Positions 1-63,054 of a stretch of 63,054 nucleotides of DNA are shown piece after piece; position 1 is the first letter of the stretch; the number at the start of each line of letters is the position of its first letter. A model generated the notes under the pieces. That model was not told where the DNA came from, did not search any database, and was given only the letters and a program-made list of their open reading frames with translations. The position numbers were made by a program, and so were the translations under genes. This DNA is from Desulfofustis sp. (GTDB lineage: Bacteria > Desulfobacterota > Desulfobulbia > Desulfobulbales > Desulfocapsaceae), in assembly GCA_013042475.1 (NCBI GenBank), contig JABDQA010000028.1:1-63054 (forward strand). The letters are read 5' to 3'.

Positions 1-2016
1 TTACTCCGTGGAGGCGACATTGGCATTGGCGTACAGGCTGATACCATCGGAGATCTGTTCAGCCAGTTTATCGATAAACTCTTTATCGCCTAGCAGTTTG
101 GCGTCATCGGGATTACTGATGAAGGCGATTTCTATGAGGATAGCCGGCATCTCAGCACCGATGAGTACATAGAAGGGGGCTTGTTTGACCCCCATATTTT
201 TTAGCGCAAAATGGCTTTCAGAAAAGCCGTTGTCAATAGAATCATGCACCCGCTCTGCCAATCTCGATGACTCGTTGATTTTTGAATTTTGCAGGATATC
301 TGAGAGAATATCCTGCAGATCACTAAGCTGATGAGTCGAGGTGGCGTTTTCTCTTGCCGCGACGCGCATTGCCTCGGCATTAGTGGTGAGATTAAGAAAG
401 TAGGTCTCGAATCCTCTTATATCAGGTGACGGATGAGCATTAATATGCAAAGAGACGAATAGATCGGCTGAGTTGGTGTTAGCGATGGCGGTGCGCTCCT
501 CGAGTGGCATGAAAGAATCATCCTTCCTGGTCAGTATAACAGTGGCACCGAGTTTCTCACGTAGATGCACTGCCAGCCGTTTTCCCATCTTGAGCACGAT
601 GTCCTTCTCTTTCATGCCAAAAGCTATGGCCCCTGGGTCCTTGCCGCCGTGACCCGGGTCCAGGACGATGGTGCCTATGCCGAGCCCGAGCTGTTGGGCC
701 AGCGAGAGTTGCTGTCGGGGAATGTCGCCTTCTATAGGTGACGGAGCGATGTCAACCGGTACGGCACGTTTGCGCATTTCTCTGAGGACAACGACAGGCC
801 CCGGATCGGCTGATAGTCGCTCGGTTTCCGACGTAGTCGGGATTTCAGGTGGGATACGAGCAACCATATCGGGACGGGGTGCTTCACTTAGTACGGTCTC
901 AGCTGGCACAGGTTCAGTTGGCTCGCTTTCAACCGTGGCGACGGTTTGCTCCGGTGATGCAACCGATTCGGATGGTGTGCTGCTCTTCTGGGCAATGGAT
1001 GGACGAGGCTGCGGTAGCGGCTGAGGAGGGGCTGGCGGTGGAGACAGCGGTGCAACCGTTTCAATGTGCTGATTTTTCTTCTTGCCTCTCACATCGATCA
1101 CCACTCTGAAGGGATCCGGTAGAGAGAAAATCTTGTAATCTGAAATCGATTCGATATCGAGCACAACCCTTACTGTATCGGGGCTGAACTGACCCGTACG
1201 GATCCTTTTCAGCAGACCGTCTTCAATCGGAATCGGTGATCGAAAACGCGGTTCGATGTAGCTGTCCCGGAAATCGATGTAAAGCCTGCGTGGACGGTTG
1301 CCGACTTTTTCCAGCAGTTCTTCCCGATACTCGGTTGGCCCGGATGTTTGCACGACAACCCGGGTGTAGTCCTTGGAAGACCAGTATTTGGCCGGCTTGA
1401 CATTGGTCAGTTTGGCCATCGGCGTAGTGCCCAGCATTTCTTCCGGCAAAGGGATGTCGTAGTCTTTGGATAACCGCTTCAATCTGGTCTCGGCGGGGGT
1501 GCCCATATCGCCGTCCGGGTAATTCGAGATAATCTTGGTGAAAGTTTCGGCCGCCCGTCTGGGATCGTTCATGTCTTCATAGAGAATGGCGCCCACTGCG
1601 TAAAGGGCGTCGTCGGCCAGCCTATTGCCGGGAAACAGGGTGTTAACGTCACGGTAGTAGGAAATCGACTCACCGAGATCGATACCCTCGCCAAACTTTT
1701 TGAAGGCGTCATAGTAGAGGCGGCCGAGCATGAACAGACAAGCGGGTGCCAGTTCAGACTTGGGCTCGGCTAGATAGATACGTCTGAAGTTACCAGCGCC
1801 TTTGAGCCAATTTTCTCTGACCGCGCCCAGTTTGGCAGACGTGTGGAGCTGATTGTAGAAAAACTTGGCTTTCTGGTAATGGGCCTTGAGATCAGACTTG
1901 TCGGGATAGGAGCCGGACGGCGTGGTGGCATGCGTTGCTTGAACTCCAAAGACAATGATGAGGAGTGCCAAAACAATCGGTACGATGCTGCGAGGTCTGT
2001 TCACTCTCTCAATCAA
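1..2016 (-). CDS. N-acetylmuramoyl-L-alanine amidase (AmiC-like) with N-terminal TPR-like and AMIN-like modules
   Basis: 671-aa ORF. It has an N-terminal hydrophobic signal/anchor (IVPIVLALLIIVFGVQA), a helical-repeat region, a beta-rich AMIN-like segment (YTRVVVQTSG..VRVVLDIE..FRVVIDV) and a Pro-rich linker (PPPAPPQPLPQPRP). The C-terminal Amidase_3 signatures are VLDPGHGGKDPGA, LFVSLHINAH and PAILIEIAFISN. The start codon at 2014-2016 is TTG, so the exact start is uncertain. Confidence 0.85.
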   Translation of the reverse strand: MIERVNRPRSIVPIVLALLIIVFGVQATHATTPSGSYPDKSDLKAHYQKAKFFYNQLHTSAKLGAVRENWLKGAGNFRRIYLAEPKSELAPACLFMLGRLYYDAFKKFGEGIDLGESISYYRDVNTLFPGNRLADDALYAVGAILYEDMNDPRRAAETFTKIISNYPDGDMGTPAETRLKRLSKDYDIPLPEEMLGTTPMAKLTNVKPAKYWSSKDYTRVVVQTSGPTEYREELLEKVGNRPRRLYIDFRDSYIEPRFRSPIPIEDGLLKRIRTGQFSPDTVRVVLDIESISDYKIFSLPDPFRVVIDVRGKKKNQHIETVAPLSPPPAPPQPLPQPRPSIAQKSSTPSESVASPEQTVATVESEPTEPVPAETVLSEAPRPDMVARIPPEIPTTSETERLSADPGPVVVLREMRKRAVPVDIAPSPIEGDIPRQQLSLAQQLGLGIGTIVLDPGHGGKDPGAIAFGMKEKDIVLKMGKRLAVHLREKLGATVILTRKDDSFMPLEERTAIANTNSADLFVSLHINAHPSPDIRGFETYFLNLTTNAEAMRVAARENATSTHQLSDLQDILSDILQNSKINESSRLAERVHDSIDNGFSESHFALKNMGVKQAPFYVLIGAEMPAILIEIAFISNPDDAKLLGDKEFIDKLAEQISDGISLYANANVASTE

Positions 2017-2141
2017 AACTTCTCAATAGCTGGGGTTGATAGCGGGAAATCATAATATTTTCTGCAGATTATCCGGAATCAGACTCTATATAAACGGTTT
2101 GAAAGAAAAAAACAACTTAAGGTACTCGTAAAGAATGGAGG

Positions 2142-4802
2142 TCACTTCTTATCGAGTAGCCCCTTGAGGCTGTAGAGATGTTCTAGGGCCTGGCGTGGGG
2201 TCATATTGTCGAGGTCGATTTTTCCGAGCTGATCGACCACCGGGTGACCGGGAGCTGAAAACAGCTGGAGTTGACTCGGATGCTTCTTTTTACCACCCCC
2301 GCCGCTATTTCTTGAGGTGACGGTGCGGTGATCGAAATCGGCTTGGTCGATGCGTTTCAATATCTCCTGAGCCCGGGCGACAACTTCGTCGGGCACCCCT
2401 GCCAGGGCGGCAACCTGAATACCGTAACTGCGGCTGGTGCCGCCTTTTATTAATTTATAGAGGAAAATTATCGTCTCGTTCCACTCCTTTACAGCGACTG
2501 AGTAGTTTTGCACCCGGTCATGGGTTTTAGCGAGCTCGGTGAGTTCATGATAGTGAGTGGCAAAAAGAGTTTTTACTCCCTGCCGATCTTTGTTTACCAG
2601 AGCTTCGGCAACAGCCCAGGCGATCGACAGGCCATCGTAGGTGGAGGTACCCCGGCCTATCTCGTCGAGAATCACGAGACTTTTAGGTGTGGCATTGTTC
2701 AGGATATTGGCGGTCTCATTCATCTCCACCATGAAAGTTGATTGTCCCCGACGTAAATCATCCATGGCGCCGACCCGAGTGAAAATTCGGTCGACCACGC
2801 TGATCACCGATTTTTCCGCCGGCACGAAACTGCCCATCTGGGCCAGCAGGACGATGAGTGCTGTCTGTCGGAGAATGGTCGATTTACCGGCCATATTCGG
2901 ACCGGTTATGACCAGCACCTGGTTAAGGCTCTGATCAAGGCTGATATCGTTGGGCACAAATTTTCCCGTAGCCAGTGACCTCTCGATGACCGGGTGTCTG
3001 CCCTCCAAGATCTGAATTGTCCCGTCGTTGGTCAGTTCTGGCCTGGTATAGTGATAGTGCCGGGCGATTTCAGCAAGGTTGGTGAACACATCGATACGAG
3101 CCAGAAACTTTGCGGTCTGCAGAATCCGGGAACTGTTCTCGGCCAGAGTCGTTCTGATCTCGATGAAGAGTTGATATTCCAACTCGAGGCGGCGTTCCTG
3201 GGCGGTCAGCACCCGACTCTCGAACTCTTTGAGTTCGGGCGTAATGAAGCGCTCGGCATTGACCAGAGTCTGCTTACGCAGATAGTGTTCGGGAACCTTG
3301 TCAAGATGGGCATTGCCGACTTCTATATAGTAACCGAACACTTTATTGTAGCCTATTTTGAGCTTGGTGATGCCGGTCTTCTCCCGCTCCTGATTTTCCA
3401 GCCCGAGAATCAGTGCTTTGCCGTCACGAAGCAGATGAATGAGCTGATCGAGTTCCTCGTTGTAGCCTTCCCGGATCAGATTGCCGTCTCGCAGGGTGAC
3501 CGGTGGCTCGTCGCCGATCGAACGATCCAGCAAATCAGCCAGCTCGGCCAGATCGTCGAAATCGTTGTCGATGCGCTGCAGACCGATGGTCGCACACTGC
3601 TTCAGTAACGTGTGGATGCCCGGTAAAATGGCTAGCGACTGCCGCAGGGCGACCGCGTCACGGCCGTTGCCTTGGCCGAGCACCATCCTCGAGTTCAAGC
3701 GCTCTAGGTCATAGATGGCTTGAAGGTAGTCGCGGAATTGCTGTCTGATTGCAGGGTTGTGGTGGAAGAAGCTGACGCAGTCCTGTCTTTCAGTGATCGT
3801 GTCGATATCCTGCAGGGGTTGCAGCAGGTAGTTCTGCAGCAGGCGGCCGCCCATGGGTGTTCTTGTTTTATCCAGCACGGACAGCAGCGACCCTTCACGA
3901 TTGTTGCCGATGATCGTCCTGGTCAATTCAAGGTTACGGCGTGAGGCGTCGTCGATGAGCAGTACCGAGTCGCGGTTGAGCGGAATAAGTTTCTCTATAT
4001 GGCCGATGTCGCTCTTCTGCGTTTCTCTGGCATAATCGAGCAGTACACCGGCGGCCACAATACCCTGACGCATCGATCCGCAGCCGAACCCATCGAGGTT
4101 GATCACCTTGAAATGGTCGACGAGATCGTGGTTGGCCTCTTTGACATGGAACAGGTCAGCGGACCGCGGCGTGATGCATAATTGAGGCAGATGCAGGGTA
4201 GCCGCTTCGATGAGTTTTGCCAATTCGTCCTGCTGCCCTTCATTTACCAGAAGCTCGGCGGGCCTCATCCGGGTCAGGTGGTCGATTATCTGCTCAGGTA
4301 CTAGCGCCCTGTCGCTTTCTTCACCTGCCAGGAATTCACCCGTGCTCAAATCGAGAAAGCTGAACCCCCATTGCGGTGTTGATTCTCCAGATGACCGGCT
4401 CAGGGCACAGACATAGCAATTTTCATTATCCTCCAGTATCTGGTCATCGGTGGTGACTCCTGGAGTGACCACCCGAATCACCTCACGCCGGACAATGCCT
4501 TTAGCCTGGGATGGATCTTCAGTCTGTTCGCAGATGGCTACCCGTTCGCCGGCTTTAACCAGCTTGGCCAGATAGTTCTGGGCGGCGTGGTAAGGTACGC
4601 CACACATCGGTATTCTTGCCGTATCAGCCTTGTTATTGCGAGAGGTCAGGGTGATCCCCAGAATCTTGGAGGCTACCTCGGCGTCCTCGAAAAACATCTC
4701 ATAAAAGTCACCCATCCGATAGAAAAGAATCTCGTTCGGATAGTCTTCTTTTATCTCCAGGTATTGCCGAAGCATCGGCGTCATTTTAGGAGGGGCGGTC
4801 AT
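2142..4802 (-). CDS. mutS: DNA mismatch repair protein MutS
   Basis: 886 aa. The N-terminus is MTPMLRQYLEIKEDYP..FYRMGDFYEMFFEDA, the Walker A is GPNMAGKST, and LVILDEIGRGTSTYDG and FATHYHELT are present. Length and motif order are typical of MutS. Confidence 0.97.
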   Translation of the reverse strand: MTAPPKMTPMLRQYLEIKEDYPNEILFYRMGDFYEMFFEDAEVASKILGITLTSRNNKADTARIPMCGVPYHAAQNYLAKLVKAGERVAICEQTEDPSQAKGIVRREVIRVVTPGVTTDDQILEDNENCYVCALSRSSGESTPQWGFSFLDLSTGEFLAGEESDRALVPEQIIDHLTRMRPAELLVNEGQQDELAKLIEAATLHLPQLCITPRSADLFHVKEANHDLVDHFKVINLDGFGCGSMRQGIVAAGVLLDYARETQKSDIGHIEKLIPLNRDSVLLIDDASRRNLELTRTIIGNNREGSLLSVLDKTRTPMGGRLLQNYLLQPLQDIDTITERQDCVSFFHHNPAIRQQFRDYLQAIYDLERLNSRMVLGQGNGRDAVALRQSLAILPGIHTLLKQCATIGLQRIDNDFDDLAELADLLDRSIGDEPPVTLRDGNLIREGYNEELDQLIHLLRDGKALILGLENQEREKTGITKLKIGYNKVFGYYIEVGNAHLDKVPEHYLRKQTLVNAERFITPELKEFESRVLTAQERRLELEYQLFIEIRTTLAENSSRILQTAKFLARIDVFTNLAEIARHYHYTRPELTNDGTIQILEGRHPVIERSLATGKFVPNDISLDQSLNQVLVITGPNMAGKSTILRQTALIVLLAQMGSFVPAEKSVISVVDRIFTRVGAMDDLRRGQSTFMVEMNETANILNNATPKSLVILDEIGRGTSTYDGLSIAWAVAEALVNKDRQGVKTLFATHYHELTELAKTHDRVQNYSVAVKEWNETIIFLYKLIKGGTSRSYGIQVAALAGVPDEVVARAQEILKRIDQADFDHRTVTSRNSGGGGKKKHPSQLQLFSAPGHPVVDQLGKIDLDNMTPRQALEHLYSLKGLLDKK

Positions 4803-4811
4803 AGCGGACTT

Positions 4812-5321
4812 TTACCGACTGTGGTTCGTGCGGTGAAGACGCTGAAAATGCGGCAGCAGCCTGTCGAACGTTTTTTCAATGTGCTCCGGAATCGCACGGA
4901 TCTCAGCCAGCACCGTCATATAATTGTGATCATCCTGCCAGCGCGGCACGATATGGTAGTGAAGATGGTCGTCGATGCCAGCCCCGGCAACGTGTCCCAA
5001 GTTCAAACCGATGTTGAAACCATCGGGACCGAGCTCCTTTTTCAAAATCCCGGTTGCTCTTTGAAGCAGGTCGTTTACCGCGGTAAGTTCCGCCGAAGCC
5101 AGGTCGGTGATACAGTGAACATGACGTACAGGGGCGATGAGCAGATGTCCGTTGGCGTAAGGGTAGCGATTGAGCAGGCAGAGTCGTTCGTTATCCCTAA
5201 AAAGCAGTAGTGTCTCTCTGGAGTGGGGATGATCTCCCTCGGGCTCGAACAAACAGTGTGGAGGCTCGGGTGCTGTGCCTTGCACATGCTCCATTCTCCA
5301 TGGAGTCCATAAAGCTTTCAT
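4812..5321 (-). CDS. HIT family (histidine triad) nucleotide hydrolase/transferase
   Basis: Histidine triad DDHLHYHIVPRW. I moved the start to the internal ATG (MKALWTPWRMEHV) because the longer ORF would overlap the upstream gene. It lies 9 nt upstream of mutS on the same strand. Confidence 0.85.
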   Translation of the reverse strand: MKALWTPWRMEHVQGTAPEPPHCLFEPEGDHPHSRETLLLFRDNERLCLLNRYPYANGHLLIAPVRHVHCITDLASAELTAVNDLLQRATGILKKELGPDGFNIGLNLGHVAGAGIDDHLHYHIVPRWQDDHNYMTVLAEIRAIPEHIEKTFDRLLPHFQRLHRTNHSR

Positions 5322-5325
5322 CGTT

Positions 5326-5835
5326 TTATTCAGGTGGCAGCGTATGAATGGCGGCCGACAGACCTGTAGCATCTAAGGTCATAACAGCATAAGTTCCCGA
5401 ACCGCCATAGCGGCCCGTGGAGCGGAAGGTACCAGGATTGACCAACAGTACCGAGCCGAATTTCTGCACGAGCGGGCGGTGAGTGTGGCCGAAGATTATG
5501 CAGTCAACTTCACCAAAGCGGGATATGAGTTCAGTTTCCCTATCATACCCGATACCGTCACCATGGTATAGTCCGAATCGGTACCCCTCGATGGTGAATT
5601 CCAGTTCTTCCGGCAATGCTGATCGCGTTTCGTACCCGCACATATTTCCGTGCACGGCGTACACTGCACGATCGCCGAAAATCTCGAGAATGGCCCTGCT
5701 GGTCAGATCGCCGGCATGGATCACTGCGTCGCAGTCAGAAAACGCCCGGTTAACGTTTTCTGCAAACGTTGCATCAATCCTTGAGAGGTGGGTATCCGAG
5801 AGTACACCGACCTTTGTGCTTAGGTTTTCAAGCAT
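5326..5835 (-). CDS. YfcE/MJ0936-type metallophosphoesterase
   Basis: 169 aa with the calcineurin-like motif order VLSDTHL .. HAGD .. HGNMC .. FGHTH. Confidence 0.85.
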   Translation of the reverse strand: MLENLSTKVGVLSDTHLSRIDATFAENVNRAFSDCDAVIHAGDLTSRAILEIFGDRAVYAVHGNMCGYETRSALPEELEFTIEGYRFGLYHGDGIGYDRETELISRFGEVDCIIFGHTHRPLVQKFGSVLLVNPGTFRSTGRYGGSGTYAVMTLDATGLSAAIHTLPPE

Positions 5836-6154
5836 GGGATATATATAAATAGTTTACTGAAGTGCGGCAATATTCATTCGAATATGTTTTGTGCATAAAT
5901 AATGAATGATCAAAGGGAAGGGATGGTCTCTGCGCTGCTGCAATGCTCTCGAAAATAAACACGCGCCGAACAACGCTGTTTTGGCAGACTGAACATCGCA
6001 GCACTGGCATGCTCATCGCTGATTTCACATCTGCAGGTAAAAGAGATAGAATCAGTTGGCAAACCGGTCTTCTGGCAGTTATAGTTGTGTCCTACCTAGA
6101 CGTTTCCACCACTGGGACACAGCACATGTCCTGCATATTTCATGGAGATACCAT

Positions 6155-6718
6155 ATGTTCAGTGCATCAGACCTGCGAAAAGGCCTGAAAATTTTGATAG
6201 ATGGTGAACCCCATATCATTGTCGATTTTGAATTTTCCAAACCCGGCAAGGGCCAGGCCTTATATCGTTGCAAGCTTAAAAACATGATAACCGGTTCGCA
6301 GTTTTCCAACACTTACCGCTCCAACGATAAATTTGAAAAAGCCGACCTGGAAGAGCGCAAGATGCAGTATCTCTACAATCAGGGCGACGAATATCATTTC
6401 ATGGACACGGAAAACTACGAACAGCTTTTTCTGACCGGGGAACAGATGGGCGACAACGTCAACTACCTGGTCGACAATATGGAAGTCCAGGTCTTGTTTT
6501 TCGGTCCGCGCCCCATAGATATCAGCCTGCCCATTTTCGTCAATCTCACGGTGACCCAGGCGGATCCCTGGGCCAGAGGAGACACCTCGGGAACTGACAC
6601 CAAACCGGTTACCGTGGAAACGGGATACCAGCTGCAGGTGCCGCCTTTTGTAGAGGAGGGGGATAAAATTCAGATTGATACCCGCTCCGGCGACTATGTG
6701 ACTCGAGTAAAAGAATAG
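6155..6718 (+). CDS. efp: elongation factor P
   Basis: Internal ATG at 6155 preceded by GGAG (6144-6147). The sequence MFSASDLRKGLKILIDGEPHIIVDFEFSKPGKGQA carries the modified-lysine loop KPGKGQA. At 187 aa it is the typical EF-P size. Confidence 0.95.
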   Translation: MFSASDLRKGLKILIDGEPHIIVDFEFSKPGKGQALYRCKLKNMITGSQFSNTYRSNDKFEKADLEERKMQYLYNQGDEYHFMDTENYEQLFLTGEQMGDNVNYLVDNMEVQVLFFGPRPIDISLPIFVNLTVTQADPWARGDTSGTDTKPVTVETGYQLQVPPFVEEGDKIQIDTRSGDYVTRVKE

Positions 6719-6720
6719 CG

Positions 6721-7641
6721 ATGCTTGATTTCAAAGGGCTGCAGCTAAGAGCAGCCCTTTTGCGTCTAATCCGCAGGTTTTTCCACCAGCAGGGGTTTCT
6801 CGAAGTAGACACCCCTGTGCGCCAACCGGTTTTGCTGCCGGAAAGCAATATCCTACCCATCAACTCAGGTAGCTGGTTTCTGCAAACTTCCCCGGAACAG
6901 TGCATGAAGCGCATTCTTGCTCGGAATCGAGTAAATATTTTTCAGATTTGCCCATGCTTTAGAGCTGATGAGAGAGGCAGCAGGCACCTGGAAGAATTTA
7001 CCATGCTCGAGTGGTATCGAATCGATGGTGACTACGTCGATCTGATGGACGACTGCGAGACGCTGCTCCGTTACCTCAAAGAGTCTTTGATCATCCAGAC
7101 TGAGTTCAGTGACACCATTGCCGGGTCCTGTTTCGGGACCATGACCGTTGAGTCAGGGTGGGAACGGGTCACCGTGGCCGAAGCATTTGCCAAATGGGGA
7201 TCCATGTCGCTTGCCGCTGCACTTGAATCGGATCGTTTCGACGAACTTGTCAGCATCGAGATCGAGCCCCATCTAGGCCTCCACGCACCCACCTTTCTTT
7301 GCGACTATCCAGCCAGTTGTGCTTCACTGGCCAGATTGAAAAAAGATGACATCAGCCTGGCGGAGAGATTTGAGCTCTATATTGCTGGAATGGAGCTTGC
7401 CAACGGCTTCAGCGAACTCACCGATGCAGATGAACAGCGCTTGCGCTTTGAGGAGGAGCTGGATCGGATTGAACAACGGGAGGGCGTGAGGCCGGTTATG
7501 CCGAATAAATTTCTTGAAGACCTCAAAAGCCTGGAACCGGCGGCAGGCATTGCCTTCGGCTTCGACCGTTTGGTCATGCTGCTGCTGTCGGCTGATTTGA
7601 TCAATCAGGTGGTCAGTTTCTCACCTGATGATTTTGAGTAA
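6721..7641 (+). CDS. epmA: EF-P lysine aminoacylase (EpmA/GenX/PoxA-like truncated class II lysyl-tRNA synthetase)
   Basis: 306 aa with a class II aaRS catalytic core and no anticodon-binding domain (FLEVDTPV, CFRADERGSRHLEEFTMLEWY, ELANGFSEL, GIAFGFDRL). It starts 3 nt after the efp stop. Confidence 0.85.
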   Translation: MLDFKGLQLRAALLRLIRRFFHQQGFLEVDTPVRQPVLLPESNILPINSGSWFLQTSPEQCMKRILARNRVNIFQICPCFRADERGSRHLEEFTMLEWYRIDGDYVDLMDDCETLLRYLKESLIIQTEFSDTIAGSCFGTMTVESGWERVTVAEAFAKWGSMSLAAALESDRFDELVSIEIEPHLGLHAPTFLCDYPASCASLARLKKDDISLAERFELYIAGMELANGFSELTDADEQRLRFEEELDRIEQREGVRPVMPNKFLEDLKSLEPAAGIAFGFDRLVMLLLSADLINQVVSFSPDDFE

Positions 7642-7927
7642 TGCAGGAGATCTATGGTTTCCAAAAGATAGATTTACTTGACAGGCAAATAGGCTGATGT
7701 GAGAACTAATTCAGGATCGTTTTTAATCAGATTCAAAAGTAATAAAGAAATGTTTGGGTACCTTCGAGTTTTGGGATTACTTACTGATAATTCTGACTAA
7801 AATTGCTACAATGCAGCAGTTTAAACCGACTAAGCTTTCATCAATATGTTCTCGATAATGATGAGAATATAAAAGCATCATCTAAGTGAATTTAGATGAG
7901 GGGATCAATCGTGATAGGGAAAAAGCA

Positions 7928-9088
7928 ATGTTAGAAACCGTCTACAGTGTGAGTGACAACCTGGACCCCCTTGCCGGGATCCGCAATGTGGTCGCCGACT
8001 GCAGAGAGCAGCTTGGCGGTAGAAAACCGGCTGCGGGTATGTTTTTCACTTCCTGCATGGAGGCTGATTATGTCCAGATGCTGGAGGAGATCCTTGGGGC
8101 TTTTCCCGATATCGAGCTGATCGGCTGCACTACTGACGGTGAGATCACTCAGGACCGAGGGTTTACCGAAGACTCATCGGCGCTGCTGCTGCTCATTTCC
8201 GAAGAAATCGCTTTTGCTGCAGGGATTGCCGAGAATATTTCAGAGACCCCTCAAGAATCGGTCGCCAATGGATATAAGCATGCTCTAGATAAGCTCAATG
8301 CAGAACCTGTTCTCGCATTTGTACTGCCAGACGGTATTACCACAATGAATCTACCCATTGAAGCCTATTTGAGATCGGAAATGGGGCAGTCGATGCCGAT
8401 ATTTGGAGGCTCGGCCGGTGATGGCTTCAGAATTGTTCAGACCTTTCAATTTTGTGGAGAAGGTGTTTATACCGACGCCATGCCCTTATTGCTCTTAGCA
8501 GGAGATTTGGAGGTCAGCTTCAACATTGCCATCGGACCGGTTCCGTATGGTAAATACTACCGAATAAATAAGGTAGAAGGAAATATCGTCTATACGATAG
8601 ACGGAGTGACCGCATTGGAGTTCTATGAGCGCTTTTACGGGAAATACATCGAAGATAGAGAACTTTCCTTTTTCCCTTTAGCAGTATACACAGGTGACAA
8701 AGAAGACTTTGTGCTTAGGGATTCCGTAAATATAGATAGAGAGAAGGGCAGCATTTCATTTATTGGTCGTTTCGAGGAGCCTTGCAGGGCAAGACTTACA
8801 CAAGTTACCCGAGATGAAACCCTAAATTCAGGACATGCTGGATCTGCACAAGTACTTTCAGCTTTCGGTGATAAATCACCGGATTTGATTTTGCTCTTCT
8901 CCTGTACCTCCCGTCGTCACGTGCTTGGCTCCCGCACTGACGAAGAGTTTTTGGTGTTGCAGCAAGACAGGCAGGGGGTGCCGTATTTCGGGTTCTATTG
9001 TTATGGAGAGATCAGCCCCTTCACCAATGATGGTCCAGTTCATTTTCACAGCGACACATGTATTTCGGTGGCTTTGAGAAGTAAATAA
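7928..9088 (+). CDS. FIST-domain sensory protein
   Basis: FIST_N/FIST_C-like pattern (IELIGCTTDGEI, IFGGSAGDG, FGFYCYGEISP). I prefer the ATG at 7928 with AGGGA about 8 nt upstream over the GTG at 7886. Confidence 0.75.
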   Translation: MLETVYSVSDNLDPLAGIRNVVADCREQLGGRKPAAGMFFTSCMEADYVQMLEEILGAFPDIELIGCTTDGEITQDRGFTEDSSALLLLISEEIAFAAGIAENISETPQESVANGYKHALDKLNAEPVLAFVLPDGITTMNLPIEAYLRSEMGQSMPIFGGSAGDGFRIVQTFQFCGEGVYTDAMPLLLLAGDLEVSFNIAIGPVPYGKYYRINKVEGNIVYTIDGVTALEFYERFYGKYIEDRELSFFPLAVYTGDKEDFVLRDSVNIDREKGSISFIGRFEEPCRARLTQVTRDETLNSGHAGSAQVLSAFGDKSPDLILLFSCTSRRHVLGSRTDEEFLVLQQDRQGVPYFGFYCYGEISPFTNDGPVHFHSDTCISVALRSK

Positions 9089-9095
9089 TCAAACA

Positions 9096-10769
9096 ATGAC
9101 CAAAGAAGAGAGATTGAGTCAGCATTTGGAGAAAGCAGAGCTGGAAAACGCCTATCTGAAGCGTATCATCTCACGCATGGAGAAGCGATTGCTGCGTCAG
9201 GAAAAGCTGGACGACATGAACCGCCATCAGACCAGGTGGGCCATGCAGCAACTGGAACGATCCCGTGAGCTGGCCGAGCAGGCGAGCCAGGCAAAGACCG
9301 ATTTCCTGGCCAATATGAGCCATGAAATCAGGACACCGCTCAATATCGTGTTGGGAATGGGAGAGCTGCTGTCAGGCACGGAGCTTGACGAGAATCAGGC
9401 GCAGTACCTCGAGAGCCTGCGTCAGTCGGGCGAGCATCTGCTGCGACTGATCAATGATATCCTGGAGTTTTCGAGAATCGAGTCTGGAATCGTCGAGGTA
9501 CTCAACACTCCTTTCAATATCAAAGAGCTGCTCGACGAAGTCGAGACCATGGGAAACCTCCAGGCTCAGGATAAAGGGATCGATTTTTCTCTTCACTCTG
9601 ACCGGCTGCGGGGAATCAATCGCATAGGAGATGCCCGAAAGATTAGGCAGGTACTTTTTAATCTATTGGGTAACGCGGTGAAATATACCGACATTGGTGG
9701 CATAAGTCTGGCTGTTGAAAGTTTTGACGACAAGGGAGAGTGGCTCGCCTTTATCGTTTCAGATACCGGGATAGGGATACCAGAAGATAAGCAGGCGCTT
9801 ATTTTCGAGCGTTTCACCCAGATAGAACAGGGCCGGCTGAAAAAAACGGGCGGCGTCGGTCTTGGTCTGGCCATCAGCAAGCGGTTGGTTGTCGCCATGG
9901 GTGGAGTTATCAAAATCGACAGCGAAGTGAACAGGGGGAGCACCTTCCGGGTTGAACTCAAACTCCCGCTTACCGATAAGCTCCCTCTCAAGATTGAGAT
10001 AGATGGTGATGCCGAGTCTGGTGAGGAGGAACTTCCTCCGCTTCGAGTGTTGGTGGTCGATGATATATACCTCAACTTTGAAGTTATAAAGAACTATCTC
10101 AATGACTTACCGGTAACTGTCTGCTATGCCGAGAACGGGCGGCAGGCGCAGAAGGCATTTCTGGATGATGGCTATGATATCGTCCTGATGGACCTGCGTA
10201 TGCCGGTGATGGGAGGGCTTGAAGCTACGGCACATATCCGCAGGCTGGAGAAAAGACTGGGAGCAGCGCCGACCCCGATTATCGCGATGACGGCCCACGC
10301 CTTCATTGAACAGGAAAACGATTATCTCCAGAAGGGGTTTGACGAGGTTCTGATAAAACCATTTTCCAAACACGATCTGATCAACCGTCTTAAACAGTAT
10401 GCGCCGAAGAATGTTGCCGGAATCGAGTCGGAAGAAAAACCGCAGGACCAGCAGAAGCACACCGGCGTCAGCGATTCGCTGGCCGCACTTATACCCCAGG
10501 TACTCGATTCCATTTCGACCGAGATAAATACCATAAAAAAGGCCCTCTACGAAAATGACCAGGAGACAGTAGCCAAGACCGGCCACGCGGTCAAAGGGCT
10601 GGCAGGTTTTTACGGATTTGACCGCCTCTCCCGTCTCTTGGAACATCTCGAAGACAGCGTCAAGAAGCGTGAGTTTCGAACAGCTTACGCGCTTGCCGAT
10701 GCCCTTGCCAACCATGTTAATGAGCTTCGGCGTAAGAGGGTTTACCCAAAAGTCGATCTTGCCAATTAG
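9096..10769 (+). CDS. soluble hybrid sensor histidine kinase (HisKA-HATPase-REC-Hpt)
   Basis: Coiled-coil N-terminus with no TM segment. The H-box is SHEIRTPLN and the ATPase boxes are [13 protein letters not shown] and [10 protein letters not shown]. The receiver domain shows [23 protein letters not shown]. There is a C-terminal Hpt (HAVKGLAG). It starts 7 nt after the FIST gene. Confidence 0.9.
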
Positions 10770-10776
10770 GTCTCTC

Positions 10777-12576
10777 TTACCTGCGGTCCCTTTTTTTCTT
10801 TCTATCAGAGGATGAACGGTGCGTAGCAGAAGGCCGCTTCCCTAAAAATCCACGCTCTATAATTTGGCGTTGACGAAGTCTCTCCGTATGATTCCTGACC
10901 ACTTGTATATCAGTATCTTTATCGCGGTGACGGCCGCTCACATACATGGCCGTCGACAGGGTCCCCGGAGTGGGGGTGAAGTCCTGAAACTGGCGGACGG
11001 TGAGGCCCAGACGTTTCATTTTCTGTACCATGCTACGAGTGTGTGCCTCGCTGCAGCCAGGATGGGCGCTGATGATGTAGGGGGTAAGGCCAGCCTTCTT
11101 CCGGAGTTTTCTGGTAATCTTGTTGAACAGTTCGACAAAGCGTATCAACCGTTCATGTTCCTCCTTGTGCATCAAAGCCAGGACCTCGGCCTCGGTATGT
11201 TCGGGAGCAATTTTCAGATTACCCGGAGTGTGATCTTTGAGCAGTTTCTCGAGCAAGTTTGGTGTCTCCAGCAGCAGTTCGAGCCGCAGGCCGGAAGAGA
11301 TAAACAGGTGGTTGATACGGTCCAGACCGGCGACCCTGTCGAGCAACTCGACAAACATGTGTTCATTGAAGACTAGATTTTTGCAGATTTCCGGGTAAAG
11401 ACAGTCATGTGCGGGGCAGGAACCGATGGCACAGCATGTTCCGAACAGGTTGGCCGTGGGTCCGCCAAGATCGGTGATGGTGCCGTCAAACTCAGACCGG
11501 GAGCTGATCCGCTCAACCTCGGCGACGATTGAGTCGACGGAGCGGCTGGTGATTCGCGGCCCCTGGTGTCTGGTTATGGCACAGAAAGAACAGTTGCCGT
11601 AGCAGCCGCGAACCACGGTCACCGAGTTCTTGATCATTTCATAGGCCGGCACATCGGGAGTTGCAGGATGGGGAAGGCGACTGAATTCTAGCTCGTAGAG
11701 TTGATCCATCTCCTGTTGCTCCAAGGCTTCAGACGGGGGCTGCTGAACTATCCACGAGGCCTGCTGCTTCTGTACCAGCACACGGTTGGCGCGGGAACGG
11801 GCCAACCGGTCAATGGTTCGTTCGGCCTTCATGAATTTGTGACTATCGGACCTGATGTCGTCCCAGCCCGGCAAGGTAACCAGTTTTATACCCCGGTCCA
11901 GGCAGTCCTGCCTGAAGACGTCCATCTCCGCCTCGGTCATTCTCATACAGGTTCCGGGGATACCCCCCAGGGGGTGGCCTTTCTCCATGAGTTGTGCCAC
12001 TGTGACCACCGCCCGCTCAGCCATCCCGTATATGAGCAAGTCGGCCTTGGCATCACTTAAGTGAGATCCTCTGAGCCGATTTTGCTTGTAGTCAAAGTGA
12101 ATGAAGCGGCGCAACGAGGATTCGATGCCACCGAGAATAATCGGCGCGTCCGGGTACGCTCTTCTGGCCAAATTGGCATAAATCAATACGGCCCGGTCCG
12201 GGCGAAAACGGTTGCTTTTCTCACGTATCTCAGAGCGCCAGGGGGATCCCCCCGGGGAATAGGCATCGAAATCACGCACCTTGCCGTTGGAACTGTAGTT
12301 AGCCACTATCGAGTCAAGGTTTCCTCCGCTTATGCCGAAGAACAACCGGGGCCTGCCAAAGCGCTGAAAATCAGTCTCGCTGTGATAGCGGGGCTGAGGG
12401 AGAAGTGCGACCCGATAACCATGTGATGCCAACAAGCGACCGATCAGGGCAAGGCCGAATGAGGGGTGGTCAACATACGCGTCACCGCTGACCAGCACAA
12501 TATCCACTTCGTCCCAACCCCTGGCCTTGCATTCCCGGACAGTGACCGGCAGCGGTTGCACGTGCATTTCCTCCAT
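10777..12576 (-). CDS. ygiQ: YgiQ-family radical SAM protein (UPF0313)
   Basis: N-terminal ARGWDEVDIVLVSGDAYVDHPSFG, typical of YgiQ, and a CxxxCxxC cluster CYGNCSFC. 599 aa with a basic C-terminal tail. The exact start (M1, M4 or the GTG just after) is uncertain. Confidence 0.88.
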   Translation of the reverse strand: MEEMHVQPLPVTVRECKARGWDEVDIVLVSGDAYVDHPSFGLALIGRLLASHGYRVALLPQPRYHSETDFQRFGRPRLFFGISGGNLDSIVANYSSNGKVRDFDAYSPGGSPWRSEIREKSNRFRPDRAVLIYANLARRAYPDAPIILGGIESSLRRFIHFDYKQNRLRGSHLSDAKADLLIYGMAERAVVTVAQLMEKGHPLGGIPGTCMRMTEAEMDVFRQDCLDRGIKLVTLPGWDDIRSDSHKFMKAERTIDRLARSRANRVLVQKQQASWIVQQPPSEALEQQEMDQLYELEFSRLPHPATPDVPAYEMIKNSVTVVRGCYGNCSFCAITRHQGPRITSRSVDSIVAEVERISSRSEFDGTITDLGGPTANLFGTCCAIGSCPAHDCLYPEICKNLVFNEHMFVELLDRVAGLDRINHLFISSGLRLELLLETPNLLEKLLKDHTPGNLKIAPEHTEAEVLALMHKEEHERLIRFVELFNKITRKLRKKAGLTPYIISAHPGCSEAHTRSMVQKMKRLGLTVRQFQDFTPTPGTLSTAMYVSGRHRDKDTDIQVVRNHTERLRQRQIIERGFLGKRPSATHRSSSDRKKKRDRR

Positions 12577-12852
12577 TTCTTATTATTTCTTCCTCACAGC
12601 CTCGATTGAAGTTCGTGGAAATGTTGTTTTTCCATGAACGTATGTTAGGGCTTTTCATTAGTACCGCAGATGCGGCGTTGCTGCCACCACCATTTGCCCG
12701 GCGGCAAAGGTTTGGGATCACCGGGTATAAGCTGCTGAAAACAGGTGTCGTTTGCGCCAAAAGTCGAGAAAGATTATTGTCATATCAAATTTGTCATGTA
12801 AGATTGGGCGGGGATAGCAAAATCGCAGAAATATGGATTACCTGGAGACATA

Positions 12853-13506
12853 TTGGTCAATATAGGGAGGTACCTCGACAGCCTGGAAAAAGAGGTGATG
12901 AAATATCGGGTGCCGGTGGTCGATCTCATAGGTGTGCAAAGCCGTGACAGCTACCGGGTGCTGATTGCCACAATTCTTTCTTCCCGCACCAAGGACGAGG
13001 TGACGGCCGAAGCCTCGACCCGCCTGTTCAACCGTGCACCGGATATCGACAGTCTGGCAAAAATGCCAACCGCTGAGATAGGCGATCTCATTTTCCCGGT
13101 GGGATTTTATAACACCAAGGCGGTTCACTTACAGCAGACGGCCAGGATGTTGAAAGACATATACCGGGGTGAGATTCCAGATTCCATCGAAGAGTTGGTA
13201 AATCTTCCTGGCGTGGGAAGGAAAACCGCTAATCTGGTGCTGGCGGTCGCCTTCGACAAGCCGGCCATCTGTGTAGACACCCATGTCCATCGGATCATGA
13301 ACATCTGGGGATACGTGAAGACCAAGTCTCCGCTGGAAACGGAAATGGCCCTGCGAAAAAAACTACCGAAGAAATATTGGAAAAAGGTCAACCGGGTCCT
13401 TGTTGCCTTTGGGCAGGGAAAATGCAAGCCGGTTGCCCCCCATTGTGATGATTGTATTCTGGAATCTGATTGTGCAAAGATAAATGTAATTCCACGGAAA
13501 ATTTAA
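12853..13506 (+). CDS. nth: endonuclease III (HhH-GPD DNA glycosylase/AP lyase)
   Basis: LIATILSSRTKDE, the HhH motif LPGVGRKTANLVL, and a C-terminal Fe-S motif C-x6-C-x2-C-x5-C (CKPVAPHCDDCILESDC). TTG start with GGAG 5 nt upstream. An alternative ATG lies at 12898. Confidence 0.85.
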   Translation: MVNIGRYLDSLEKEVMKYRVPVVDLIGVQSRDSYRVLIATILSSRTKDEVTAEASTRLFNRAPDIDSLAKMPTAEIGDLIFPVGFYNTKAVHLQQTARMLKDIYRGEIPDSIEELVNLPGVGRKTANLVLAVAFDKPAICVDTHVHRIMNIWGYVKTKSPLETEMALRKKLPKKYWKKVNRVLVAFGQGKCKPVAPHCDDCILESDCAKINVIPRKI

Positions 13507-13635
13507 CCTGGTTTGAAAATGGCGTGCGACCTTGCAACTGATAAGTGGCTGATGCAGTCGGGATCGGTCGTAAGGTTAAGATTAACAGACGTTGTTGAAA
13601 GTTTTTGATAATTAGCTGACACTCAGGACTGAATC

Positions 13636-14307
13636 ATGGAGAAGAGTCAGAAGCACTACAGAATTCTGCTGGCAGATGATCATGTGCTGATTCGGCACGG
13701 TATCAGAATAATTCTTTCCAGCGATAATAATTTGCTCATCGTCGGCGAGGTGAGTAACGGCGACGATCTCCTGGACTGGCTCAGGAAAAATGCAGTCGAC
13801 CTGCTCATCCTCGATATATCGATGCCCAAGGCAAGCGGCATCGAACTCACGGAAATCCTGAAAAAGCGTTACCCGAATTTGAAGATTCTGGTGTTGACCA
13901 TGCACAAGAATATCAGGTTTCTGCGCCGGGCCATTGCAGCTGGAGCGGACGGCTACCTGGTGAAAAGTGACACTGAGCAGGAAATTATTTCTGCCATTGG
14001 CAAGATCCGTGAGGGTGGTACGTATATATCTCCCTGTCTGGAAAATGATTTCGCTGAAGAGATGCTCAATACCTACCGCAATCCTTCGTCGTCCCGAACC
14101 TTCAAGGGATTGACCAAGAGGGAAAAACAGGTACTCGAACTGGTGGTTGACGGCATGACCTCCAAACAGATCGCTGCCGATTTGGGCCTGAGTCCCCGCA
14201 CTGTTGACCATCACCGGGCCAGCCTGCTGAAAAAATTCGATATGAATAACAGTGTCGATCTGGTCAATTTCGCTATAAAGAACGGTTACGTTACCATCGA
14301 GGAGTAA
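13636..14307 (+). CDS. NarL/FixJ-type response regulator (REC + LuxR HTH)
   Basis: RILLADDH..DLLILDISMPKASG receiver domain, and a C-terminal LTKREKQVLELVVDGMTSKQIAADLGLSPRTVDHHRASLLKKF. No cognate kinase gene is adjacent. Confidence 0.9.
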   Translation: MEKSQKHYRILLADDHVLIRHGIRIILSSDNNLLIVGEVSNGDDLLDWLRKNAVDLLILDISMPKASGIELTEILKKRYPNLKILVLTMHKNIRFLRRAIAAGADGYLVKSDTEQEIISAIGKIREGGTYISPCLENDFAEEMLNTYRNPSSSRTFKGLTKREKQVLELVVDGMTSKQIAADLGLSPRTVDHHRASLLKKFDMNNSVDLVNFAIKNGYVTIEE

Positions 14308-14404
14308 AGCACCAGTCACGCTGGATCAGTCGATCCGATTCCGGCCAGTCATTTCTCTGTCGCCGCCATGCTGGTCGTCGACAAATCAGGAACTGAAATT
14401 AGGT

Positions 14405-14449
14405 AAATTCACCCATGGACAATTGGGTGAATTTCTCGATTGTTTTTTG
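14405..14449 (+). terminator. possible intrinsic terminator after the response-regulator gene
   Basis: Perfect 11-bp stem AAATTCACCCA / TGGGTGAATTT (14405-14415 / 14424-14434) with an 8-nt loop. The T-run (14442-14448) is separated from the stem by 7 nt, so the terminator function is uncertain. Confidence 0.4.
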
Positions 14450-14633
14450 TTGCTGATGGGGGTATTTCTGTGCCCTCAATTTGTCTGCATGCAGGGCACT
14501 GATTCTAACCAGTAGTCGAAAGTTCACACCTTCCCATTAGCTCTCAGATGGTCAGATCCTCCATCCAGCCGCTGCGTGCCGCACTAAAAAGTTTCCGGAT
14601 GAGAACGAAATGGATTACAAGCAGGATAGTTTA

Positions 14634-14912
14634 ATGAACAAAGCAGAATTGATTGAAGAGATTGCAGCATCCACCGGAGTTACCAAAGTAATTGCAGGAA
14701 AAGCACTCGACTCTGTCCTCGCCAATATGGGTAAAGCCATGGAACAGGGGGAACGGGTAATTGTCTCCGGCTTTGGCTCCTTTCATGTGACTGAACGGGC
14801 CGAACAGAGGGGAAGAAACCCGCAGACGGGAGAGACCATTTCGATTCCCGCCCACAACGTGGTCAAATTCAGGCCGGGCAAAAAGTTACGCACGCTGGTT
14901 AAAAAAGGCTGA
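14634..14912 (+). CDS. hup: HU family DNA-binding protein
   Basis: MNKAELIEEIA..GFGSFHVTERAEQRGRNPQTGETISIPAHNVVKFRPGKKL. The start is placed at the internal ATG, which gives the canonical roughly 92-aa HU. Confidence 0.92.
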   Translation: MNKAELIEEIAASTGVTKVIAGKALDSVLANMGKAMEQGERVIVSGFGSFHVTERAEQRGRNPQTGETISIPAHNVVKFRPGKKLRTLVKKG

Positions 14913-14915
14913 AGA

Positions 14916-15719
14916 TCACCACTCTCGGCCAGCCCTTCTTACAAGCTGGTACCAGAGCAGCAGACCTGCTGCGATCATCAGGCTGCATAATATCTGGCCC
15001 ATGGTAAAGGGACCGATGAGGCCGATCTGCGCATCAGGTTCTCGAGTGAATTCGATTAAGAATCGCAGGATGCCGTAGCCAATGAAAAATAGTGCCAGCA
15101 GAGAACCGTGGGGCCACAGGCGGTATCCCTCGTAAGGTCTGTAACGCAGTGACCAGAGCAGCAGAAAGAGCACCAGTCCTTCGAAAAAGGCTTCATAGAG
15201 CTGGGAAGGGTGACGGGATAATGGCCCTGCTCCTGGAAACACTATCGCCCAGGCAAGTTCTGACGGGCGGCCAAACAATTCGCCATTGATAAAGTTGCCC
15301 AGCCTGCCGAGTCCGAGTCCGATTGGCATCGTAACGATATAGGTGTCGGCCGTCCTGAAAAATGGTATCTTCTTTTTCCGGCAAAACCACCAGCCGCCCA
15401 CAAAGAGACCAATAGCCCCTCCGTGAAATGACATGCCTCCCGACCAGGTAGCGGCAATTTCCAGGGGATGGGAAAGGTAATAGGCGGGATTGTAGAACAG
15501 GACGTAGCCCAACCGGGCCCCTATGATCATCGAAATGATCAGGGCGATGTTGAGGTTTTCGAAATTCTCCTGTAACTCAGGAAATGAGCGCTGTTTCAAC
15601 TGGTAACGAACCAGCAGGTAGGAGGCGGCGAATCCGAGCACGTACATAAGCCCGTACCAGCGCAGTTTCAGTGGACCAATTTGCAGCAGGACGGGATCGA
15701 TATCGGGGTAGGTGATCAT
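14916..15719 (-). CDS. lgt: prolipoprotein diacylglyceryl transferase
   Basis: 267 aa polytopic membrane protein. The LRWYGLMYVLGF, GARLGYV, HGGAIG and GRLGNFINGELFGRP motifs are typical of Lgt. Confidence 0.93.
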   Translation of the reverse strand: MITYPDIDPVLLQIGPLKLRWYGLMYVLGFAASYLLVRYQLKQRSFPELQENFENLNIALIISMIIGARLGYVLFYNPAYYLSHPLEIAATWSGGMSFHGGAIGLFVGGWWFCRKKKIPFFRTADTYIVTMPIGLGLGRLGNFINGELFGRPSELAWAIVFPGAGPLSRHPSQLYEAFFEGLVLFLLLWSLRYRPYEGYRLWPHGSLLALFFIGYGILRFLIEFTREPDAQIGLIGPFTMGQILCSLMIAAGLLLWYQLVRRAGREW

Positions 15720-15721
15720 CG

Positions 15722-17650
15722 CTATTGTTTTCCAGCTGCCGCTGGCGGCTTATTACTCCCTTGAGAGCGGTGCTTTCTGAGATGAATTTGGAGGATCGAA
15801 ATGGCCGCCGGAGTTATCCCCGAGATCCTCGATGCCTGTCCCAGTGACAGCGGCTTGACCCGCCTCAGTTTCTCAACCACTTCGTTGGACAGACCGGAGA
15901 GCGTCGAATAATCAAGCTCTTCTGGAATTCTGGTTGATTCCAGGTTTTTAAAACGGCTGACCTGTTCGGTCTGGCGCTCGATATAGCCCTTGTACTTAAC
16001 CCGCAGCTGGACCTCTTCGCTGAAGCGTGATCTGTTCAATTCCTCTAACGGCTGACGCTGCTCACTGGTACACAGCTCGGCCAGGTTGCCGATCTTCAAC
16101 TCCGGGCGTCTGAGCAGATCCGCCAGGCTGGATTTTTGTTTAAGACCCGTACTGCCGAACTGGTGCAGGGTCGCGTCTATATCTGTCGATGGCTTCAGCC
16201 AGGTGGTTTCGAGTATCTCGATAGCGCGCTCGATTTCTTTTTGCTTGGCGACAAAATCATCGTACTGCGGTTTGGGTAGCAGACCAATCTTATCACCGAT
16301 TTCGGAGAGTCTGGCGTCAGCGTTATCCTCCCGGAGCAGCAATCGGTATTCGGCTCGCGAGGTAAAGAGCCGATACGGTTCCTTGGTTCCCCTGGTGATA
16401 AGATCGTCGATCAGTACGCCAATATAGGCCTCGGACCGGTCAATTACCAACGGGTCTATTCTGCGGCAGTAGTGTACCGCATTGATACCGCCGATAATAC
16501 CTTGGGCCGCTGCTTCCTCATAGCCGGAAGTACCGTTGATCTGGCCGGCCAGAAAGAGCCCTCGAATTTTTTTGGTTTCGAGCGACGGCAGGAGTTCCTG
16601 CGGATCGACATAGTCATATTCAATGGCATAGCCCGACCTGACGATGACCGCCTTCTCGAGCCCCTTGATACTCCTGATCATGGCCACCTGGGTGGCCAGC
16701 GGTAGACTGGTGGGCAGACCATTGGGGTAGACTTCGGTGGTCTCTATACCTTCTGGTTCCAGAAAAATTTGATGCCTGAGTTTTTCCGGAAAACGCATGA
16801 CCTTGTCTTCTATTGAAGGGCAGTAGCGGGCCCCCACTCCCTCAATGATCCCGGCGTACATAGGTGATTGATCGATGGACCCTCGTATGATCTGATGGGT
16901 GTTCTCGTTGGTATAGGTGATGTGGCAGGGAAACTGGGGCTGTCTGTACTCTCCCTCGTTGGTGAAGGAGAAAAATGATGGGGGCTGATCGCTGTGCTGG
17001 GGCTCGAGTTCAAAGTAATCAATGGTGTTGGCGTCAAGGCGCGGAACCGTGCCGGTCTTCATCCTGCCCACATTCAATCCCTGTTCTCGGAACCATGCTG
17101 CCAGACTTAGCGACGGGGAATCACCCATGCGCCCGGCCGGAAAGTTTTTCAGGCCGACATGAATGAGGCCGTTAAGAAAGGTACCCGTGGCAACAACCAC
17201 CGCCTTGACTTCGATTTCTTCATCCAAAGAGGTGCGTAGTCCGCTGATCTTGTTGTTCTTGACGATCAGTGAGTCGACGGTGGTCTGGCGAATGGTCAGG
17301 TTCTCCTGGTGCTCCAGGATTTTCTTCATGCGCAGCCGATAGAGCAGCCTGTCCGCCTGGGCACGAGAAGATCTGACCGCCGGACCCTTGCTGGTGTTGA
17401 GACGGCGAAACTGAATGGAGGTTTCGTCGATATTCTTGGCCATCTCTCCGCCGAGTGCATCTATTTCCCGCACCAAATGGCCTTTGGCCAACCCGCCTAT
17501 GGCGGGATTGCACGACATCGCCCCGATGGTGTCGAGATTGATCACACAGGCAAGAGTCTTGCAGCCCATGCGGGCGGCCGCAAGGGCTGCTTCGCAGCCG
17601 GCGTGTCCGGCTCCGATGACGGCGATATCGAATTTCTGCAATTCAGACAT
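15722..17650 (-). CDS. mnmG: tRNA uridine 5-carboxymethylaminomethyl modification enzyme MnmG (GidA)
   Basis: 642 aa. FAD-binding N-terminus FDIAVIGAGHAGCEAALAAARMG, plus GPRYCPSIEDK-like (GARYCPSIEDK) and YAIEYDYVDP. Confidence 0.97.
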   Translation of the reverse strand: MSELQKFDIAVIGAGHAGCEAALAAARMGCKTLACVINLDTIGAMSCNPAIGGLAKGHLVREIDALGGEMAKNIDETSIQFRRLNTSKGPAVRSSRAQADRLLYRLRMKKILEHQENLTIRQTTVDSLIVKNNKISGLRTSLDEEIEVKAVVVATGTFLNGLIHVGLKNFPAGRMGDSPSLSLAAWFREQGLNVGRMKTGTVPRLDANTIDYFELEPQHSDQPPSFFSFTNEGEYRQPQFPCHITYTNENTHQIIRGSIDQSPMYAGIIEGVGARYCPSIEDKVMRFPEKLRHQIFLEPEGIETTEVYPNGLPTSLPLATQVAMIRSIKGLEKAVIVRSGYAIEYDYVDPQELLPSLETKKIRGLFLAGQINGTSGYEEAAAQGIIGGINAVHYCRRIDPLVIDRSEAYIGVLIDDLITRGTKEPYRLFTSRAEYRLLLREDNADARLSEIGDKIGLLPKPQYDDFVAKQKEIERAIEILETTWLKPSTDIDATLHQFGSTGLKQKSSLADLLRRPELKIGNLAELCTSEQRQPLEELNRSRFSEEVQLRVKYKGYIERQTEQVSRFKNLESTRIPEELDYSTLSGLSNEVVEKLRRVKPLSLGQASRISGITPAAISILQIHLRKHRSQGSNKPPAAAGKQ

Positions 17651-17674
17651 GTGATACGATCCCGGCTGGCTGGG

Positions 17675-18526
17675 TCATCTACCCGAGGGCAGGTCTTCCA
17701 CTGACCATGACAGCAGTGCCCAGCGCTGGACGTGGTCTCTTCTTACGATGAGATGGTCGTCATCCTTTTTTACTATTCTTTTTTTTATATATTTTTCAAG
17801 CATCTGTCGTTCATCGGATTGTAAATCCCTAAACATCCAGGCGTATCCCTCCACGGCAGCTTCCAGGCTCGCAAATTGTTGATCCCTGGCAAGCTCAATT
17901 TTGGAAATTCGAGGGTGGATGCCAAGTTGATAGAGCATATTGACGGTATAAATATAGTCGGGCCCGGATTTGAATTCTCTGCCGAGGGCTGCAAAGGCAT
18001 TAGGATCAAATGGCGATGGGGCGATACGCTCAACTACGTGGATTGTACTGGTAGCGTAGCGGCCGAGTTTCTGCAGAGCTCCGGAGAGGTCGGGAATATT
18101 CATTGACCTTGAGGCAATGACCACATCATGGGGTTCGACGCCGAATTCTGACCATTCATCCTCCCAGCCGCAGTGAACGGTGCTGACGTTCTTGATCTCT
18201 TGCGTTGCAGCCTCTCTGTTGAGCAGATCGAGCATCCCCTGTGAATAGTCTATGGCCGTTACCCGGCGGACCTGCGTGGCGATTGGCAGGGCCAGGGTCC
18301 CCGGCCCGCAGCCCACATCGAGGACGCTGAGCTCAGGGTGCAGTTTGATTTGGCTAAGAAAAAGCCCCACGTAAGGGGACTCTCTCGTCCTGCCGGCGAA
18401 AGCTCTGGCTTTTTTATCCCAGTCCTTGGCATCCTTGCTCTTCCAGGATTTGGCGGAGCGGCTTTGCTGCCAGAGAAGCTGCCAGTCGATATCGTCGTAG
18501 ACGCTAATGAGCTGATTTTTTTTCAT
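17675..18526 (-). CDS. class I SAM-dependent methyltransferase, specific function unknown
   Basis: 283 aa. SAM motif I is VLDVGCGPGTLALPIA, followed by an acidic post-I residue (AIDYS). It is not RsmG-like in length or position. It sits between mnmE and mnmG on the same strand. Confidence 0.8.
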   Translation of the reverse strand: MKKNQLISVYDDIDWQLLWQQSRSAKSWKSKDAKDWDKKARAFAGRTRESPYVGLFLSQIKLHPELSVLDVGCGPGTLALPIATQVRRVTAIDYSQGMLDLLNREAATQEIKNVSTVHCGWEDEWSEFGVEPHDVVIASRSMNIPDLSGALQKLGRYATSTIHVVERIAPSPFDPNAFAALGREFKSGPDYIYTVNMLYQLGIHPRISKIELARDQQFASLEAAVEGYAWMFRDLQSDERQMLEKYIKKRIVKKDDDHLIVRRDHVQRWALLSWSVEDLPSGR

Positions 18527-18658
18527 GTCGTTCTCGCCTGACGCTCACGAGTCGATATGGCCAGCAGGGTGAAATTTCCATTGTTCATTACATAGCCTTC
18601 TTGGTTCGATACAATTACATTATTGACGGTTGTTATTATTCCATGAATGTCAGGCTGC

Positions 18659-20047
18659 TTATTTCCCTAGGCAAAACTGTTCGAAAATCACATCGAGCAC
18701 GTCTTCGGTGGTCGTCTCTCCAACAATTTCACCGAGATGGTCGAGACATTCGAGCAGGTCGACCATGATCAGGTCGTTGTGCAGACCGTCTGTCAGTCCC
18801 TCAGCTACCCGGTTGAGCGCTCGGAGACCGTTCTCGAGGGCCGCTTTATGCCGGAGGTTGGGTGTGCACCCTTCCTCCTGCCATTGTTCCCGGTCACCGG
18901 TAATACGATGGAATATCTTCTCTTTAAGCTGCTCGAGTCCGGTCTGTTCACGGGCGGAGATTTCCACGGCTTCGACAACTATCTGCTGGTGTGTCTGGCG
19001 ATCAAAGCGTTGCTCGAGATCACATTTGTTGATCACCGTGATTAACGGCTTGTGCTTAACTGTCTCAAACAGCGAGATATCATCGTTGTCGATCGGCTCC
19101 GAGCCATCCACCAGAAAAAGTACGAGGTCAGCCCGATTCAGCGATTCTCTGGCCCGCCTAATACCGAGTTCCTCAACTTCCTCGACATCCTCGCGAATGC
19201 CAGCGGTATCGATAATGCGCACGGGGATGCCATGGATATCGATATATTCCTCGATAGTGTCTCTGGTGGTACCGGGCACCGAGGTTACCAGGGCCCGTTC
19301 CTCCTGCAGCAGCGTATTGAGCAGGCTTGATTTTCCGACATTGGGCCGACCGATGATAACGATCGCCACCCCCTCGCGGACAATTCGCCCGCTGTCGGCC
19401 TGGATAATTAATTTCTTCAGCGGTATGAGAACCTCATCCTGAAGTCTCGCACCCAGGGCCTGGTGATCCGCTATTTCAATTTCCTCCTCGGGAAAATCTA
19501 TTGCAGTCTCGAGTAAAGCCCGAATTTCGACCAGCGAAGCCCTCAGCCTGTCAACAGCTTTGTAGAGGGATCCGCTCATCTGCTCAAGGGCAAGGTCGAC
19601 GCCCTTCCTGGTGCGGGCCGAGAGTATATCGATTACTGCTTCGGCCCGGGTCAGATCGATGCGCCCGTTGAGGAATGCGCGTTTGGTGAATTCCCCCGGT
19701 TCGGCCAGCTTAGCACCGTGGGCAAGTATCAATTCCAGGACAGATTGAAGAACAAGAAAACCTCCGTGGCAGTGTATTTCAACGACATCTTCCCTGGTAT
19801 AGGTCTTGGGGGCCTGCATGTACACCACCAGCACTTCGTCGAGAAGTTTAGTCTGTGCCGGGTCGGTAATGGTGCCGTAGTAAAGGCGATGGGAGTCAAG
19901 GGGGCAGGGCGGGTTGGCAGGAGTGAAGATGGTTTGCAGGATGGTAAGTGACGCACTGCCACTAATCCGGATGATGCCGATACCACCTGCACCTGGCGGA
20001 GTGGAAATCGCGGCTATGGTAAGACTATCGTGGGCCGGGGAACTCAT
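18659..20047 (-). CDS. mnmE: tRNA modification GTPase MnmE (TrmE)
   Basis: G-domain GRPNVGKSSLLN, DTAGIR, NKCD, and the C-terminal CLGK motif. I prefer the start at MSSPAHD; the longer ORF reaches 20071. Confidence 0.95.
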   Translation of the reverse strand: MSSPAHDSLTIAAISTPPGAGGIGIIRISGSASLTILQTIFTPANPPCPLDSHRLYYGTITDPAQTKLLDEVLVVYMQAPKTYTREDVVEIHCHGGFLVLQSVLELILAHGAKLAEPGEFTKRAFLNGRIDLTRAEAVIDILSARTRKGVDLALEQMSGSLYKAVDRLRASLVEIRALLETAIDFPEEEIEIADHQALGARLQDEVLIPLKKLIIQADSGRIVREGVAIVIIGRPNVGKSSLLNTLLQEERALVTSVPGTTRDTIEEYIDIHGIPVRIIDTAGIREDVEEVEELGIRRARESLNRADLVLFLVDGSEPIDNDDISLFETVKHKPLITVINKCDLEQRFDRQTHQQIVVEAVEISAREQTGLEQLKEKIFHRITGDREQWQEEGCTPNLRHKAALENGLRALNRVAEGLTDGLHNDLIMVDLLECLDHLGEIVGETTTEDVLDVIFEQFCLGK

Positions 20048-20126
20048 CTCTGGTTCTCCATAGAACCGCATGGTACTACCCGTCCTGCGGCCACAATTGA
20101 GCGGTTAGCGCGGTAGGCGCCTTCGA

Positions 20127-21056
20127 TCAACTCTCCCTGACCGAGCCGCTGTCATTTTTCTTGCGGGATCTGGGGCGGCCACGTTTACGGTTATTGTTTT
20201 TCCGTCCCTTTCCCGGCTTATAGATCAGCACTTTCTTAAACAATCCCTCACCGACGCTTCTGCTGCGGATGTCGGGATCATCCTGCAAAGCGACATGCAC
20301 CACCCGCCGCTCCGACGGGTTGAGCGATGAAATAACCTGAGTTTTACCGTCTTCCTTAACCAGTGCCGCGTACTCTATGGCACGTTCTTTCAATTCTTGG
20401 AAGCGCTTCTCACGGAAGTCACCCACGTCAATGGTAAGCTGAATCCTTCCTGTAATTTTCTTTGATACAATTTTCCTGAGCAGATACTGGAGACTGTCGA
20501 GTACGCGCCCGTCCTGGGAGGTCAGTACTTCCTGGTGCTCATCGCTGACCTTGCAATGGGCAGTGCCTTCTTCTGCTTGGACCGTAACAGTTGAGGGACA
20601 CTCCATCAATGCGAGAATGCTGGTCAATTCATCCCTTACGATTGCTATGGTGTCCTCTGACAATTCGGCTACTGGTTTGGCGGTGTCCCCATTATCGTTC
20701 AATTCGTCGTCCCCGGGAGACGGATCGACGACCGGCTCGGGTTGGGGAACCTTTTCCGGCTCAGCTTTAGGTTCCTTGGCCTGCTTTTCTCTCGAGCTGC
20801 GAGCAGGCTTCTTCTTGCCATTCTGTTTAGCGGGTGCAGCCTGTTTTTCAGGGCTCGGTTCGACCGCTTCTTCCTCAATCGCCTGTATTTTGACCCTGAT
20901 GTGGGCCTTCTGCCGAATCAGACCGAAAATACCCTTCGATCCGGTTTCCAGTACTTCTATGGTGAGATTTTCTTGGGCAACGCCAAATTCTTCACAGGCC
21001 TTTTTGATCGCCGCTGCTACATTTTTTCCGTAAAAATCTTTAGTTTCCGATGACAT
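20127..21056 (-). CDS. khpB: Jag/KhpB-type RNA-binding protein (Jag_N, KH, R3H)
   Basis: Jag_N start (FYGKNVAAAIKKACEEFGV), an acidic/Lys-Pro-rich linker, a C-terminal R3H-like PSERRVVHVALQDDPDIRSRSVGEG, and a basic tail. It holds the conserved position after yidC. Confidence 0.85.
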   Translation of the reverse strand: MSSETKDFYGKNVAAAIKKACEEFGVAQENLTIEVLETGSKGIFGLIRQKAHIRVKIQAIEEEAVEPSPEKQAAPAKQNGKKKPARSSREKQAKEPKAEPEKVPQPEPVVDPSPGDDELNDNGDTAKPVAELSEDTIAIVRDELTSILALMECPSTVTVQAEEGTAHCKVSDEHQEVLTSQDGRVLDSLQYLLRKIVSKKITGRIQLTIDVGDFREKRFQELKERAIEYAALVKEDGKTQVISSLNPSERRVVHVALQDDPDIRSRSVGEGLFKKVLIYKPGKGRKNNNRKRGRPRSRKKNDSGSVRES

Positions 21057-21109
21057 GTACTATCCCTGGTTGGTGTTATTCCACCATGGCTTCTGCGCTG
21101 CTCATTTGA

Positions 21110-22780
21110 TCAACTGGCGACTGGAGCGGGTTTTTTCTGCCGGTTGATCAGATACTGTTGAAGGATTGAGAGCAGGTTGTTGATAAACCAGTAGAGAACC
21201 AGACCAGAGGCAAAATTGACGAACATCACCGTGAAGATCAGTGGCAGGAACATCATTATTTTAGCCTGGGTCGGGTCTGCCGTGGTGGGGGTCATTTTCT
21301 GTTGCAGGAACATCGAGGCGCCCATCAGCAGGGTGAGAACCGGCAAGCCGCCCAGGTAGGGTATGTCGAAGCCCAGGTAGAGCCGGTCGGGCGCGGAGAG
21401 GTCATTTATCCACAACATGAACGGTGCGTGGCGCAGCTCGATGGATTGCAGCAGTACTTTATAGAGCGAAAAAAACACTGGGATCTGTAGAATCATCGGC
21501 AGACAGCCTCCCAGTGGGTTGACCTTGTAGGTTTTATAGAGATTCATCATCTCCGCATTCATCTTGGTCGGATCGTCTTTATATTTCTCCTTGAGCTTCA
21601 CCACCTTGGGCTGCAGTTTCTGCATGTTCTTCATCGATTTCAGCCCTTTCTGGGTGATTGGCCAGAAGATCGCCTTGAGGATGATGGTGACCAGGATGAT
21701 GGCGACCCCATAATTATGGGCTACCGAGTAAAACCAGTTGAGTAGGTAGAGCATCGGCTTGGCGATCACGTCGAACCAGCCAAAGTAGACTATTTTTCCT
21801 AGGTTGAAGCCGATTTCGTTAAGCAGAGTTAATTTTTTTGGCCCATAGAAGAGCTTGTAGTCATAGGAATTAGACGCCCCGGGCGCCAGAGTCTCGAGCT
21901 CAGCCAGAAGGTCGATGGTAACCAGCTCATCGTCAGCGTCCATGGTGATCGACTGGGATGTTTCTGTCGGAATGATGCCAGTCATGAAATAGGTTCCTTC
22001 ATAGGCAACCCAGTCAAAGGCACCTTGTAACGTCTGCGGACCGTCCTCAAACTCTTTGAGTTTGAATTGCTGGTGGCCGGCTTCGCCATACATTGAGGGG
22101 CCACGGAACAGCCAGTTGCTGGCTTTGGTTAGCTCGCTGAAGGGTAAGTTGCTCTGGTGCAGAGCAGCGCCACCCTGGAGTACCTGGCCGCTCTTATTGA
22201 CCACCGTAGTCTGATGTTCGATCAGATAATTTGTCTGGTGGAAATGATAGGTCCGGATTACCTCGAGCCCATTGGCGCTTGCCGCTCGCATGGTGAGTGT
22301 CGCCTTATTGGTGGCGGAGTCGAATTCTATGTCCGTTCTGTCAAAAGTGTAAAGCATGTTCCTGTCGACCACCGAGCCCCAGGAAAAACTGAGCGGATAT
22401 CCCTGGGTCTGGTCGGTTTGGACGAGGTTGACAGCGGGAGAGTCCTCAGCTTTTTCCTGACGGAAATCTTTAAGCAGAAAACTGGTGATCACTCCGCCCT
22501 TCTCACTTATTGTCGCCGTGTAGAGTTCATTGTCGATTTTAATCTCTTGGGCTGGCCGTTGATCAACAACTGCAGGAACTGCCGGGGTGGCGGATTGGCT
22601 TTGGATTTGAGGTGGTGGGGCTGTTACCTGTGGCTGGGCTGGTTGTTGTTCTGGCTGAGGCTGGACGGCGGTTTGTTCGGGCTCGACCTGCTGCTGGGTG
22701 GGGCCGATGAAAAAATATTGATAGCCCAGTAAAATAACAAACGATATTAAGATAGCCAGAAAGGCTCTGTACATGTCCAT
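21110..22780 (-). CDS. yidC: membrane protein insertase YidC
   Basis: 556 aa with an N-terminal TM segment, a large periplasmic domain, and the C-terminal 60-kDa IMP core (PLGGCLPMILQIPVFFSLY, LVLYWFINNLLSILQQ). Confidence 0.95.
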   Translation of the reverse strand: MDMYRAFLAILISFVILLGYQYFFIGPTQQQVEPEQTAVQPQPEQQPAQPQVTAPPPQIQSQSATPAVPAVVDQRPAQEIKIDNELYTATISEKGGVITSFLLKDFRQEKAEDSPAVNLVQTDQTQGYPLSFSWGSVVDRNMLYTFDRTDIEFDSATNKATLTMRAASANGLEVIRTYHFHQTNYLIEHQTTVVNKSGQVLQGGAALHQSNLPFSELTKASNWLFRGPSMYGEAGHQQFKLKEFEDGPQTLQGAFDWVAYEGTYFMTGIIPTETSQSITMDADDELVTIDLLAELETLAPGASNSYDYKLFYGPKKLTLLNEIGFNLGKIVYFGWFDVIAKPMLYLLNWFYSVAHNYGVAIILVTIILKAIFWPITQKGLKSMKNMQKLQPKVVKLKEKYKDDPTKMNAEMMNLYKTYKVNPLGGCLPMILQIPVFFSLYKVLLQSIELRHAPFMLWINDLSAPDRLYLGFDIPYLGGLPVLTLLMGASMFLQQKMTPTTADPTQAKIMMFLPLIFTVMFVNFASGLVLYWFINNLLSILQQYLINRQKKPAPVAS

Positions 22781-22852
22781 GATGTTCGCTGGATTCTTGT
22801 TTGCTGCCGTCAGGGAGTCTGGTTGTAGAGACGTCGGGGTCTCTGGTATCGG

Positions 22853-23086
22853 CTAGATCGGGTCGTAGCCGCCACTGGACAAGGGGTGACAGCGGAGCAC
22901 GCGCCACAAACCTTTACCAGTGCCCTTGATGGCACCGTACTTAGTGATTGCCTCTAAAGTGTAAGCAGAACAGGTTGGATAGAATCGACAGGCAGGAGGA
23001 AGCAGAGGTGATAAGAGATATTTGTATCCCCTGATCAGCCCTATCAGGAATCGGGCTGCCAGGTTATTTGTATTGTTGTGTACCAT
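22853..23086 (-). CDS. yidD: membrane protein insertion efficiency factor YidD
   Basis: 77 aa. YKYLLSPLLPPACRFYPTCSAY is the YidD signature. Confidence 0.9.
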   Translation of the reverse strand: MVHNNTNNLAARFLIGLIRGYKYLLSPLLPPACRFYPTCSAYTLEAITKYGAIKGTGKGLWRVLRCHPLSSGGYDPI

Positions 23087-23087
23087 A

Positions 23088-23432
23088 TTATCGTTGTGGG
23101 GTGGATACGAGATTTATCACCGCTTCTGTAATTGAATCTGGAGAATTAAGCGAAAAATCTGGTCGCACAGTGACCACAATATCTGCATCGAGGGGGTATA
23201 CCCCTCGGTTCAGCCGAAACGACTCTTTGAATATCCGTTTAATTCGGTTCCTGTTAACCGCTCCTTTCAACTGTCTGCTGATGCTTATTCCCATGCGGCT
23301 GTGTCCACGATCGTTGGCGAGATAGATGATGGAGAAGCCTTTGCCGTGCAGCCGCGTGCCGTGCCTGTAAACCGTTTCGAATTCCCAGTTCTTCCGCAAC
23401 AAGCAATATTTCGGAAGACCAAACTGCCGCAA
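23088..23432 (-). CDS. rnpA: ribonuclease P protein component
   Basis: 114 aa basic protein in the conserved rpmH-rnpA position (AVNRNRIKRIFKESFR). Confidence 0.9.
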   Translation of the reverse strand: MRQFGLPKYCLLRKNWEFETVYRHGTRLHGKGFSIIYLANDRGHSRMGISISRQLKGAVNRNRIKRIFKESFRLNRGVYPLDADIVVTVRPDFSLNSPDSITEAVINLVSTPQR

Positions 23433-23437
23433 TGAGA

Positions 23438-23575
23438 TCAGGCGGAAAGTCGTTTGCGGCCCTTGGCTCTGCGGGCGTTAATAATGGCACGGCCGGCTTT
23501 GGTGCTCATCCGGGCACGAAAGCCATGGCCTCTTTTGCGTTTTATATTGCTCGGTTGAAACGTTCTCTTGCTCAT
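23438..23575 (-). CDS. rpmH: 50S ribosomal protein L34
   Basis: Not in the ORF track because it is under 60 aa. My translation of the minus strand gives [45 protein letters not shown] (45 aa), the canonical L34. ATG at 23573-23575, TGA at 23438-23440. Confidence 0.93.
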
Positions 23576-23850
23576 TTTTTACATCCTCTTGGGGTGTCCC
23601 TGTCGGCTGGAAGATCTGGAGACACCGCTTTAAGCGCATATAAGCGCCATGATATCGATATGTTACATGGCTCCTTAAAGGTCAGGTACCATGCCGGTAA
23701 TAGCGCATTTAGCAAAATAAATTAAATAACCACAGATAACTTACTGTGTCAAATGATTTCACTGATTGGACCGCAGATCCTGTTGAAGAAAAGGGACCGC
23801 TGTGCTAGGCTGGACGCGGCTCAGCACCGATTCATCCAAAAGGAGAGAGT

Positions 23851-25044
23851 ATGCTGCTTGACGAGGCTCTAGATCTGATACTTAGCCATGCAAAGGTTTC
23901 CGGTCGGCAAGAACTACCGCTGGCAGACTGCTTTGGCCGGGTTTGTTGCCGAGACAATAACGCCAATCATCCACTTCCCGGATATGACCAGTCGGCCAGG
24001 GACGGTTACGCCGTATGTGGCCCGGGCAGCTCCAGTGACGGGAAGCACCAGACGTTTCCCATCAAGGGTGAAATACAGGCGGGACTCTGTCATGAGATTA
24101 CTATTGGATCAGGAGAGGCCTATCAAATAATGACCGGAGGGTTGCTGCCAATCGGTACAGAACGAGTCATTGCCCAGGAAGACTGTCAGATCGCAGGTGC
24201 TGAACTGATTGTCGGGAATACCATGCTTTGCAGCTCGGCTCTCAATATCCGTACCCGTGGCGGTGAATATCAGCTCGGAGCACAGCTGGTGGATGCAGGT
24301 ACCAGGTTGAACGAGTCCCATCTGGCATTGCTGGCTGCCGCAGGCAATCACCTGATTGAGGTATTCGAACGGCCCAGGGTGGCATTTTTCTGCAGTGGAA
24401 GTGAGCTGGTAATGGCCGATGAACAGGTGAAAAACGGTCAGAAATATTCGTCCAACCATTTACTTCTGGAGAGCCTGGTAAAAAAATTCGGCGGTCAGGC
24501 CAAGGGGTTTGGCGTAGTAGCCGACGAGCGGGTGGCGATCGGAGAATTGCTTCAAACCATAAAAGATTCCAATGCCGATATCGTGATCAGCACCGGTGGC
24601 GTCGGTCCTGGCAAATTTGATCTGTTTGGGGAACTGCTCCCTGATTGTGGAGCCCAAATACTATATCAGTCGTTGCATATACGTCCCGGCAGATCGACCC
24701 TGTTTGGCCTTCTCGACGATAAGCTCTATTTTGGACTTCCCGGCCCCCCGACCGCGGTACGAGTTCTCTTTCTCGAACTGCTCTGTCCCTTGCTCAGGAA
24801 AATGCAGGGTATGCGATTTTTTCACAATCAGAGGCTTCAAGCCGCTCTGGATCACCCAATTTCGCTCAAATCTTCACGAGCAATATGTTTCAAAGAAGGG
24901 GTGTATCGCCATGATGGAGGACGCGTCGTGGTCGGCTACCCTTGCGAACGACAGACTCCGAATTGCTCAATAATGATAATGCCGGGCAGAGTTTCTTATG
25001 ATAAGGGCGACCAGGTACTCGTGAGCATTGCGCAAACGGATTAA
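23851..25044 (+). CDS. moeA: molybdopterin molybdotransferase MoeA
   Basis: 397 aa. The PLPGYDQSARDGYAV, IMTGGLLP and ISTGGVGPGKFD motifs match the MoeA/gephyrin E-domain pattern. Confidence 0.9.
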   Translation: MLLDEALDLILSHAKVSGRQELPLADCFGRVCCRDNNANHPLPGYDQSARDGYAVCGPGSSSDGKHQTFPIKGEIQAGLCHEITIGSGEAYQIMTGGLLPIGTERVIAQEDCQIAGAELIVGNTMLCSSALNIRTRGGEYQLGAQLVDAGTRLNESHLALLAAAGNHLIEVFERPRVAFFCSGSELVMADEQVKNGQKYSSNHLLLESLVKKFGGQAKGFGVVADERVAIGELLQTIKDSNADIVISTGGVGPGKFDLFGELLPDCGAQILYQSLHIRPGRSTLFGLLDDKLYFGLPGPPTAVRVLFLELLCPLLRKMQGMRFFHNQRLQAALDHPISLKSSRAICFKEGVYRHDGGRVVVGYPCERQTPNCSIMIMPGRVSYDKGDQVLVSIAQTD

Positions 25045-25105
25045 GCTCGCCATTGAAGAATTGCAGTATATATTCGATAAAATTATATCAAGCGCAATAA
25101 AAAAA

Positions 25106-25150
25106 AATGGTGGTTGACGACTCTCACGCTGTCGCCCACCACCATTTAAT
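25106..25150. terminator. intrinsic terminator hairpin, possibly bidirectional
   Basis: AATGGTGGT (25106-25114) pairs with ACCACCATT (25138-25146). An A7 run precedes the hairpin and TTTAATTTTATT follows it. It lies 60 nt after the moeA stop. Confidence 0.6.
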
Positions 25151-25160
25151 TTTATTAATA

Positions 25161-25301
25161 GAGCCTTTTGCAAAACTAAGATTTTCGTTCAAAATCAAGG
25201 CATGCGAAAAATTTTACCACAGGCATATGATTGATATTCCGAGGATAAAATTTCGAGCATAACGCAGAGTTTAAGCGAAAAGATCGTTTTGCAAATGGCT
25301 C
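25161..25301 (+). repeat. copy A of a roughly 125-140-nt imperfect-palindrome repeat family
   Basis: The terminal arm GAGCCTTTTGCAAAAC..GATTTTCG pairs with CGAAAAGATCGTTTTGCAAATGGCTC. The inner arm GAAAAATTTTACC pairs with GGATAAAATTTC. The core AAATTTTACCACAGGCATAT..ATATTCCGAGG is shared with copy B (reverse strand, 51911-52036) and, more loosely, with copy C. Confidence 0.8.
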
Positions 25302-25334
25302 AATAGAATCTTCTTGGGTCGAATAGTTAATTAA

Positions 25335-25667
25335 CTATTTTTCAACAAGCGTAAGGTTGATTCTATTCTTGAAAATTTTCACGGTAAAAGTGTCGCCCGG
25401 CTTAAAACCTGATTCAGAAAGCACTTTTGAAGACAGGCTTAGCGTTTGATTTTTTCCTATTTTTACAGTAATTTGCCGTTTCTTTGTTGTCTTTTTCGGT
25501 TCTTTTACCTGATAATATTTCTTATCTTCATCCATCAGTTTCAGCATTAGATTGTTGAAGGTTGGATGATTTTTTATATCCATATCCTTCATGATCTCGA
25601 TTTTGGATTTACCATTTACCACAAGTTCTCTGAAATCATTAAGGTCGTATTTTGTTTTACGGGCCAT
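25335..25667 (-). CDS. small DNA-binding protein with a C-terminal AbrB/MazE/SpoVT-like swapped-hairpin domain
   Basis: 110 aa, strongly AT-rich and Lys-rich. The C-terminal VKIGKNQTLSLSSKVLSESGFKPGDTFTVKIFKNRINLTLV fits the AbrB-fold pattern. There is a basic linker KEPKKTTKKRQ. I do not recognise the N-terminal roughly 55 aa. Confidence 0.55.
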   Translation of the reverse strand: MARKTKYDLNDFRELVVNGKSKIEIMKDMDIKNHPTFNNLMLKLMDEDKKYYQVKEPKKTTKKRQITVKIGKNQTLSLSSKVLSESGFKPGDTFTVKIFKNRINLTLVEK

Positions 25668-25894
25668 TTTTTCCTCTCATTAAGTTGTTAACATTGGAAA
25701 TTCACTCAATTGATCTTGATAATATTAACAAGTAACAAAATTTAAATGCAATCCTAATATATATATGCCTGCAAATAATTCAATATAGTTTTTATAAAAA
25801 AATAAGGAATATTTGTAACGAATTAGTATTTAATAAACGCAATAATGATGGAAAATTGTTGTATAACAAAGAGTTATGGAAAGGAAAAATTATG

Positions 25895-26029
25895 GGTACA
25901 TTTAGAAATCAGAAATTTTGTCTAAGATCATGTTCTGTGTCGAAATTGAAGCGCAGGCCGGATTGTTTTTCCGAGGATACAGATTAACGCGCAACGCAAA
26001 GAATAAAACCAAAGATAATATTCAGGGCT
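25895..26029 (+). repeat. copy C (diverged) of the palindromic repeat family
   Basis: By-eye alignment: AAATTTTGTCTAAGATCATG..GTGTCGAAATT here versus the reverse complement of copy B, AATTTTTGTTTCAAGATCGAGGCGTGCGAGAAATT. GATTGTTTTTCCGAGGATA here versus GATTGATATTCCGAGGATA in copy A. AACGCAAAGAATAAAACCAAAGATA here versus AACGCAGAGTTTAAGCGAAAAGATC in copy A. Same orientation as copy A. Boundaries are approximate. Confidence 0.55.
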
Positions 26030-26032
26030 GTC

Positions 26033-27136
26033 TTAAATAGTGAGTAACTCCCTGTTTAAATCACTAAATGATCTGTTGCCATCTTTTGTGATCAGCACAT
26101 CGTCTTCGATTCTGACGCCGTATTTTCCTTTGAGATAGATTCCTGGCTCAATCGTGAAGCTCATCCCCGGTTTGAGGGGACTCTCGTTGCCATCATGAAT
26201 GTAGGGCTCCTCATGACATTCCATACCGATCCCATGCCCGGTTCGATGACTAAAAAAGGTACCGTATCCTCCCGCCTCGATTACTGATCTGGCAGCATTG
26301 TCCACGGCGCTGCAGGGTATTTCGGGGCGGGCCGCAGTGCGTCCCGCAGCGCTTGCCCTGAGCACAAGTTCATGGATGCGGCGCGCTTCGTGATCGACTT
26401 GACCAATGGCAAACGTCCGGGTCAGATCCGACACATATCCCTGCCATCGGGCACCCCAGTCGATGATCAGCAGATCACCTTGCCGCAGCAACCTTCTTGA
26501 CGGTTTGGCATGGGGGTTGGCGCCGTTCGAGCCGGCCGCGACGATTGGAGAAAAAGGCAGGGGCTGTTCGGAACCCTGCCGGTAGAGCTCGATCACCAGT
26601 TCTGCCGCTACCTGGTGCTCGCTCATGCCGGCTCCAATCCTTGGCAGAATCGCCAGGAGGCTGTCTTGGGCGATGCTGACCGCTTTCTGCATCCGGCTCG
26701 CCTCGGCCGAGTCCTTGAGTGCTCTGCACTGGGAAATCGCTTCGTCTGCATTGGTGTAGGTGGTGGATGGCGACGCAGTTTCCAGATAGCCATATTCGAG
26801 CATTCTTAATTGCCGGGGCTCGAAACCTATTTTCAGTCCTGGCAGTCCTATTTGGCGACATGCCGAGTCGAAACTCTCCTGCCAGCGTGAGGGGTTGTCG
26901 TGATAACTGATCGCCTCTAAATCAAAATCTACCGTATCAAGTTTCTGTTCCTCCAGGGCGGGCACGACGATGAGGGGCTTTTCCCCGGCCACCAGCAGAA
27001 ACACCACCGGTCTTTCCATCAGGTGAAATTGAAGTCCACTGAAATAGGCGAGGCTTGGTCCGGCATTGAGGACCAGACCGTCACATCCGCGCTCTTTCAG
27101 GGCGTTAAGGACTTTCTGCTGTCGCTTCTGATACAT
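26033..27136 (-). CDS. M24 family Xaa-Pro peptidase (aminopeptidase P / prolidase-like)
   Basis: Creatinase-like N-domain plus the M24 core (DWGARWQGYVSDLTRTF, HRTGHGIGMECHEEP, SFTIEPGIY, RIEDDV). The start is moved to the ATG at 27134-27136 (MYQKRQQKVLNALKERG), which has GGGAG upstream. Confidence 0.85.
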   Translation of the reverse strand: MYQKRQQKVLNALKERGCDGLVLNAGPSLAYFSGLQFHLMERPVVFLLVAGEKPLIVVPALEEQKLDTVDFDLEAISYHDNPSRWQESFDSACRQIGLPGLKIGFEPRQLRMLEYGYLETASPSTTYTNADEAISQCRALKDSAEASRMQKAVSIAQDSLLAILPRIGAGMSEHQVAAELVIELYRQGSEQPLPFSPIVAAGSNGANPHAKPSRRLLRQGDLLIIDWGARWQGYVSDLTRTFAIGQVDHEARRIHELVLRASAAGRTAARPEIPCSAVDNAARSVIEAGGYGTFFSHRTGHGIGMECHEEPYIHDGNESPLKPGMSFTIEPGIYLKGKYGVRIEDDVLITKDGNRSFSDLNRELLTI

Positions 27137-27473
27137 GGCGACACTCCCTAAAAAGATTAAAATTGTGAAACCAGGCTGCAGCTGCCACCATAAACTCGAT
27201 CCGCCCCTTGCATGCACCTTTGCTCGCAGCGGTGAGTTCTCAAAGTCTGCCAGTCTGCTCCCCGCTTTCTTCCTGATTGGCGTCTTTAGACTTTCATCGC
27301 TATGTATAGCACAGTTTCCCGGCCGGGCCATGGCAAAACGAAGGGACCATAGAGCGCCTCCGGGTTGACTTCGGAGCTGGAGCAGGCTATTAGATTGAAG
27401 GCTACCTTGAAAAATTCTAATTTTACAAGGTACTCTGGCGGATACCCTGATATCTCATTGAGTCCAGGATAGG

Positions 27474-29333
27474 GTGATGGGGATGGAACCCACCGTACTG
27501 ACCACCGATATGATCATTGTTTTCGGCCTGCTCGGGCTGGCTATTTTCCTTTTTGTGTTTGACCTCCTGCGGGTTGATCTTGTCGGCCTGATGATGATGG
27601 TGGTGCTGCCCCTGACCGGCGTAATAGGCCCCGACGAGGCAATCGCCGGACTCAGCTCGAATGCGGTGGTGTCGATTATCGCGGTGATGATTTTAGGTGC
27701 TGGCCTGAACAAGACCGGGGTGATGAATGTGGTCGCCTCGCATATAGTCAAGATTGCCGGTAGTAGTGAAGCCCGGATCATGGTGATCATTTCCTCCACG
27801 GTGGCGATAATCTCCAGCTTCATGCAGAATATCGGTGCTGCCGCCCTGTTTTTGCCGGCCACCATGCGTATTGGTCGGCAGCTGCATATTCCGGCCAGCA
27901 AAATTCTCATGCCCATGGGGTTTTGCGCCATAACCGGCGGGTGCCTGACTCTGGTCGGTTCGTCGCCCTTGATTATGCTCAACGACCTGATGGAGAGCTG
28001 GTGGGTCAACAACCAGGCGGCGGTAGACGGCGCCGGGTTTACGCCTCTGGGACTGCTGTCCGTCACTCCGCTGGGTATCGCCCTGCTCATAGGTATCCTT
28101 GTCTATTTTGTGGTCTTGGGCCGAAAACTTCTACCGGCGGATGTCTGCATGATCGACGAAGACTGCATGGAGAAACGACTCCAGGATATCTACGGAGATG
28201 AGGTCGGCAAAGGCTATGAACTGGTGGTCCCCTCCTACTTTCCGGCCCAGACTCTCGGTGAAATAGAGTTGCGGCCCAAATACCATGTTACCGTAGTAGG
28301 CATTGCCAAAGGAGAGGAGCGCTATACTAAGAATTTTGCCCCGGGAAAAAACGATGCGATTGAAGCGGGAGACGTCCTTTGGGTGATTGGCTCGGACGAC
28401 AAGGTCGAAACTCTGACCAGCGAGCTTGGCTGGCAGCTCAGACCGGAACCGGAGCTTTTCGCCAATGACAACTCTATCGACGAGAGCGGTATCATCGAAG
28501 GCGTTGTCATCCCCCACAGCAATCTGACCGGCCATACTCTGGAGGAGCTCAAGTTTGGGGAACTATACAAGGTCAATGCGCTGGCCTTGGTCCGTGGCGA
28601 CAAGGTGATCATGGACAATATTAATGCAACCAAGCTGGTCCAGGGCGACACCTTGCTGCTCCAGGGCAAATGGCAACGCTTCAAGCTGATAGCGGAAAAG
28701 AACGACATCGCCTTTGTCGAGGAGATTCGCGGTGAGGAATTCAAACCTGAGAGGACCAAGTGTGCACTTTTTTTTCTGTTCATGTCACTGGCCCTGGTTC
28801 TTGGCTTCCAGGTCAAGCTGTCCATCGCACTGCTCAGCGGCGCCCTGGGCATGATCGTCACCAGGATCATCACCGCCGACCGTGCTTACGAGGCAGTCGA
28901 CTGGCGTACCGTATTTCTGCTGGCCGGTCTGATTCCGCTCGGCACCGCCTTTGAAAACACCGGTGCCGCCGCCTATATTGCTCACAAAGTATTGAGCTCT
29001 TTTGCTGAACTGACCCCGATGCTGTTGCTCTTTCTGGTGTCGGTATTGACCGCCTTCTTTTCTCTGGTGGCTTCCAATGTGGGTGCTGCAGTTCTGATGG
29101 TTCCGCTGGCCATGAACATGGCCGCCCAGTTGGGGACCGATCCGATTCTGGCTGCGCTGGTGGTTGCCGTTTCGGCTTCCAACACCTTCATTCTGCCGAC
29201 CCACCAGGTAAATGCCCTGATCATGAGGCCGGGGGGGTACCGACCCAAAGACTACATGAAGGCCGGAGTGGGAGCGTCGATCCTCTACACGATCATTTTG
29301 CTGGTCATGCTGAAACTCTTCTACGGCGTCTGA
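27474..29333 (+). CDS. DASS/SLC13-type anion transporter with two central TrkA-C (RCK_C) domains
   Basis: 619 aa with N- and C-terminal polytopic halves (SSNAVVSIIAVMILGAGL, SASNTFILPTHQVNALIM) that flank two soluble RCK_C-like repeats (VVPSYFPAQTLGEIELRPKYHVTVVGI; VVIPHSNLTGHTLEELKFGELYKVNALALVRG). The ATG at 27477 is a likely start. Confidence 0.85.
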   Translation: MMGMEPTVLTTDMIIVFGLLGLAIFLFVFDLLRVDLVGLMMMVVLPLTGVIGPDEAIAGLSSNAVVSIIAVMILGAGLNKTGVMNVVASHIVKIAGSSEARIMVIISSTVAIISSFMQNIGAAALFLPATMRIGRQLHIPASKILMPMGFCAITGGCLTLVGSSPLIMLNDLMESWWVNNQAAVDGAGFTPLGLLSVTPLGIALLIGILVYFVVLGRKLLPADVCMIDEDCMEKRLQDIYGDEVGKGYELVVPSYFPAQTLGEIELRPKYHVTVVGIAKGEERYTKNFAPGKNDAIEAGDVLWVIGSDDKVETLTSELGWQLRPEPELFANDNSIDESGIIEGVVIPHSNLTGHTLEELKFGELYKVNALALVRGDKVIMDNINATKLVQGDTLLLQGKWQRFKLIAEKNDIAFVEEIRGEEFKPERTKCALFFLFMSLALVLGFQVKLSIALLSGALGMIVTRIITADRAYEAVDWRTVFLLAGLIPLGTAFENTGAAAYIAHKVLSSFAELTPMLLLFLVSVLTAFFSLVASNVGAAVLMVPLAMNMAAQLGTDPILAALVVAVSASNTFILPTHQVNALIMRPGGYRPKDYMKAGVGASILYTIILLVMLKLFYGV

Positions 29334-29581
29334 TGGTATCGATTCAAATTGCCGCGCCGCCAGGCAGCCTCTGCAAGCAGACTGAACAATGCATCGCCCA
29401 GTTGATCGAAGACCAGGGGCTCGACTGTTCTGTTGAGCTGGTCCACGATTTCGACAAGATAATCGAACTCGGTGTCTATGCCATACCCGGCCTGCTCATC
29501 GACGGAACGCTGAAAAGTGTAGGTAGGGTGCCTGAGATTCATGAACTCATCGACTGGTTGGGCCTCGGTCAGGCACCCTGA
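29333..29581 (+). CDS. small thioredoxin-fold protein (redox-active disulfide protein 2 / Thioredoxin_3-like) with a degenerate CxxC
   Basis: 82 aa. The C-terminal half, GVYAIPGLLIDGTLKSVGRVPEIHELIDWL, matches the family pattern (cis-Pro, GxxxxxGxxP). The expected N-terminal GCxxC is PGSLCKQTEQC. The ATG overlaps the transporter's TGA (ATGA-type overlap at 29331-29335). Confidence 0.55.
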   Translation: MVSIQIAAPPGSLCKQTEQCIAQLIEDQGLDCSVELVHDFDKIIELGVYAIPGLLIDGTLKSVGRVPEIHELIDWLGLGQAP

Positions 29582-29663
29582 GCTCAAAACACAACAGGCA
29601 GAAACCCCAAAGCAAATTAATCATTGTCATTTTCATTACTCCGCTCTATTAATATCCTTATAA

Positions 29664-29796
29664 AAAGACTCCGAGCCGAAAGTCCTAAGTTTCCCTCCAT
29701 GCGTTGACGTCGATTGAAGGGGAGGGAATTATGGTCTGAGGCCGATAGGGTTGGACTGGAAACGGTTCAGCCTTCCGAACTTGAAAAGGAGTGTCC
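29664..29796 (+). promoter_or_regulatory. probable molybdenum cofactor (Moco) riboswitch
   Basis: It lies directly 5' of moaA. ACUCC (29668-29672) can pair with GGAGU (29788-29792), which would sequester the AAGGAG Shine-Dalgarno sequence. The characteristic CUCCGAGCC string is at 29669-29677. There is an internal hairpin TTCCCTCC/GGAGGGAA (29691-29698 / 29722-29729). GGUCUGAGGCC and CAGCCUUCCGAAC segments are also present. This was recognised from memory of the motif and not scored with a covariance model. Confidence 0.6.
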
Positions 29797-30819
29797 ATGA
29801 ACGCGCCCTCGAAGCATACCACCGCATCCGGTTTCGACCCGCCCCAACTAATAGATAATCAGGGTAGAATTATTACCTATTTGCGGCTGGCGATCACCGA
29901 TCGATGCAACCTGCGCTGCTCCTACTGCATGCCGGAGGATGGTGTTGAGACAGTTTCTCACGGCGAAACCCTGAGCTACGAGGAACTCGAGCGGTTGGCG
30001 CGGTTATTTCTCGAAATGGGCATAGAGAAGATCCGGATTACCGGGGGAGAACCATTTGTGAGAAGGGGATGCATTAATTTTATGGAGCGCCTCAAACATG
30101 ATCTCGGCGTCACTGAGCTCGTGGTTACCACCAACGGGGTGGAAACTGCACGCTATCTGAAGAGGTTGAAGGAACTGCCGATCTCGGGCATCAACCTGAG
30201 CCTGGACACACTGGACCGCAAACGATTCAAAACGATCGCCAGACGGGACCGGCTGGCTGACGTTTTGCAGACACTCTATGGCGCCCTGGAACTTGGCATT
30301 CGCTTGAAGGTCAATTCGGTGGTCTCTGAGGAAACCAGTGACGCTGAAATTTTTCAGCTCGGAGAGCTGGCCCGCGACAACAATCTGAGCATGCGTTTCA
30401 TTGAAAAGATGCCGTTCTCCGGTGAGAAGATTGTAGATCGTCTCATAGATTATGGGCTTGTCGATCGACTGGCGAATCTTTTTCCAGGCCTCGATCAGGG
30501 CCAGACGGATAACGGTTCCACCGCGAAGGAGTTTAACATACCGGGATTCAAGGGAAGCCTGGGCATCATCGAGGGCAGTTCGAGAAAGTTCTGTTCAACC
30601 TGTAACAGGGTCCGAATTACTCCACAGGGGATACTCAAGGTGTGCCTGTATGACAACGGCGTGCTTGATCTCAAAGAATTGATGCGGACTGGAACAAACG
30701 ATGAAGACCTGCTGAAACAGATCAGATCCTGCCTCAACAGACGTTTTGCCGACGGTCACCAGACCGAATCCGCCAACGGCAGAGCAGCACAGCCTTCGAT
30801 GGCATCGATCGGCGGGTGA
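29797..30819 (+). CDS. moaA: GTP 3',8-cyclase MoaA
   Basis: Radical SAM CNLRCSYCMP, ITGGEPF, and a C-terminal second cluster CSTCNRVRITPQGILKVCL. I prefer the ATG at 29797 (5 nt after AAGGAG) over the GTG at 29791, which lies inside the SD sequence. Confidence 0.93.
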   Translation: MNAPSKHTTASGFDPPQLIDNQGRIITYLRLAITDRCNLRCSYCMPEDGVETVSHGETLSYEELERLARLFLEMGIEKIRITGGEPFVRRGCINFMERLKHDLGVTELVVTTNGVETARYLKRLKELPISGINLSLDTLDRKRFKTIARRDRLADVLQTLYGALELGIRLKVNSVVSEETSDAEIFQLGELARDNNLSMRFIEKMPFSGEKIVDRLIDYGLVDRLANLFPGLDQGQTDNGSTAKEFNIPGFKGSLGIIEGSSRKFCSTCNRVRITPQGILKVCLYDNGVLDLKELMRTGTNDEDLLKQIRSCLNRRFADGHQTESANGRAAQPSMASIGG

Positions 30820-30825
30820 GGACAG

Positions 30826-31269
30826 GTGATTACCATGGCAACAGTCGAAGCCGTATGCACCAGTGATAAGAAAGGCATAGTCAAGAAAGAAAGGGACAGA
30901 GTCATCCTCAAAGCCAACTGGGGAATCGAGGGAGACGCACATGCGGGAGACTGGCATCGACAGGTTTCGCTGCTGGCCTCGGAGTCCATTGAACTGGTTC
31001 GTGAGCAATTGCCAACCCTGAAAAAAGGGGCTTTTGCCGAAAATATCATAACCCGTGGAATCGATCTGGAAAAGATCGGCATCGGCAGGAAAATCCAGAT
31101 TGGCGCCAGTGCAGTCCTGGAAATTACCCAGATAGGCAAAGAGTGTCACAATAGCGGCTGTGCGATCAAAAAAGCTACCGGCGACTGCATCATGCCACGG
31201 GAAGGGCTCTTTGCTAAAGTGATTGAAGGGGGAAGCGTCAGTCCCGGCGACGATATAGTCGCACTTTGA
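30826..31269 (+). CDS. MOSC domain-containing protein
   Basis: About 145 aa with GIEGDAHAG, RQVSLLASE, ENIITRGIDL and a conserved Cys region ITQIGKECHNSGC. The likely true start is the ATG at 30835 (GAGGA upstream). Confidence 0.75.
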   Translation: MITMATVEAVCTSDKKGIVKKERDRVILKANWGIEGDAHAGDWHRQVSLLASESIELVREQLPTLKKGAFAENIITRGIDLEKIGIGRKIQIGASAVLEITQIGKECHNSGCAIKKATGDCIMPREGLFAKVIEGGSVSPGDDIVAL

Positions 31270-31285
31270 TAATCCCGGGGGGGGA

Positions 31286-32566
31286 TCAGAGCTTCACATA
31301 CTTTTTGACGACCCCACGCACCTCTTTCTCCAGAGCCTTGCCCTTGAGCTTATTGACAATGTTATAGAGCTGTGGGGCCATTTCGATGAACGGAGCCAAT
31401 AGGACCGGGTCGAAATGTGAACCCGATTCCTGCTCGAGCACGGCAAGGCCTCTTTCGATTTCCTGAGGTTGCCGGTAAGGTCGCTGTGAAGTGAGGGCGT
31501 CAAAGGCGTCGACAATGGCGAAAATCCTTGCCTCCAGCGGAATTTTATCTTGACTCAGACCGGCCGGGTAGCCGCTACCGTCATATTTTTCGTGGTGACA
31601 ACGCACTACATCGAGACCGTCCCTGAGCCAGCGATAACGTTTGATTTGTGCGACCCCATTTTTCACATGTTCCTGCACCTTGGAGAGTTCCTTTTTGTCC
31701 AGCGGGCCCTGCTTCAGCAGTATGGAAACATCCAGGTCCAGCATGCCGACATCGTGCAGGAATATTCCTTGGATGAGGTTTCTGATTCGCGCTCGTGATA
31801 GTTTGTGCCGCTCGGCCAGCCGAATACCGTAGATCAAGACTCTGTAATTATGCTCTGCAACACCGACATCGCTCTTGGCCAGTGCGCTGCCCAGCTTTTT
31901 GAGAAGAAAATTGTTGGCCAGGTTAAGATCTGAACCAATCTTTATCAGTCGGTTGTGGAAAAACACCAGACCTGGGTACATAATCAGGCCGCAAAGTACT
32001 ACTGCACCGGCACCAATCAGACTGGAAAGCACAAATCGCCAGCCGATTGCTTTGGTATCGGCCAGCGAACTACGATAGAGCGCCTCCAGGTGGCCGAGGA
32101 TATCATCGTCCTGCAGTCCCCTGATTGGAATCACCGTCATCAGATACAGCCTTTTATCGGCAAACAACCAGGTTCCGACTGGTTCGCCGCCTGGTACCAA
32201 GCTGACTGATTCGTCGTTAAAACGCTGTCTTACCTGTTCGGCACTGGCCCGTGATTTCTCAAAAAACTGTAGACCATCGGGAGTGGAAAGGCGGACCTCA
32301 ATGAAAGAGGTATGGGCGATCGAGTCGTGAAATTCAGGCGTTACAACTACCGTTTCTCCACCTGAATGGTTATTATGCTGGTTCAGAAAGAGCGGGATGA
32401 ACAGACGTGCTTCCTTGATGGCGGCACTGATCAGGCTTTGCTCAAGCCGGCTGTATTCGATATAGCAAGTGGCGCCAACCACCAGCAAGATAGTCAGTAT
32501 GCAGATGCCCGTGAGCCGCTTAATAAGCAGGGCATGGATTTCTTTTTTCAGGGCCGGAAATTTCAT
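31286..32566 (-). CDS. membrane-anchored HD-GYP domain protein (probable c-di-GMP phosphodiesterase)
   Basis: Two TM segments flank a periplasmic-type sensor region. The HD-GYP core is FLHDVGM .. HHEKYDGSGYPAGL .. DAFDALTSQRPYR. Confidence 0.85.
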   Translation of the reverse strand: MKFPALKKEIHALLIKRLTGICILTILLVVGATCYIEYSRLEQSLISAAIKEARLFIPLFLNQHNNHSGGETVVVTPEFHDSIAHTSFIEVRLSTPDGLQFFEKSRASAEQVRQRFNDESVSLVPGGEPVGTWLFADKRLYLMTVIPIRGLQDDDILGHLEALYRSSLADTKAIGWRFVLSSLIGAGAVVLCGLIMYPGLVFFHNRLIKIGSDLNLANNFLLKKLGSALAKSDVGVAEHNYRVLIYGIRLAERHKLSRARIRNLIQGIFLHDVGMLDLDVSILLKQGPLDKKELSKVQEHVKNGVAQIKRYRWLRDGLDVVRCHHEKYDGSGYPAGLSQDKIPLEARIFAIVDAFDALTSQRPYRQPQEIERGLAVLEQESGSHFDPVLLAPFIEMAPQLYNIVNKLKGKALEKEVRGVVKKYVKL

Positions 32567-32644
32567 AAAAGACCTTATCAGGGCATGGCTAATCGAATTG
32601 CCGCCACTCTACCATTGTCTAGTTTAAATGACAATGCGCCGTGA

Positions 32645-32856
32645 CCAGCGAGGATTAAAAGGAGACGATGTGACCTGGTCAACCTGGTCAAAAACGGTCG
32701 ACGCTTCCTGACTCATCAACAGATCATTCTGGAACGTACAACGATCCGACTGAGGTCGCCTTTATTCTCGGTTTTGCCGATCTCTCCACCTTTTCCAGGT
32801 CATTCAAGAGATGGACCTGGGTGTCGCCCAGCAGATATCGCAAAATCGATGTCTGA
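32645..32856 (+). pseudogene. 3' remnant of an AraC-family regulator gene, frameshifted
   Basis: Frame 1 (32674-32856) ends ..TEVAFILGFADLSTFSRSFKRWTWVSPSRYRKIDV*, the second HTH of AraC/XylS proteins. The preceding helix (..RRFLTHQQIILERTTIRL) is in a different frame (32645-32755). No N-terminal sensor domain or start codon is present. Confidence 0.6.
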
Positions 32857-32995
32857 CATTTCGCAAAACGTCAATTCGCCCAATCTCTGTGTTGGGCAGG
32901 TGTGTCGGATCCCTACAATATTCCCCCCCCATGAGTGCGGTATAATTTTATTGGGTGGCCTGCTGCTGAATAAATCTGCTCATTTATCATTTTAT

Positions 32996-33034
32996 CAATA
33001 AAAAAGGAGCGTTTTCGATTTCACCGAAAACGCT
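32996..33034 (-). terminator. intrinsic terminator of rubrerythrin gene
   Basis: Perfect 11-bp stem GAGCGTTTTCG/CGAAAACGCTC (33006-33016 / 33024-33034) with a 7-nt loop. On the minus strand it is followed by CTTTTTTATT. It lies 44 nt after the rbr stop. Confidence 0.8.
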
Positions 33035-33077
33035 CTTCTCATATAGGCTGAGCCCTGGTAAAGCTCAGGGGCGAAAC

Positions 33078-33608
33078 TTAGATGTCTGCATCCAGGTTAG
33101 CCGGCTCATAATACTCCTTCGGGTGGGCACAGGCAGGACATTTTTCGGGCGGTTCGGTGCCTTCATGCAAATACCCGCAGAGGCAGCATTTCCAGGTGAT
33201 CGGTTCATCCCTGGTGTAGACCGTGCCGGCTTTTACGCGGGAAAGAAGTTTTTTGTAGCGCTCGCGGTGATCGGCTTCGACCTTGCCGATCATCTCAAAT
33301 TTGGCGGCCGCTTCCAGATTGCCCTCTTCTTTTGCCACCGCCGCAAAATCCTGGTACATGGTGGTGGTCTCGTAATCTTCGCCTTCAATGGCATCCTGAA
33401 GGTTGGCAATGGTATCACCGATTCCGCCTAAGAGCTTGAGATGGTCATTGGCGTGGCGCATTTCATTGATCGCTGTTTCTTCAAAAATTTTGGCGACATA
33501 GTGGTAGCCTTCCTTACGGGCAACCTTGGCAAAAAAGGTATACTTGTTTCTGGCCATCGATTCGCCGGCAAATGCTGCTTCGAGGTTCTCTTTTGTTTTG
33601 CTCATCAT
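33078..33608 (-). CDS. rbr: rubrerythrin
   Basis: Ferritin-like diiron domain (ENLEAAFAGESMARNKY, EETAINEMRHANDH, EGEDYETTTMY, VEADHRERY) plus a C-terminal rubredoxin-like CCLCGY..CPAC. The start is at one of the tandem ATGs (MMSKTK). Confidence 0.92.
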   Translation of the reverse strand: MMSKTKENLEAAFAGESMARNKYTFFAKVARKEGYHYVAKIFEETAINEMRHANDHLKLLGGIGDTIANLQDAIEGEDYETTTMYQDFAAVAKEEGNLEAAAKFEMIGKVEADHRERYKKLLSRVKAGTVYTRDEPITWKCCLCGYLHEGTEPPEKCPACAHPKEYYEPANLDADI

Positions 33609-33819
33609 ACTCTCCAAGTAATAGGTGAAAGGTTTGGAACCACAGTGGGTCCCTAACGGAAAAAAAGTGACTGATAATAATTCTTTTTATCAAAAAGGAC
33701 AACGATTAACACATCCAGCATCCAGGCAATGGTGATGGTAACTATCCCATGCTGGATAGGCAGCGGCGGAGGGCACATGTATCTTTACTGTCCAGGGGGA
33801 GACAACCACGAGGGTGTTA

Positions 33820-34425
33820 TCACTTACTTTTGATGCTGGTCTGAGGTGTAAGCAGGATTTCGACGACGTCTGAACCAAGGCGGACATCTTCCACGCTCAT
33901 GTCGATAACCAGCTGCCGGGTGCCGATGTCGGTAATGATCGGCTGCAGGTTCTCAAGAGCGACGGGAATCTCCTGTCCATTGAACAGGGCGGCAATGAGT
34001 TCGCCAACTTCATTGTTTTGGGAACCCCGCTGATCAATTCCAGAGACGGTCGGTCGAATGAAGAGGGTTTGACTGGGCTTGTCAAATCTCATCACCGCCT
34101 CGAGGCTGAAATCAAGCTCGACATTTCCCACCTTCAGAAGAAGATTATGTCCGCCGATACTGGTGTTGAGCTGGACATTCCTGCCACTCATGGTAACCGT
34201 GGCGGCAAGTGACTCGTCTTTGAAGTTGAGATTTTCCACCTTCTCAACCGAAATCTGCCCAGCCAGAGTATCCGATGGTTGGTTGACTTGAAGCGGCAGG
34301 CTCTTTTGCACCACTTCGGCGACCACCTTCTCCGGCAGGCTGAGAAGAATCGGCTGGCCGGTACTGAGTCCTGGATAGAGCAGGCAGAAGAGTAGTAAGA
34401 TAGCGAGTAATATAACTTTTTTCAT
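33820..34425 (-). CDS. secreted protein of unknown function
   Basis: 201 aa with a clear signal peptide (MKKVILLAILLLFCLLYPGLSTG) and a beta-rich mature part. I recognise no motif. Confidence 0.55.
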   Translation of the reverse strand: MKKVILLAILLLFCLLYPGLSTGQPILLSLPEKVVAEVVQKSLPLQVNQPSDTLAGQISVEKVENLNFKDESLAATVTMSGRNVQLNTSIGGHNLLLKVGNVELDFSLEAVMRFDKPSQTLFIRPTVSGIDQRGSQNNEVGELIAALFNGQEIPVALENLQPIITDIGTRQLVIDMSVEDVRLGSDVVEILLTPQTSIKSK

Positions 34426-34577
34426 AACGACAAATAGTACGACTAGGGTTAATATCTGAATCTAATGATAAAATGGTGGATCGGTCTCAACAGGTCGCAA
34501 AGTCGTCAGAACAATACCCCACGGACGGGTAATTTAACAGCAAATCTTCCACGCATTGGCAAAAGAATAGCAGACCA

Positions 34578-35924
34578 ATGGCCACTCTTACCGTCACAGC
34601 CGATTGTTATCTGGAAATGATCGAAAGGCCTCTGGAGCAGGCACTCAAGGACCAGTTGACCATCGACAATCCCAAGTACATTGCCGCCAGGCGCTACGGC
34701 AGATGGATTGGTAAGAAACTCAAACCCAAGCTCTATTACTATGAGCAGGAGCCGGGCGGTTTGCGCTTTCCCCGGGGTTTCGCCAACCGGGCCATTGAAC
34801 TCTGCCAGGCTTCAGGAGTGGAACTTGAGATTGTGGATGAGCGCAGAAGGCTGACCGTGCACAGTTTCTCTTTCAAGGCCCAGCTGCGCCCCTACCAGGA
34901 ACAGGCGGTGCAGACCATTTGTTCGAGGTCCTTCGGTGTGCTCGAGGCCGGCACCGGCAGCGGCAAAACGGTCATGGCGCTGGCCGCTATCGCCAAGAGA
35001 AGACAACCGACAATCGTCATTGTCCATACCAAGGAGTTGCTCTACCAGTGGCGGGACCGCATCGAAGAATTCATGGGGATCGAGGCCGGGTTGATCGGCG
35101 ACTCCAAATTCGAGATCCGGCCCCTGACCGTGGCAATCGTCAACAGTGCCAGGAAACGCACCGAGGAACTGGTACCGTGCTTCGGGCATCTGATTGTCGA
35201 CGAATGTCACCGGGTACCGGCCACCCTCTTTACCGACGTGGTGTCGCAATTTGACAGCTATTTTCTGCTCGGCTTGTCGGCCACCGCCTTTCGCAGCGAT
35301 GAGGGTATGACCAAGCTGATCTACTATTTCATGGGGGACCGGATCCATTCCGTCGATCCCATGCAGCTAAAAGTCTCAGGGGCAGTGCTCAAGCCCAAAA
35401 TCATGCGTAACACCACCGACTTCACCTACGGCTATCGGGGTGATTACCAAGCCCTCATCAGCGCTTTGACCAAACATGAAGGACGCAACAGGCAGATAGC
35501 CGGGGACATTGTCGAGCAGGTGCGTAATGAGCCCGATTCCACCGCACTGGTCGTGTCCGACCGGGTCAGTCACTGCAACGTCTTCGTTGAGCTGCTGCGC
35601 CACCACCGGGTGTCAGTGGCCCTGCTCACCGGCCAGATTCCACCGGAACAGCGCAGCCAGATAGTTGCCGATGTGCAGGACGGCAAGATACAGGTGCTGG
35701 TCGCTACACTTCAGCTGATCAGCGAAGGGTTCGACTGCTCGGGGCTGGCGAGTCTCTTTCTGACGACCCCGATTACTTTCGAGGGGCGGCTGGTTCAGGT
35801 GATCGGCAGAATACTTCGACCTGCTGCCAACAAGGTTCCGGTAGTCTATGATTACGTCGACGATCAGGTACCTGCCCTGCGCCGTTCCGCCGCCGCCCGC
35901 CAGAAAGTCCTAATGAAACTCTGA
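34578..35924 (+). CDS. SF2 DEAD/DEAH-box helicase, XPB/Ssl2-like (COG1061 type)
   Basis: Q/I motifs LRPYQEQAV and EAGTGSGKT, motif II DECH, motif III-like LGLSATAFRSDEG (compare the XPB RED motif), and motif VI QVIGRILR. There is a roughly 95-aa N-terminal extra domain. Confidence 0.85.
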   Translation: MATLTVTADCYLEMIERPLEQALKDQLTIDNPKYIAARRYGRWIGKKLKPKLYYYEQEPGGLRFPRGFANRAIELCQASGVELEIVDERRRLTVHSFSFKAQLRPYQEQAVQTICSRSFGVLEAGTGSGKTVMALAAIAKRRQPTIVIVHTKELLYQWRDRIEEFMGIEAGLIGDSKFEIRPLTVAIVNSARKRTEELVPCFGHLIVDECHRVPATLFTDVVSQFDSYFLLGLSATAFRSDEGMTKLIYYFMGDRIHSVDPMQLKVSGAVLKPKIMRNTTDFTYGYRGDYQALISALTKHEGRNRQIAGDIVEQVRNEPDSTALVVSDRVSHCNVFVELLRHHRVSVALLTGQIPPEQRSQIVADVQDGKIQVLVATLQLISEGFDCSGLASLFLTTPITFEGRLVQVIGRILRPAANKVPVVYDYVDDQVPALRRSAAARQKVLMKL

Positions 35925-36046
35925 GCCGTCCGGTCTCGAACTGCTTTACTTCTTCTCAGAGCTGGTGTATGGTGGCCCCCCTTTATATCCAGGCATCAAG
36001 GAATTATTATTTATCACTCTCTGAGAAGGCCCTCGGCTAAACTGTT

Positions 36047-37837
36047 ATGCGTCAGGAAAATATAAGAAATGTGGCGATTATCGCCCACGTGGATCACGGT
36101 AAGACTACACTGATAGACCAGCTTTTCCGACATTCCGGAATGTTCAGGGAAAATCAGGAAGTCGCTGAGCGGCTCATGGACTCGATGGATCTCGAGCGTG
36201 AACGAGGCATTACCATTACCGCCAAGAACGGTTCATATCGTTACGGCGACGTCCGCATAAATATCATCGATACACCTGGGCATGCCGACTTCGGTGGCCA
36301 AGTGGAAAGGGTTCTGCGCATGGCAGACGGGGCCCTGCTGCTGGTCGATGCTCAGGAAGGCCCGATGCCGCAGACCTATTTTGTCTTAAAAAAAGCCCTG
36401 GCAAATAATCTACCTGTCATTGTCGTGGTCAACAAGATTGACAAACCGGCGGCCCGCTGCAACTGGGTAGTGGACCAGGTGTTTGATCTCTTCGTCAAGC
36501 TCGAAGCCCCGGACGAGATTCTCGATTTTCCGGTACTTTATGCTTCCGCCAAGGAAGGTTACGCGGTGGCTGATCCAGATGAACAGGTGGGTGCCAACGG
36601 CTCCATGGCTTTAGTTTCCAGGATGATCGTCGACCACATCCCCCCACCCTCGGGTGCCCAGGATGCCGCACTGCAGATGCAGGTTGGGACCATCGACTAT
36701 TCCCCCTACCTCGGCAGGCTTGGCATCGGCAAAGTCGTCAACGGGACCATGACCCTAAACCAGCCCATCGCCGTGGCTCGACGTGACGGCTCCATCAAGC
36801 CGGTGAGAATCTCTAAAATTTTCAGGTTCGAACAGGATAGTAAAGTTCCGGTCGATTCGGCCTTCACAGGAGAGATAGTCGCCGTGGCCGGTATGGAGGA
36901 TGTGACCGTGGGAGTCACCTTTACCGATCCGGACTCACCCCAACCCCTGCCGTTGATCGACATCGATCCCCCGACCATCTCCATGGACTTCATTCCCAAT
37001 GACTCGCCATTTGCCGGCCGTGAGGGCCGATACGTGACCTCTCGGCACCTTCGGGAGAGGCTCGACCGGGAGACCCTGGGCGATGTCGCGCTGAAGGTGG
37101 AGCCGCTCCAGGATGGGATTGGCTTCAAGGTGTCGGGCAGGGGGGAGCTGCACCTGTCGATTCTGATTGAGAAAATGCGTCGAGAAGGCTACGAACTCCA
37201 GGTCACCAGACCCCAGGTGATTTTGCGCAGGGAGGAAAATCAGCTGCTTGAACCTTATGAGAAATTGACCGTCGACGTTGATGAAGCAGTGCAGGGACCG
37301 GTCATCGAGAGACTCGGCAAGCTCAAGGGCCAGCTCGAAGAGATGAACCAGTCTCATGGCATGACCCGAATGGTGTTCAGTATCCCGACCCGGGGGCTGC
37401 TTGGCTATCGTCCTCGCTTCATGACCGACACGAAAGGCATGGGTACCATGAGTTACGTATTCGATGGTTATGGTCCGCACGCCGGGGAGATATCAAACCG
37501 CATCAACGGGGTGCTCTCGACGAAGCAGGGATGCACCTCGGTGGCCTATGCCTTGTTCAATCTCCAGGATCGTGGTACGCTCTTCATAGGCCCCGGGGAA
37601 GATCTCTATGGTGGGCAGATCATTGGCGAGAACTGCCGGGCAGGTGACCTGGTGGTGAATCCGGCCAAAGGCAAGAAACTGACCAACGTCAGGGCAGCCG
37701 GTTCGGATGAGGCGGTGATCCTTACGCCTCCGACGGTAATGACCCTCGAGGATTGCCTGTCATTCATAAATGACGACGAGCTGGTCGAGGTGACCCCAGC
37801 CTCGATCAGGCTAAGAAAACGGGTCGCTGCCCGGTAA
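36047..37837 (+). CDS. typA: translational GTPase TypA/BipA
   Basis: IRNVAIIAHVDHGKTTL, DTPGHADFGGEVER-like (DTPGHADFGGQVER), NKID. 596 aa with the BipA-type C-terminal domain. Confidence 0.96.
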   Translation: MRQENIRNVAIIAHVDHGKTTLIDQLFRHSGMFRENQEVAERLMDSMDLERERGITITAKNGSYRYGDVRINIIDTPGHADFGGQVERVLRMADGALLLVDAQEGPMPQTYFVLKKALANNLPVIVVVNKIDKPAARCNWVVDQVFDLFVKLEAPDEILDFPVLYASAKEGYAVADPDEQVGANGSMALVSRMIVDHIPPPSGAQDAALQMQVGTIDYSPYLGRLGIGKVVNGTMTLNQPIAVARRDGSIKPVRISKIFRFEQDSKVPVDSAFTGEIVAVAGMEDVTVGVTFTDPDSPQPLPLIDIDPPTISMDFIPNDSPFAGREGRYVTSRHLRERLDRETLGDVALKVEPLQDGIGFKVSGRGELHLSILIEKMRREGYELQVTRPQVILRREENQLLEPYEKLTVDVDEAVQGPVIERLGKLKGQLEEMNQSHGMTRMVFSIPTRGLLGYRPRFMTDTKGMGTMSYVFDGYGPHAGEISNRINGVLSTKQGCTSVAYALFNLQDRGTLFIGPGEDLYGGQIIGENCRAGDLVVNPAKGKKLTNVRAAGSDEAVILTPPTVMTLEDCLSFINDDELVEVTPASIRLRKRVAAR

Positions 37838-37853
37838 TCTCCAGAAGGTTATA

Positions 37854-37949
37854 ATGAAAACCATTGTAATTCTGATAATTTCTATTTTCGCCGGGATCAG
37901 CGTGTTTGGACTGATTGCCAAGAGGTATGGAAGCGACTGCATACCCTGA
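37854..37949 (+). CDS. possible 31-aa hydrophobic small membrane protein
   Basis: My translation is MKTIVILIISIFAGISVFGLIAKRYGSDCIP. AGAAGG lies 6 nt upstream of the ATG. It starts 16 nt after the typA stop. Only the ORF, SD sequence and hydrophobicity support it. Confidence 0.25.
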   Translation: MKTIVILIISIFAGISVFGLIAKRYGSDCIP

Positions 37950-38076
37950 CTGTTGCTATACACCTCCGTAGGTACGGGGGCTGTGGTCTTCTGGGCGCTC
38001 ACTACGCTGCTCTAGATTTTTTAACGCCCGTCGCATGATCCATGCCATCCGGCCGTAAATACTCGTGAATGTCAGG

Positions 38077-38496
38077 CTATTGGCGGGCGGAGTAGTAGTC
38101 GGCCAGAATTTTTGAGTGGTCGAAGGCCAGTTCCGGCAATTCGTCTCTGGAAAACAGTGCTGCTTTGGCAGCATCGTCAGCCGCCATCGGCGCCCCTTCA
38201 CCCCGGGCAATAAAGACCGTCGACGAGGTATGCATCCGTTCATCTCGGCCCGGATCAGAATAGGTCCTGAACTGACGCAGGTCGGTGACGGCTATTCCGG
38301 TTTCTTCCATCGCTTCCCGCACCGCAGCCTGCTCGAATGATTCACCGTAATCGACAAAACCGCCCGGAAGGGCCCAGCCAGGGGGAGGGTGCTTGCGTTC
38401 GATGAGAACAATTTTTCCCTCTATTTCAATGATGATATCGACCGTGGGCACGGGGTTTCTCGGCTCGATCACCTTGGCGCAGTGGGGGCATTTCAT
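38077..38496 (-). CDS. NUDIX hydrolase with N-terminal zinc-ribbon-like CxxC
   Basis: Nudix box [24 protein letters not shown]. The N-terminus is MKCPHCAKV. Confidence 0.85.
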
Positions 38497-38524
38497 AGTG
38501 GCGTCTAAGCTCGTGACCGTCAGG

Positions 38525-39121
38525 CTAATTGAAATCGATGAGTTCCAATATTTCCTGCCAGTTGCTCACCGAGGGCAGGTCGTGTCCAGCACTGTTCCAG
38601 GGCTGTGAGAAGACCAGGGGTTTGAGTCCCGACTCGGCCAGCATCCTGCAGGTGGTGAGCCGGTCATCGATGAAATAGAGGATGTCGTGCTCCCTGATAA
38701 AACGCTCCTTATCGTCGTGGTCTCCAGAAGAGACGAGTTTAATCCGCGCGGCTTCGGAGCCGTAATGAAGTTGCAGCCAGTCTGAGACCGGACCAATTTC
38801 CGGTCGGGCGGTAATGATCGTTACCGGGGCGCGACGGCTGAGTTGTTTAAGTGATTCGACGGCCCCGTCGATGGGCTTGAGCCCGGTACCGATCGAATCC
38901 TGAAGGATATCCTCGAAGACCTTGTCAATGGTGGGACGGGGCATGTTAAGACACTTTTCCACCTGAAAGCTGCTGATCTGCTCAAGGGCCAGATCGCAAT
39001 GCCCGTATTTGGTGCAGGCCAGTCTGATGAACGCCTCGCCTATGTCGGCGATGACCCCGTCAAAATCAAAGCCGATCTGATCAGGAGCTATTTTAGGCCC
39101 CAGGAGGCTGGCGCTCTCCAT
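38525..39121 (-). CDS. HAD-superfamily hydrolase, 5'(3')-deoxyribonucleotidase-like
   Basis: Motif I is [10 protein letters not shown], followed by TARP and a late DD pair (YFIDDR). The size and motif order resemble NT5C-type nucleotidases. The subfamily assignment is tentative. Confidence 0.65.
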
Positions 39122-39940
39122 CTATTGCTTGACGATTGTACTGTTTTCAATGAGTACCACGTACTTGTAGCCGGCGCCGAAGTCCTTGTCGGCAGCCACC
39201 ACCCCTTCGATGGTGATCACATTCGGCCCGCTGAGCTCCTCGACGGTGGTAACCACCAGATCGTGGGTGTTCTGCATTGGATCACCTGAGCCGTCCTGGA
39301 GATGCAGCCAGTTACGCCCCATGATATTGGCGTTGAATTTGACCACTTGGCCTCTGACGCGAACTTTCTTGCCGTTGAGATCCTTGGCCTGTTCGAAAAT
39401 CTCTGCCACGCTGAAACTGTTCTCTCCCTCGGCTTTTTCAACCTCTGTTTCGGTAAACGGGGCCACGGCGCCCATGCTGCCGGCACTGCCCTGCTGCGGC
39501 TCAATCGGAGCTGCACCGCCGCTGCTGGCTTGGCGCTCCGCCTCCACCGCTGCGGCGAACGAGTCTTCAGTTGATGCGGCCGGCGGGGCCGGTCGACCAT
39601 GAGGGCTCATCGATGCACCACCGACCAGACCGGGTGAGAAGATTATCGAGTTGAAGGTGCGATCGAACGAATTGGAGTGAAAGTCCTTCATTTCCATCCC
39701 TTCGAGCACCGACACTTTTTGCCCTTTGTTTATTTCAGACTGCGGGATTGCAACCCAGACCTGCTGGTCACCGGTATCCAGGTTCATGTAGGTGTAGCCG
39801 GACGCGTCCATGGTTTCCAGGACGGTACCAGACAGCTCTGCAGCCGCCACCTGCTGAGCAGGTGCGAGCATCAGCGTCAGGGCCAGGAAAGAAGCAGCGA
39901 AACGGTGGTTGGAAACGAAGGGTAAGGTGTACAGGGCCAT
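39122..39940 (-). CDS. exported protein with two OB-fold-like modules joined by a low-complexity linker
   Basis: Signal peptide ending AQQVAAAE. The N-module is GTVLETMDASGYTYMNLDTGDQQVWVAIP. The linker is Ala/Gly/Ser/Pro-rich. The C-module is LNGKKVRVRGQVVKFNANIMGRNWLHLQDGSG..VITIEGVV, reminiscent of YgiW/BOF-type OB folds. Its stop codon abuts the HAD start. Confidence 0.5.
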   Translation of the reverse strand: MALYTLPFVSNHRFAASFLALTLMLAPAQQVAAAELSGTVLETMDASGYTYMNLDTGDQQVWVAIPQSEINKGQKVSVLEGMEMKDFHSNSFDRTFNSIIFSPGLVGGASMSPHGRPAPPAASTEDSFAAAVEAERQASSGGAAPIEPQQGSAGSMGAVAPFTETEVEKAEGENSFSVAEIFEQAKDLNGKKVRVRGQVVKFNANIMGRNWLHLQDGSGDPMQNTHDLVVTTVEELSGPNVITIEGVVAADKDFGAGYKYVVLIENSTIVKQ

Positions 39941-40013
39941 GAAACTTCTCCTTGACAGTTGTGGTCAGATAAAACAGTGCGGCGACTGATCAAAAACGTT
40001 GAGCAACGATAAA

Positions 40014-40550
40014 TCAATCAACTGGTTTTGCAAGCAGTTTGCGCAAATACTCATCCAGCAGTGAAGCCCATAAGCGATAACCGAGGTTGCTCAGATGTAC
40101 GCCATCGAAATCGAAGAGTTCATCGAAACTCTGTTCGAAGTGGCTGCAGAGGTCAAAATAATGGCAGCCGCGTTCTTCGCAGACGAAGGCTAATTGATGG
40201 TTTGCCGCGTGTATCGCATCGTGCAGCCCGGGAATTTCATATGGCAACAAGCTGGTTATCAAGATTTCCGACTGCTGGTAATAAGAGCGGAGGATGGTGG
40301 CGGCTCGCCCTAGCAGGTCGACGAAGCCGACGTCGCCGAAGACGATGTTGTTGGTGCCGCTCATTATCACGATGGCGTCCGGGGATTCCTGAGATGATTC
40401 GTGGGGTAGCCGATGCAGCAACCCCTCGGTGCGTTCCCCAGGTATGCCGCTGCTGATGATTCGGTAGCCCGGCAAACGCCGACGCCATTCACCATAATCG
40501 ATCAGGGAGTCGCCAAGCATCAGCAACAGTGGTTTGTCGGTGATGGTCAT
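40014..40550 (-). CDS. SGNH/GDSL hydrolase family protein
   Basis: Block I LMLGDSLIDYG, block III SGTNN and block V DGVHLS. The start overlaps the glgX stop by 4 nt. Confidence 0.75.
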   Translation of the reverse strand: MTITDKPLLLMLGDSLIDYGEWRRRLPGYRIISSGIPGERTEGLLHRLPHESSQESPDAIVIMSGTNNIVFGDVGFVDLLGRAATILRSYYQQSEILITSLLPYEIPGLHDAIHAANHQLAFVCEERGCHYFDLCSHFEQSFDELFDFDGVHLSNLGYRLWASLLDEYLRKLLAKPVD

Positions 40551-42673
40551 CGGTCTCCTCGGGGGGATGACGGAATAGCAGATTTTTCTATGGATTGCAG
40601 TATCACCAGTCCCATAGGTGCAACTTCGCAGCCTGAACCGGGAGCGACCACGTCTGCTTCTGCAGCCTCTACAAAATCATCCGGGCTCTCCAGAGCGGTA
40701 TCGATTATACGAGCCCAGCAAAGTTCTTCACCCTGCGAAGGCGGCTGGGGAACGATGAAACTCTGATGGTCGTGCCTGCTGCCGTTAACCATCACGAAAA
40801 AGTGGGGCGATGCGGACTGATGACCGCACTCCCCGTTCAATAAGATCCCCAGGTGATGGCAATCCGAAGACCAGTCCTGGGTACCTGGGTGCAGTGACTG
40901 CCAGGTTATTTGACTGTTTTCCGGTGGCGCCGACCCATCCTGATCCGGGAAAAACTCATCGCGCCTGAAGAGTGCAAAGCGGTGTCTCAAACCAATACAT
41001 TTTTTGAAAAATCTCAAAAGGCTGGCGGCTGTTTCATCGATCTGCCAATCAATCCAGCTGGTTTCGTTGTCCTGGCACCAACTGTTGTTGTTGCCGCCCT
41101 GGCTTCTTCCCAATTCATCGCCCGCACAGAGCATCGGGATCCCCTGACTGACCAGCAGCAGAGCAATGCTACTCTTCATACGCCGCTGCCTGATTCGCTC
41201 GATCTCTATGTCGGCGGGCGCCCCTTCAAAGCCGCTGTTCCAGCTCAGATTGTGGGTTTCCCCATCACGGTTCTGCTCGCCGTTTTCCAGGTTGCGTTTG
41301 TCGTGGTAGCTGACCAGGTCGTAAAGGGTGAAGCCGTCATGGCAGGTTATAAAATTTATCGAGTTCAACGGGCCCCGGTTGCCGGACTGGTACAAATCGG
41401 AACTGCCGGCAATTCTCGTCGCCAGCCGGTGGACTGAATCGCGGCTGCCGGACATGAAGAGCCGCACATCATCTCTATATTTCCCGTTCCACTCTCGCCA
41501 GCGCTGGTGGGTAGAGAAAGAGCCGACCTGGTAAAGTCCCGCAGCGTCCCAGGCTTCAGCGATGATCTTGCAGTCTCTGAGTAATGGATCCTCGGCGATC
41601 ATCTCAATAAGAGGGGCATGCTTGATCGGGGCGCCCGTCGTGTCTCTGCTGAAGATCGCTGCCAGGTCGAACCTGAAGCCGTCAATATGAAATTCCTTTA
41701 CCAGGTAATGCAGAGCGTCAATTATCAAACTGCTAACCACTGGATGGTTGCAGTTCACGGTGTTGCCGCAGCCGGTGTAGTTCAGGTAATCGGTTTGTTC
41801 TTTGTTGATGAGGTAGTAGATCTCGTTGTCGATTGCCCTGAATCCCGAGGTGGTGCCTTCCAGGTCACTTTCACCGGTGTGGTTGAAGACCAGGTCGAGG
41901 ATCACTTCGATACCCGCCTGGTGGAGGCTGCGCACCATGGTCTTGAATTCGTTGACCGCTTGGTCCGCTGCAGCGGCCAGCCCCGAGCGCAGGGCAAAGA
42001 AGGAAAGGGGATTGTAGCCCCAATAGTTGAGCAGACGTTCACTAGTCTCCGGGTGGAAGAATTTGTTGTCGGTCTCGTCCCATTCGTTTACCGGTAACAG
42101 TTCCACTGCGGTTATGCCCAGCTCTTTAAGGTAGTCTATCTTGTCGACCACTGCGCTGAACGTACCCGGTGCCGAAACGCCTGAACTCGGGTGGCGGGTG
42201 AACCCCCTGACATGCAGTTCGTAGATGATCGTTTCAGATGCCGGAGTTTGAAGAGGGCGATCTCCCTGCCAGTCAAAATCCAGACCTCTAGCGGCCAGAC
42301 AGATCGGCTCGGAGCCAGCTTCCGATTTGACGGCCCAGCCGCGGGGTTTATGAGCCCGGCAATAGGGATCGACCGCAATTACCCTATCTGTGTCTATGGG
42401 GAAATCCCCCTCACTCCGATCGGTTTTGATTCGATAGCCGTAGTAAACCGGCCTTCCCAGAGTGTGTAGAAACAGGTGCCAGATATCCCCGGTTTTATTG
42501 TGTTCCGGGTCCAGTTCTATTTCCTGGACATGGTCGGAGTCGAGAAAGTGGAAGATCAGGGTGACCGCAACGCCATGTCGCGAAAAGAGGGCGAAGTTGA
42601 TTCCCTTCTCAGACCAAGTCGGTCCCAGGGGCAGCGGCCGTCCCGCTTCTGTAAGTGTTGGTTGGTCGTTCAT
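40547..42673 (-). CDS. glgX: glycogen debranching enzyme GlgX (isoamylase-type GH13)
   Basis: PLGPTWSEKGINFALFS (CBM48), YELHVRGFT, DLVFNHT, GFRFDLA, IAEAWD, FITCHDGFTL. I prefer the ATG at 42671-42673 (MNDQPTL) over the upstream TTG at 42703. Confidence 0.92.
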   Translation of the reverse strand: MNDQPTLTEAGRPLPLGPTWSEKGINFALFSRHGVAVTLIFHFLDSDHVQEIELDPEHNKTGDIWHLFLHTLGRPVYYGYRIKTDRSEGDFPIDTDRVIAVDPYCRAHKPRGWAVKSEAGSEPICLAARGLDFDWQGDRPLQTPASETIIYELHVRGFTRHPSSGVSAPGTFSAVVDKIDYLKELGITAVELLPVNEWDETDNKFFHPETSERLLNYWGYNPLSFFALRSGLAAAADQAVNEFKTMVRSLHQAGIEVILDLVFNHTGESDLEGTTSGFRAIDNEIYYLINKEQTDYLNYTGCGNTVNCNHPVVSSLIIDALHYLVKEFHIDGFRFDLAAIFSRDTTGAPIKHAPLIEMIAEDPLLRDCKIIAEAWDAAGLYQVGSFSTHQRWREWNGKYRDDVRLFMSGSRDSVHRLATRIAGSSDLYQSGNRGPLNSINFITCHDGFTLYDLVSYHDKRNLENGEQNRDGETHNLSWNSGFEGAPADIEIERIRQRRMKSSIALLLVSQGIPMLCAGDELGRSQGGNNNSWCQDNETSWIDWQIDETAASLLRFFKKCIGLRHRFALFRRDEFFPDQDGSAPPENSQITWQSLHPGTQDWSSDCHHLGILLNGECGHQSASPHFFVMVNGSRHDHQSFIVPQPPSQGEELCWARIIDTALESPDDFVEAAEADVVAPGSGCEVAPMGLVILQSIEKSAIPSSPRGDR

Positions 42674-42794
42674 GGACAATGTGAGAATGATTCTTATAAT
42701 CAAAATATTTCAAGTCTAAAGACAGTAACACATCCACGTTGGTAAGCCAGTATACACCTGAAAAATCAACAACCAGACAACACGAGGCCACACC

Positions 42795-43730
42795 ATGGGC
42801 ATGTTTCATAAAATAAAAGTCGGTGACAAGGTAATTGAATCCATAGATTGGGAAATGACTCCGGAGCTGACCTTCGGCACCTACGAATCTTGGGGAGGAC
42901 GTGAACGGGTCCGCAACAATGATGAGCGTATCTACTACTTTTTCATCGACAACTGGGGTGAAAAGCCAAAGCTCTGTCTGATGGAACGTGCGGTCAAGCA
43001 CGCCAGGATCATTGCCGAGATCCAGGCACCTACCGAGCTGGTGTCCTCATGTGTGGACAGCCAGGGGGAGGTGGCTTTTTATGATCGCAGTTTTGCCATC
43101 AACGATAAAATTCGCACTTGGCTCATCGATCATGTGCTTGATGATGGTGACTCCAGTCTGGTTACGCCGCTCACCGAACGTGCCTCACATGAAGATATGG
43201 GGACCAAATTACCGACCTGGGAAGGAACTCTTGACGGCCACGAGCTTATCGCACTGCCTTCGGAAGCGAGAGAGCTCTCTGATGATGATGTCCGTGAAAT
43301 TTTGGTCACACATGACTTTGCCGATGGCGCATTGAATCCTTCCGGAAATTTCGCCAATCGTTTACAGCAATACGGCCAGCATATCATCGTCGACCAGCGA
43401 ACCGGTCTGATGTGGCAGCGAGGTGGTCTGGATATCACCTCGACAAGGCTAATGAACAAAAAAATAAACGACCTCAATCGTCAAGGGCATCTTGGTTATC
43501 ACGACTGGCGGTTGCCATCCTTAGAAGAGGCCATGTCCCTGATGGAATCTAATGCCAACGACAAGGATATCCATCTCAACTCCAATTTCTCCAAGGAGCA
43601 GCCCTTTATCTTCACCTCGGCGCAACGTACCCCCGGCGGGTACTGGTTCGTCGACTACAAGCACGGTCGGCTGTTCTGGTCTTCGGGCACGATTCCGGGC
43701 GGATTTGGGAGGTTGTGCCGGACTATTTAG
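42795..43730 (+). CDS. DUF1566 (Lcl C-terminal-like) domain protein with an unrecognised N-terminal domain
   Basis: The C-terminal TGLMWQRGG..YHDWRLPSLEEAMSLME..GYWFVDYKHG pattern is typical of DUF1566. No signal peptide or lipobox is visible at the N-terminus. Confidence 0.65.
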   Translation: MGMFHKIKVGDKVIESIDWEMTPELTFGTYESWGGRERVRNNDERIYYFFIDNWGEKPKLCLMERAVKHARIIAEIQAPTELVSSCVDSQGEVAFYDRSFAINDKIRTWLIDHVLDDGDSSLVTPLTERASHEDMGTKLPTWEGTLDGHELIALPSEARELSDDDVREILVTHDFADGALNPSGNFANRLQQYGQHIIVDQRTGLMWQRGGLDITSTRLMNKKINDLNRQGHLGYHDWRLPSLEEAMSLMESNANDKDIHLNSNFSKEQPFIFTSAQRTPGGYWFVDYKHGRLFWSSGTIPGGFGRLCRTI

Positions 43731-44097
43731 ACCGTATACCTTGCCAGCTAGAGAGGCTGAAATTTTAGAAGGAGCCTGCGGATAGAATCATTCTCCTTAC
43801 GGTACCGGTCTATTTTGCGCCAGGAAAAGGATTGAGACGGGTTTCCCATCGGCCTGATCGACTCAGCGGCGAAAAACCGACCGGATGTCGGTCGCTTCGC
43901 GACCTCGAGCGATCGGTAACCGTTTTCGTTGTTACTTTAATCCTTTAGCCCATACTCGTCTCAACGACCATTCTCCTATTGACTTAGCCATCTAAACCTC
44001 GCACAATGCCACTGACTGCAGTTGAACTTTCCCAATCTGCCAAAGATTTACCCAGTTGACGTCTCCCGAGACGATGGAGACAGGAGGAGTAGATAAG

Positions 44098-45348
44098 ATG
44101 ACGACCCCGTTTCAGGTCAGATTTGCCGACCGCATGAATCAGCTGCCGCCCTATCTGTTCGGCATGATCAACAAGATGAAGATGGAGAAGCGCTGGCAGG
44201 GCGATGATGTAATCGACCTGGGCATGGGCAATCCCATCGACCCCGCACCCGGTACGGTCACGGAGAAGCTCTGCGAGGTGGCGGCCGACCCCAAAATTCA
44301 CCGCTATCCCGCCATCGCCGGCGGGATGAAGAATCTCAAGCGGGAAATTGCCATCTACTACAAGCGCAATTACGATGTTGAGTTGACCGGAGAAAACGAT
44401 GTCATCTGCACCATCGGTTCCAAGGAGGGCATCTCGCATATGTGCCTGGCTCTGCTCGGTCCAGGCGATACCGTGCTGGTTCCTGCCCCTGCCTTTCCGA
44501 TCCACGTCTATGCGGCGGTGATCGCCGGAGCCAACGTACTGCGCATCGCGCTGGGTGATGAAGATGCGTTTTTGGCGCAGTTAGTGGGCATGTGCCGTTC
44601 TCTTTATCCCGGACCAAAGCTGCTGATGCTCAATTATCCCCACAACCCGACTGGCATACCGGCCTCCAGAGAACTGTTCAGCGAAATCGTTAAGTATGCC
44701 AAAGAGTATGGTTTTATGGTCATCAACGATTTCGCTTATGCCAAGATCACCTTTGACGGCTACGTCGCCCCAAGTTTTCTTGAAGTCGACGGTGCGCTCG
44801 ACGTCGGAGTCGAATTCGGCTCTTTTTCCAAATCCTACAACATGGCAGGTTGGCGCCTCGGCTACTGCGTCGGCAACGAGCACATCATCGAAGGGCTGGC
44901 GAAGATCAAGGGGTACTACGATTACGGCATCTTCTCGGCGATTCAGATCGCCGGAATCGTGGCCATGCGCGACTGCGACGACGATATCGCCGAGCAGGCT
45001 GCCGCCTATCAGAAGCGCAGGGACGTGCTTTGTGACGGGCTCATCCGCATGGGTTGGGAGGTCAATGTACCGAAGGCCGGCATGTTTCTCTGGGTGAAGA
45101 TTCCTGCACCCTACGACCGCATGGGCTCGGTACGGTTTGCCATCGAAATGATGAACCGGGCCAATGTGGCGGTCGCTCCGGGCGCCGGGTTCGGCGAGGA
45201 GGGCGACGGCTGGCTGCGGCTGGCACTGGTCGAGAACGAGAATCGCATCCGTCAGGCACTCAAACAGATGCGCCAGAGTCTCAAGGAGATTGATCAGGAG
45301 GTCGAGGACGGCACTTTCAGCTTCGAAGAAGATGCACTTCCAATCTGA
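44098..45348 (+). CDS. class I/II PLP-dependent aminotransferase (AlaA/AspC-like)
   Basis: The ATG at 44098 has AGGAGG upstream. LPPYLFG, DLGMGNPD-like, NYPHNPTG, the PLP-lysine context SFSKSYNMAGWRLGY, and a C-terminal acidic extension. Confidence 0.88.
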   Translation: MTTPFQVRFADRMNQLPPYLFGMINKMKMEKRWQGDDVIDLGMGNPIDPAPGTVTEKLCEVAADPKIHRYPAIAGGMKNLKREIAIYYKRNYDVELTGENDVICTIGSKEGISHMCLALLGPGDTVLVPAPAFPIHVYAAVIAGANVLRIALGDEDAFLAQLVGMCRSLYPGPKLLMLNYPHNPTGIPASRELFSEIVKYAKEYGFMVINDFAYAKITFDGYVAPSFLEVDGALDVGVEFGSFSKSYNMAGWRLGYCVGNEHIIEGLAKIKGYYDYGIFSAIQIAGIVAMRDCDDDIAEQAAAYQKRRDVLCDGLIRMGWEVNVPKAGMFLWVKIPAPYDRMGSVRFAIEMMNRANVAVAPGAGFGEEGDGWLRLALVENENRIRQALKQMRQSLKEIDQEVEDGTFSFEEDALPI

Positions 45349-45432
45349 GTGGGTGCGGCGTGCCATCCGGATTGATTTGGCTTTTGGACCGCTGCCGACC
45401 TCCCGCGTTTTGGTCCTGACCTGGAAGCGGTT

Positions 45433-46074
45433 ATGATTGCAGGCATCGACAATCCATTGGTCTTTCTCGGTGCCGGTATACTGCTCAATCTCTATCCGGG
45501 CCCCGACACTCTCTATATCATCGGCCGCAGCCTGGCCCAGGGCAGAGGTGCCGGCGTTTGCGCCGCACTGGGGATCAGCAGTGGGGCGCTGATCCACACC
45601 CTGCTCGGTGCGTTCGGGTTGTCGGCTGTACTCGCCGCCTCGGCCTCGGCCTTCACCACGGTGAAATACCTCGGAGCTGCCTACCTGATCTACCAGGGGA
45701 TTCGGCTGATTCTCGACCGCTCGGTGCCAGCTGCGCCACGGAGCAATGGACAGATCCGGTCAGGGTTGCTGCGCATTTATCGGCAGGGGGTGCTGACCAA
45801 TCTGCTCAATCCCAAAGTGGCGGTTTTCTTCCTCGCCTTTCTACCCCAGTTCATTTCCGTCTCGAGTCCCAACAAAGTACTCTCCTTCATTCTACTTGGC
45901 CTGATCTTCATCACCACTGGCACTATCTGGTGCGTCATCGTCGCCCTCTTTTCCTCGGCCATCGCCTCTCGGCTGCATGATTCGGGCCGCAACACAGGCC
46001 GGTTGAGACAGATCAACGGTCTGCTGTTCATGCTCCTCGGTCTCAAACTGGCCGTCATCGAAGTCGATCTATAA
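45433..46074 (+). CDS. LysE/RhtB family amino-acid exporter
   Basis: 213 aa with about 6 TM segments. N-terminal PGPDTLYII and NLLNPKVAVFFLAFLPQF are typical of the family. Confidence 0.85.
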   Translation: MIAGIDNPLVFLGAGILLNLYPGPDTLYIIGRSLAQGRGAGVCAALGISSGALIHTLLGAFGLSAVLAASASAFTTVKYLGAAYLIYQGIRLILDRSVPAAPRSNGQIRSGLLRIYRQGVLTNLLNPKVAVFFLAFLPQFISVSSPNKVLSFILLGLIFITTGTIWCVIVALFSSAIASRLHDSGRNTGRLRQINGLLFMLLGLKLAVIEVDL

Positions 46075-46133
46075 CGGTTTTTTTCCTTTACCGCCTGGCG
46101 ACTGTTTTAAAACAGCAGTCGAGACATTGGCAA

Positions 46134-46185
46134 AATGTACATTGACATTAGCATAATTTTTCATATAATATTCATATGTACATAT
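46134..46185 (+). promoter_or_regulatory. sigma70-type promoter of the lexA operon flanked by two ATGTACAT palindromes (candidate LexA operators)
   Basis: TTGACA (46142-46147), a 16-nt spacer, then TATAAT (46164-46169). Palindrome AATGTACATT (46134-46143) overlaps the -35 element, and the 12-bp perfect palindrome ATATGTACATAT (46174-46185) lies just downstream of the -10 element. The lexA ATG is at 46201. Confidence 0.55.
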
Positions 46186-46200
46186 ACATAGGGGCGGATT

Positions 46201-46836
46201 ATGCTTACTGAAAAACAGCAGCATTTCTTCGATTATTTAAAACGGCGGCTGCAGGATGAGGGCCAGCTGCCCAGCCTGCGCCAGGCGGCCAGGGAGCTTG
46301 AGATCAGCCACAACGCCGTGGCCCAGCTTCTGGCCCAATTGGAAAAAAAAGGCATGGTGGCCCGCGAAGGGCGCTACAGCCGGACATTGCGACTGCTGCC
46401 GAGGGATTCCCGGCCGGAGCGAGCTCTCGGCAGGGAACTGCCGATAATCGGCAGGGTTACTGCCGGTATGCCGATGTATGCTCAGCAGGAGTGGGCCGGC
46501 AGCGTGGTGGTCGATGGCAAAATGTTCGGGGGGGAGAGTCTATTCTGTTTGCGCATCAGCGGTAAGTCGATGCGTGATGCCGGCATCTTCGATGGTGATC
46601 TGGCCATTTGTGAACCACGTCAGTATGCCGAAAATGGTGAAATCGTTGCCGTACTGCTGCACCAGGAGGAGGCGACCGTCAAACGGTTCTTCCTGCGGCC
46701 CGACTGCATCGAACTGCATCCCGAGAACAGCGACTATCCGGTGATGCGCTATGGATTCAGCGAGGTTCTGGTGCAGGGCAAAGTGGTCGGCATCGTCAGA
46801 GGCCAGCATACCAGTTTTTCACGGCTGCCAGACTAG
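46201..46836 (+). CDS. lexA: LexA repressor (S24 peptidase)
   Basis: N-terminal winged HTH (LPSLRQAARELEISHNAVAQLLAQLEKKGMV), the Ala-Gly cleavage site VTAGMPM, catalytic Ser in SGKSM, and Lys in ATVKRF. Confidence 0.92.
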   Translation: MLTEKQQHFFDYLKRRLQDEGQLPSLRQAARELEISHNAVAQLLAQLEKKGMVAREGRYSRTLRLLPRDSRPERALGRELPIIGRVTAGMPMYAQQEWAGSVVVDGKMFGGESLFCLRISGKSMRDAGIFDGDLAICEPRQYAENGEIVAVLLHQEEATVKRFFLRPDCIELHPENSDYPVMRYGFSEVLVQGKVVGIVRGQHTSFSRLPD

Positions 46837-46845
46837 TGCAAAAAA

Positions 46846-47703
46846 ATGGAAAACGAGTGCACACCGGGTCCGGCAACGGCGCTGATCCGGGGACAACAAG
46901 CCGGCTCTTCCTGTCTGGTGATGACCGGTACCAGCGGCTATTCCTACCTGGAGTGGGTGGATAGCGGCTTCTATCCGCCCGGAACCAGATCGGCCGCCAT
47001 GCTGGAATTCTACGGGCGCTTTTTTTCGGTGGTCGAACTCAATTACACCTGGTACCAGATGGCCCGTTCCGATGTACTCACCAGAATGCTGGCCGCCGCC
47101 CCTGCCCACATCATTTTTGCCGCCAAGCTGACGCGTACGGTCACCCATGAGCGGGAAGAGGACTGGCGTGAGCAGGTGCAGCGCTACCGCCAGGGAATCA
47201 GCACCCTGGGGAAAAGGCTTGCCGCCATTCTGGTGCAGCTGCCGCCCGATTTCGACCGCACCGTTTCCAACCGCCGTTTTCTCGCTGAACTGCTCGATTA
47301 CCTGCAGGGAATGCCGGTGGCGGTCGAATTCCGTCATGCCTCCTGGGCGGTCGACACGGTGTTTGGTGAGCTCGAGCGCAGGCAGGTCACGCTGGTGAGC
47401 GTCGATGAACCCGACCTTCCGGGTCTTTTTCCCCGTCTCGATGTGGTTACCAATCCGGCCCTGTTCTATGTGCGTTTTCACGGCCGGAACAGAAAGGGGT
47501 GGAAAAACGGCAACATGCAGAAAAAGTTCGATTATGACTACCCTGAGCAGGAGCTGCACCAGTGGTGCGAGCACGAGTTGGGCCCGCTGTCGAGCAGGGC
47601 CAGCCGAGGAATCATCTTTTTTAACAACCACGTGCGAGCCCAGGCGCCGCGCAACGCACTGCTGCTTAATTCGCTGATCGGTAAAAAAGCGGCACGAAGC
47701 TGA
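46846..47703 (+). CDS. DUF72 (YecE-like) family protein
   Basis: GTSGYSYLEW..FYP, FFSVVELNYTWY, ILVQLPPDF, AVEFRH.SW, YVRFHGRN..W and IFFNNH..AQAPRNA follow the DUF72 motif order as I remember it. An alternative start is the ATG at 46921. The stop TGA overlaps the imuB ATG (TGATG). Confidence 0.85.
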   Translation: MENECTPGPATALIRGQQAGSSCLVMTGTSGYSYLEWVDSGFYPPGTRSAAMLEFYGRFFSVVELNYTWYQMARSDVLTRMLAAAPAHIIFAAKLTRTVTHEREEDWREQVQRYRQGISTLGKRLAAILVQLPPDFDRTVSNRRFLAELLDYLQGMPVAVEFRHASWAVDTVFGELERRQVTLVSVDEPDLPGLFPRLDVVTNPALFYVRFHGRNRKGWKNGNMQKKFDYDYPEQELHQWCEHELGPLSSRASRGIIFFNNHVRAQAPRNALLLNSLIGKKAARS

Positions 47704-48884
47704 TGATGAACCACCGACGTTTCATTCTGCACCTCAATGTGGCCGATTTTGCCGTGGCTGTCGAGCGGGTTGTCGATCTGGGGTTGCGTGACAAGCCGGT
47801 CATCGTCGCCCCTCTGCAGGCGGCCCGGGCGGCAGTCTACGACATGAGCGAGGAGGCATACAGGGACGGGGTTCGGAAGGGCATGCTGCTCACCCGGGCA
47901 ACCCGGATATGTCGGGCAGCCCGGGTGCTGCCGCCGCGTTTCGATCTCTACCGTAAGGCCATGGCATCGTTCGTCGACGAGGCCCGCGGCTACAGCCCGG
48001 TACTCGAACACGGCGCCGAAGACGGTCATCTCTATCTCGACATCACCGGCACCCACCGGTTGTTTGGTACCCCTCCCGACGTTGGCTGGCGGCTGCACCG
48101 GCAGATCCGTTGCAAACTCGAAATAGACCCGATCTGGAGCCTGGCCGGCAGCAAACTGGTCTCCAAGATAGGCTCGCGCCTAGTCAAGCCGGTGGGCGAG
48201 TATATCGTGGCCGACGGTGAAGAGCAGCGGTTTCTGGCGCCCCTGCCGCTCCACCTGTTGCCGGGACTGAGCAATGGTGAAAGGCAGCGATTGAGCCAAT
48301 TCAATATTGTCAGAATCGGAGAGCTGGCGGCGCTCAGCAGGATGCAGCTCGAAGGTGTGTTCGGTCGTCGGGGGGAGACGCTTTTCGAACTCAGTCGCGG
48401 CATAGACGAAAACGCCGTCCGGCCTGAGGAAGAACGGCCGCCTCGAGTGGTCCGGGAACATATTTTCAGCGATGACTGTGCCGACCGGACAGTGCTGAAA
48501 GGCGTAGTCGGTGCCCTGGCGGCCCAGCTTGGCATGGAACTTCGCGCTACCCGAATGCAAGCCCGGCGGGTGGGACTGCAGCTCGACTATACGGACGGTA
48601 CCACGGTTTCGAGACAGGCCAGCGTCCGCAAGGGCGTCGCCGATGACGACTCGCTGCTTCGTCTAGCTATGACGGCTCTCGAGCGCAGCCTGACAAGACG
48701 GACCAGGGTGCGCAGCTGCCGTCTGATCGGCGATCGGCTGCATGGCAGATCACCTCAGCTGAAGCTTTTTACCGACCCTGCCACCGGCCGGAAGAAAGAA
48801 CAGCTCCTGACCGCCATGGACCGCATCCGACAGCGGTTCGGGCGGGAGGCTATCCGGATGGGCAGCCAGCCCGTCCTGCATTGA
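47703..48884 (+). CDS. imuB: ImuB-like catalytically inactive Y-family DNA polymerase
   Basis: It aligns by eye to the DinB N-terminus, but the acidic triad is lost: HLNVADFAVAVE versus HVDMDCFFAAVE, and EDGHLYLDIT versus SLDEAYLDVT. It sits directly upstream of dnaE2. Confidence 0.8.
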   Translation: MMNHRRFILHLNVADFAVAVERVVDLGLRDKPVIVAPLQAARAAVYDMSEEAYRDGVRKGMLLTRATRICRAARVLPPRFDLYRKAMASFVDEARGYSPVLEHGAEDGHLYLDITGTHRLFGTPPDVGWRLHRQIRCKLEIDPIWSLAGSKLVSKIGSRLVKPVGEYIVADGEEQRFLAPLPLHLLPGLSNGERQRLSQFNIVRIGELAALSRMQLEGVFGRRGETLFELSRGIDENAVRPEEERPPRVVREHIFSDDCADRTVLKGVVGALAAQLGMELRATRMQARRVGLQLDYTDGTTVSRQASVRKGVADDDSLLRLAMTALERSLTRRTRVRSCRLIGDRLHGRSPQLKLFTDPATGRKKEQLLTAMDRIRQRFGREAIRMGSQPVLH

Positions 48885-48902
48885 TCAGTCCCGGCCCCGG
48901 TC

Positions 48903-51893
48903 ATGGTCCCCCTGCGTGTCCGATCCTGTTTTTCCCTGTTGCGCGGCACTGCCTCGCCCGGTTCGTTGTGCGGGCGGGCTGCGGGCTTTGGCTACACCAG
49001 ACTGGCCTTGACGGATCTGGAAAATCTCTACGGGCTCTGGTCGTTTCTGGCAGCCTGCGAGCGGCACCGGATCAGACCGATCATCGGCACTGAAATCGAA
49101 ACCGGTGCGGCCGACCGGCTGGTGCTGCTGGTGCGCAACGAGGTCGGCTATCGCAACCTGTGCAATATTATCAGCCGCAGGAAGCGTAAAGACAAATTGG
49201 ACGTCAGCGCCGAAACGGCCTCTTTGTATGAGGGGCTCGTACTGCTGAGCAGATCCGAGACCATGCTCAGAACAAGCCGTGCATGTGGACTCGAGGCGGC
49301 GGCAGATCTCGGCAGCCGGCCGACGGAGAATGGCAATAGGCTGAGGCATCTGGCTGCAACTCTTGGAATCCCGGCTGTAGCCGTTCCCGACAGTGACCTT
49401 GGCGCTCCCGGCGAGCACCGCGCTCAGCTTTTATTACGGGCCATTGGTGCTGGAGAGACCCTTGATTCCGGGGGACAGGTGAGGGACCAGGGGCAACCGC
49501 TCGAATCTCCCGAGGTGTATGCCAGCCGTTTTTCCATCTGGCCTGAAACACTCCAGGCCACCGAGGAAATCGCCGATCGCTGTACCTACCGTCGCCCGGC
49601 CGCCGGTTTGCAGATGCCGCCCTGGCAGCAGCACGGCTGCCAATCTGCCGGCGTGGTATTGAGGCAGGAGGCCTACGAGGGAGCCCGGGAACGTTATGGG
49701 TTCACCCTGCCGGACCAGGTTGTCGAGCGTCTCGATTATGAACTGGGCGTCATCGAATCCATGGGCTTTTCTTCTTATTTCCTGGTGGTACGCGACATTG
49801 TCCAGCCGCTGCAGCCGGATGGCACCAGAAAACGCCGCCGTATCTGCGGCCGGGGGTCCGGGGCTGCCTCCCTGGTGGCCTATTGCCTGAGTATCACCAA
49901 TGTCTGCCCTATCCGTTACAATCTCTACTTCGAACGTTTCCTGAACCCGGGCAGAAGCGACCCTCCTGATATCGATATCGATTTTGCCTGGGATGAACGT
50001 GACCAGGTGCTGGCGGAAGTGCTTGGTCTTTTCGGGGAACGGGCGGCGATGGTCTGCAATCACGTCTGTTTCAAGCCGCGTGGTGCAATCCGGGAAACGG
50101 CCAAGGCCTACGGACTGCCGGGCTATGAAATCTCCAGGATGACCAAACGGCTTCCCTGGTTTTTCAAACGCAGCGACCTGAGCCTGCAGGAGCAGATAGC
50201 CACACTGCCGTCGCTCAAGGACCAGGATTTCTCTGGTCCCTGGGCCGAGATAATCGACCGTGCATCCGAGCTTATCGGGCTGCCCCGCTATCTTTCGGTG
50301 CATCCCGGAGGCGTGGTGATCACCGAGGGACCGGTGCATGACTATGTGCCGGTCGAGCAGGCTCCCAAAGGCGTGCCGATCATTCAGTGGGAGAAAGACG
50401 GGACGGAAGAATCCGGGCTGGTGAAAATAGACCTGCTCGGCAACCGGAGCCTCGGGGTGATTCGCGATGCCATCGGTAATCTGCGAAAAAACGGTGCCGA
50501 TTTCTCCGAACAGGGCTGGACTCCCGAGGACGATCTGCAGACCAAGGCGGCGGTCGGCGCCGGAAAAACCATGGGTTGCTTCTATATCGAAAGCCCGGCC
50601 ATGCGGCTGCTCCAGCAGAAGGCGGGAAGCGGAGATTTCGAGCAGCTGGTGATCCAGTCATCGATCATCCGTCCGGCGGCCAACGAGTTTGTCCGGGAAT
50701 ATGTCAGAAGACTCCACGGCGGTGGCTGGGACCCCCTGCATCCGGCCCTGGAGGCAGTACTCGACGAAACGTTCGGGTTGATGGTCTACCAGGAGGACGT
50801 CTCCAAGGTTGCCGTTGCCTTGGCCGGCTTCAGTCACAGCGAGGCGGACGGCCTGCGCAAGGTGCTCTCCAAGAAAGACCGGGAATTCAGGCTCAGGGAT
50901 TATCGCGACAAGTTCTACCGGGGGTGCAGAAAAAACAATATCGAATCGGCCGAAATTGACCGGATCTGGGCCATGATGATGAGCTTTGACGGCTACTCGT
51001 TCTGCAAGCCGCACTCGGCCTCCTATGCCCGGGTATCGTTTCAGTCTGCCTACCTGAAAACCCACTTCCCGGCAGAATTCATGGCCGCGGTGATTTCCAA
51101 CCAGGGCGGTTACTACTCGACCTTTTCCTACGTGTCCGAGGCCAAGCGGATGGGGCTCATCATCGACCCGCCCGATGTCCGAACTAGCGAGTTGTCCTGG
51201 CGCGGCCAGGGCACCAGGATCAGGGTCGGTCTGCAGACCCTGCACGGCCTGTCGCAGGAGACCTGTGAACGCATCCTCGGCTGCCGGAAAGAGCGCCATT
51301 TTCGAAGTTTTTCTGATTTCTTACAGCAGGTGCAGCCGGCCGAGCATGAGATTCGCGTGCTAGTCGACAGCGGCGCCGTGGATGGATTGGACACCAAAGC
51401 AAATCGGAGCCGCCTCTACTGGGAGGCGGCAGCCCGGGAAGTGGGGGCCAGCGCCGCCGGGGGAGCCGGTCTGTTCCCGGTGGTGGAGTTCGACGCCCCA
51501 CCGCTCAGGGATCAGTCACCGATTGAGCGTCTGCGCCGGGAGTACCAGGCCCTCGGTTTTCTCTGCCGGGCTCATCCGGTCAGTCTGATCGGTAAAGGGA
51601 AGGTACACACATGCAAGGGAGTCGATCTGGCCGCCCATGTGGGCCGGACCGTTGACTTTATCGGCCTGCTGCTCACCGGTAAGATCGTTTCCACCAAAAC
51701 AGGGGAGGCCATGGAATTTCTCACCTTTGAGGACGAGACGGCAATTATCGAGACAACTTTTTTCCCCGAAGTATACCGCCGTTATGCCCATATACTGTCG
51801 GCCCAGAAAGTCTACCGCCTCAGGGGCTTGGTTGAACAGGATTTCGGTGCGCTGACGCTTACGGTGGAAAAGATCAGACTGCTAAGTAATTAA
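48903..51893 (+). CDS. dnaE2: error-prone DNA polymerase DnaE2 (ImuC)
   Basis: 996-aa Pol III alpha paralog with a degenerate PHP start (PLRVRSCFSLLRGTAS), the palm/fingers region (PPDIDIDFAWDERD, HPGGVVI, KIDLLGNRSL, FCKPHSASYA) and a C-terminal OB region. No tau- or beta-binding tail is evident. Confidence 0.92.
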   Translation: MVPLRVRSCFSLLRGTASPGSLCGRAAGFGYTRLALTDLENLYGLWSFLAACERHRIRPIIGTEIETGAADRLVLLVRNEVGYRNLCNIISRRKRKDKLDVSAETASLYEGLVLLSRSETMLRTSRACGLEAAADLGSRPTENGNRLRHLAATLGIPAVAVPDSDLGAPGEHRAQLLLRAIGAGETLDSGGQVRDQGQPLESPEVYASRFSIWPETLQATEEIADRCTYRRPAAGLQMPPWQQHGCQSAGVVLRQEAYEGARERYGFTLPDQVVERLDYELGVIESMGFSSYFLVVRDIVQPLQPDGTRKRRRICGRGSGAASLVAYCLSITNVCPIRYNLYFERFLNPGRSDPPDIDIDFAWDERDQVLAEVLGLFGERAAMVCNHVCFKPRGAIRETAKAYGLPGYEISRMTKRLPWFFKRSDLSLQEQIATLPSLKDQDFSGPWAEIIDRASELIGLPRYLSVHPGGVVITEGPVHDYVPVEQAPKGVPIIQWEKDGTEESGLVKIDLLGNRSLGVIRDAIGNLRKNGADFSEQGWTPEDDLQTKAAVGAGKTMGCFYIESPAMRLLQQKAGSGDFEQLVIQSSIIRPAANEFVREYVRRLHGGGWDPLHPALEAVLDETFGLMVYQEDVSKVAVALAGFSHSEADGLRKVLSKKDREFRLRDYRDKFYRGCRKNNIESAEIDRIWAMMMSFDGYSFCKPHSASYARVSFQSAYLKTHFPAEFMAAVISNQGGYYSTFSYVSEAKRMGLIIDPPDVRTSELSWRGQGTRIRVGLQTLHGLSQETCERILGCRKERHFRSFSDFLQQVQPAEHEIRVLVDSGAVDGLDTKANRSRLYWEAAAREVGASAAGGAGLFPVVEFDAPPLRDQSPIERLRREYQALGFLCRAHPVSLIGKGKVHTCKGVDLAAHVGRTVDFIGLLLTGKIVSTKTGEAMEFLTFEDETAIIETTFFPEVYRRYAHILSAQKVYRLRGLVEQDFGALTLTVEKIRLLSN

Positions 51894-51910
51894 CTAGTCT
51901 CCATCTAGAA

Positions 51911-52036
51911 AGGCTCTTTTGGTCAATATCTTTGTTGTGCGTGAAATTTTACCCTCGGAATATTAACTATATGCCTGTGGTAAAATTTCTCGCACGCCTC
52001 GATCTTGAAACAAAAATTCTCGTTTTCGGATGGAAA
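51911..52036 (-). repeat. copy B of the palindromic repeat family (inverted relative to copy A)
   Basis: The perfect 11-bp inner stem GAAATTTTACC/GGTAAAATTTC encloses the loop CTCGGAATATTAACTATATGCCTGT. The reverse complement shares AAATTTTACCACAGGCATAT and ATATTCCGAGG with copy A. It starts 18 nt after the dnaE2 stop. Confidence 0.8.
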
Positions 52037-52285
52037 CTAACGACGCTATAAAATCGGTAGGAGAAAGGAGGGCGATGGGTGTGGCCTGATTAGGTGATTT
52101 GTTGAGCCTTGAAGAAGCCGTGAAATCCTCAACAACAGTAGGATTGGTGTCTTGTCGATTGACCTTCGAGTAGAGATTGTGGTATACCAGAAACATATAT
52201 CTTTGTTGATAATCGTGTGTTTTTCTGAACTGTTACCTATTATAAGGTAATAGTTTCAGATTTCTCTCTGGTGAGGACGGACACC

Positions 52286-53992
52286 ATGCCCGAAGGGCCC
52301 GATGTACGGATGACGCTGAATTACATCATCGATTCCAGCAAATCCACTTTTGGGGATCTCGGTGCCATCGGTATGGCAATGGATCAGCCCGTTACCTACG
52401 AGGAACTGCACGAACGGGTCTGCGCTTTGGCAGCCAGCCTCATGGCAAAGGGCTTGTCCAAGGGTGACCGGGTCGCAATCCTGGCCGAAAACTCGCACCA
52501 CTGGGGCACTGCCTATCTCGCCGTGGTCCGTTTTGGCGGGGTTGGGGTGCCAATTCTTCCTGATCTTCCCGAGGCGGATGTCCATCACATTCTCGGTGAA
52601 ATGAAGGTGAAAGCCATTTTCACCACCCAGCGCCAGATTGAAAAAATCTACGATCTCAGATCCGACCGGCCGGAACTTGTCATTACTCTCGATGACTTTC
52701 GGAGCGCCGAGGGGTTACCCGCAACTGAAACATTCTCTGGATTCCTTGAAGCCGCGCTGGCCGATTACCTGGAACGAGCGCACACCGGAGATCTGATCGA
52801 ATTTCCCGAGGTGGGTGAAGACGATCTGGCTTCCATCCTCTATACCTCTGGTACATCAGGGTTTTCCAAGGCGGTGATGCTGAGTCACAAAAATCTGACT
52901 TCAAATGCCTTTGGTGCGTCGAGGTTGATGGAAATTCCCCAGGGTGCGGTGTTTCTCTCCATTCTGCCGATGTCCCACACCTATGAATTCACCACCGGAT
53001 TTATTCTGCCGCTCCTGCTGGGGGCCCGTATCGCCTACGCCGGAAAAACACCGACGCCGGCAATCCTGCAGAATCTTTGTAAACACGAGAAGCCCTATCT
53101 GATCTTTGCAGTACCGCTGGTACTCGAGAAGATCTATAAAAAAAGGGTGCTGCCCAATATTGAGAAAAGCTGGTTGCTGAGGTTGCTCTGCAAGTTCAAT
53201 CGCGGAAGAAAAATCGTCCACCGCAAGGCGGGCAAGAAACTGACCGAATTCTTCGGCGGCAACCTGGCCATGATGGGAATTGGCGGAGCCTCCTTGAACC
53301 CTGAGGTGGAGCAGTTCCTGGTAGAAGCCGAGTTTCCCTACCTGGTCGGCTATGGACAGACGGAAACGGCGCCCTTGATCGCAGGGGGACCTTTCGGTGA
53401 CACCACCATCGCCCTCGGTTCTACCGGCAAGCCACTACCGGGGGTGGAGGTAAAAATAGAAGATGTCAATCCGGAGACGGGCATTGGCGAGATCCATGCC
53501 CGGGGCCCCAATGTCATGGTCGGCTACTATAATGATGAAGAGACCACGGCCGAGACCATCAGCCTGGAGGGCTGGCTGGCCACAGGCGACCTGGGGATGC
53601 TGGACGAGCAGGGCAACCTGCACATCATGGGCAGGTGCAAGAATATCATCGTCATGGCCAGCGGGGAAAATATCTATCCGGAGGCCATCGAGCACAAGAT
53701 AAACGCCTATCCCTGGGTGGTCGAGTCTCTGGTGGTTGAGGATAACGGCAGGCTCATCGCCTGGGTGTATCCCGATTATGAGTATATCGACGAGATCACC
53801 GCCGGTCAGATGAGGACTCAGCGGCGTGACTACCTGGATGGTCTGCTCGAAGAACTGCGCCGCGAGGTGAATGTGGGCCTGGCTTCCACTTCGAGACTGG
53901 CCGAGGTATTCGAGCGAAGGGAACCGTTCATTAAAACGGCAACCCACAAAATTAAGCGTTACTTGTACGACAGGTATGCTAAAATAGCATAA
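52286..53992 (+). CDS. fadD: long-chain fatty acid-CoA ligase (AMP-binding superfamily)
   Basis: AMP-binding motif YTSGTSGFSKAVMLSHKN, plus GYGQTET, TGDLG and a C-terminal ATHKIKR. I prefer the ATG at 52286 (GAGGA 7 nt upstream) over the GTG at 52271. Confidence 0.85.
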   Translation: MPEGPDVRMTLNYIIDSSKSTFGDLGAIGMAMDQPVTYEELHERVCALAASLMAKGLSKGDRVAILAENSHHWGTAYLAVVRFGGVGVPILPDLPEADVHHILGEMKVKAIFTTQRQIEKIYDLRSDRPELVITLDDFRSAEGLPATETFSGFLEAALADYLERAHTGDLIEFPEVGEDDLASILYTSGTSGFSKAVMLSHKNLTSNAFGASRLMEIPQGAVFLSILPMSHTYEFTTGFILPLLLGARIAYAGKTPTPAILQNLCKHEKPYLIFAVPLVLEKIYKKRVLPNIEKSWLLRLLCKFNRGRKIVHRKAGKKLTEFFGGNLAMMGIGGASLNPEVEQFLVEAEFPYLVGYGQTETAPLIAGGPFGDTTIALGSTGKPLPGVEVKIEDVNPETGIGEIHARGPNVMVGYYNDEETTAETISLEGWLATGDLGMLDEQGNLHIMGRCKNIIVMASGENIYPEAIEHKINAYPWVVESLVVEDNGRLIAWVYPDYEYIDEITAGQMRTQRRDYLDGLLEELRREVNVGLASTSRLAEVFERREPFIKTATHKIKRYLYDRYAKIA

Positions 53993-54073
53993 GATACCGA
54001 TATTACAGTCGGTAAACTTGCCGCTGCGGCGGTGCAGCCGGGGCGGTCAACCAACTAGCAGAGGGAGAACCGT

Positions 54074-55288
54074 ATGAAAAAGTCGATATCACTACTGGCG
54101 CTGGCCTCGATTATGGTAGCCGGCACCGCCTATGGATCAGGGTATCGTATTCCTGAGCAGTCATCGGATTCGGTGGCCAAGGCGGGAGCTCACATTGCCT
54201 CCTCGACGGGAGCCGATTCAAGTTATTACAACCCTGCCAATATGGGTTTCGCCGAGGATGCCTGGCTGATGGAAATCGATCTGACCTACATTCATTTGAC
54301 CTCGATCGATTACACCGATGCCCGAAGCCCTGGCTTCAACGGCAGTTCTGAACAAGAAAACTTTCTGCTTCCCACCTTGTTTGTCGTCTCGCCTGACTAT
54401 AACAATTTTCGTTTCGGCCTGTCTTTCACCGCGCCTTATGGCCTGGCCAAACAATGGAAGGATCCGTATCCGGCTCTGTTCGCCAGGAAGTTTGAATTGC
54501 AGGTCTTTGATATGAACCCCACGGTGGCCTACAAGATCAACGATTATTTCTCGCTGGCCGGCGGCGCCAGGTTGATCGTCTCGACGGCTCAGGCGGAATT
54601 CGGGGGTACCCCGCCTGGTGGTGTGCCATATGATATTAATTTGGACGGTGATTACGGCACGGATTGGGGCTGGAATCTGGCCCTGGCCTTAAAGCCAAAC
54701 GAAAACAGTAATATATCGGCGACTTACCGGTCAAATGTCAACCTGAATCTTTCAGGTGACGTCAAGGCCAGCCTAGCGGGGATGGGCCTCACCACCAGCG
54801 GCGACACAGAGCTTCCTGCTCCGGCGGTGTTCACTCTGGCAGGCGCCTACACCTGGAACGATCTGACCATCGAGCTCACCTGGGATCGAACCTTCTGGTC
54901 CGAGTATGAGGAATTGGATTTGGATTTTGGTAATCCAATGCTGGAGGGAAGTCCTTTTGGTATGGCAATGCCAAAGAACTGGGATGACACCGATGCCTTC
55001 CGGATTAGCGCTTCGTACGCGTTTAATGACGCTTTTACGGGTATGCTCGGTTTTGCCGTTGATTCAAATCCGGTTCCTGACGAAACCATAGGTTTCCAGC
55101 TGCCCGATTCCGATCCCCTGCTCTTTTCGGTCGGTGGCCGCTACAACATCAACGAGCGCGCTTCGTTCGGGCTCGGTTTTCTCTACGATTACAAGGAGTC
55201 GAGAACGGCCAACAATCGCGAGGCTGTAGGCGAGTTTGAGAACGCCGCCGCCTTCCTGCTCTCGGCGGGATTTAGCTACAAGTTTTAA
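54074..55288 (+). CDS. fadL: FadL/OmpP1/TodX-family outer-membrane hydrophobic-compound channel
   Basis: Signal peptide (MKKSISLLALASIMVAGTAYG), N-terminal GYRIPEQS..AKAGA hatch region, beta-barrel periodicity, and a terminal aromatic residue (SYKF). Confidence 0.85.
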   Translation: MKKSISLLALASIMVAGTAYGSGYRIPEQSSDSVAKAGAHIASSTGADSSYYNPANMGFAEDAWLMEIDLTYIHLTSIDYTDARSPGFNGSSEQENFLLPTLFVVSPDYNNFRFGLSFTAPYGLAKQWKDPYPALFARKFELQVFDMNPTVAYKINDYFSLAGGARLIVSTAQAEFGGTPPGGVPYDINLDGDYGTDWGWNLALALKPNENSNISATYRSNVNLNLSGDVKASLAGMGLTTSGDTELPAPAVFTLAGAYTWNDLTIELTWDRTFWSEYEELDLDFGNPMLEGSPFGMAMPKNWDDTDAFRISASYAFNDAFTGMLGFAVDSNPVPDETIGFQLPDSDPLLFSVGGRYNINERASFGLGFLYDYKESRTANNREAVGEFENAAAFLLSAGFSYKF

Positions 55289-55310
55289 TTATCCTGCTGC
55301 TGCACCGAAA

Positions 55311-55345
55311 AACCCCGAGCCGCATGCGGTTCGGGGTTTTTTTTT
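55311..55345. terminator. bidirectional intrinsic terminator
   Basis: AACCCCGAGCCGCATGCGGTTCGGGGTT hairpin (55311-55338) preceded by AAAA and followed by a T-run reaching 55345 (T9 counting the two stem Ts). It lies between the convergent fadL and M50 protease genes. Confidence 0.9.
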
Positions 55346-55380
55346 GGGGTGGGAAGATTTCCAAGAGTCGTTGGCGCAGC

Positions 55381-56010
55381 TCAAGTGAGAAGCAGGTTGT
55401 TGGCAAATCTGATCACCGGAAAGATCACCATACCGAGTACCCCGGAAAAGGCCAGCAGAAGAATGACGATGAAGCCGTAGCGCTCAAACGAGGCATAAGT
55501 CCTGGCCATATCTTCGGGCAGCAGGCCGGTCAGGATCCGGCCGCCGTCCAGCGGTGGAATCGGCAGAAAGTTGAAAATGCAAAGCACCAGGTTGATCCAT
55601 ACCGAGGCAATCAGCATGTTGTAGAGCGGTACCAGGATCGCCTCGAGCATGGGTGTGTAGGGAATCACCGACGCCGTGCCGATCAGCCCTTTGAGAAGCA
55701 CGGCGCTGGCCACGGCCAGCAGCAGATTGGTGATCGGGCCAGCGAGGGCGACCCAGAGCATGTCTTTTCTTGGATTCTTGAAATAATAGGGATTGACCGG
55801 TACCGGCTTGGCCCAGCCGAATTTAATAAAAAAGAAGGCGATGGTGCCGATGGGGTCGAGATGGCTGAGCGGGTTGAGTGTCAGCCTGCCGGCATCGCGG
55901 GCCGTTGGGTCGCCGAGTCGATAGGCTACATAACCGTGGGCGTATTCGTGAAGGGTCAGGGCCAGCAGCAGCGGCGGAGCCATTATAATCAGTTGACTTA
56001 CGGTATTCAT
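55381..56010 (-). CDS. site-2 protease family (M50) membrane metalloprotease
   Basis: 209 aa polytopic protein. HExxH as LHEYAHG, and a downstream NLLPIPPLDG-type motif (FNFLPIPPLDGG). Confidence 0.82.
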   Translation of the reverse strand: MNTVSQLIIMAPPLLLALTLHEYAHGYVAYRLGDPTARDAGRLTLNPLSHLDPIGTIAFFFIKFGWAKPVPVNPYYFKNPRKDMLWVALAGPITNLLLAVASAVLLKGLIGTASVIPYTPMLEAILVPLYNMLIASVWINLVLCIFNFLPIPPLDGGRILTGLLPEDMARTYASFERYGFIVILLLAFSGVLGMVIFPVIRFANNLLLT

Positions 56011-56138
56011 TTAATCCTGCTTTTGATCTCTAGTTGGTTCAAAATTAATCGTATAATCCTACCATTACGTGTAATCATCCGGGCCGGTAAGTAAATGATC
56101 CGCAACTACCTGCCCGAGACCGAGGCCAGTGCAGGGGA

Positions 56139-58817
56139 TCAATTGGACTGGAAGGCGGCAAATTCGCGGTTGACCATTGCTATTTCCTCTTTTCTGGTGC
56201 TCACTTGCTCATCCAACCGAGCCAGCAACAGGGTCTCCAGGATTGTCTTGAAAATGGGCCCCGGCTGGTAGCCCAGCGATTTCAGGTCGTCGCCGTTGAG
56301 CAGCGGCTGCTGGGTGCGCATGGTGGTGACGTACATGGATACAGCTTTTTCGACCTCTTCTTTTCTGGCCACTGCCATCAGAAAGAGCAATCCCTCGACG
56401 TTCAGATCTTTGAGTGCCGTGTAGATCACGCTTGCTTTAAGATCTGCCCTGCGGTTCAGGAAACGGGAGGTCTTGTCGGCCAGGGTCTTCTCGTTAATGA
56501 TAAAATTCTTGATCCACGGAGCGAGCTGGAACCGGTTGCAGAAATTGGTCATCACAGTGACCGGTGAGCGGGCCATGATGGTCAGCAGGTAGACGATCCA
56601 GGTCTCAAATTCATCATCGAGATAGAGAAGTCTGAACCAGGTAATTGCCTTCTGGGCATGGATCAGACACTGGTTGAACCTCTTGTCGATTTTGAGGTGC
56701 GGTTTGAGATCCGGCCACAGGTAAGGGAACAGGCCGAACTCAGAGAGACGGTTGATTGCCGGAATGGCATTTTCCTCGTTGAGCAGCAGCTTCAGTTCGG
56801 TAAAAAAGCGGGGATCGTCGGCTTTGCCGAAGAGGTTCATCTTCACCGCGTTTCTGATCAGTCGATCCGTGTGTTTGACGATATTGAAGTGCATCCGGGT
56901 TTCGAACCTGACGGCCCGGAAGATGCGGGTCGGATCGTCGACGAAACTCAAATTATGCAGCACTTTGATGGCCCGCTGTTTCAGGTCATTCTGACTGTTG
57001 AAAAAATCGATGAGCTGGCCGAATTGGCTGGGGTTGAGCTGGATGGCCATGGCGTTGATGGTGAAATCCCGCCGGTAGAGATCCAGTTTGATTGAAGAAA
57101 GCTCGACTGTGGGCAACGCTGCCGGGTACTCGTAGTATTCGAGACGGGCAGTGGCGACATCGAGCTTGAGACCGCCTTCCAGAACCAGGGTAGCGGTGCC
57201 GAAACGCTCGTGAACCCTGACCCGCCCGCGCAGCTCTCTGGCTAGATCCCGGGCGAAGGTGATACCGTTGCCCTCGACCACGATATCGAGGTCCATATTG
57301 TCTTTCTTGAGCAGCAGGTCTCTGACGAAACCGCCCACCACATAGGCATTGTAGCCGAGGGTGTCGGCAACTTCGCCAACTTTCTGGAGGAGCATGATCA
57401 CTTCTCTGGAGAGGGTACTGCTCAGCAGGTGGGTGAGATTGCGGCTCCGCTCCAGGGAAGGATACTCAGCCTCATGCAGTAAATCTTTTGGCAGGTTGGC
57501 AGGGTCGTTGACCAGCCTGTTCAATAGATCGGTGCGGGTGATGATACCCTTAAGTTCACGCTCGTGTACGATGGGAATGAGACGCTGCCGGTGCTCGATG
57601 ATGATCTCTTGAATATCTGCCAGGGTGGCGTTGAGCGACAATACTTCAACCTCGGTGGCCATATAGTCCTGTACCGGCTGATCACCGAGATCGTGGCTGA
57701 TGGCCCGCTCGACCATTTGCCTGGAAATGATACCGAGGATAAATGGGTCGCCGCTGCCCGTTTCCGGCTCCATTCGGGGAACTACCACCATGGCGTTGAT
57801 ATTGTAGCGGCTCATCAAGGTTTTGGCGTGGTGCAGGGTGGCATTTTCCGGCGCCGTGATGGCGGGCGAGGTCATCATCTCCCGGGCAATGGCCTGGGGC
57901 CGGATATGGCGGTGCAAGCTTCGGATCAGCTGTTCGTGAGCCTCGACAGTGCTCATTTCCTTCATCGTCGCAGAGGCCGCGGTCGCATGCCCGCCACCGC
58001 CAAAGTCACGCGCGATGGCCCCGACATTGACGTCGGGTATTCTACTCCTGGCAATCAGGTAGGTACGTCCGCCCATGGCAGCGATGGTGAACAGCACGTC
58101 GAGATTTTCCATGGTCAGAAAACGTTTGACGATAAGTGAAAAGTCGTCGACGTAGTAGGGCAGCGACAAGGTGGCAATGACCACCGGAATATCCTGGATG
58201 GTGATGCGGCTGGCATTCTTGACCAGATCGTTCAGGTGGCCGACCTGCTGAGAAGTGAGGTCATGGCTGATGAATTGGGTGATGACGTCCAGTTTGGCCC
58301 CTTTTTCCAGCAGCCAGGCAGCAGCCCGCATATCGTCCGGAGTGGTGGTCGTGTGGGTCAGCGAGCCGGTATCCTCATAGATGCCGAGACTGAAGATAGT
58401 GGCCTCCTCTTCAGTTATATCTATATCTTTTTCCTGTAGAATCTCGGTAAATAGCGTAGTCGTCGAACCGACGTCGCGGATAACCTCGAAGTCACCCACC
58501 ATATCGCCGCCGCTTTCCGGATGATGATCGTAGAGGTGCACCGAGATGCCGGGGTTATCGAGACAAGCGGCCAGGGGGCCGAGTCTGGACGAGGTCCTGG
58601 TGTCGACCACCACCAGGGAGGTCACTTTGCCCAGCTCGACCTGCTTGGCCTTGATGAAATCATATTTGTAGAGCAGAGTGTGGGAGATGAAATCCCTCAG
58701 AGTTTTTTCCTGGGAGCCCGGGAAGACCAGCAAGCCGTCCGGATAGAGCTTCTGAGCGGCAATCATTGAGGCCATGCCGTCAAAATCGGCATTGATGTGG
58801 GTAGTTATGATGCGCAT
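56139..58817 (-). CDS. multidomain DHH/DHHA1 phosphoesterase - CBS pair - class II tRNA nucleotidyltransferase/poly(A) polymerase fusion
   Basis: N-terminal THINADFDGMAS, DTR, DHH(P) and GGGH (DHHA1); two CBS modules in the middle; then GGFVRDLLLKKDNMDLDIVVEG and RRDFTINAMA (NTase head). 892 aa. Confidence 0.85.
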   Translation of the reverse strand: MRIITTHINADFDGMASMIAAQKLYPDGLLVFPGSQEKTLRDFISHTLLYKYDFIKAKQVELGKVTSLVVVDTRTSSRLGPLAACLDNPGISVHLYDHHPESGGDMVGDFEVIRDVGSTTTLFTEILQEKDIDITEEEATIFSLGIYEDTGSLTHTTTTPDDMRAAAWLLEKGAKLDVITQFISHDLTSQQVGHLNDLVKNASRITIQDIPVVIATLSLPYYVDDFSLIVKRFLTMENLDVLFTIAAMGGRTYLIARSRIPDVNVGAIARDFGGGGHATAASATMKEMSTVEAHEQLIRSLHRHIRPQAIAREMMTSPAITAPENATLHHAKTLMSRYNINAMVVVPRMEPETGSGDPFILGIISRQMVERAISHDLGDQPVQDYMATEVEVLSLNATLADIQEIIIEHRQRLIPIVHERELKGIITRTDLLNRLVNDPANLPKDLLHEAEYPSLERSRNLTHLLSSTLSREVIMLLQKVGEVADTLGYNAYVVGGFVRDLLLKKDNMDLDIVVEGNGITFARDLARELRGRVRVHERFGTATLVLEGGLKLDVATARLEYYEYPAALPTVELSSIKLDLYRRDFTINAMAIQLNPSQFGQLIDFFNSQNDLKQRAIKVLHNLSFVDDPTRIFRAVRFETRMHFNIVKHTDRLIRNAVKMNLFGKADDPRFFTELKLLLNEENAIPAINRLSEFGLFPYLWPDLKPHLKIDKRFNQCLIHAQKAITWFRLLYLDDEFETWIVYLLTIMARSPVTVMTNFCNRFQLAPWIKNFIINEKTLADKTSRFLNRRADLKASVIYTALKDLNVEGLLFLMAVARKEEVEKAVSMYVTTMRTQQPLLNGDDLKSLGYQPGPIFKTILETLLLARLDEQVSTRKEEIAMVNREFAAFQSN

Positions 58818-58970
58818 TCGACCGCTCTTACCAGTAAACCCCCTTGATTAAACCCGAAATATACCAGGTTCACATTATCTCAGCCGCGCCACTTCCGCAG
58901 GCCGGAAGCCAGCAATTTTGTTGTAATTATAGATAACTATAGCGGTTGCACTGGTATATTGCAATGGCTC

Positions 58971-59807
58971 TCAGCCGCGTGGATGAAATGAACGGTGGAT
59001 CGATTTAAGGCGATCCTGGTCGATGTGCGTATAAATCTGAGTGGTGGCGATGTCGGCATGTCCGAGCATCATCTGTACGGCCCTAAGGTCGGCGCCGTTG
59101 GCCAGCAAGTGAGTGGCAAAACTGTGACGCAGCATGTGCGGAGATATGGATTTGCGCACTCCAGCCGCACCCGCTGTCTCTTTGATGATCTGCCAGAACC
59201 TGGCTCTGGTCATCGGTTTGGCCCGGTTGGTGATGAACAGAAAGGTGGACTTTCTGCCTTTGAGCAGCTGCGGTCGACTGCTCTCAAGATAACCGGCGAC
59301 AGCCTCCCCGGCGGTCGTGCCAAAAGGTATAAGCCGTTCCTTGTTGCCTTTGCCGACCACTTTGAGAAAGCCACTTTCCATATTACAGCCGACCAGCGGC
59401 AGACTGACCAGTTCGCTGACCCGCACACCGGTCGAGTAGAGCAGCAGCAGCATGGTCCAGTTACGCACCCGCAGCGGTGATGGAATATCGGGCTGCTTCA
59501 GCAATCTGTTAACTTCCTCCATGCTCAAAGCCTTGGGAAGCAGCCGACCGCTTTTGGGCAAATCGACCATAGCAAAAGGGTTGCGATCGATGCCACCCTG
59601 GCGGGTCAGAAAAGAGAAAAATGAGTTTAAGGCTGAAACCCGGCGGGCATTGGAGCGGTGGGATATCGATTTTGACCTGGAGACAATCAGAAAGGCGTGG
59701 ATGGTTTCCAGATCGATGGCTGACAGATCGTGGAGATTCTTTTCTGTAATGAACTGCAGGAAAAAGCGGATGTCACTCTCGTAAGCAGAGGCAGTGTTGT
59801 CTGACAA
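58971..59807 (-). CDS. xerD: tyrosine site-specific recombinase XerD/XerC type (5' end unresolved)
   Basis: Catalytic residues are in context: ..GVRVSELV.., HMLRHSFATHLL, GHADIATTQIYTH. The codon at 59805-59807 is TTG, and the conserved N-terminal helix (LELFLIHLLSERRL) lies upstream of it in the same frame without any ATG/GTG/TTG. Confidence 0.85.
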   Translation of the reverse strand: MSDNTASAYESDIRFFLQFITEKNLHDLSAIDLETIHAFLIVSRSKSISHRSNARRVSALNSFFSFLTRQGGIDRNPFAMVDLPKSGRLLPKALSMEEVNRLLKQPDIPSPLRVRNWTMLLLLYSTGVRVSELVSLPLVGCNMESGFLKVVGKGNKERLIPFGTTAGEAVAGYLESSRPQLLKGRKSTFLFITNRAKPMTRARFWQIIKETAGAAGVRKSISPHMLRHSFATHLLANGADLRAVQMMLGHADIATTQIYTHIDQDRLKSIHRSFHPRG

Positions 59808-59958
59808 TCTTCGCTCAGAGAGCAGGTGGATCAGGAAGAGTTCCAGCGGAGCGCTGAATTGTTCAGGAATCGTAGAGGATTTTATTGGTCTTGACGGCGG
59901 CGGAGGTTGACATCCTGCCTGCAGACCCGCACAAGCAGGATCGAGAACTTAGACTGAA

Positions 59959-60153
59959 TCAGGCAGATCTTCTCATGCGATTGAACTTTCTGAGCTTCCG
60001 CCGTGCTTCAGCCTGCTTGCGACGTTTCTTGACGCTTGGCTTTTCATAGTATTCACGGCGCTTCAGCTCTCTTTTAATCCCGTCAATCTGAAGCTTTTTT
60101 TTCAATTGCCTGATGGCAAACTCGAGATCTCCTCGAACTTCAACTTCTATCAT
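59959..60153 (-). CDS. rpsU: 30S ribosomal protein S21
   Basis: 64 aa: MIEVEVRGDLEFAIRQLKKKLQIDGIKRELKRREYYEKPSVKKRRK.., the canonical S21. Confidence 0.92.
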   Translation of the reverse strand: MIEVEVRGDLEFAIRQLKKKLQIDGIKRELKRREYYEKPSVKKRRKQAEARRKLRKFNRMRRSA

Positions 60154-60285
60154 CTGTGTCTCCGTTGTATTTTTTCCACGACATGAGATTGGCTAAGCCG
60201 GTTTTTCTAACGACAATCTCTCTATATAAAACGATAACGTTGTGCTGTCAAATCATTTCTGAACTACAGTAAGAGGCGAGGGACC

Positions 60286-61671
60286 TCAGGCCGGGAAAAT
60301 CTTACCGGGGTTAAGGATATGGTTCGGGTCGAACATCGTTTTAATCTTCTTCATCAGCTCAAGGGTTGCTTCGTTGAGCTCGTAGCGCATGAAGGGTTTC
60401 TTGCTCAGACCGATGCCGTGCTCACCGGAGAGGGTACCCCCCAGGGAAATAGCTTGCCGGAACAATCGCTCTTTGGCCTCTTCGGCCCGTTCGACCTCGG
60501 CTCCATTTGACCGGTCAAGCATGATATTGACGTGGATATTGCCGTCGCCCGCATGCCCGAAGGTGAGGATCATGAGACCAAGTTCCTCTGATAATTTTTC
60601 TGTGTATTCAACAAGTTCTGGAATGCGCGACCGGGGCACGGCCACATCCTCCCCAATTTTGTGAGGCCGCAGTTTGAGCACCGATGGAGAGATGGCCCGC
60701 CGAGCCTGCCAGATCTGTTCTACCTCTACCTGGGTGGTGGCCTCTCTGAGGGTAAATTCACTCCGGTCGGAGACTAGAGAGATGAATTTTGCTGCCTGCT
60801 TCGTGACGTTTGCCTTCTCCCCATCGATTTCAACGATGAGAAGTGCCTGGGCAGTCTCCGGTGGAGGGTTTTCCATAAAAGAGGAAACGGCGTCGATGGC
60901 AGTCTTGTCCATGTATTCGAGCGTACATGGTTGTATATTGTGGTTGAGGATTTCCGAGACCATTTGGGTGGTGCGCCGCAGCGAGGTCGAGGTGAGCAGA
61001 AAGGTCTGCTTGTGGGGCGGTATGGGCAGCAGGCGGACAATCAGCTTGGTGATGATTCCCAGCGTACCCTCGGAGCCGACGAACAGCCGGGTGAGGTCAT
61101 AACCGGTCACGCTTTTTTCAGTGCGGGCTCCGGTGGTGATGATATCTCCGTTGGCGAGCACGACTTCGAGGCCAATGATGTAGTCCTTGGTTACCCCGTA
61201 TTTCACCGCCGAAGGACCACCGGCGCATTCAGCTGCGTTGCCGCCAATGGAGCAGTACTTAAGGCTGGCCGGATCGACCGGGTAGAACAATCCTTTTTTT
61301 CTGACTGCAGCCTGAAATTCTCCGGTGATGACTCCCGGTTCGACAATACCAATCTGGTTGTCCGTGTCAATTTCAACGATCGCGTCCAGTTTGGTCAGAG
61401 CCATAACGATACCGCCTGCCACCGGGACGATGCCGCCGGTCATACCAGTTCCTGCCCCCCTGGGTACGACCGGAATACGGTGGGTCGAGGCAAGCTTCAT
61501 TATTTTGCTTATCTGCTCGGCGTTACGAGGGAAGACGATCAGGCCGGGAAGATGCGGCCGGGCGGTACCGTCGTAGCTGTAGCAGTGCAGATCTTCGATT
61601 CTGCTGGTGAGGTTGTCAGAACCGACAATGTCGCTTATTAGGGGTATAAGGCGAGAAGGTATTGCAGTCAT
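60286..61671 (-). CDS. FAD-linked oxidase (GlcD / D-lactate dehydrogenase-like)
   Basis: FAD_binding_4 N-terminus (VVPRGAGTGMTGG) and a C-terminal FAD-oxidase_C (GTLSGEHGIGLSKKPFM, DPNHILNPGKIF). Confidence 0.85.
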   Translation of the reverse strand: MTAIPSRLIPLISDIVGSDNLTSRIEDLHCYSYDGTARPHLPGLIVFPRNAEQISKIMKLASTHRIPVVPRGAGTGMTGGIVPVAGGIVMALTKLDAIVEIDTDNQIGIVEPGVITGEFQAAVRKKGLFYPVDPASLKYCSIGGNAAECAGGPSAVKYGVTKDYIIGLEVVLANGDIITTGARTEKSVTGYDLTRLFVGSEGTLGIITKLIVRLLPIPPHKQTFLLTSTSLRRTTQMVSEILNHNIQPCTLEYMDKTAIDAVSSFMENPPPETAQALLIVEIDGEKANVTKQAAKFISLVSDRSEFTLREATTQVEVEQIWQARRAISPSVLKLRPHKIGEDVAVPRSRIPELVEYTEKLSEELGLMILTFGHAGDGNIHVNIMLDRSNGAEVERAEEAKERLFRQAISLGGTLSGEHGIGLSKKPFMRYELNEATLELMKKIKTMFDPNHILNPGKIFPA

Positions 61672-61786
61672 CGTTTTTTCGATTTAGGGTGGTTTCATAT
61701 GACCATACCCGAGAACCGTTCGGGTCGCCAGAGCTAAGGCTGACGGCCACGGTAACCATCCTCAAATCCTTTGGAAAGGTGATCCC

Positions 61787-62737
61787 ATGACTGACCATAA
61801 AAAAACTAGTATAGCCCTGCTGGCCGGCGGTAAATCCGGGGAACGGGAGGTCTCCCTTAGCGGTGCGGCAATTTTTGAAAAAGCACTCGATCCGGATAAG
61901 TTTACCATCAAACGCTACGACCCGGCCTCTGATCTGGCCGATCTGGCTCGGGACAGCAAGGAAATTGACTTCGCCTTTATTCTCCTACACGGTCTATTCG
62001 GTGAAGATGGCTCGGTGCAGGGAATGCTGGATCTTCTAGACATCCCCTACCAGGGGTCCGGTATTCTGGGCAGCGCCGTGGCCATGGATAAAAATTTGGC
62101 CAAAATACTCTACCGCCTGGAGGGTATCCCGGTGGCCGACTGGCAGGTGGTGACCAGTGTCGACGAGAACCAGTGCGAGCAGTTGGCGGCAACGATGGGA
62201 CTGCCGCTGGTGATCAAACCGGTCCGCGACGGCTCAAGTCTCGGCCTGACCATCGCCCGCAGCGTTGGAGACGTCAAAAATGGGGTAGCCCAGGCTCTTG
62301 AAAATGACGCCAGGGTGATGGTTGAAAAATATATAGACGGCAAAGAGATCACCGTATCGGTTCTGGGCAACGAAGATCCCGAACCGATGCCGGTTATCGA
62401 GATAGTGCCGGGTGATGAGTATGAATTTTTCGATTACAACGCCAAATACTTGCCCGGTGCCTCAAAAGAAATTTGTCCGGCCAAGATATCTCCAGAACAC
62501 ACTGCTCAAGCCCAGGAGTACGGGGTAAAAGCACATAAGGTACTTCAGTTGCATGGGTATTCCCGCAGCGATATGATCATAGCCGAGGACGATACGATCT
62601 ATATACTCGAAACAAATACCATTCCAGGTATGACCCAGACCAGCCTGCTGCCCCAGTCGGCAGCCGCCCACGGTCTCGACTACCCGCAATTACTGGAGAA
62701 GCTGATAGAACTGGGAATGGCGGCCAAGGGACGCTAG
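61787..62737 (+). CDS. ddl: D-alanine--D-alanine ligase
   Basis: ALLAGGKSGEREVSLSGA, HGLFGEDGSVQGMLD, ATP-grasp VIKPVRDGSSLG, and LETNTIPGMT. Confidence 0.95.
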   Translation: MTDHKKTSIALLAGGKSGEREVSLSGAAIFEKALDPDKFTIKRYDPASDLADLARDSKEIDFAFILLHGLFGEDGSVQGMLDLLDIPYQGSGILGSAVAMDKNLAKILYRLEGIPVADWQVVTSVDENQCEQLAATMGLPLVIKPVRDGSSLGLTIARSVGDVKNGVAQALENDARVMVEKYIDGKEITVSVLGNEDPEPMPVIEIVPGDEYEFFDYNAKYLPGASKEICPAKISPEHTAQAQEYGVKAHKVLQLHGYSRSDMIIAEDDTIYILETNTIPGMTQTSLLPQSAAAHGLDYPQLLEKLIELGMAAKGR

Positions 62738-62749
62738 CAGCAGTCAGGG

Positions 62750-63054
62750 TCAGTCGAGCACCACACGCTCGGGATGGGTGAACACGTTGAGGCGCTCCTG
62801 GCGGCCATAACCGGCCAGAGTCAGTCCCGCCCGTGCCGCGATGGCGATGCCCAGCGAGCTGGGGGCGGTTCTCGAGAGCACGATGGGTATCCTCATTCTC
62901 GCGCATTTGAGGACCATGTCCGAAGTGAGCCTCCCGGTGGTGTAGATGGCACCGCCCGGTTCAGCTTTGCCCAGCAGAATGGCCCCCATCACCTTGTCGA
63001 CAGCGTTGTGGCGTCCGACGTCTTCGTAGTAAAGCTGCAACTCTCCTTCAGACC
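62750..63054 (-). CDS. fdhD: formate dehydrogenase accessory sulfurtransferase FdhD (3' part; gene runs off the window)
   Basis: EDVGRHNAVDKVMG and SRTAPSSLGIAIA are FdhD signatures. The ORF is open to the right-hand window edge. Confidence 0.85.
   Translation of the reverse strand, partial: SEGELQLYYEDVGRHNAVDKVMGAILLGKAEPGGAIYTTGRLTSDMVLKCARMRIPIVLSRTAPSSLGIAIAARAGLTLAGYGRQERLNVFTHPERVVLD

Follow-up and report, generated by a model that had tools for sequence, protein, structure and literature searches.

A conserved DUF72 gene precedes an inactive Y-family polymerase gene in a predicted LexA-repressed dnaE2 operon of Desulfofustis sp.

The closest known relative of the locus described here is the putative DnaE2B-iPolY(gbDinB2-like)-RecA mutasome (Timinskas & Venclovas 2019, PMC6511836; NAR 2026, PMC12926913). 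The locus and the published system have in common a gbDinB2-like inactive Y-family polymerase (iPolY) that bears a RecA-N-terminus-like (RecA-NT) motif and lacks ImuB-C, an adjoining dnaE2 closest to DnaE2B, a lexA gene in first position, and no imuA. In the literature, the RecA-NT motif of iPolY is read as RecA doing the job of ImuA. Supplementary Table S4 of PMC6511836 gives the arrangement 'LexA->{1}->iPolY->DnaE2' for Desulfocapsa sulfexigens and Desulfococcus oleovorans, classes the D. sulfexigens iPolY as gbDinB2-like and tabulates a RecA-N-terminus-like motif for the Desulfocapsa protein. The gene between LexA and iPolY appears there only as an unnamed '{1}' and is not discussed, and neither 'DUF72' nor 'YecE' occurs in the text or accessible supplements of PMC6511836 and PMC12926913. 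What the Desulfofustis locus has in addition to the system as published is a conserved DUF72 gene at that place.

The canonical lexA(2)-imuA-imuB-dnaE2 cassette of Pseudomonas, Caulobacter and Mycobacterium is also similar. It too is SOS-controlled, and in it polymerisation falls to a second Pol III alpha, accompanied by a dead Y-family adaptor that carries motifs of the clamp and RecA-NT types. In the published model of that cassette, ImuB-C contributes to ImuA binding. As for DUF72, the family is 'enriched to some degree' near PolB2 translesion operons (PMC11791011), where it likewise accompanies a damage-inducible, multi-subunit translesion polymerase module with a RecA/RadA-family partner. 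The PolB2 polymerase belongs to family B, however, while family C plus a dead Y is found here, and the association described below is near-obligate within the clade. TM1631 (1VPQ) and EF0366 (1VPY, 1ZTV) are of the same family and fold as the DUF72 protein of this locus, and share its E, K, Q, E, D, H, R/N and NN positions; no genomic association with polymerases has been reported for them, nor any activity for a member of the DUF72 family. TM1631 has been predicted to be a DNA enzyme of endonuclease-IV type, with a similar mode of DNA binding (PMC3828134), and DUF72 has been called structurally related to UvdE and endonuclease IV (PMC11791011), with which it has in common a TIM barrel whose C-terminal face bears acidic and histidine residues.

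The genes lexA, DUF72, iPolY and dnaE2 lie co-directionally on the + strand at 46201-51893 of the window, the whole 63,054-nt stretch of DNA that was analysed (Table 1). An earlier note on this DNA had described the gene order, the coordinates, three tight junctions and one strong promoter, all of which were confirmed from the sequence. The TAG stop codon of lexA ends at 46836 and is followed by 9 nt and the DUF72 ATG at 46846; the DUF72/iPolY junction is -1 nt, as stop and ATG overlap by 1 nt in TGATG (47701-47705); and the TGA of iPolY (48882-48884) is separated by 18 nt from the ATG of dnaE2 at 48903. In LexA, the cleavage site VTAG (86-89), the serine in GKSM (121-124) and the lysine in VKR (160-162) are intact. 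The TTGACA hexamer of the lexA promoter is kept across related loci. Of 71 Desulfobulbales loci, 61 have an operator motif ahead of lexA, with the consensus ATGTAnATnTACAT built from 111 sites, and none of 71 shuffled controls has one; within the 63-kb window the motif occurs only twice, both times at the lexA promoter. Judged from its sequence, the four-gene unit is a predicted SOS operon under LexA repression, hence damage-inducible, with co-transcription putative from the spacing of the genes.

Table 1. Features of the predicted operon, numbered from the first letter of the window.
Feature	Position	Strand	Description
lexA, 211 aa	46201..46836	+	TIGR00498 160 bits (cut-off 111); Peptidase_S24 and LexA_DNA_bind
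DUF72/YecE-family TIM-barrel protein, 285 aa	46846..47703	+	PF01904, 184 bits
iPolY, gbDinB2-like, 393 aa	47703..48884	+	IMS and IMS_C; catalytically inactive by sequence
dnaE2, 996 aa	48903..51893	+	PHP, DNA_pol3_alpha, finger, HHH_6, OB; Pol III alpha paralog
Sigma-70-type promoter	46142..46169	+	TTGACA 46142-46147, 16 nt, TATAAT 46164-46169; 12/12 consensus matches
Operator-like palindrome 1, ATGTACATTGACAT	46135..46148	.	1 mismatch to ATGTA-N4-TACAT; overlaps -35 hexamer
Operator-like palindrome 2, ATGTACATATACAT	46176..46189	.	Perfect; between -10 hexamer and ribosome-binding site
Beta-clamp-binding-type motif QLKLF of iPolY, aa 352-356	48756..48770	+	Q352, L355 and F356 invariant in alignment
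RecA-N-terminus-like motif of iPolY, aa 362-388, RKKEQLLTAMDRIRQRFGREAIRMG	48786..48866	+	Local alignment to RecA N-termini

The Y-family protein had been taken for an ImuB with replaced catalytic acidic residues. The replacement is real, since the D/D/D/E positions read N/A/G/H in an alignment with an active PolY, and the strings HLNVADFAVAVE and EDGHLYLD are present. The identification as ImuB was rejected: the ImuB-C domain was not found, blastp against ImuB1 yielded a non-significant 22-24 bits, and the published gbDinB2-like group fits, with 162-179 bits to gbDinB2-like inactive PolYs and an alignment that runs end to end with those of Nitrospira japonica and Citrifermentans bremense. The RecA-NT-like motif scores 38-45 against 26 +/- 4 for shuffles (maximum 43-45), which is statistically modest alone; aa 366-389 also give a weak match to Pfam DUF4113.

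The assignment of the last gene to DnaE2 holds, including its degenerate PHP domain, whose motif I reads RVR in place of HxH here but is intact in sister cassettes that lack DUF72. The polymerase aspartates are retained (PDIDIDF at aa 355). The DnaE2B references score 225 and 214 bits and those of DnaE2A 145 and 119 bits, which sets this protein apart from the canonical cassette, where DnaE2A is the partner of ImuA and ImuB. The locus differs from that cassette as well in lacking ImuB-C, significant ImuB1 similarity and ImuA. As the earlier note had stated, no imuA is present: tblastn and HMM searches of the 63-kb window detected no ImuA, ImuB-C or RecA homolog, and imuA was not found in the fetched related loci either. 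The cassette is thus, with high confidence, an error-prone polymerase operon of the DnaE2B-iPolY-RecA type. The view that it defines an ImuA-less variant of the mutasome stands as to the lack of ImuA but not as to novelty, since PMC6511836 and PMC12926913 already describe ImuA-less DnaE2 systems. Nor does DUF72 occupy an 'imuA slot': the published system never has imuA, and in the Geomonas and Nitrospira sister cassettes nothing stands between lexA and iPolY, so that DUF72 is an addition and not a replacement for ImuA.

The adjacency of DUF72 and iPolY could have been unique to this genome, but about 150 independent loci show it, drawn from two Desulfobacterota classes, a plasmid and more distant lineages, with DUF72 at 54-91% identity and its family motifs intact. 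Among Desulfobulbales, 79 of 80 species loci have a DUF72 match directly upstream of iPolY, and the 80th has no upstream sequence. A metagenome scan that started from DUF72 gave 80 Desulfosarcina-type loci, with lexA upstream in 61/61, iPolY downstream in 65/68 and dnaE2 in 35/37, the denominators differing per neighbour. The same four genes are carried by a MOBQ (mobilizable) plasmid of Desulfosarcina ovata. The identities of the four genes to the window correlate with one another at 0.92-0.96, indicating co-divergence, and DUF72 ranks first in conservation (65%, against 55% for iPolY). The six nearest outgroup DUF72 clusters have 40-46% identity; in four of them, one from a Planctomycetota MAG, the next gene downstream encodes a catalytically dead PolY (23-44% identity), with lexA and dnaE2 present or absent alongside. 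Exceptions exist: one Desulfobulbales genome has a DUF72 with an in-frame internal deletion next to intact iPolY and dnaE2, and numerous loci have further small genes lodged between members of the cassette, so that the genes are not translationally coupled everywhere. Altogether, the linkage is real and far beyond chance, and DUF72 qualifies as a stably co-inherited member of an SOS operon, which gives it the DNA-damage-tolerance context that had been proposed.

The DUF72 protein matches TM1631 (1vpq) with E = 7.8e-36 and 7.8e-47, and its AF2 model (pLDDT 84.6) has a TM of 0.77 to the same structure. The first ~22 residues of the called ORF show no conservation, and the true start may therefore lie further downstream. 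Each of the eight strands has invariant polar residues at its C-terminal end. All cassette-linked DUF72s retain E64, K94, E161, D187, R214 and N261, most of which also match TM1631 and EF0366, and the model places these six at the C-terminal ends of barrel strands. Because this catalytic face is retained, DUF72 is probably an enzyme and not a scaffold, to judge from alignment and model. Whether the enzyme resembles AP-endonuclease-type TIM barrels is another matter. Neither UvdE nor endonuclease IV is among the best 50 PDB matches of Foldseek, in which the non-DUF72 entries are generic TIM barrels, and a profile comparison of DUF72 with E. coli Endo IV by hhalign returned 0.1% probability. The top TM-score among the non-DUF72 matches listed, ~0.5, belongs to a sugar epimerase, not a nuclease; we take this epimerase to be a member of the xylose-isomerase-like group. 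A nuclease role is plausible, although fold and profile tests gave it no support, and the specific assignment as a DNA phosphodiesterase or nuclease is one that we would rather doubt than accept.

How should the presence of DUF72 in this operon be explained? One possibility is chance insertion or an annotation artefact. The unconserved start of the ORF and the fact that small selfish genes do enter this operon at other loci would fit, but conservation across about 150 independent loci refutes the idea, and we give it practically no credence. Another is that DUF72 stands in for ImuA in an ImuB-DnaE2 mutasome, as a structural subunit, non-catalytic or regulatory, that binds the dead Y-family protein stoichiometrically. 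In all lineages that have the pair, DUF72 is the gene just before the dead PolY, with a 1-nt overlap in the window; this order parallels imuA->imuB, and imuA itself was not found in the window or the fetched loci. This explanation is nonetheless improbable. The Y-family member here is not an ImuB and does not have the domain that contributes to ImuA binding; it retains a RecA-NT-like motif, which makes RecA the expected ImuA equivalent; and the closest sister cassettes have no gene at that position. Furthermore, DUF72 keeps a full catalytic-face set, unlike the degenerate iPolY, ImuA1 and ImuA2, one genome has kept its polymerases without an intact DUF72, and at many loci the coupling is interrupted by inserted genes.

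A less easily dismissed, though still unlikely, alternative is that DUF72 is an SOS-induced enzyme of a separate pathway, engaged in independent repair or acting on a non-DNA substrate, which merely profits from a convenient LexA promoter. The DUF72 family is large (about 7,400 clusters at 50% identity) and occurs mostly outside such polymerase operons; generic DUF72 genes on plasmids were not beside polymerases (4/4 sampled), two of the six nearest outgroup clusters have no PolY after DUF72, and similarity to DNA nucleases was not detected by Foldseek or hhalign. Against mere co-regulation, the cassette-type DUF72 is almost never away from iPolY, and the four genes co-diverge and travel together on a plasmid. 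Above all, DUF72 and a dead PolY stay paired at outgroup distances with or without lexA and dnaE2, which points to PolY, and not to the promoter, as the constant partner. We regard a true functional partnership of DUF72 in the damage response as quite likely.

The best explanation, and probably the correct one, is an ImuA/ImuB-independent DnaE2B-iPolY-RecA operon under LexA repression that includes a lineage-specific DUF72 enzyme gene. Upon DNA damage, RecA filaments would trigger LexA self-cleavage, and DUF72, iPolY and DnaE2 would be produced from one transcript. The dead PolY would serve as the adaptor through which DnaE2 is recruited to the beta clamp and RecA, and RecA, encoded elsewhere, would take the role that ImuA has in the canonical mutasome. 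DUF72 would work as an enzyme, not a scaffold, on the damaged DNA that the polymerase also acts on; the likeliest roles would be metal-dependent incision or end-cleaning, making or tidying a 3' end or gap for DnaE2. A comparable layout is found in Nitrospira loci L082 and L085, where a gbDinB2-like iPolY and a DnaE2B-closest dnaE2 are accompanied by one extra, translationally coupled gene for an enzyme of DNA-lesion-processing type. In those loci, however, the extra gene belongs to the uracil-DNA-glycosylase (UDG) superfamily and comes after dnaE2 (iPolY-dnaE2-UDG), and lexA is not adjacent. One point against the explanation favored here is that the sister cassettes are presumably functional without DUF72.

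The ImuA-less type of operon was already known, and a conserved DUF72 gene in front of iPolY is an addition to that picture. With it, a large uncharacterised protein family gains a testable link to DNA-damage tolerance.

Re-reading of the window located the four genes of the cassette, all on the plus strand, exactly where the earlier note had placed them. The junctions also proved to be as described: the lexA stop codon is separated from the next ATG by 9 nt, the DUF72 and Y-family genes overlap by 1 nt (TGATG, 47701-47705), and 18 nt precede dnaE2. The strong promoter claimed for the cassette is a perfect TTGACA-16-TATAAT at 46142-46169, and no convincing internal promoter or terminator was found on the plus strand inside the cassette. 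No terminator-like hairpin was predicted in the 377-nt gap 3' of dnaE2 (51894-52270), which holds a 77-aa antisense ORF (51963-52196). The G+C content of the segment that contains the cassette (46001-52000) is 0.58-0.61, most of the window being at about 0.51-0.55; a low-GC stretch at 24-26 kb harbors ordinary MoeA and M24 peptidase genes. The chromosomal flanks of the cassette are syntenic in relatives: genes for an aminotransferase and LysE precede it, and one for an AMP-binding enzyme follows.

Coordinates of features in the window and in related loci (L-numbers are handles of loci compared with the window cassette)
Feature	Sequence	Coordinates	Strand	Evidence or remark
lexA	window	46201-46836	+	ORF; TIGR00498, 160 bits
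DUF72 gene	window	46846-47703	+	ORF; PF01904, 184 bits (cut-off 25.3)
Y-family gene (iPolY, 393 aa)	window	47703-48884	+	Pfam IMS, IMS_C
dnaE2, Pol III alpha paralog	window	48903-51893	+	Pfam PHP, DNA_pol3_alpha, finger, HHH_6, OB
Operator-like 14-bp palindrome 1	window	46135-46148		one mismatch; over the -35 hexamer
Operator-like 14-bp palindrome 2	window	46176-46189		perfect; between the -10 hexamer and the ribosome-binding site
UDG-superfamily gene, Nitrospira	L082	11220-11864
UDG-superfamily gene, Nitrospira	L085	11220-11861
UDG-superfamily gene, Nitrospira	L086	4937-5578
DUF72 and 'DNA recombination-mediator protein' genes, Rhizobium phage RHph_Y65	L174	5007-5735, 5719-6264
Spacer insert, metagenome locus	L105	6711-7622
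Spacer insert, metagenome locus	L092	3409-4335
Spacer insert, metagenome locus	L108	2226-3275
Spacer insert, metagenome locus	L117	4646-5074
Spacer insert, metagenome locus	L128	4310-4726
Spacer insert, metagenome locus	L067	6020-6866
Spacer insert, metagenome locus	L131	8564-8950
Spacer insert, metagenome locus	L118	8824-9186

Alignment with an active Y-family polymerase places N, A, G and H at the catalytic D/D/D/E positions. Because all four acidic residues are replaced, the protein had been rightly called inactive. Its assignment to ImuB does not stand: the protein ends about five residues past a RecA-NT-like motif, HMM search of the window detected no ImuB-C domain, similarity to the ImuB1 proteins of P. 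aeruginosa and Niastella is insignificant (blastp, 22-24 bits, E = 0.09-0.28), and the best matches, aligned end to end, are members of the published gbDinB2-like group of inactive polymerases (Citrifermentans bremense, 179 bits; Nitrospira japonica, 162 bits). For these reasons we designate the protein iPolY, an inactive Y-family polymerase, rather than ImuB. The iPolY of Desulfocapsa sulfexigens, which is 52% identical to that of the window, has been classed as gbDinB2-like (PMC6511836, Table S4). A clamp-type motif, QLKLF, is found at aa 352-356 of iPolY and is followed by RKKEQLLTAMDRIRQRFGREAIRMG, which lies at the expected C-terminal place and agrees with the motifs tabulated for the gbDinB2-like group (PMC6511836, Table S4). 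Comparison of RKKEQLLTAMDRIRQRFGREAIRMG with RecA N-termini gave scores of 38-45 versus 26 ± 4 for shuffles, that is, 3-5 sd above them, with the best shuffle equal to the score.

The polymerase aspartates of DnaE2 are intact (PDIDIDF at aa 355). When its N-terminal 400 aa were compared with the known types, the scores, which measure similarity and do not make a tree, were 225 and 214 bits for DnaE2B, 164 for DnaE2X, and 145 and 119 for DnaE2A. Judged by similarity, the window DnaE2 is closest to DnaE2B rather than to the DnaE2A group. [quoted passage not shown] We conclude that the cassette belongs with the DnaE2B-iPolY-RecA systems and that DUF72 adds to it a fourth component, which is conserved and probably an enzyme. 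The kind itself was already known; the form that carries DUF72 is a new variant.

This classification bears on the view that DUF72 occupies a slot left by imuA. Five ImuA sequences (tblastn) and an ImuA HMM run against the window ORFs gave a best E of 0.25, and ImuA, ImuB-C or RecA genes were detected neither in the window nor in about 87 related loci. In sister cassettes of the same iPolY group the slot is empty: the order is lexA-iPolY-dnaE2 in Geomonas and in two related metagenome loci, with nothing between lexA and iPolY, and no gene separates lexA from iPolY in 12 of 14 gbDinB2-like operons (PMC6511836, Table S4). The two exceptions in that table, Desulfocapsa sulfexigens and Desulfococcus oleovorans, are written 'LexA->{1}->iPolY->DnaE2'. 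In a Desulfocapsa sulfexigens MAG (L081), the order is lexA-DUF72-iPolY-dnaE2. The unnamed '{1}' is the DUF72 gene, so the arrangement had been tabulated earlier, but the gene went without a name or comment; the terms 'DUF72' and 'YecE' are absent from the text and supplements examined of PMC6511836 and PMC12926913. On the strength of blastp, the HMM tests and the literature, we reject the ImuB/ImuA-slot reading. What survives of the earlier note's mutasome is a locus devoid of ImuA in which DUF72 is not there by chance; the imuB identity and the role of DUF72 as ImuA stand-in are lost.

Sequence identities set the cassettes with DUF72 apart as their own sub-branch: their iPolYs share 44-56% identity among themselves and 30-34% with the Geomonas and Nitrospira types, while DnaE2 identity is 53% within the sub-branch vs 44-47% to the same types. 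The Nitrospira iPolY-dnaE2 operon differs in another way, as lexA is not adjacent and a translationally coupled UDG-superfamily gene (PF03167, 131 bits) lies at its 3' side, overlapping the dnaE2 stop codon. Here too, an operon of this kind has taken up an enzyme of lesion-processing type.

The alternative that DUF72 is a chance insertion was examined from both ends of the pair. In a scan that started from iPolY and kept one genome per species, the closest 80 of 428 relatives, all of them Desulfobulbales, were inspected: in 79 the gene directly between lexA and iPolY matches DUF72, and the 80th locus has 29 nt of upstream sequence only. A scan of metagenomes with a more distant DUF72 as the query yielded 80 further loci; where the sequence sufficed for counting, lexA was upstream in 61/61, iPolY downstream in 65/68, and dnaE2 present in 35/37. 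The same four genes are carried by a 136-kb mobilizable (MOBQ) plasmid of Desulfosarcina ovata, which belongs to a different class (Desulfobacteria) from the window. The genes also diverge together: across 81 loci with all four at full length, identity to the window correlates at 0.92-0.96 between cassette genes, and among the three genes behind lexA mean identity is highest for DUF72, at 65%, against 59% for DnaE2 and 55% for iPolY.

The association extends beyond the cassette. In an exhaustive search of the DUF72 family, which comprises about 7,400 clusters when grouped at 50% identity, the cassette type corresponds to essentially a single cluster of full length (58% identity, 336 bits), the next scoring 202 bits or less. 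When six of the nearest outgroup clusters were sampled (38-46% identity), a Y-family gene was found immediately downstream of DUF72 in four, one of them from a Planctomycetota MAG. One of these four has lexA and dnaE2, another the start of a dnaE2 PHP domain, and two have no adjoining dnaE2; the polymerase is catalytically dead in all four, with the RecA-NT-like tail kept. In this branch of DUF72, the dead Y-family polymerase is thus the partner that stays constant. Both scans, the plasmid, co-divergence and the outgroups show that DUF72 is no chance insertion. None of four generic plasmid DUF72 genes sampled lies next to a polymerase. Two of the generic genes, in plasmids of Paraburkholderia (L170, 2091-4918) and Rhodanobacter (L171, 1-387 and 4007-4915), are near a gene annotated as belonging to the phosphoadenosine-phosphosulfate-reductase family, and the latter has a DUF2786 gene nearby. 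A DUF72 protein is also encoded by jumbo phages of Rhizobium (about 206 kb), where its gene overlaps a downstream one annotated 'DNA recombination-mediator protein'; the overlap is no more than suggestive. A paper that seemed to tie DUF72 to phage nucleases deals in fact with DUF723 and is irrelevant.

The linkage has its limits. In one Desulfobulbales MAG (L069, about 7750-8001), DUF72 has lost an internal segment in frame; the deletion joins the N-terminal GYSYTEWV to a C-terminal MQKKFDYDY...FFNNHVRAQAP segment and leaves lexA, iPolY and dnaE2 intact. It could be genuine or an error of assembly. Many loci harbor small genes inserted in the cassette spacers (23S-rRNA-IVS four-helix-bundle, PDDEXK_3 and ROK-family kinase genes), among them a ROK kinase between iPolY and dnaE2 and, in the metagenome locus L067, two tandem copies of 23S-rRNA-IVS. 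Not every locus, therefore, has its genes in tight translational coupling.

LexA retains the Ala-Gly cleavage site (VTAG), the serine (GKSM) and the lysine (VKR). The two palindromes that flank the promoter are the sole matches to their motif in the 63-kb window. Among 71 Desulfobulbales loci, at least one site was found upstream of lexA in 61 and at least two in 43, compared with 0/71 in shuffled controls. The 111 putative operator sites yield the consensus ATGTAnATnTACAT, a 14-bp palindrome, which we take to be unlike the LexA boxes of E. coli, Gram-positives, Geobacter, Myxococcus and Bdellovibrio. Desulfosarcina-type cassettes show arrays such as TTTACATTGACATTTACATTT in place of ATGTAnATnTACAT. 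From the intact LexA motifs and the conserved palindromes at the cassette's own promoter, the natural inference is that the cassette would be under autoregulated SOS control through these putative operators.

Crystal structures of DUF72 proteins have been available since 2004, and we know of no demonstrated function for this large and widespread family. The window protein matches TM1631 (1VPQ, E = 7.8e-36) and also EF0366. Its AF2 model is a TIM barrel (pLDDT 84.6) with TM-scores to 1vpq of 0.77, normalised by the query, and 0.84, normalised by the target. In the alignment and the model, residues invariant in the cassette clade map to the C-terminal ends of all eight strands (S33/Y34, E64/N66, K94/R97, Q131, E161/H164, D187, H212/R214/N215 and N260/N261/H262). 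Most are common to TM1631, EF0366 and the distant DUF72s linked to Y-family polymerases, and E64, E161, D187, H212 and H262, at the C-terminal face of the modelled barrel, are candidate metal ligands. We read the invariant residues as the signature of a working enzyme, so that DUF72 is probably enzymatic. Its active-site face is kept, whereas that of the adjacent iPolY is gutted.

What the enzyme might act on can be argued from context. TM1631 has been predicted to bind DNA like endonuclease IV (PMC3828134); DUF72 is reported to be enriched near PolB2 operons, and its fold has been described as related to UvdE (PMC11791011), the only paper that our literature search found to link DUF72 with LexA or translesion synthesis. 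Together with the presumed SOS control, the dead polymerase partner and the glycosylase-family gene of Nitrospira, these reports point to damaged DNA as the substrate. Kinship to AP-endonuclease-type TIM barrels, to which the earlier note had looked, found no support. The 50 best PDB hits that Foldseek gave for the model included neither endonuclease IV nor UvdE; beyond the DUF72 structures they were generic TIM barrels. Of the non-DUF72 hits listed, a sugar epimerase of the xylose-isomerase-like group scored highest, with a TM-score of about 0.5. Alignment of DUF72 profile A3 with E. coli Nfo (endonuclease IV) by hhalign gave a probability of 0.1%, the profile being shallow (Neff 1.9), so that a remote kinship may have escaped it, and a profile search of PDB sequences returned DUF72 structures and spurious DegQ hits only. 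As Foldseek and hhalign provide no link to endonuclease IV or UvdE, a nuclease or end-cleaning role is something that we infer and not a finding; it is possible, if somewhat doubtful. In the locus whose cassette has a 43%-identical DUF72, an AP_endonuc_2 gene of the xylose-isomerase-like TIM-barrel type (L176, 1884-2666; L177, 136-918) is found about 3 kb upstream, with feoB between it and the cassette.

The PHP domain of DnaE2 admits two readings. It is degenerate, as the earlier note said, with RVR in place of HxH in motif I (48903-48930). Among cassettes with DUF72, motif I reads LRVRS in 77 of 78 Desulfobulbales loci, mostly LTVRS in Desulfosarcina-type loci and LIARS in L176; it is intact (HLHVHS) in 5/5 Geomonas-type and Nitrospira-type loci examined, which lack DUF72. 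One reading is that DUF72 could supply a metal-dependent hydrolytic activity gone from the PHP domain. The other is that the correlation may be plain phylogeny, since the cassettes with DUF72 are probably one clade.

A speculation that would accommodate the partnership, and that we regard as rather unlikely, is that DUF72 proteins are dedicated lesion-processing enzymes that work with dead Y-family scaffolds and ready a primer end for a recruited polymerase. DUF72 would act, for instance, by incision or as a 3'-end-cleaning phosphodiesterase, creating or tidying the primer end that DnaE2B here, and PolB2 elsewhere, would extend; it might in addition replace what the DnaE2 PHP domain has lost. 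If true, the DUF72 family of about 7,400 clusters, E. coli YecE included, would acquire its first biochemical function, and an 'incise-and-bypass' module would be defined.

The tempting view of DUF72 as a stand-in for ImuA is now corrected, and one branch of the DnaE2B-iPolY-RecA systems gains a fourth, apparently enzymatic, component. The DUF72 cassettes and the UDG-carrying Nitrospira operons suggest repeated recruitment of lesion-processing enzymes into operons of this kind. DUF72 itself is now linked genetically, specifically and repeatedly, to a Y-family polymerase that is catalytically dead and is usually accompanied by DnaE2 and LexA. As several cultured strains carry the cassette, such as Desulfocapsa sulfexigens DSM 10523, Desulfofustis glycolicus DSM 9705, Desulfopila aestuarii DSM 18488 and Desulfosarcina ovata 28bB2T, the role of DUF72 is directly testable. 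The value of the finding is that, in culturable organisms, a probable SOS operon connects a large, structurally solved but functionally uncharacterised family with a dead Y-family scaffold.
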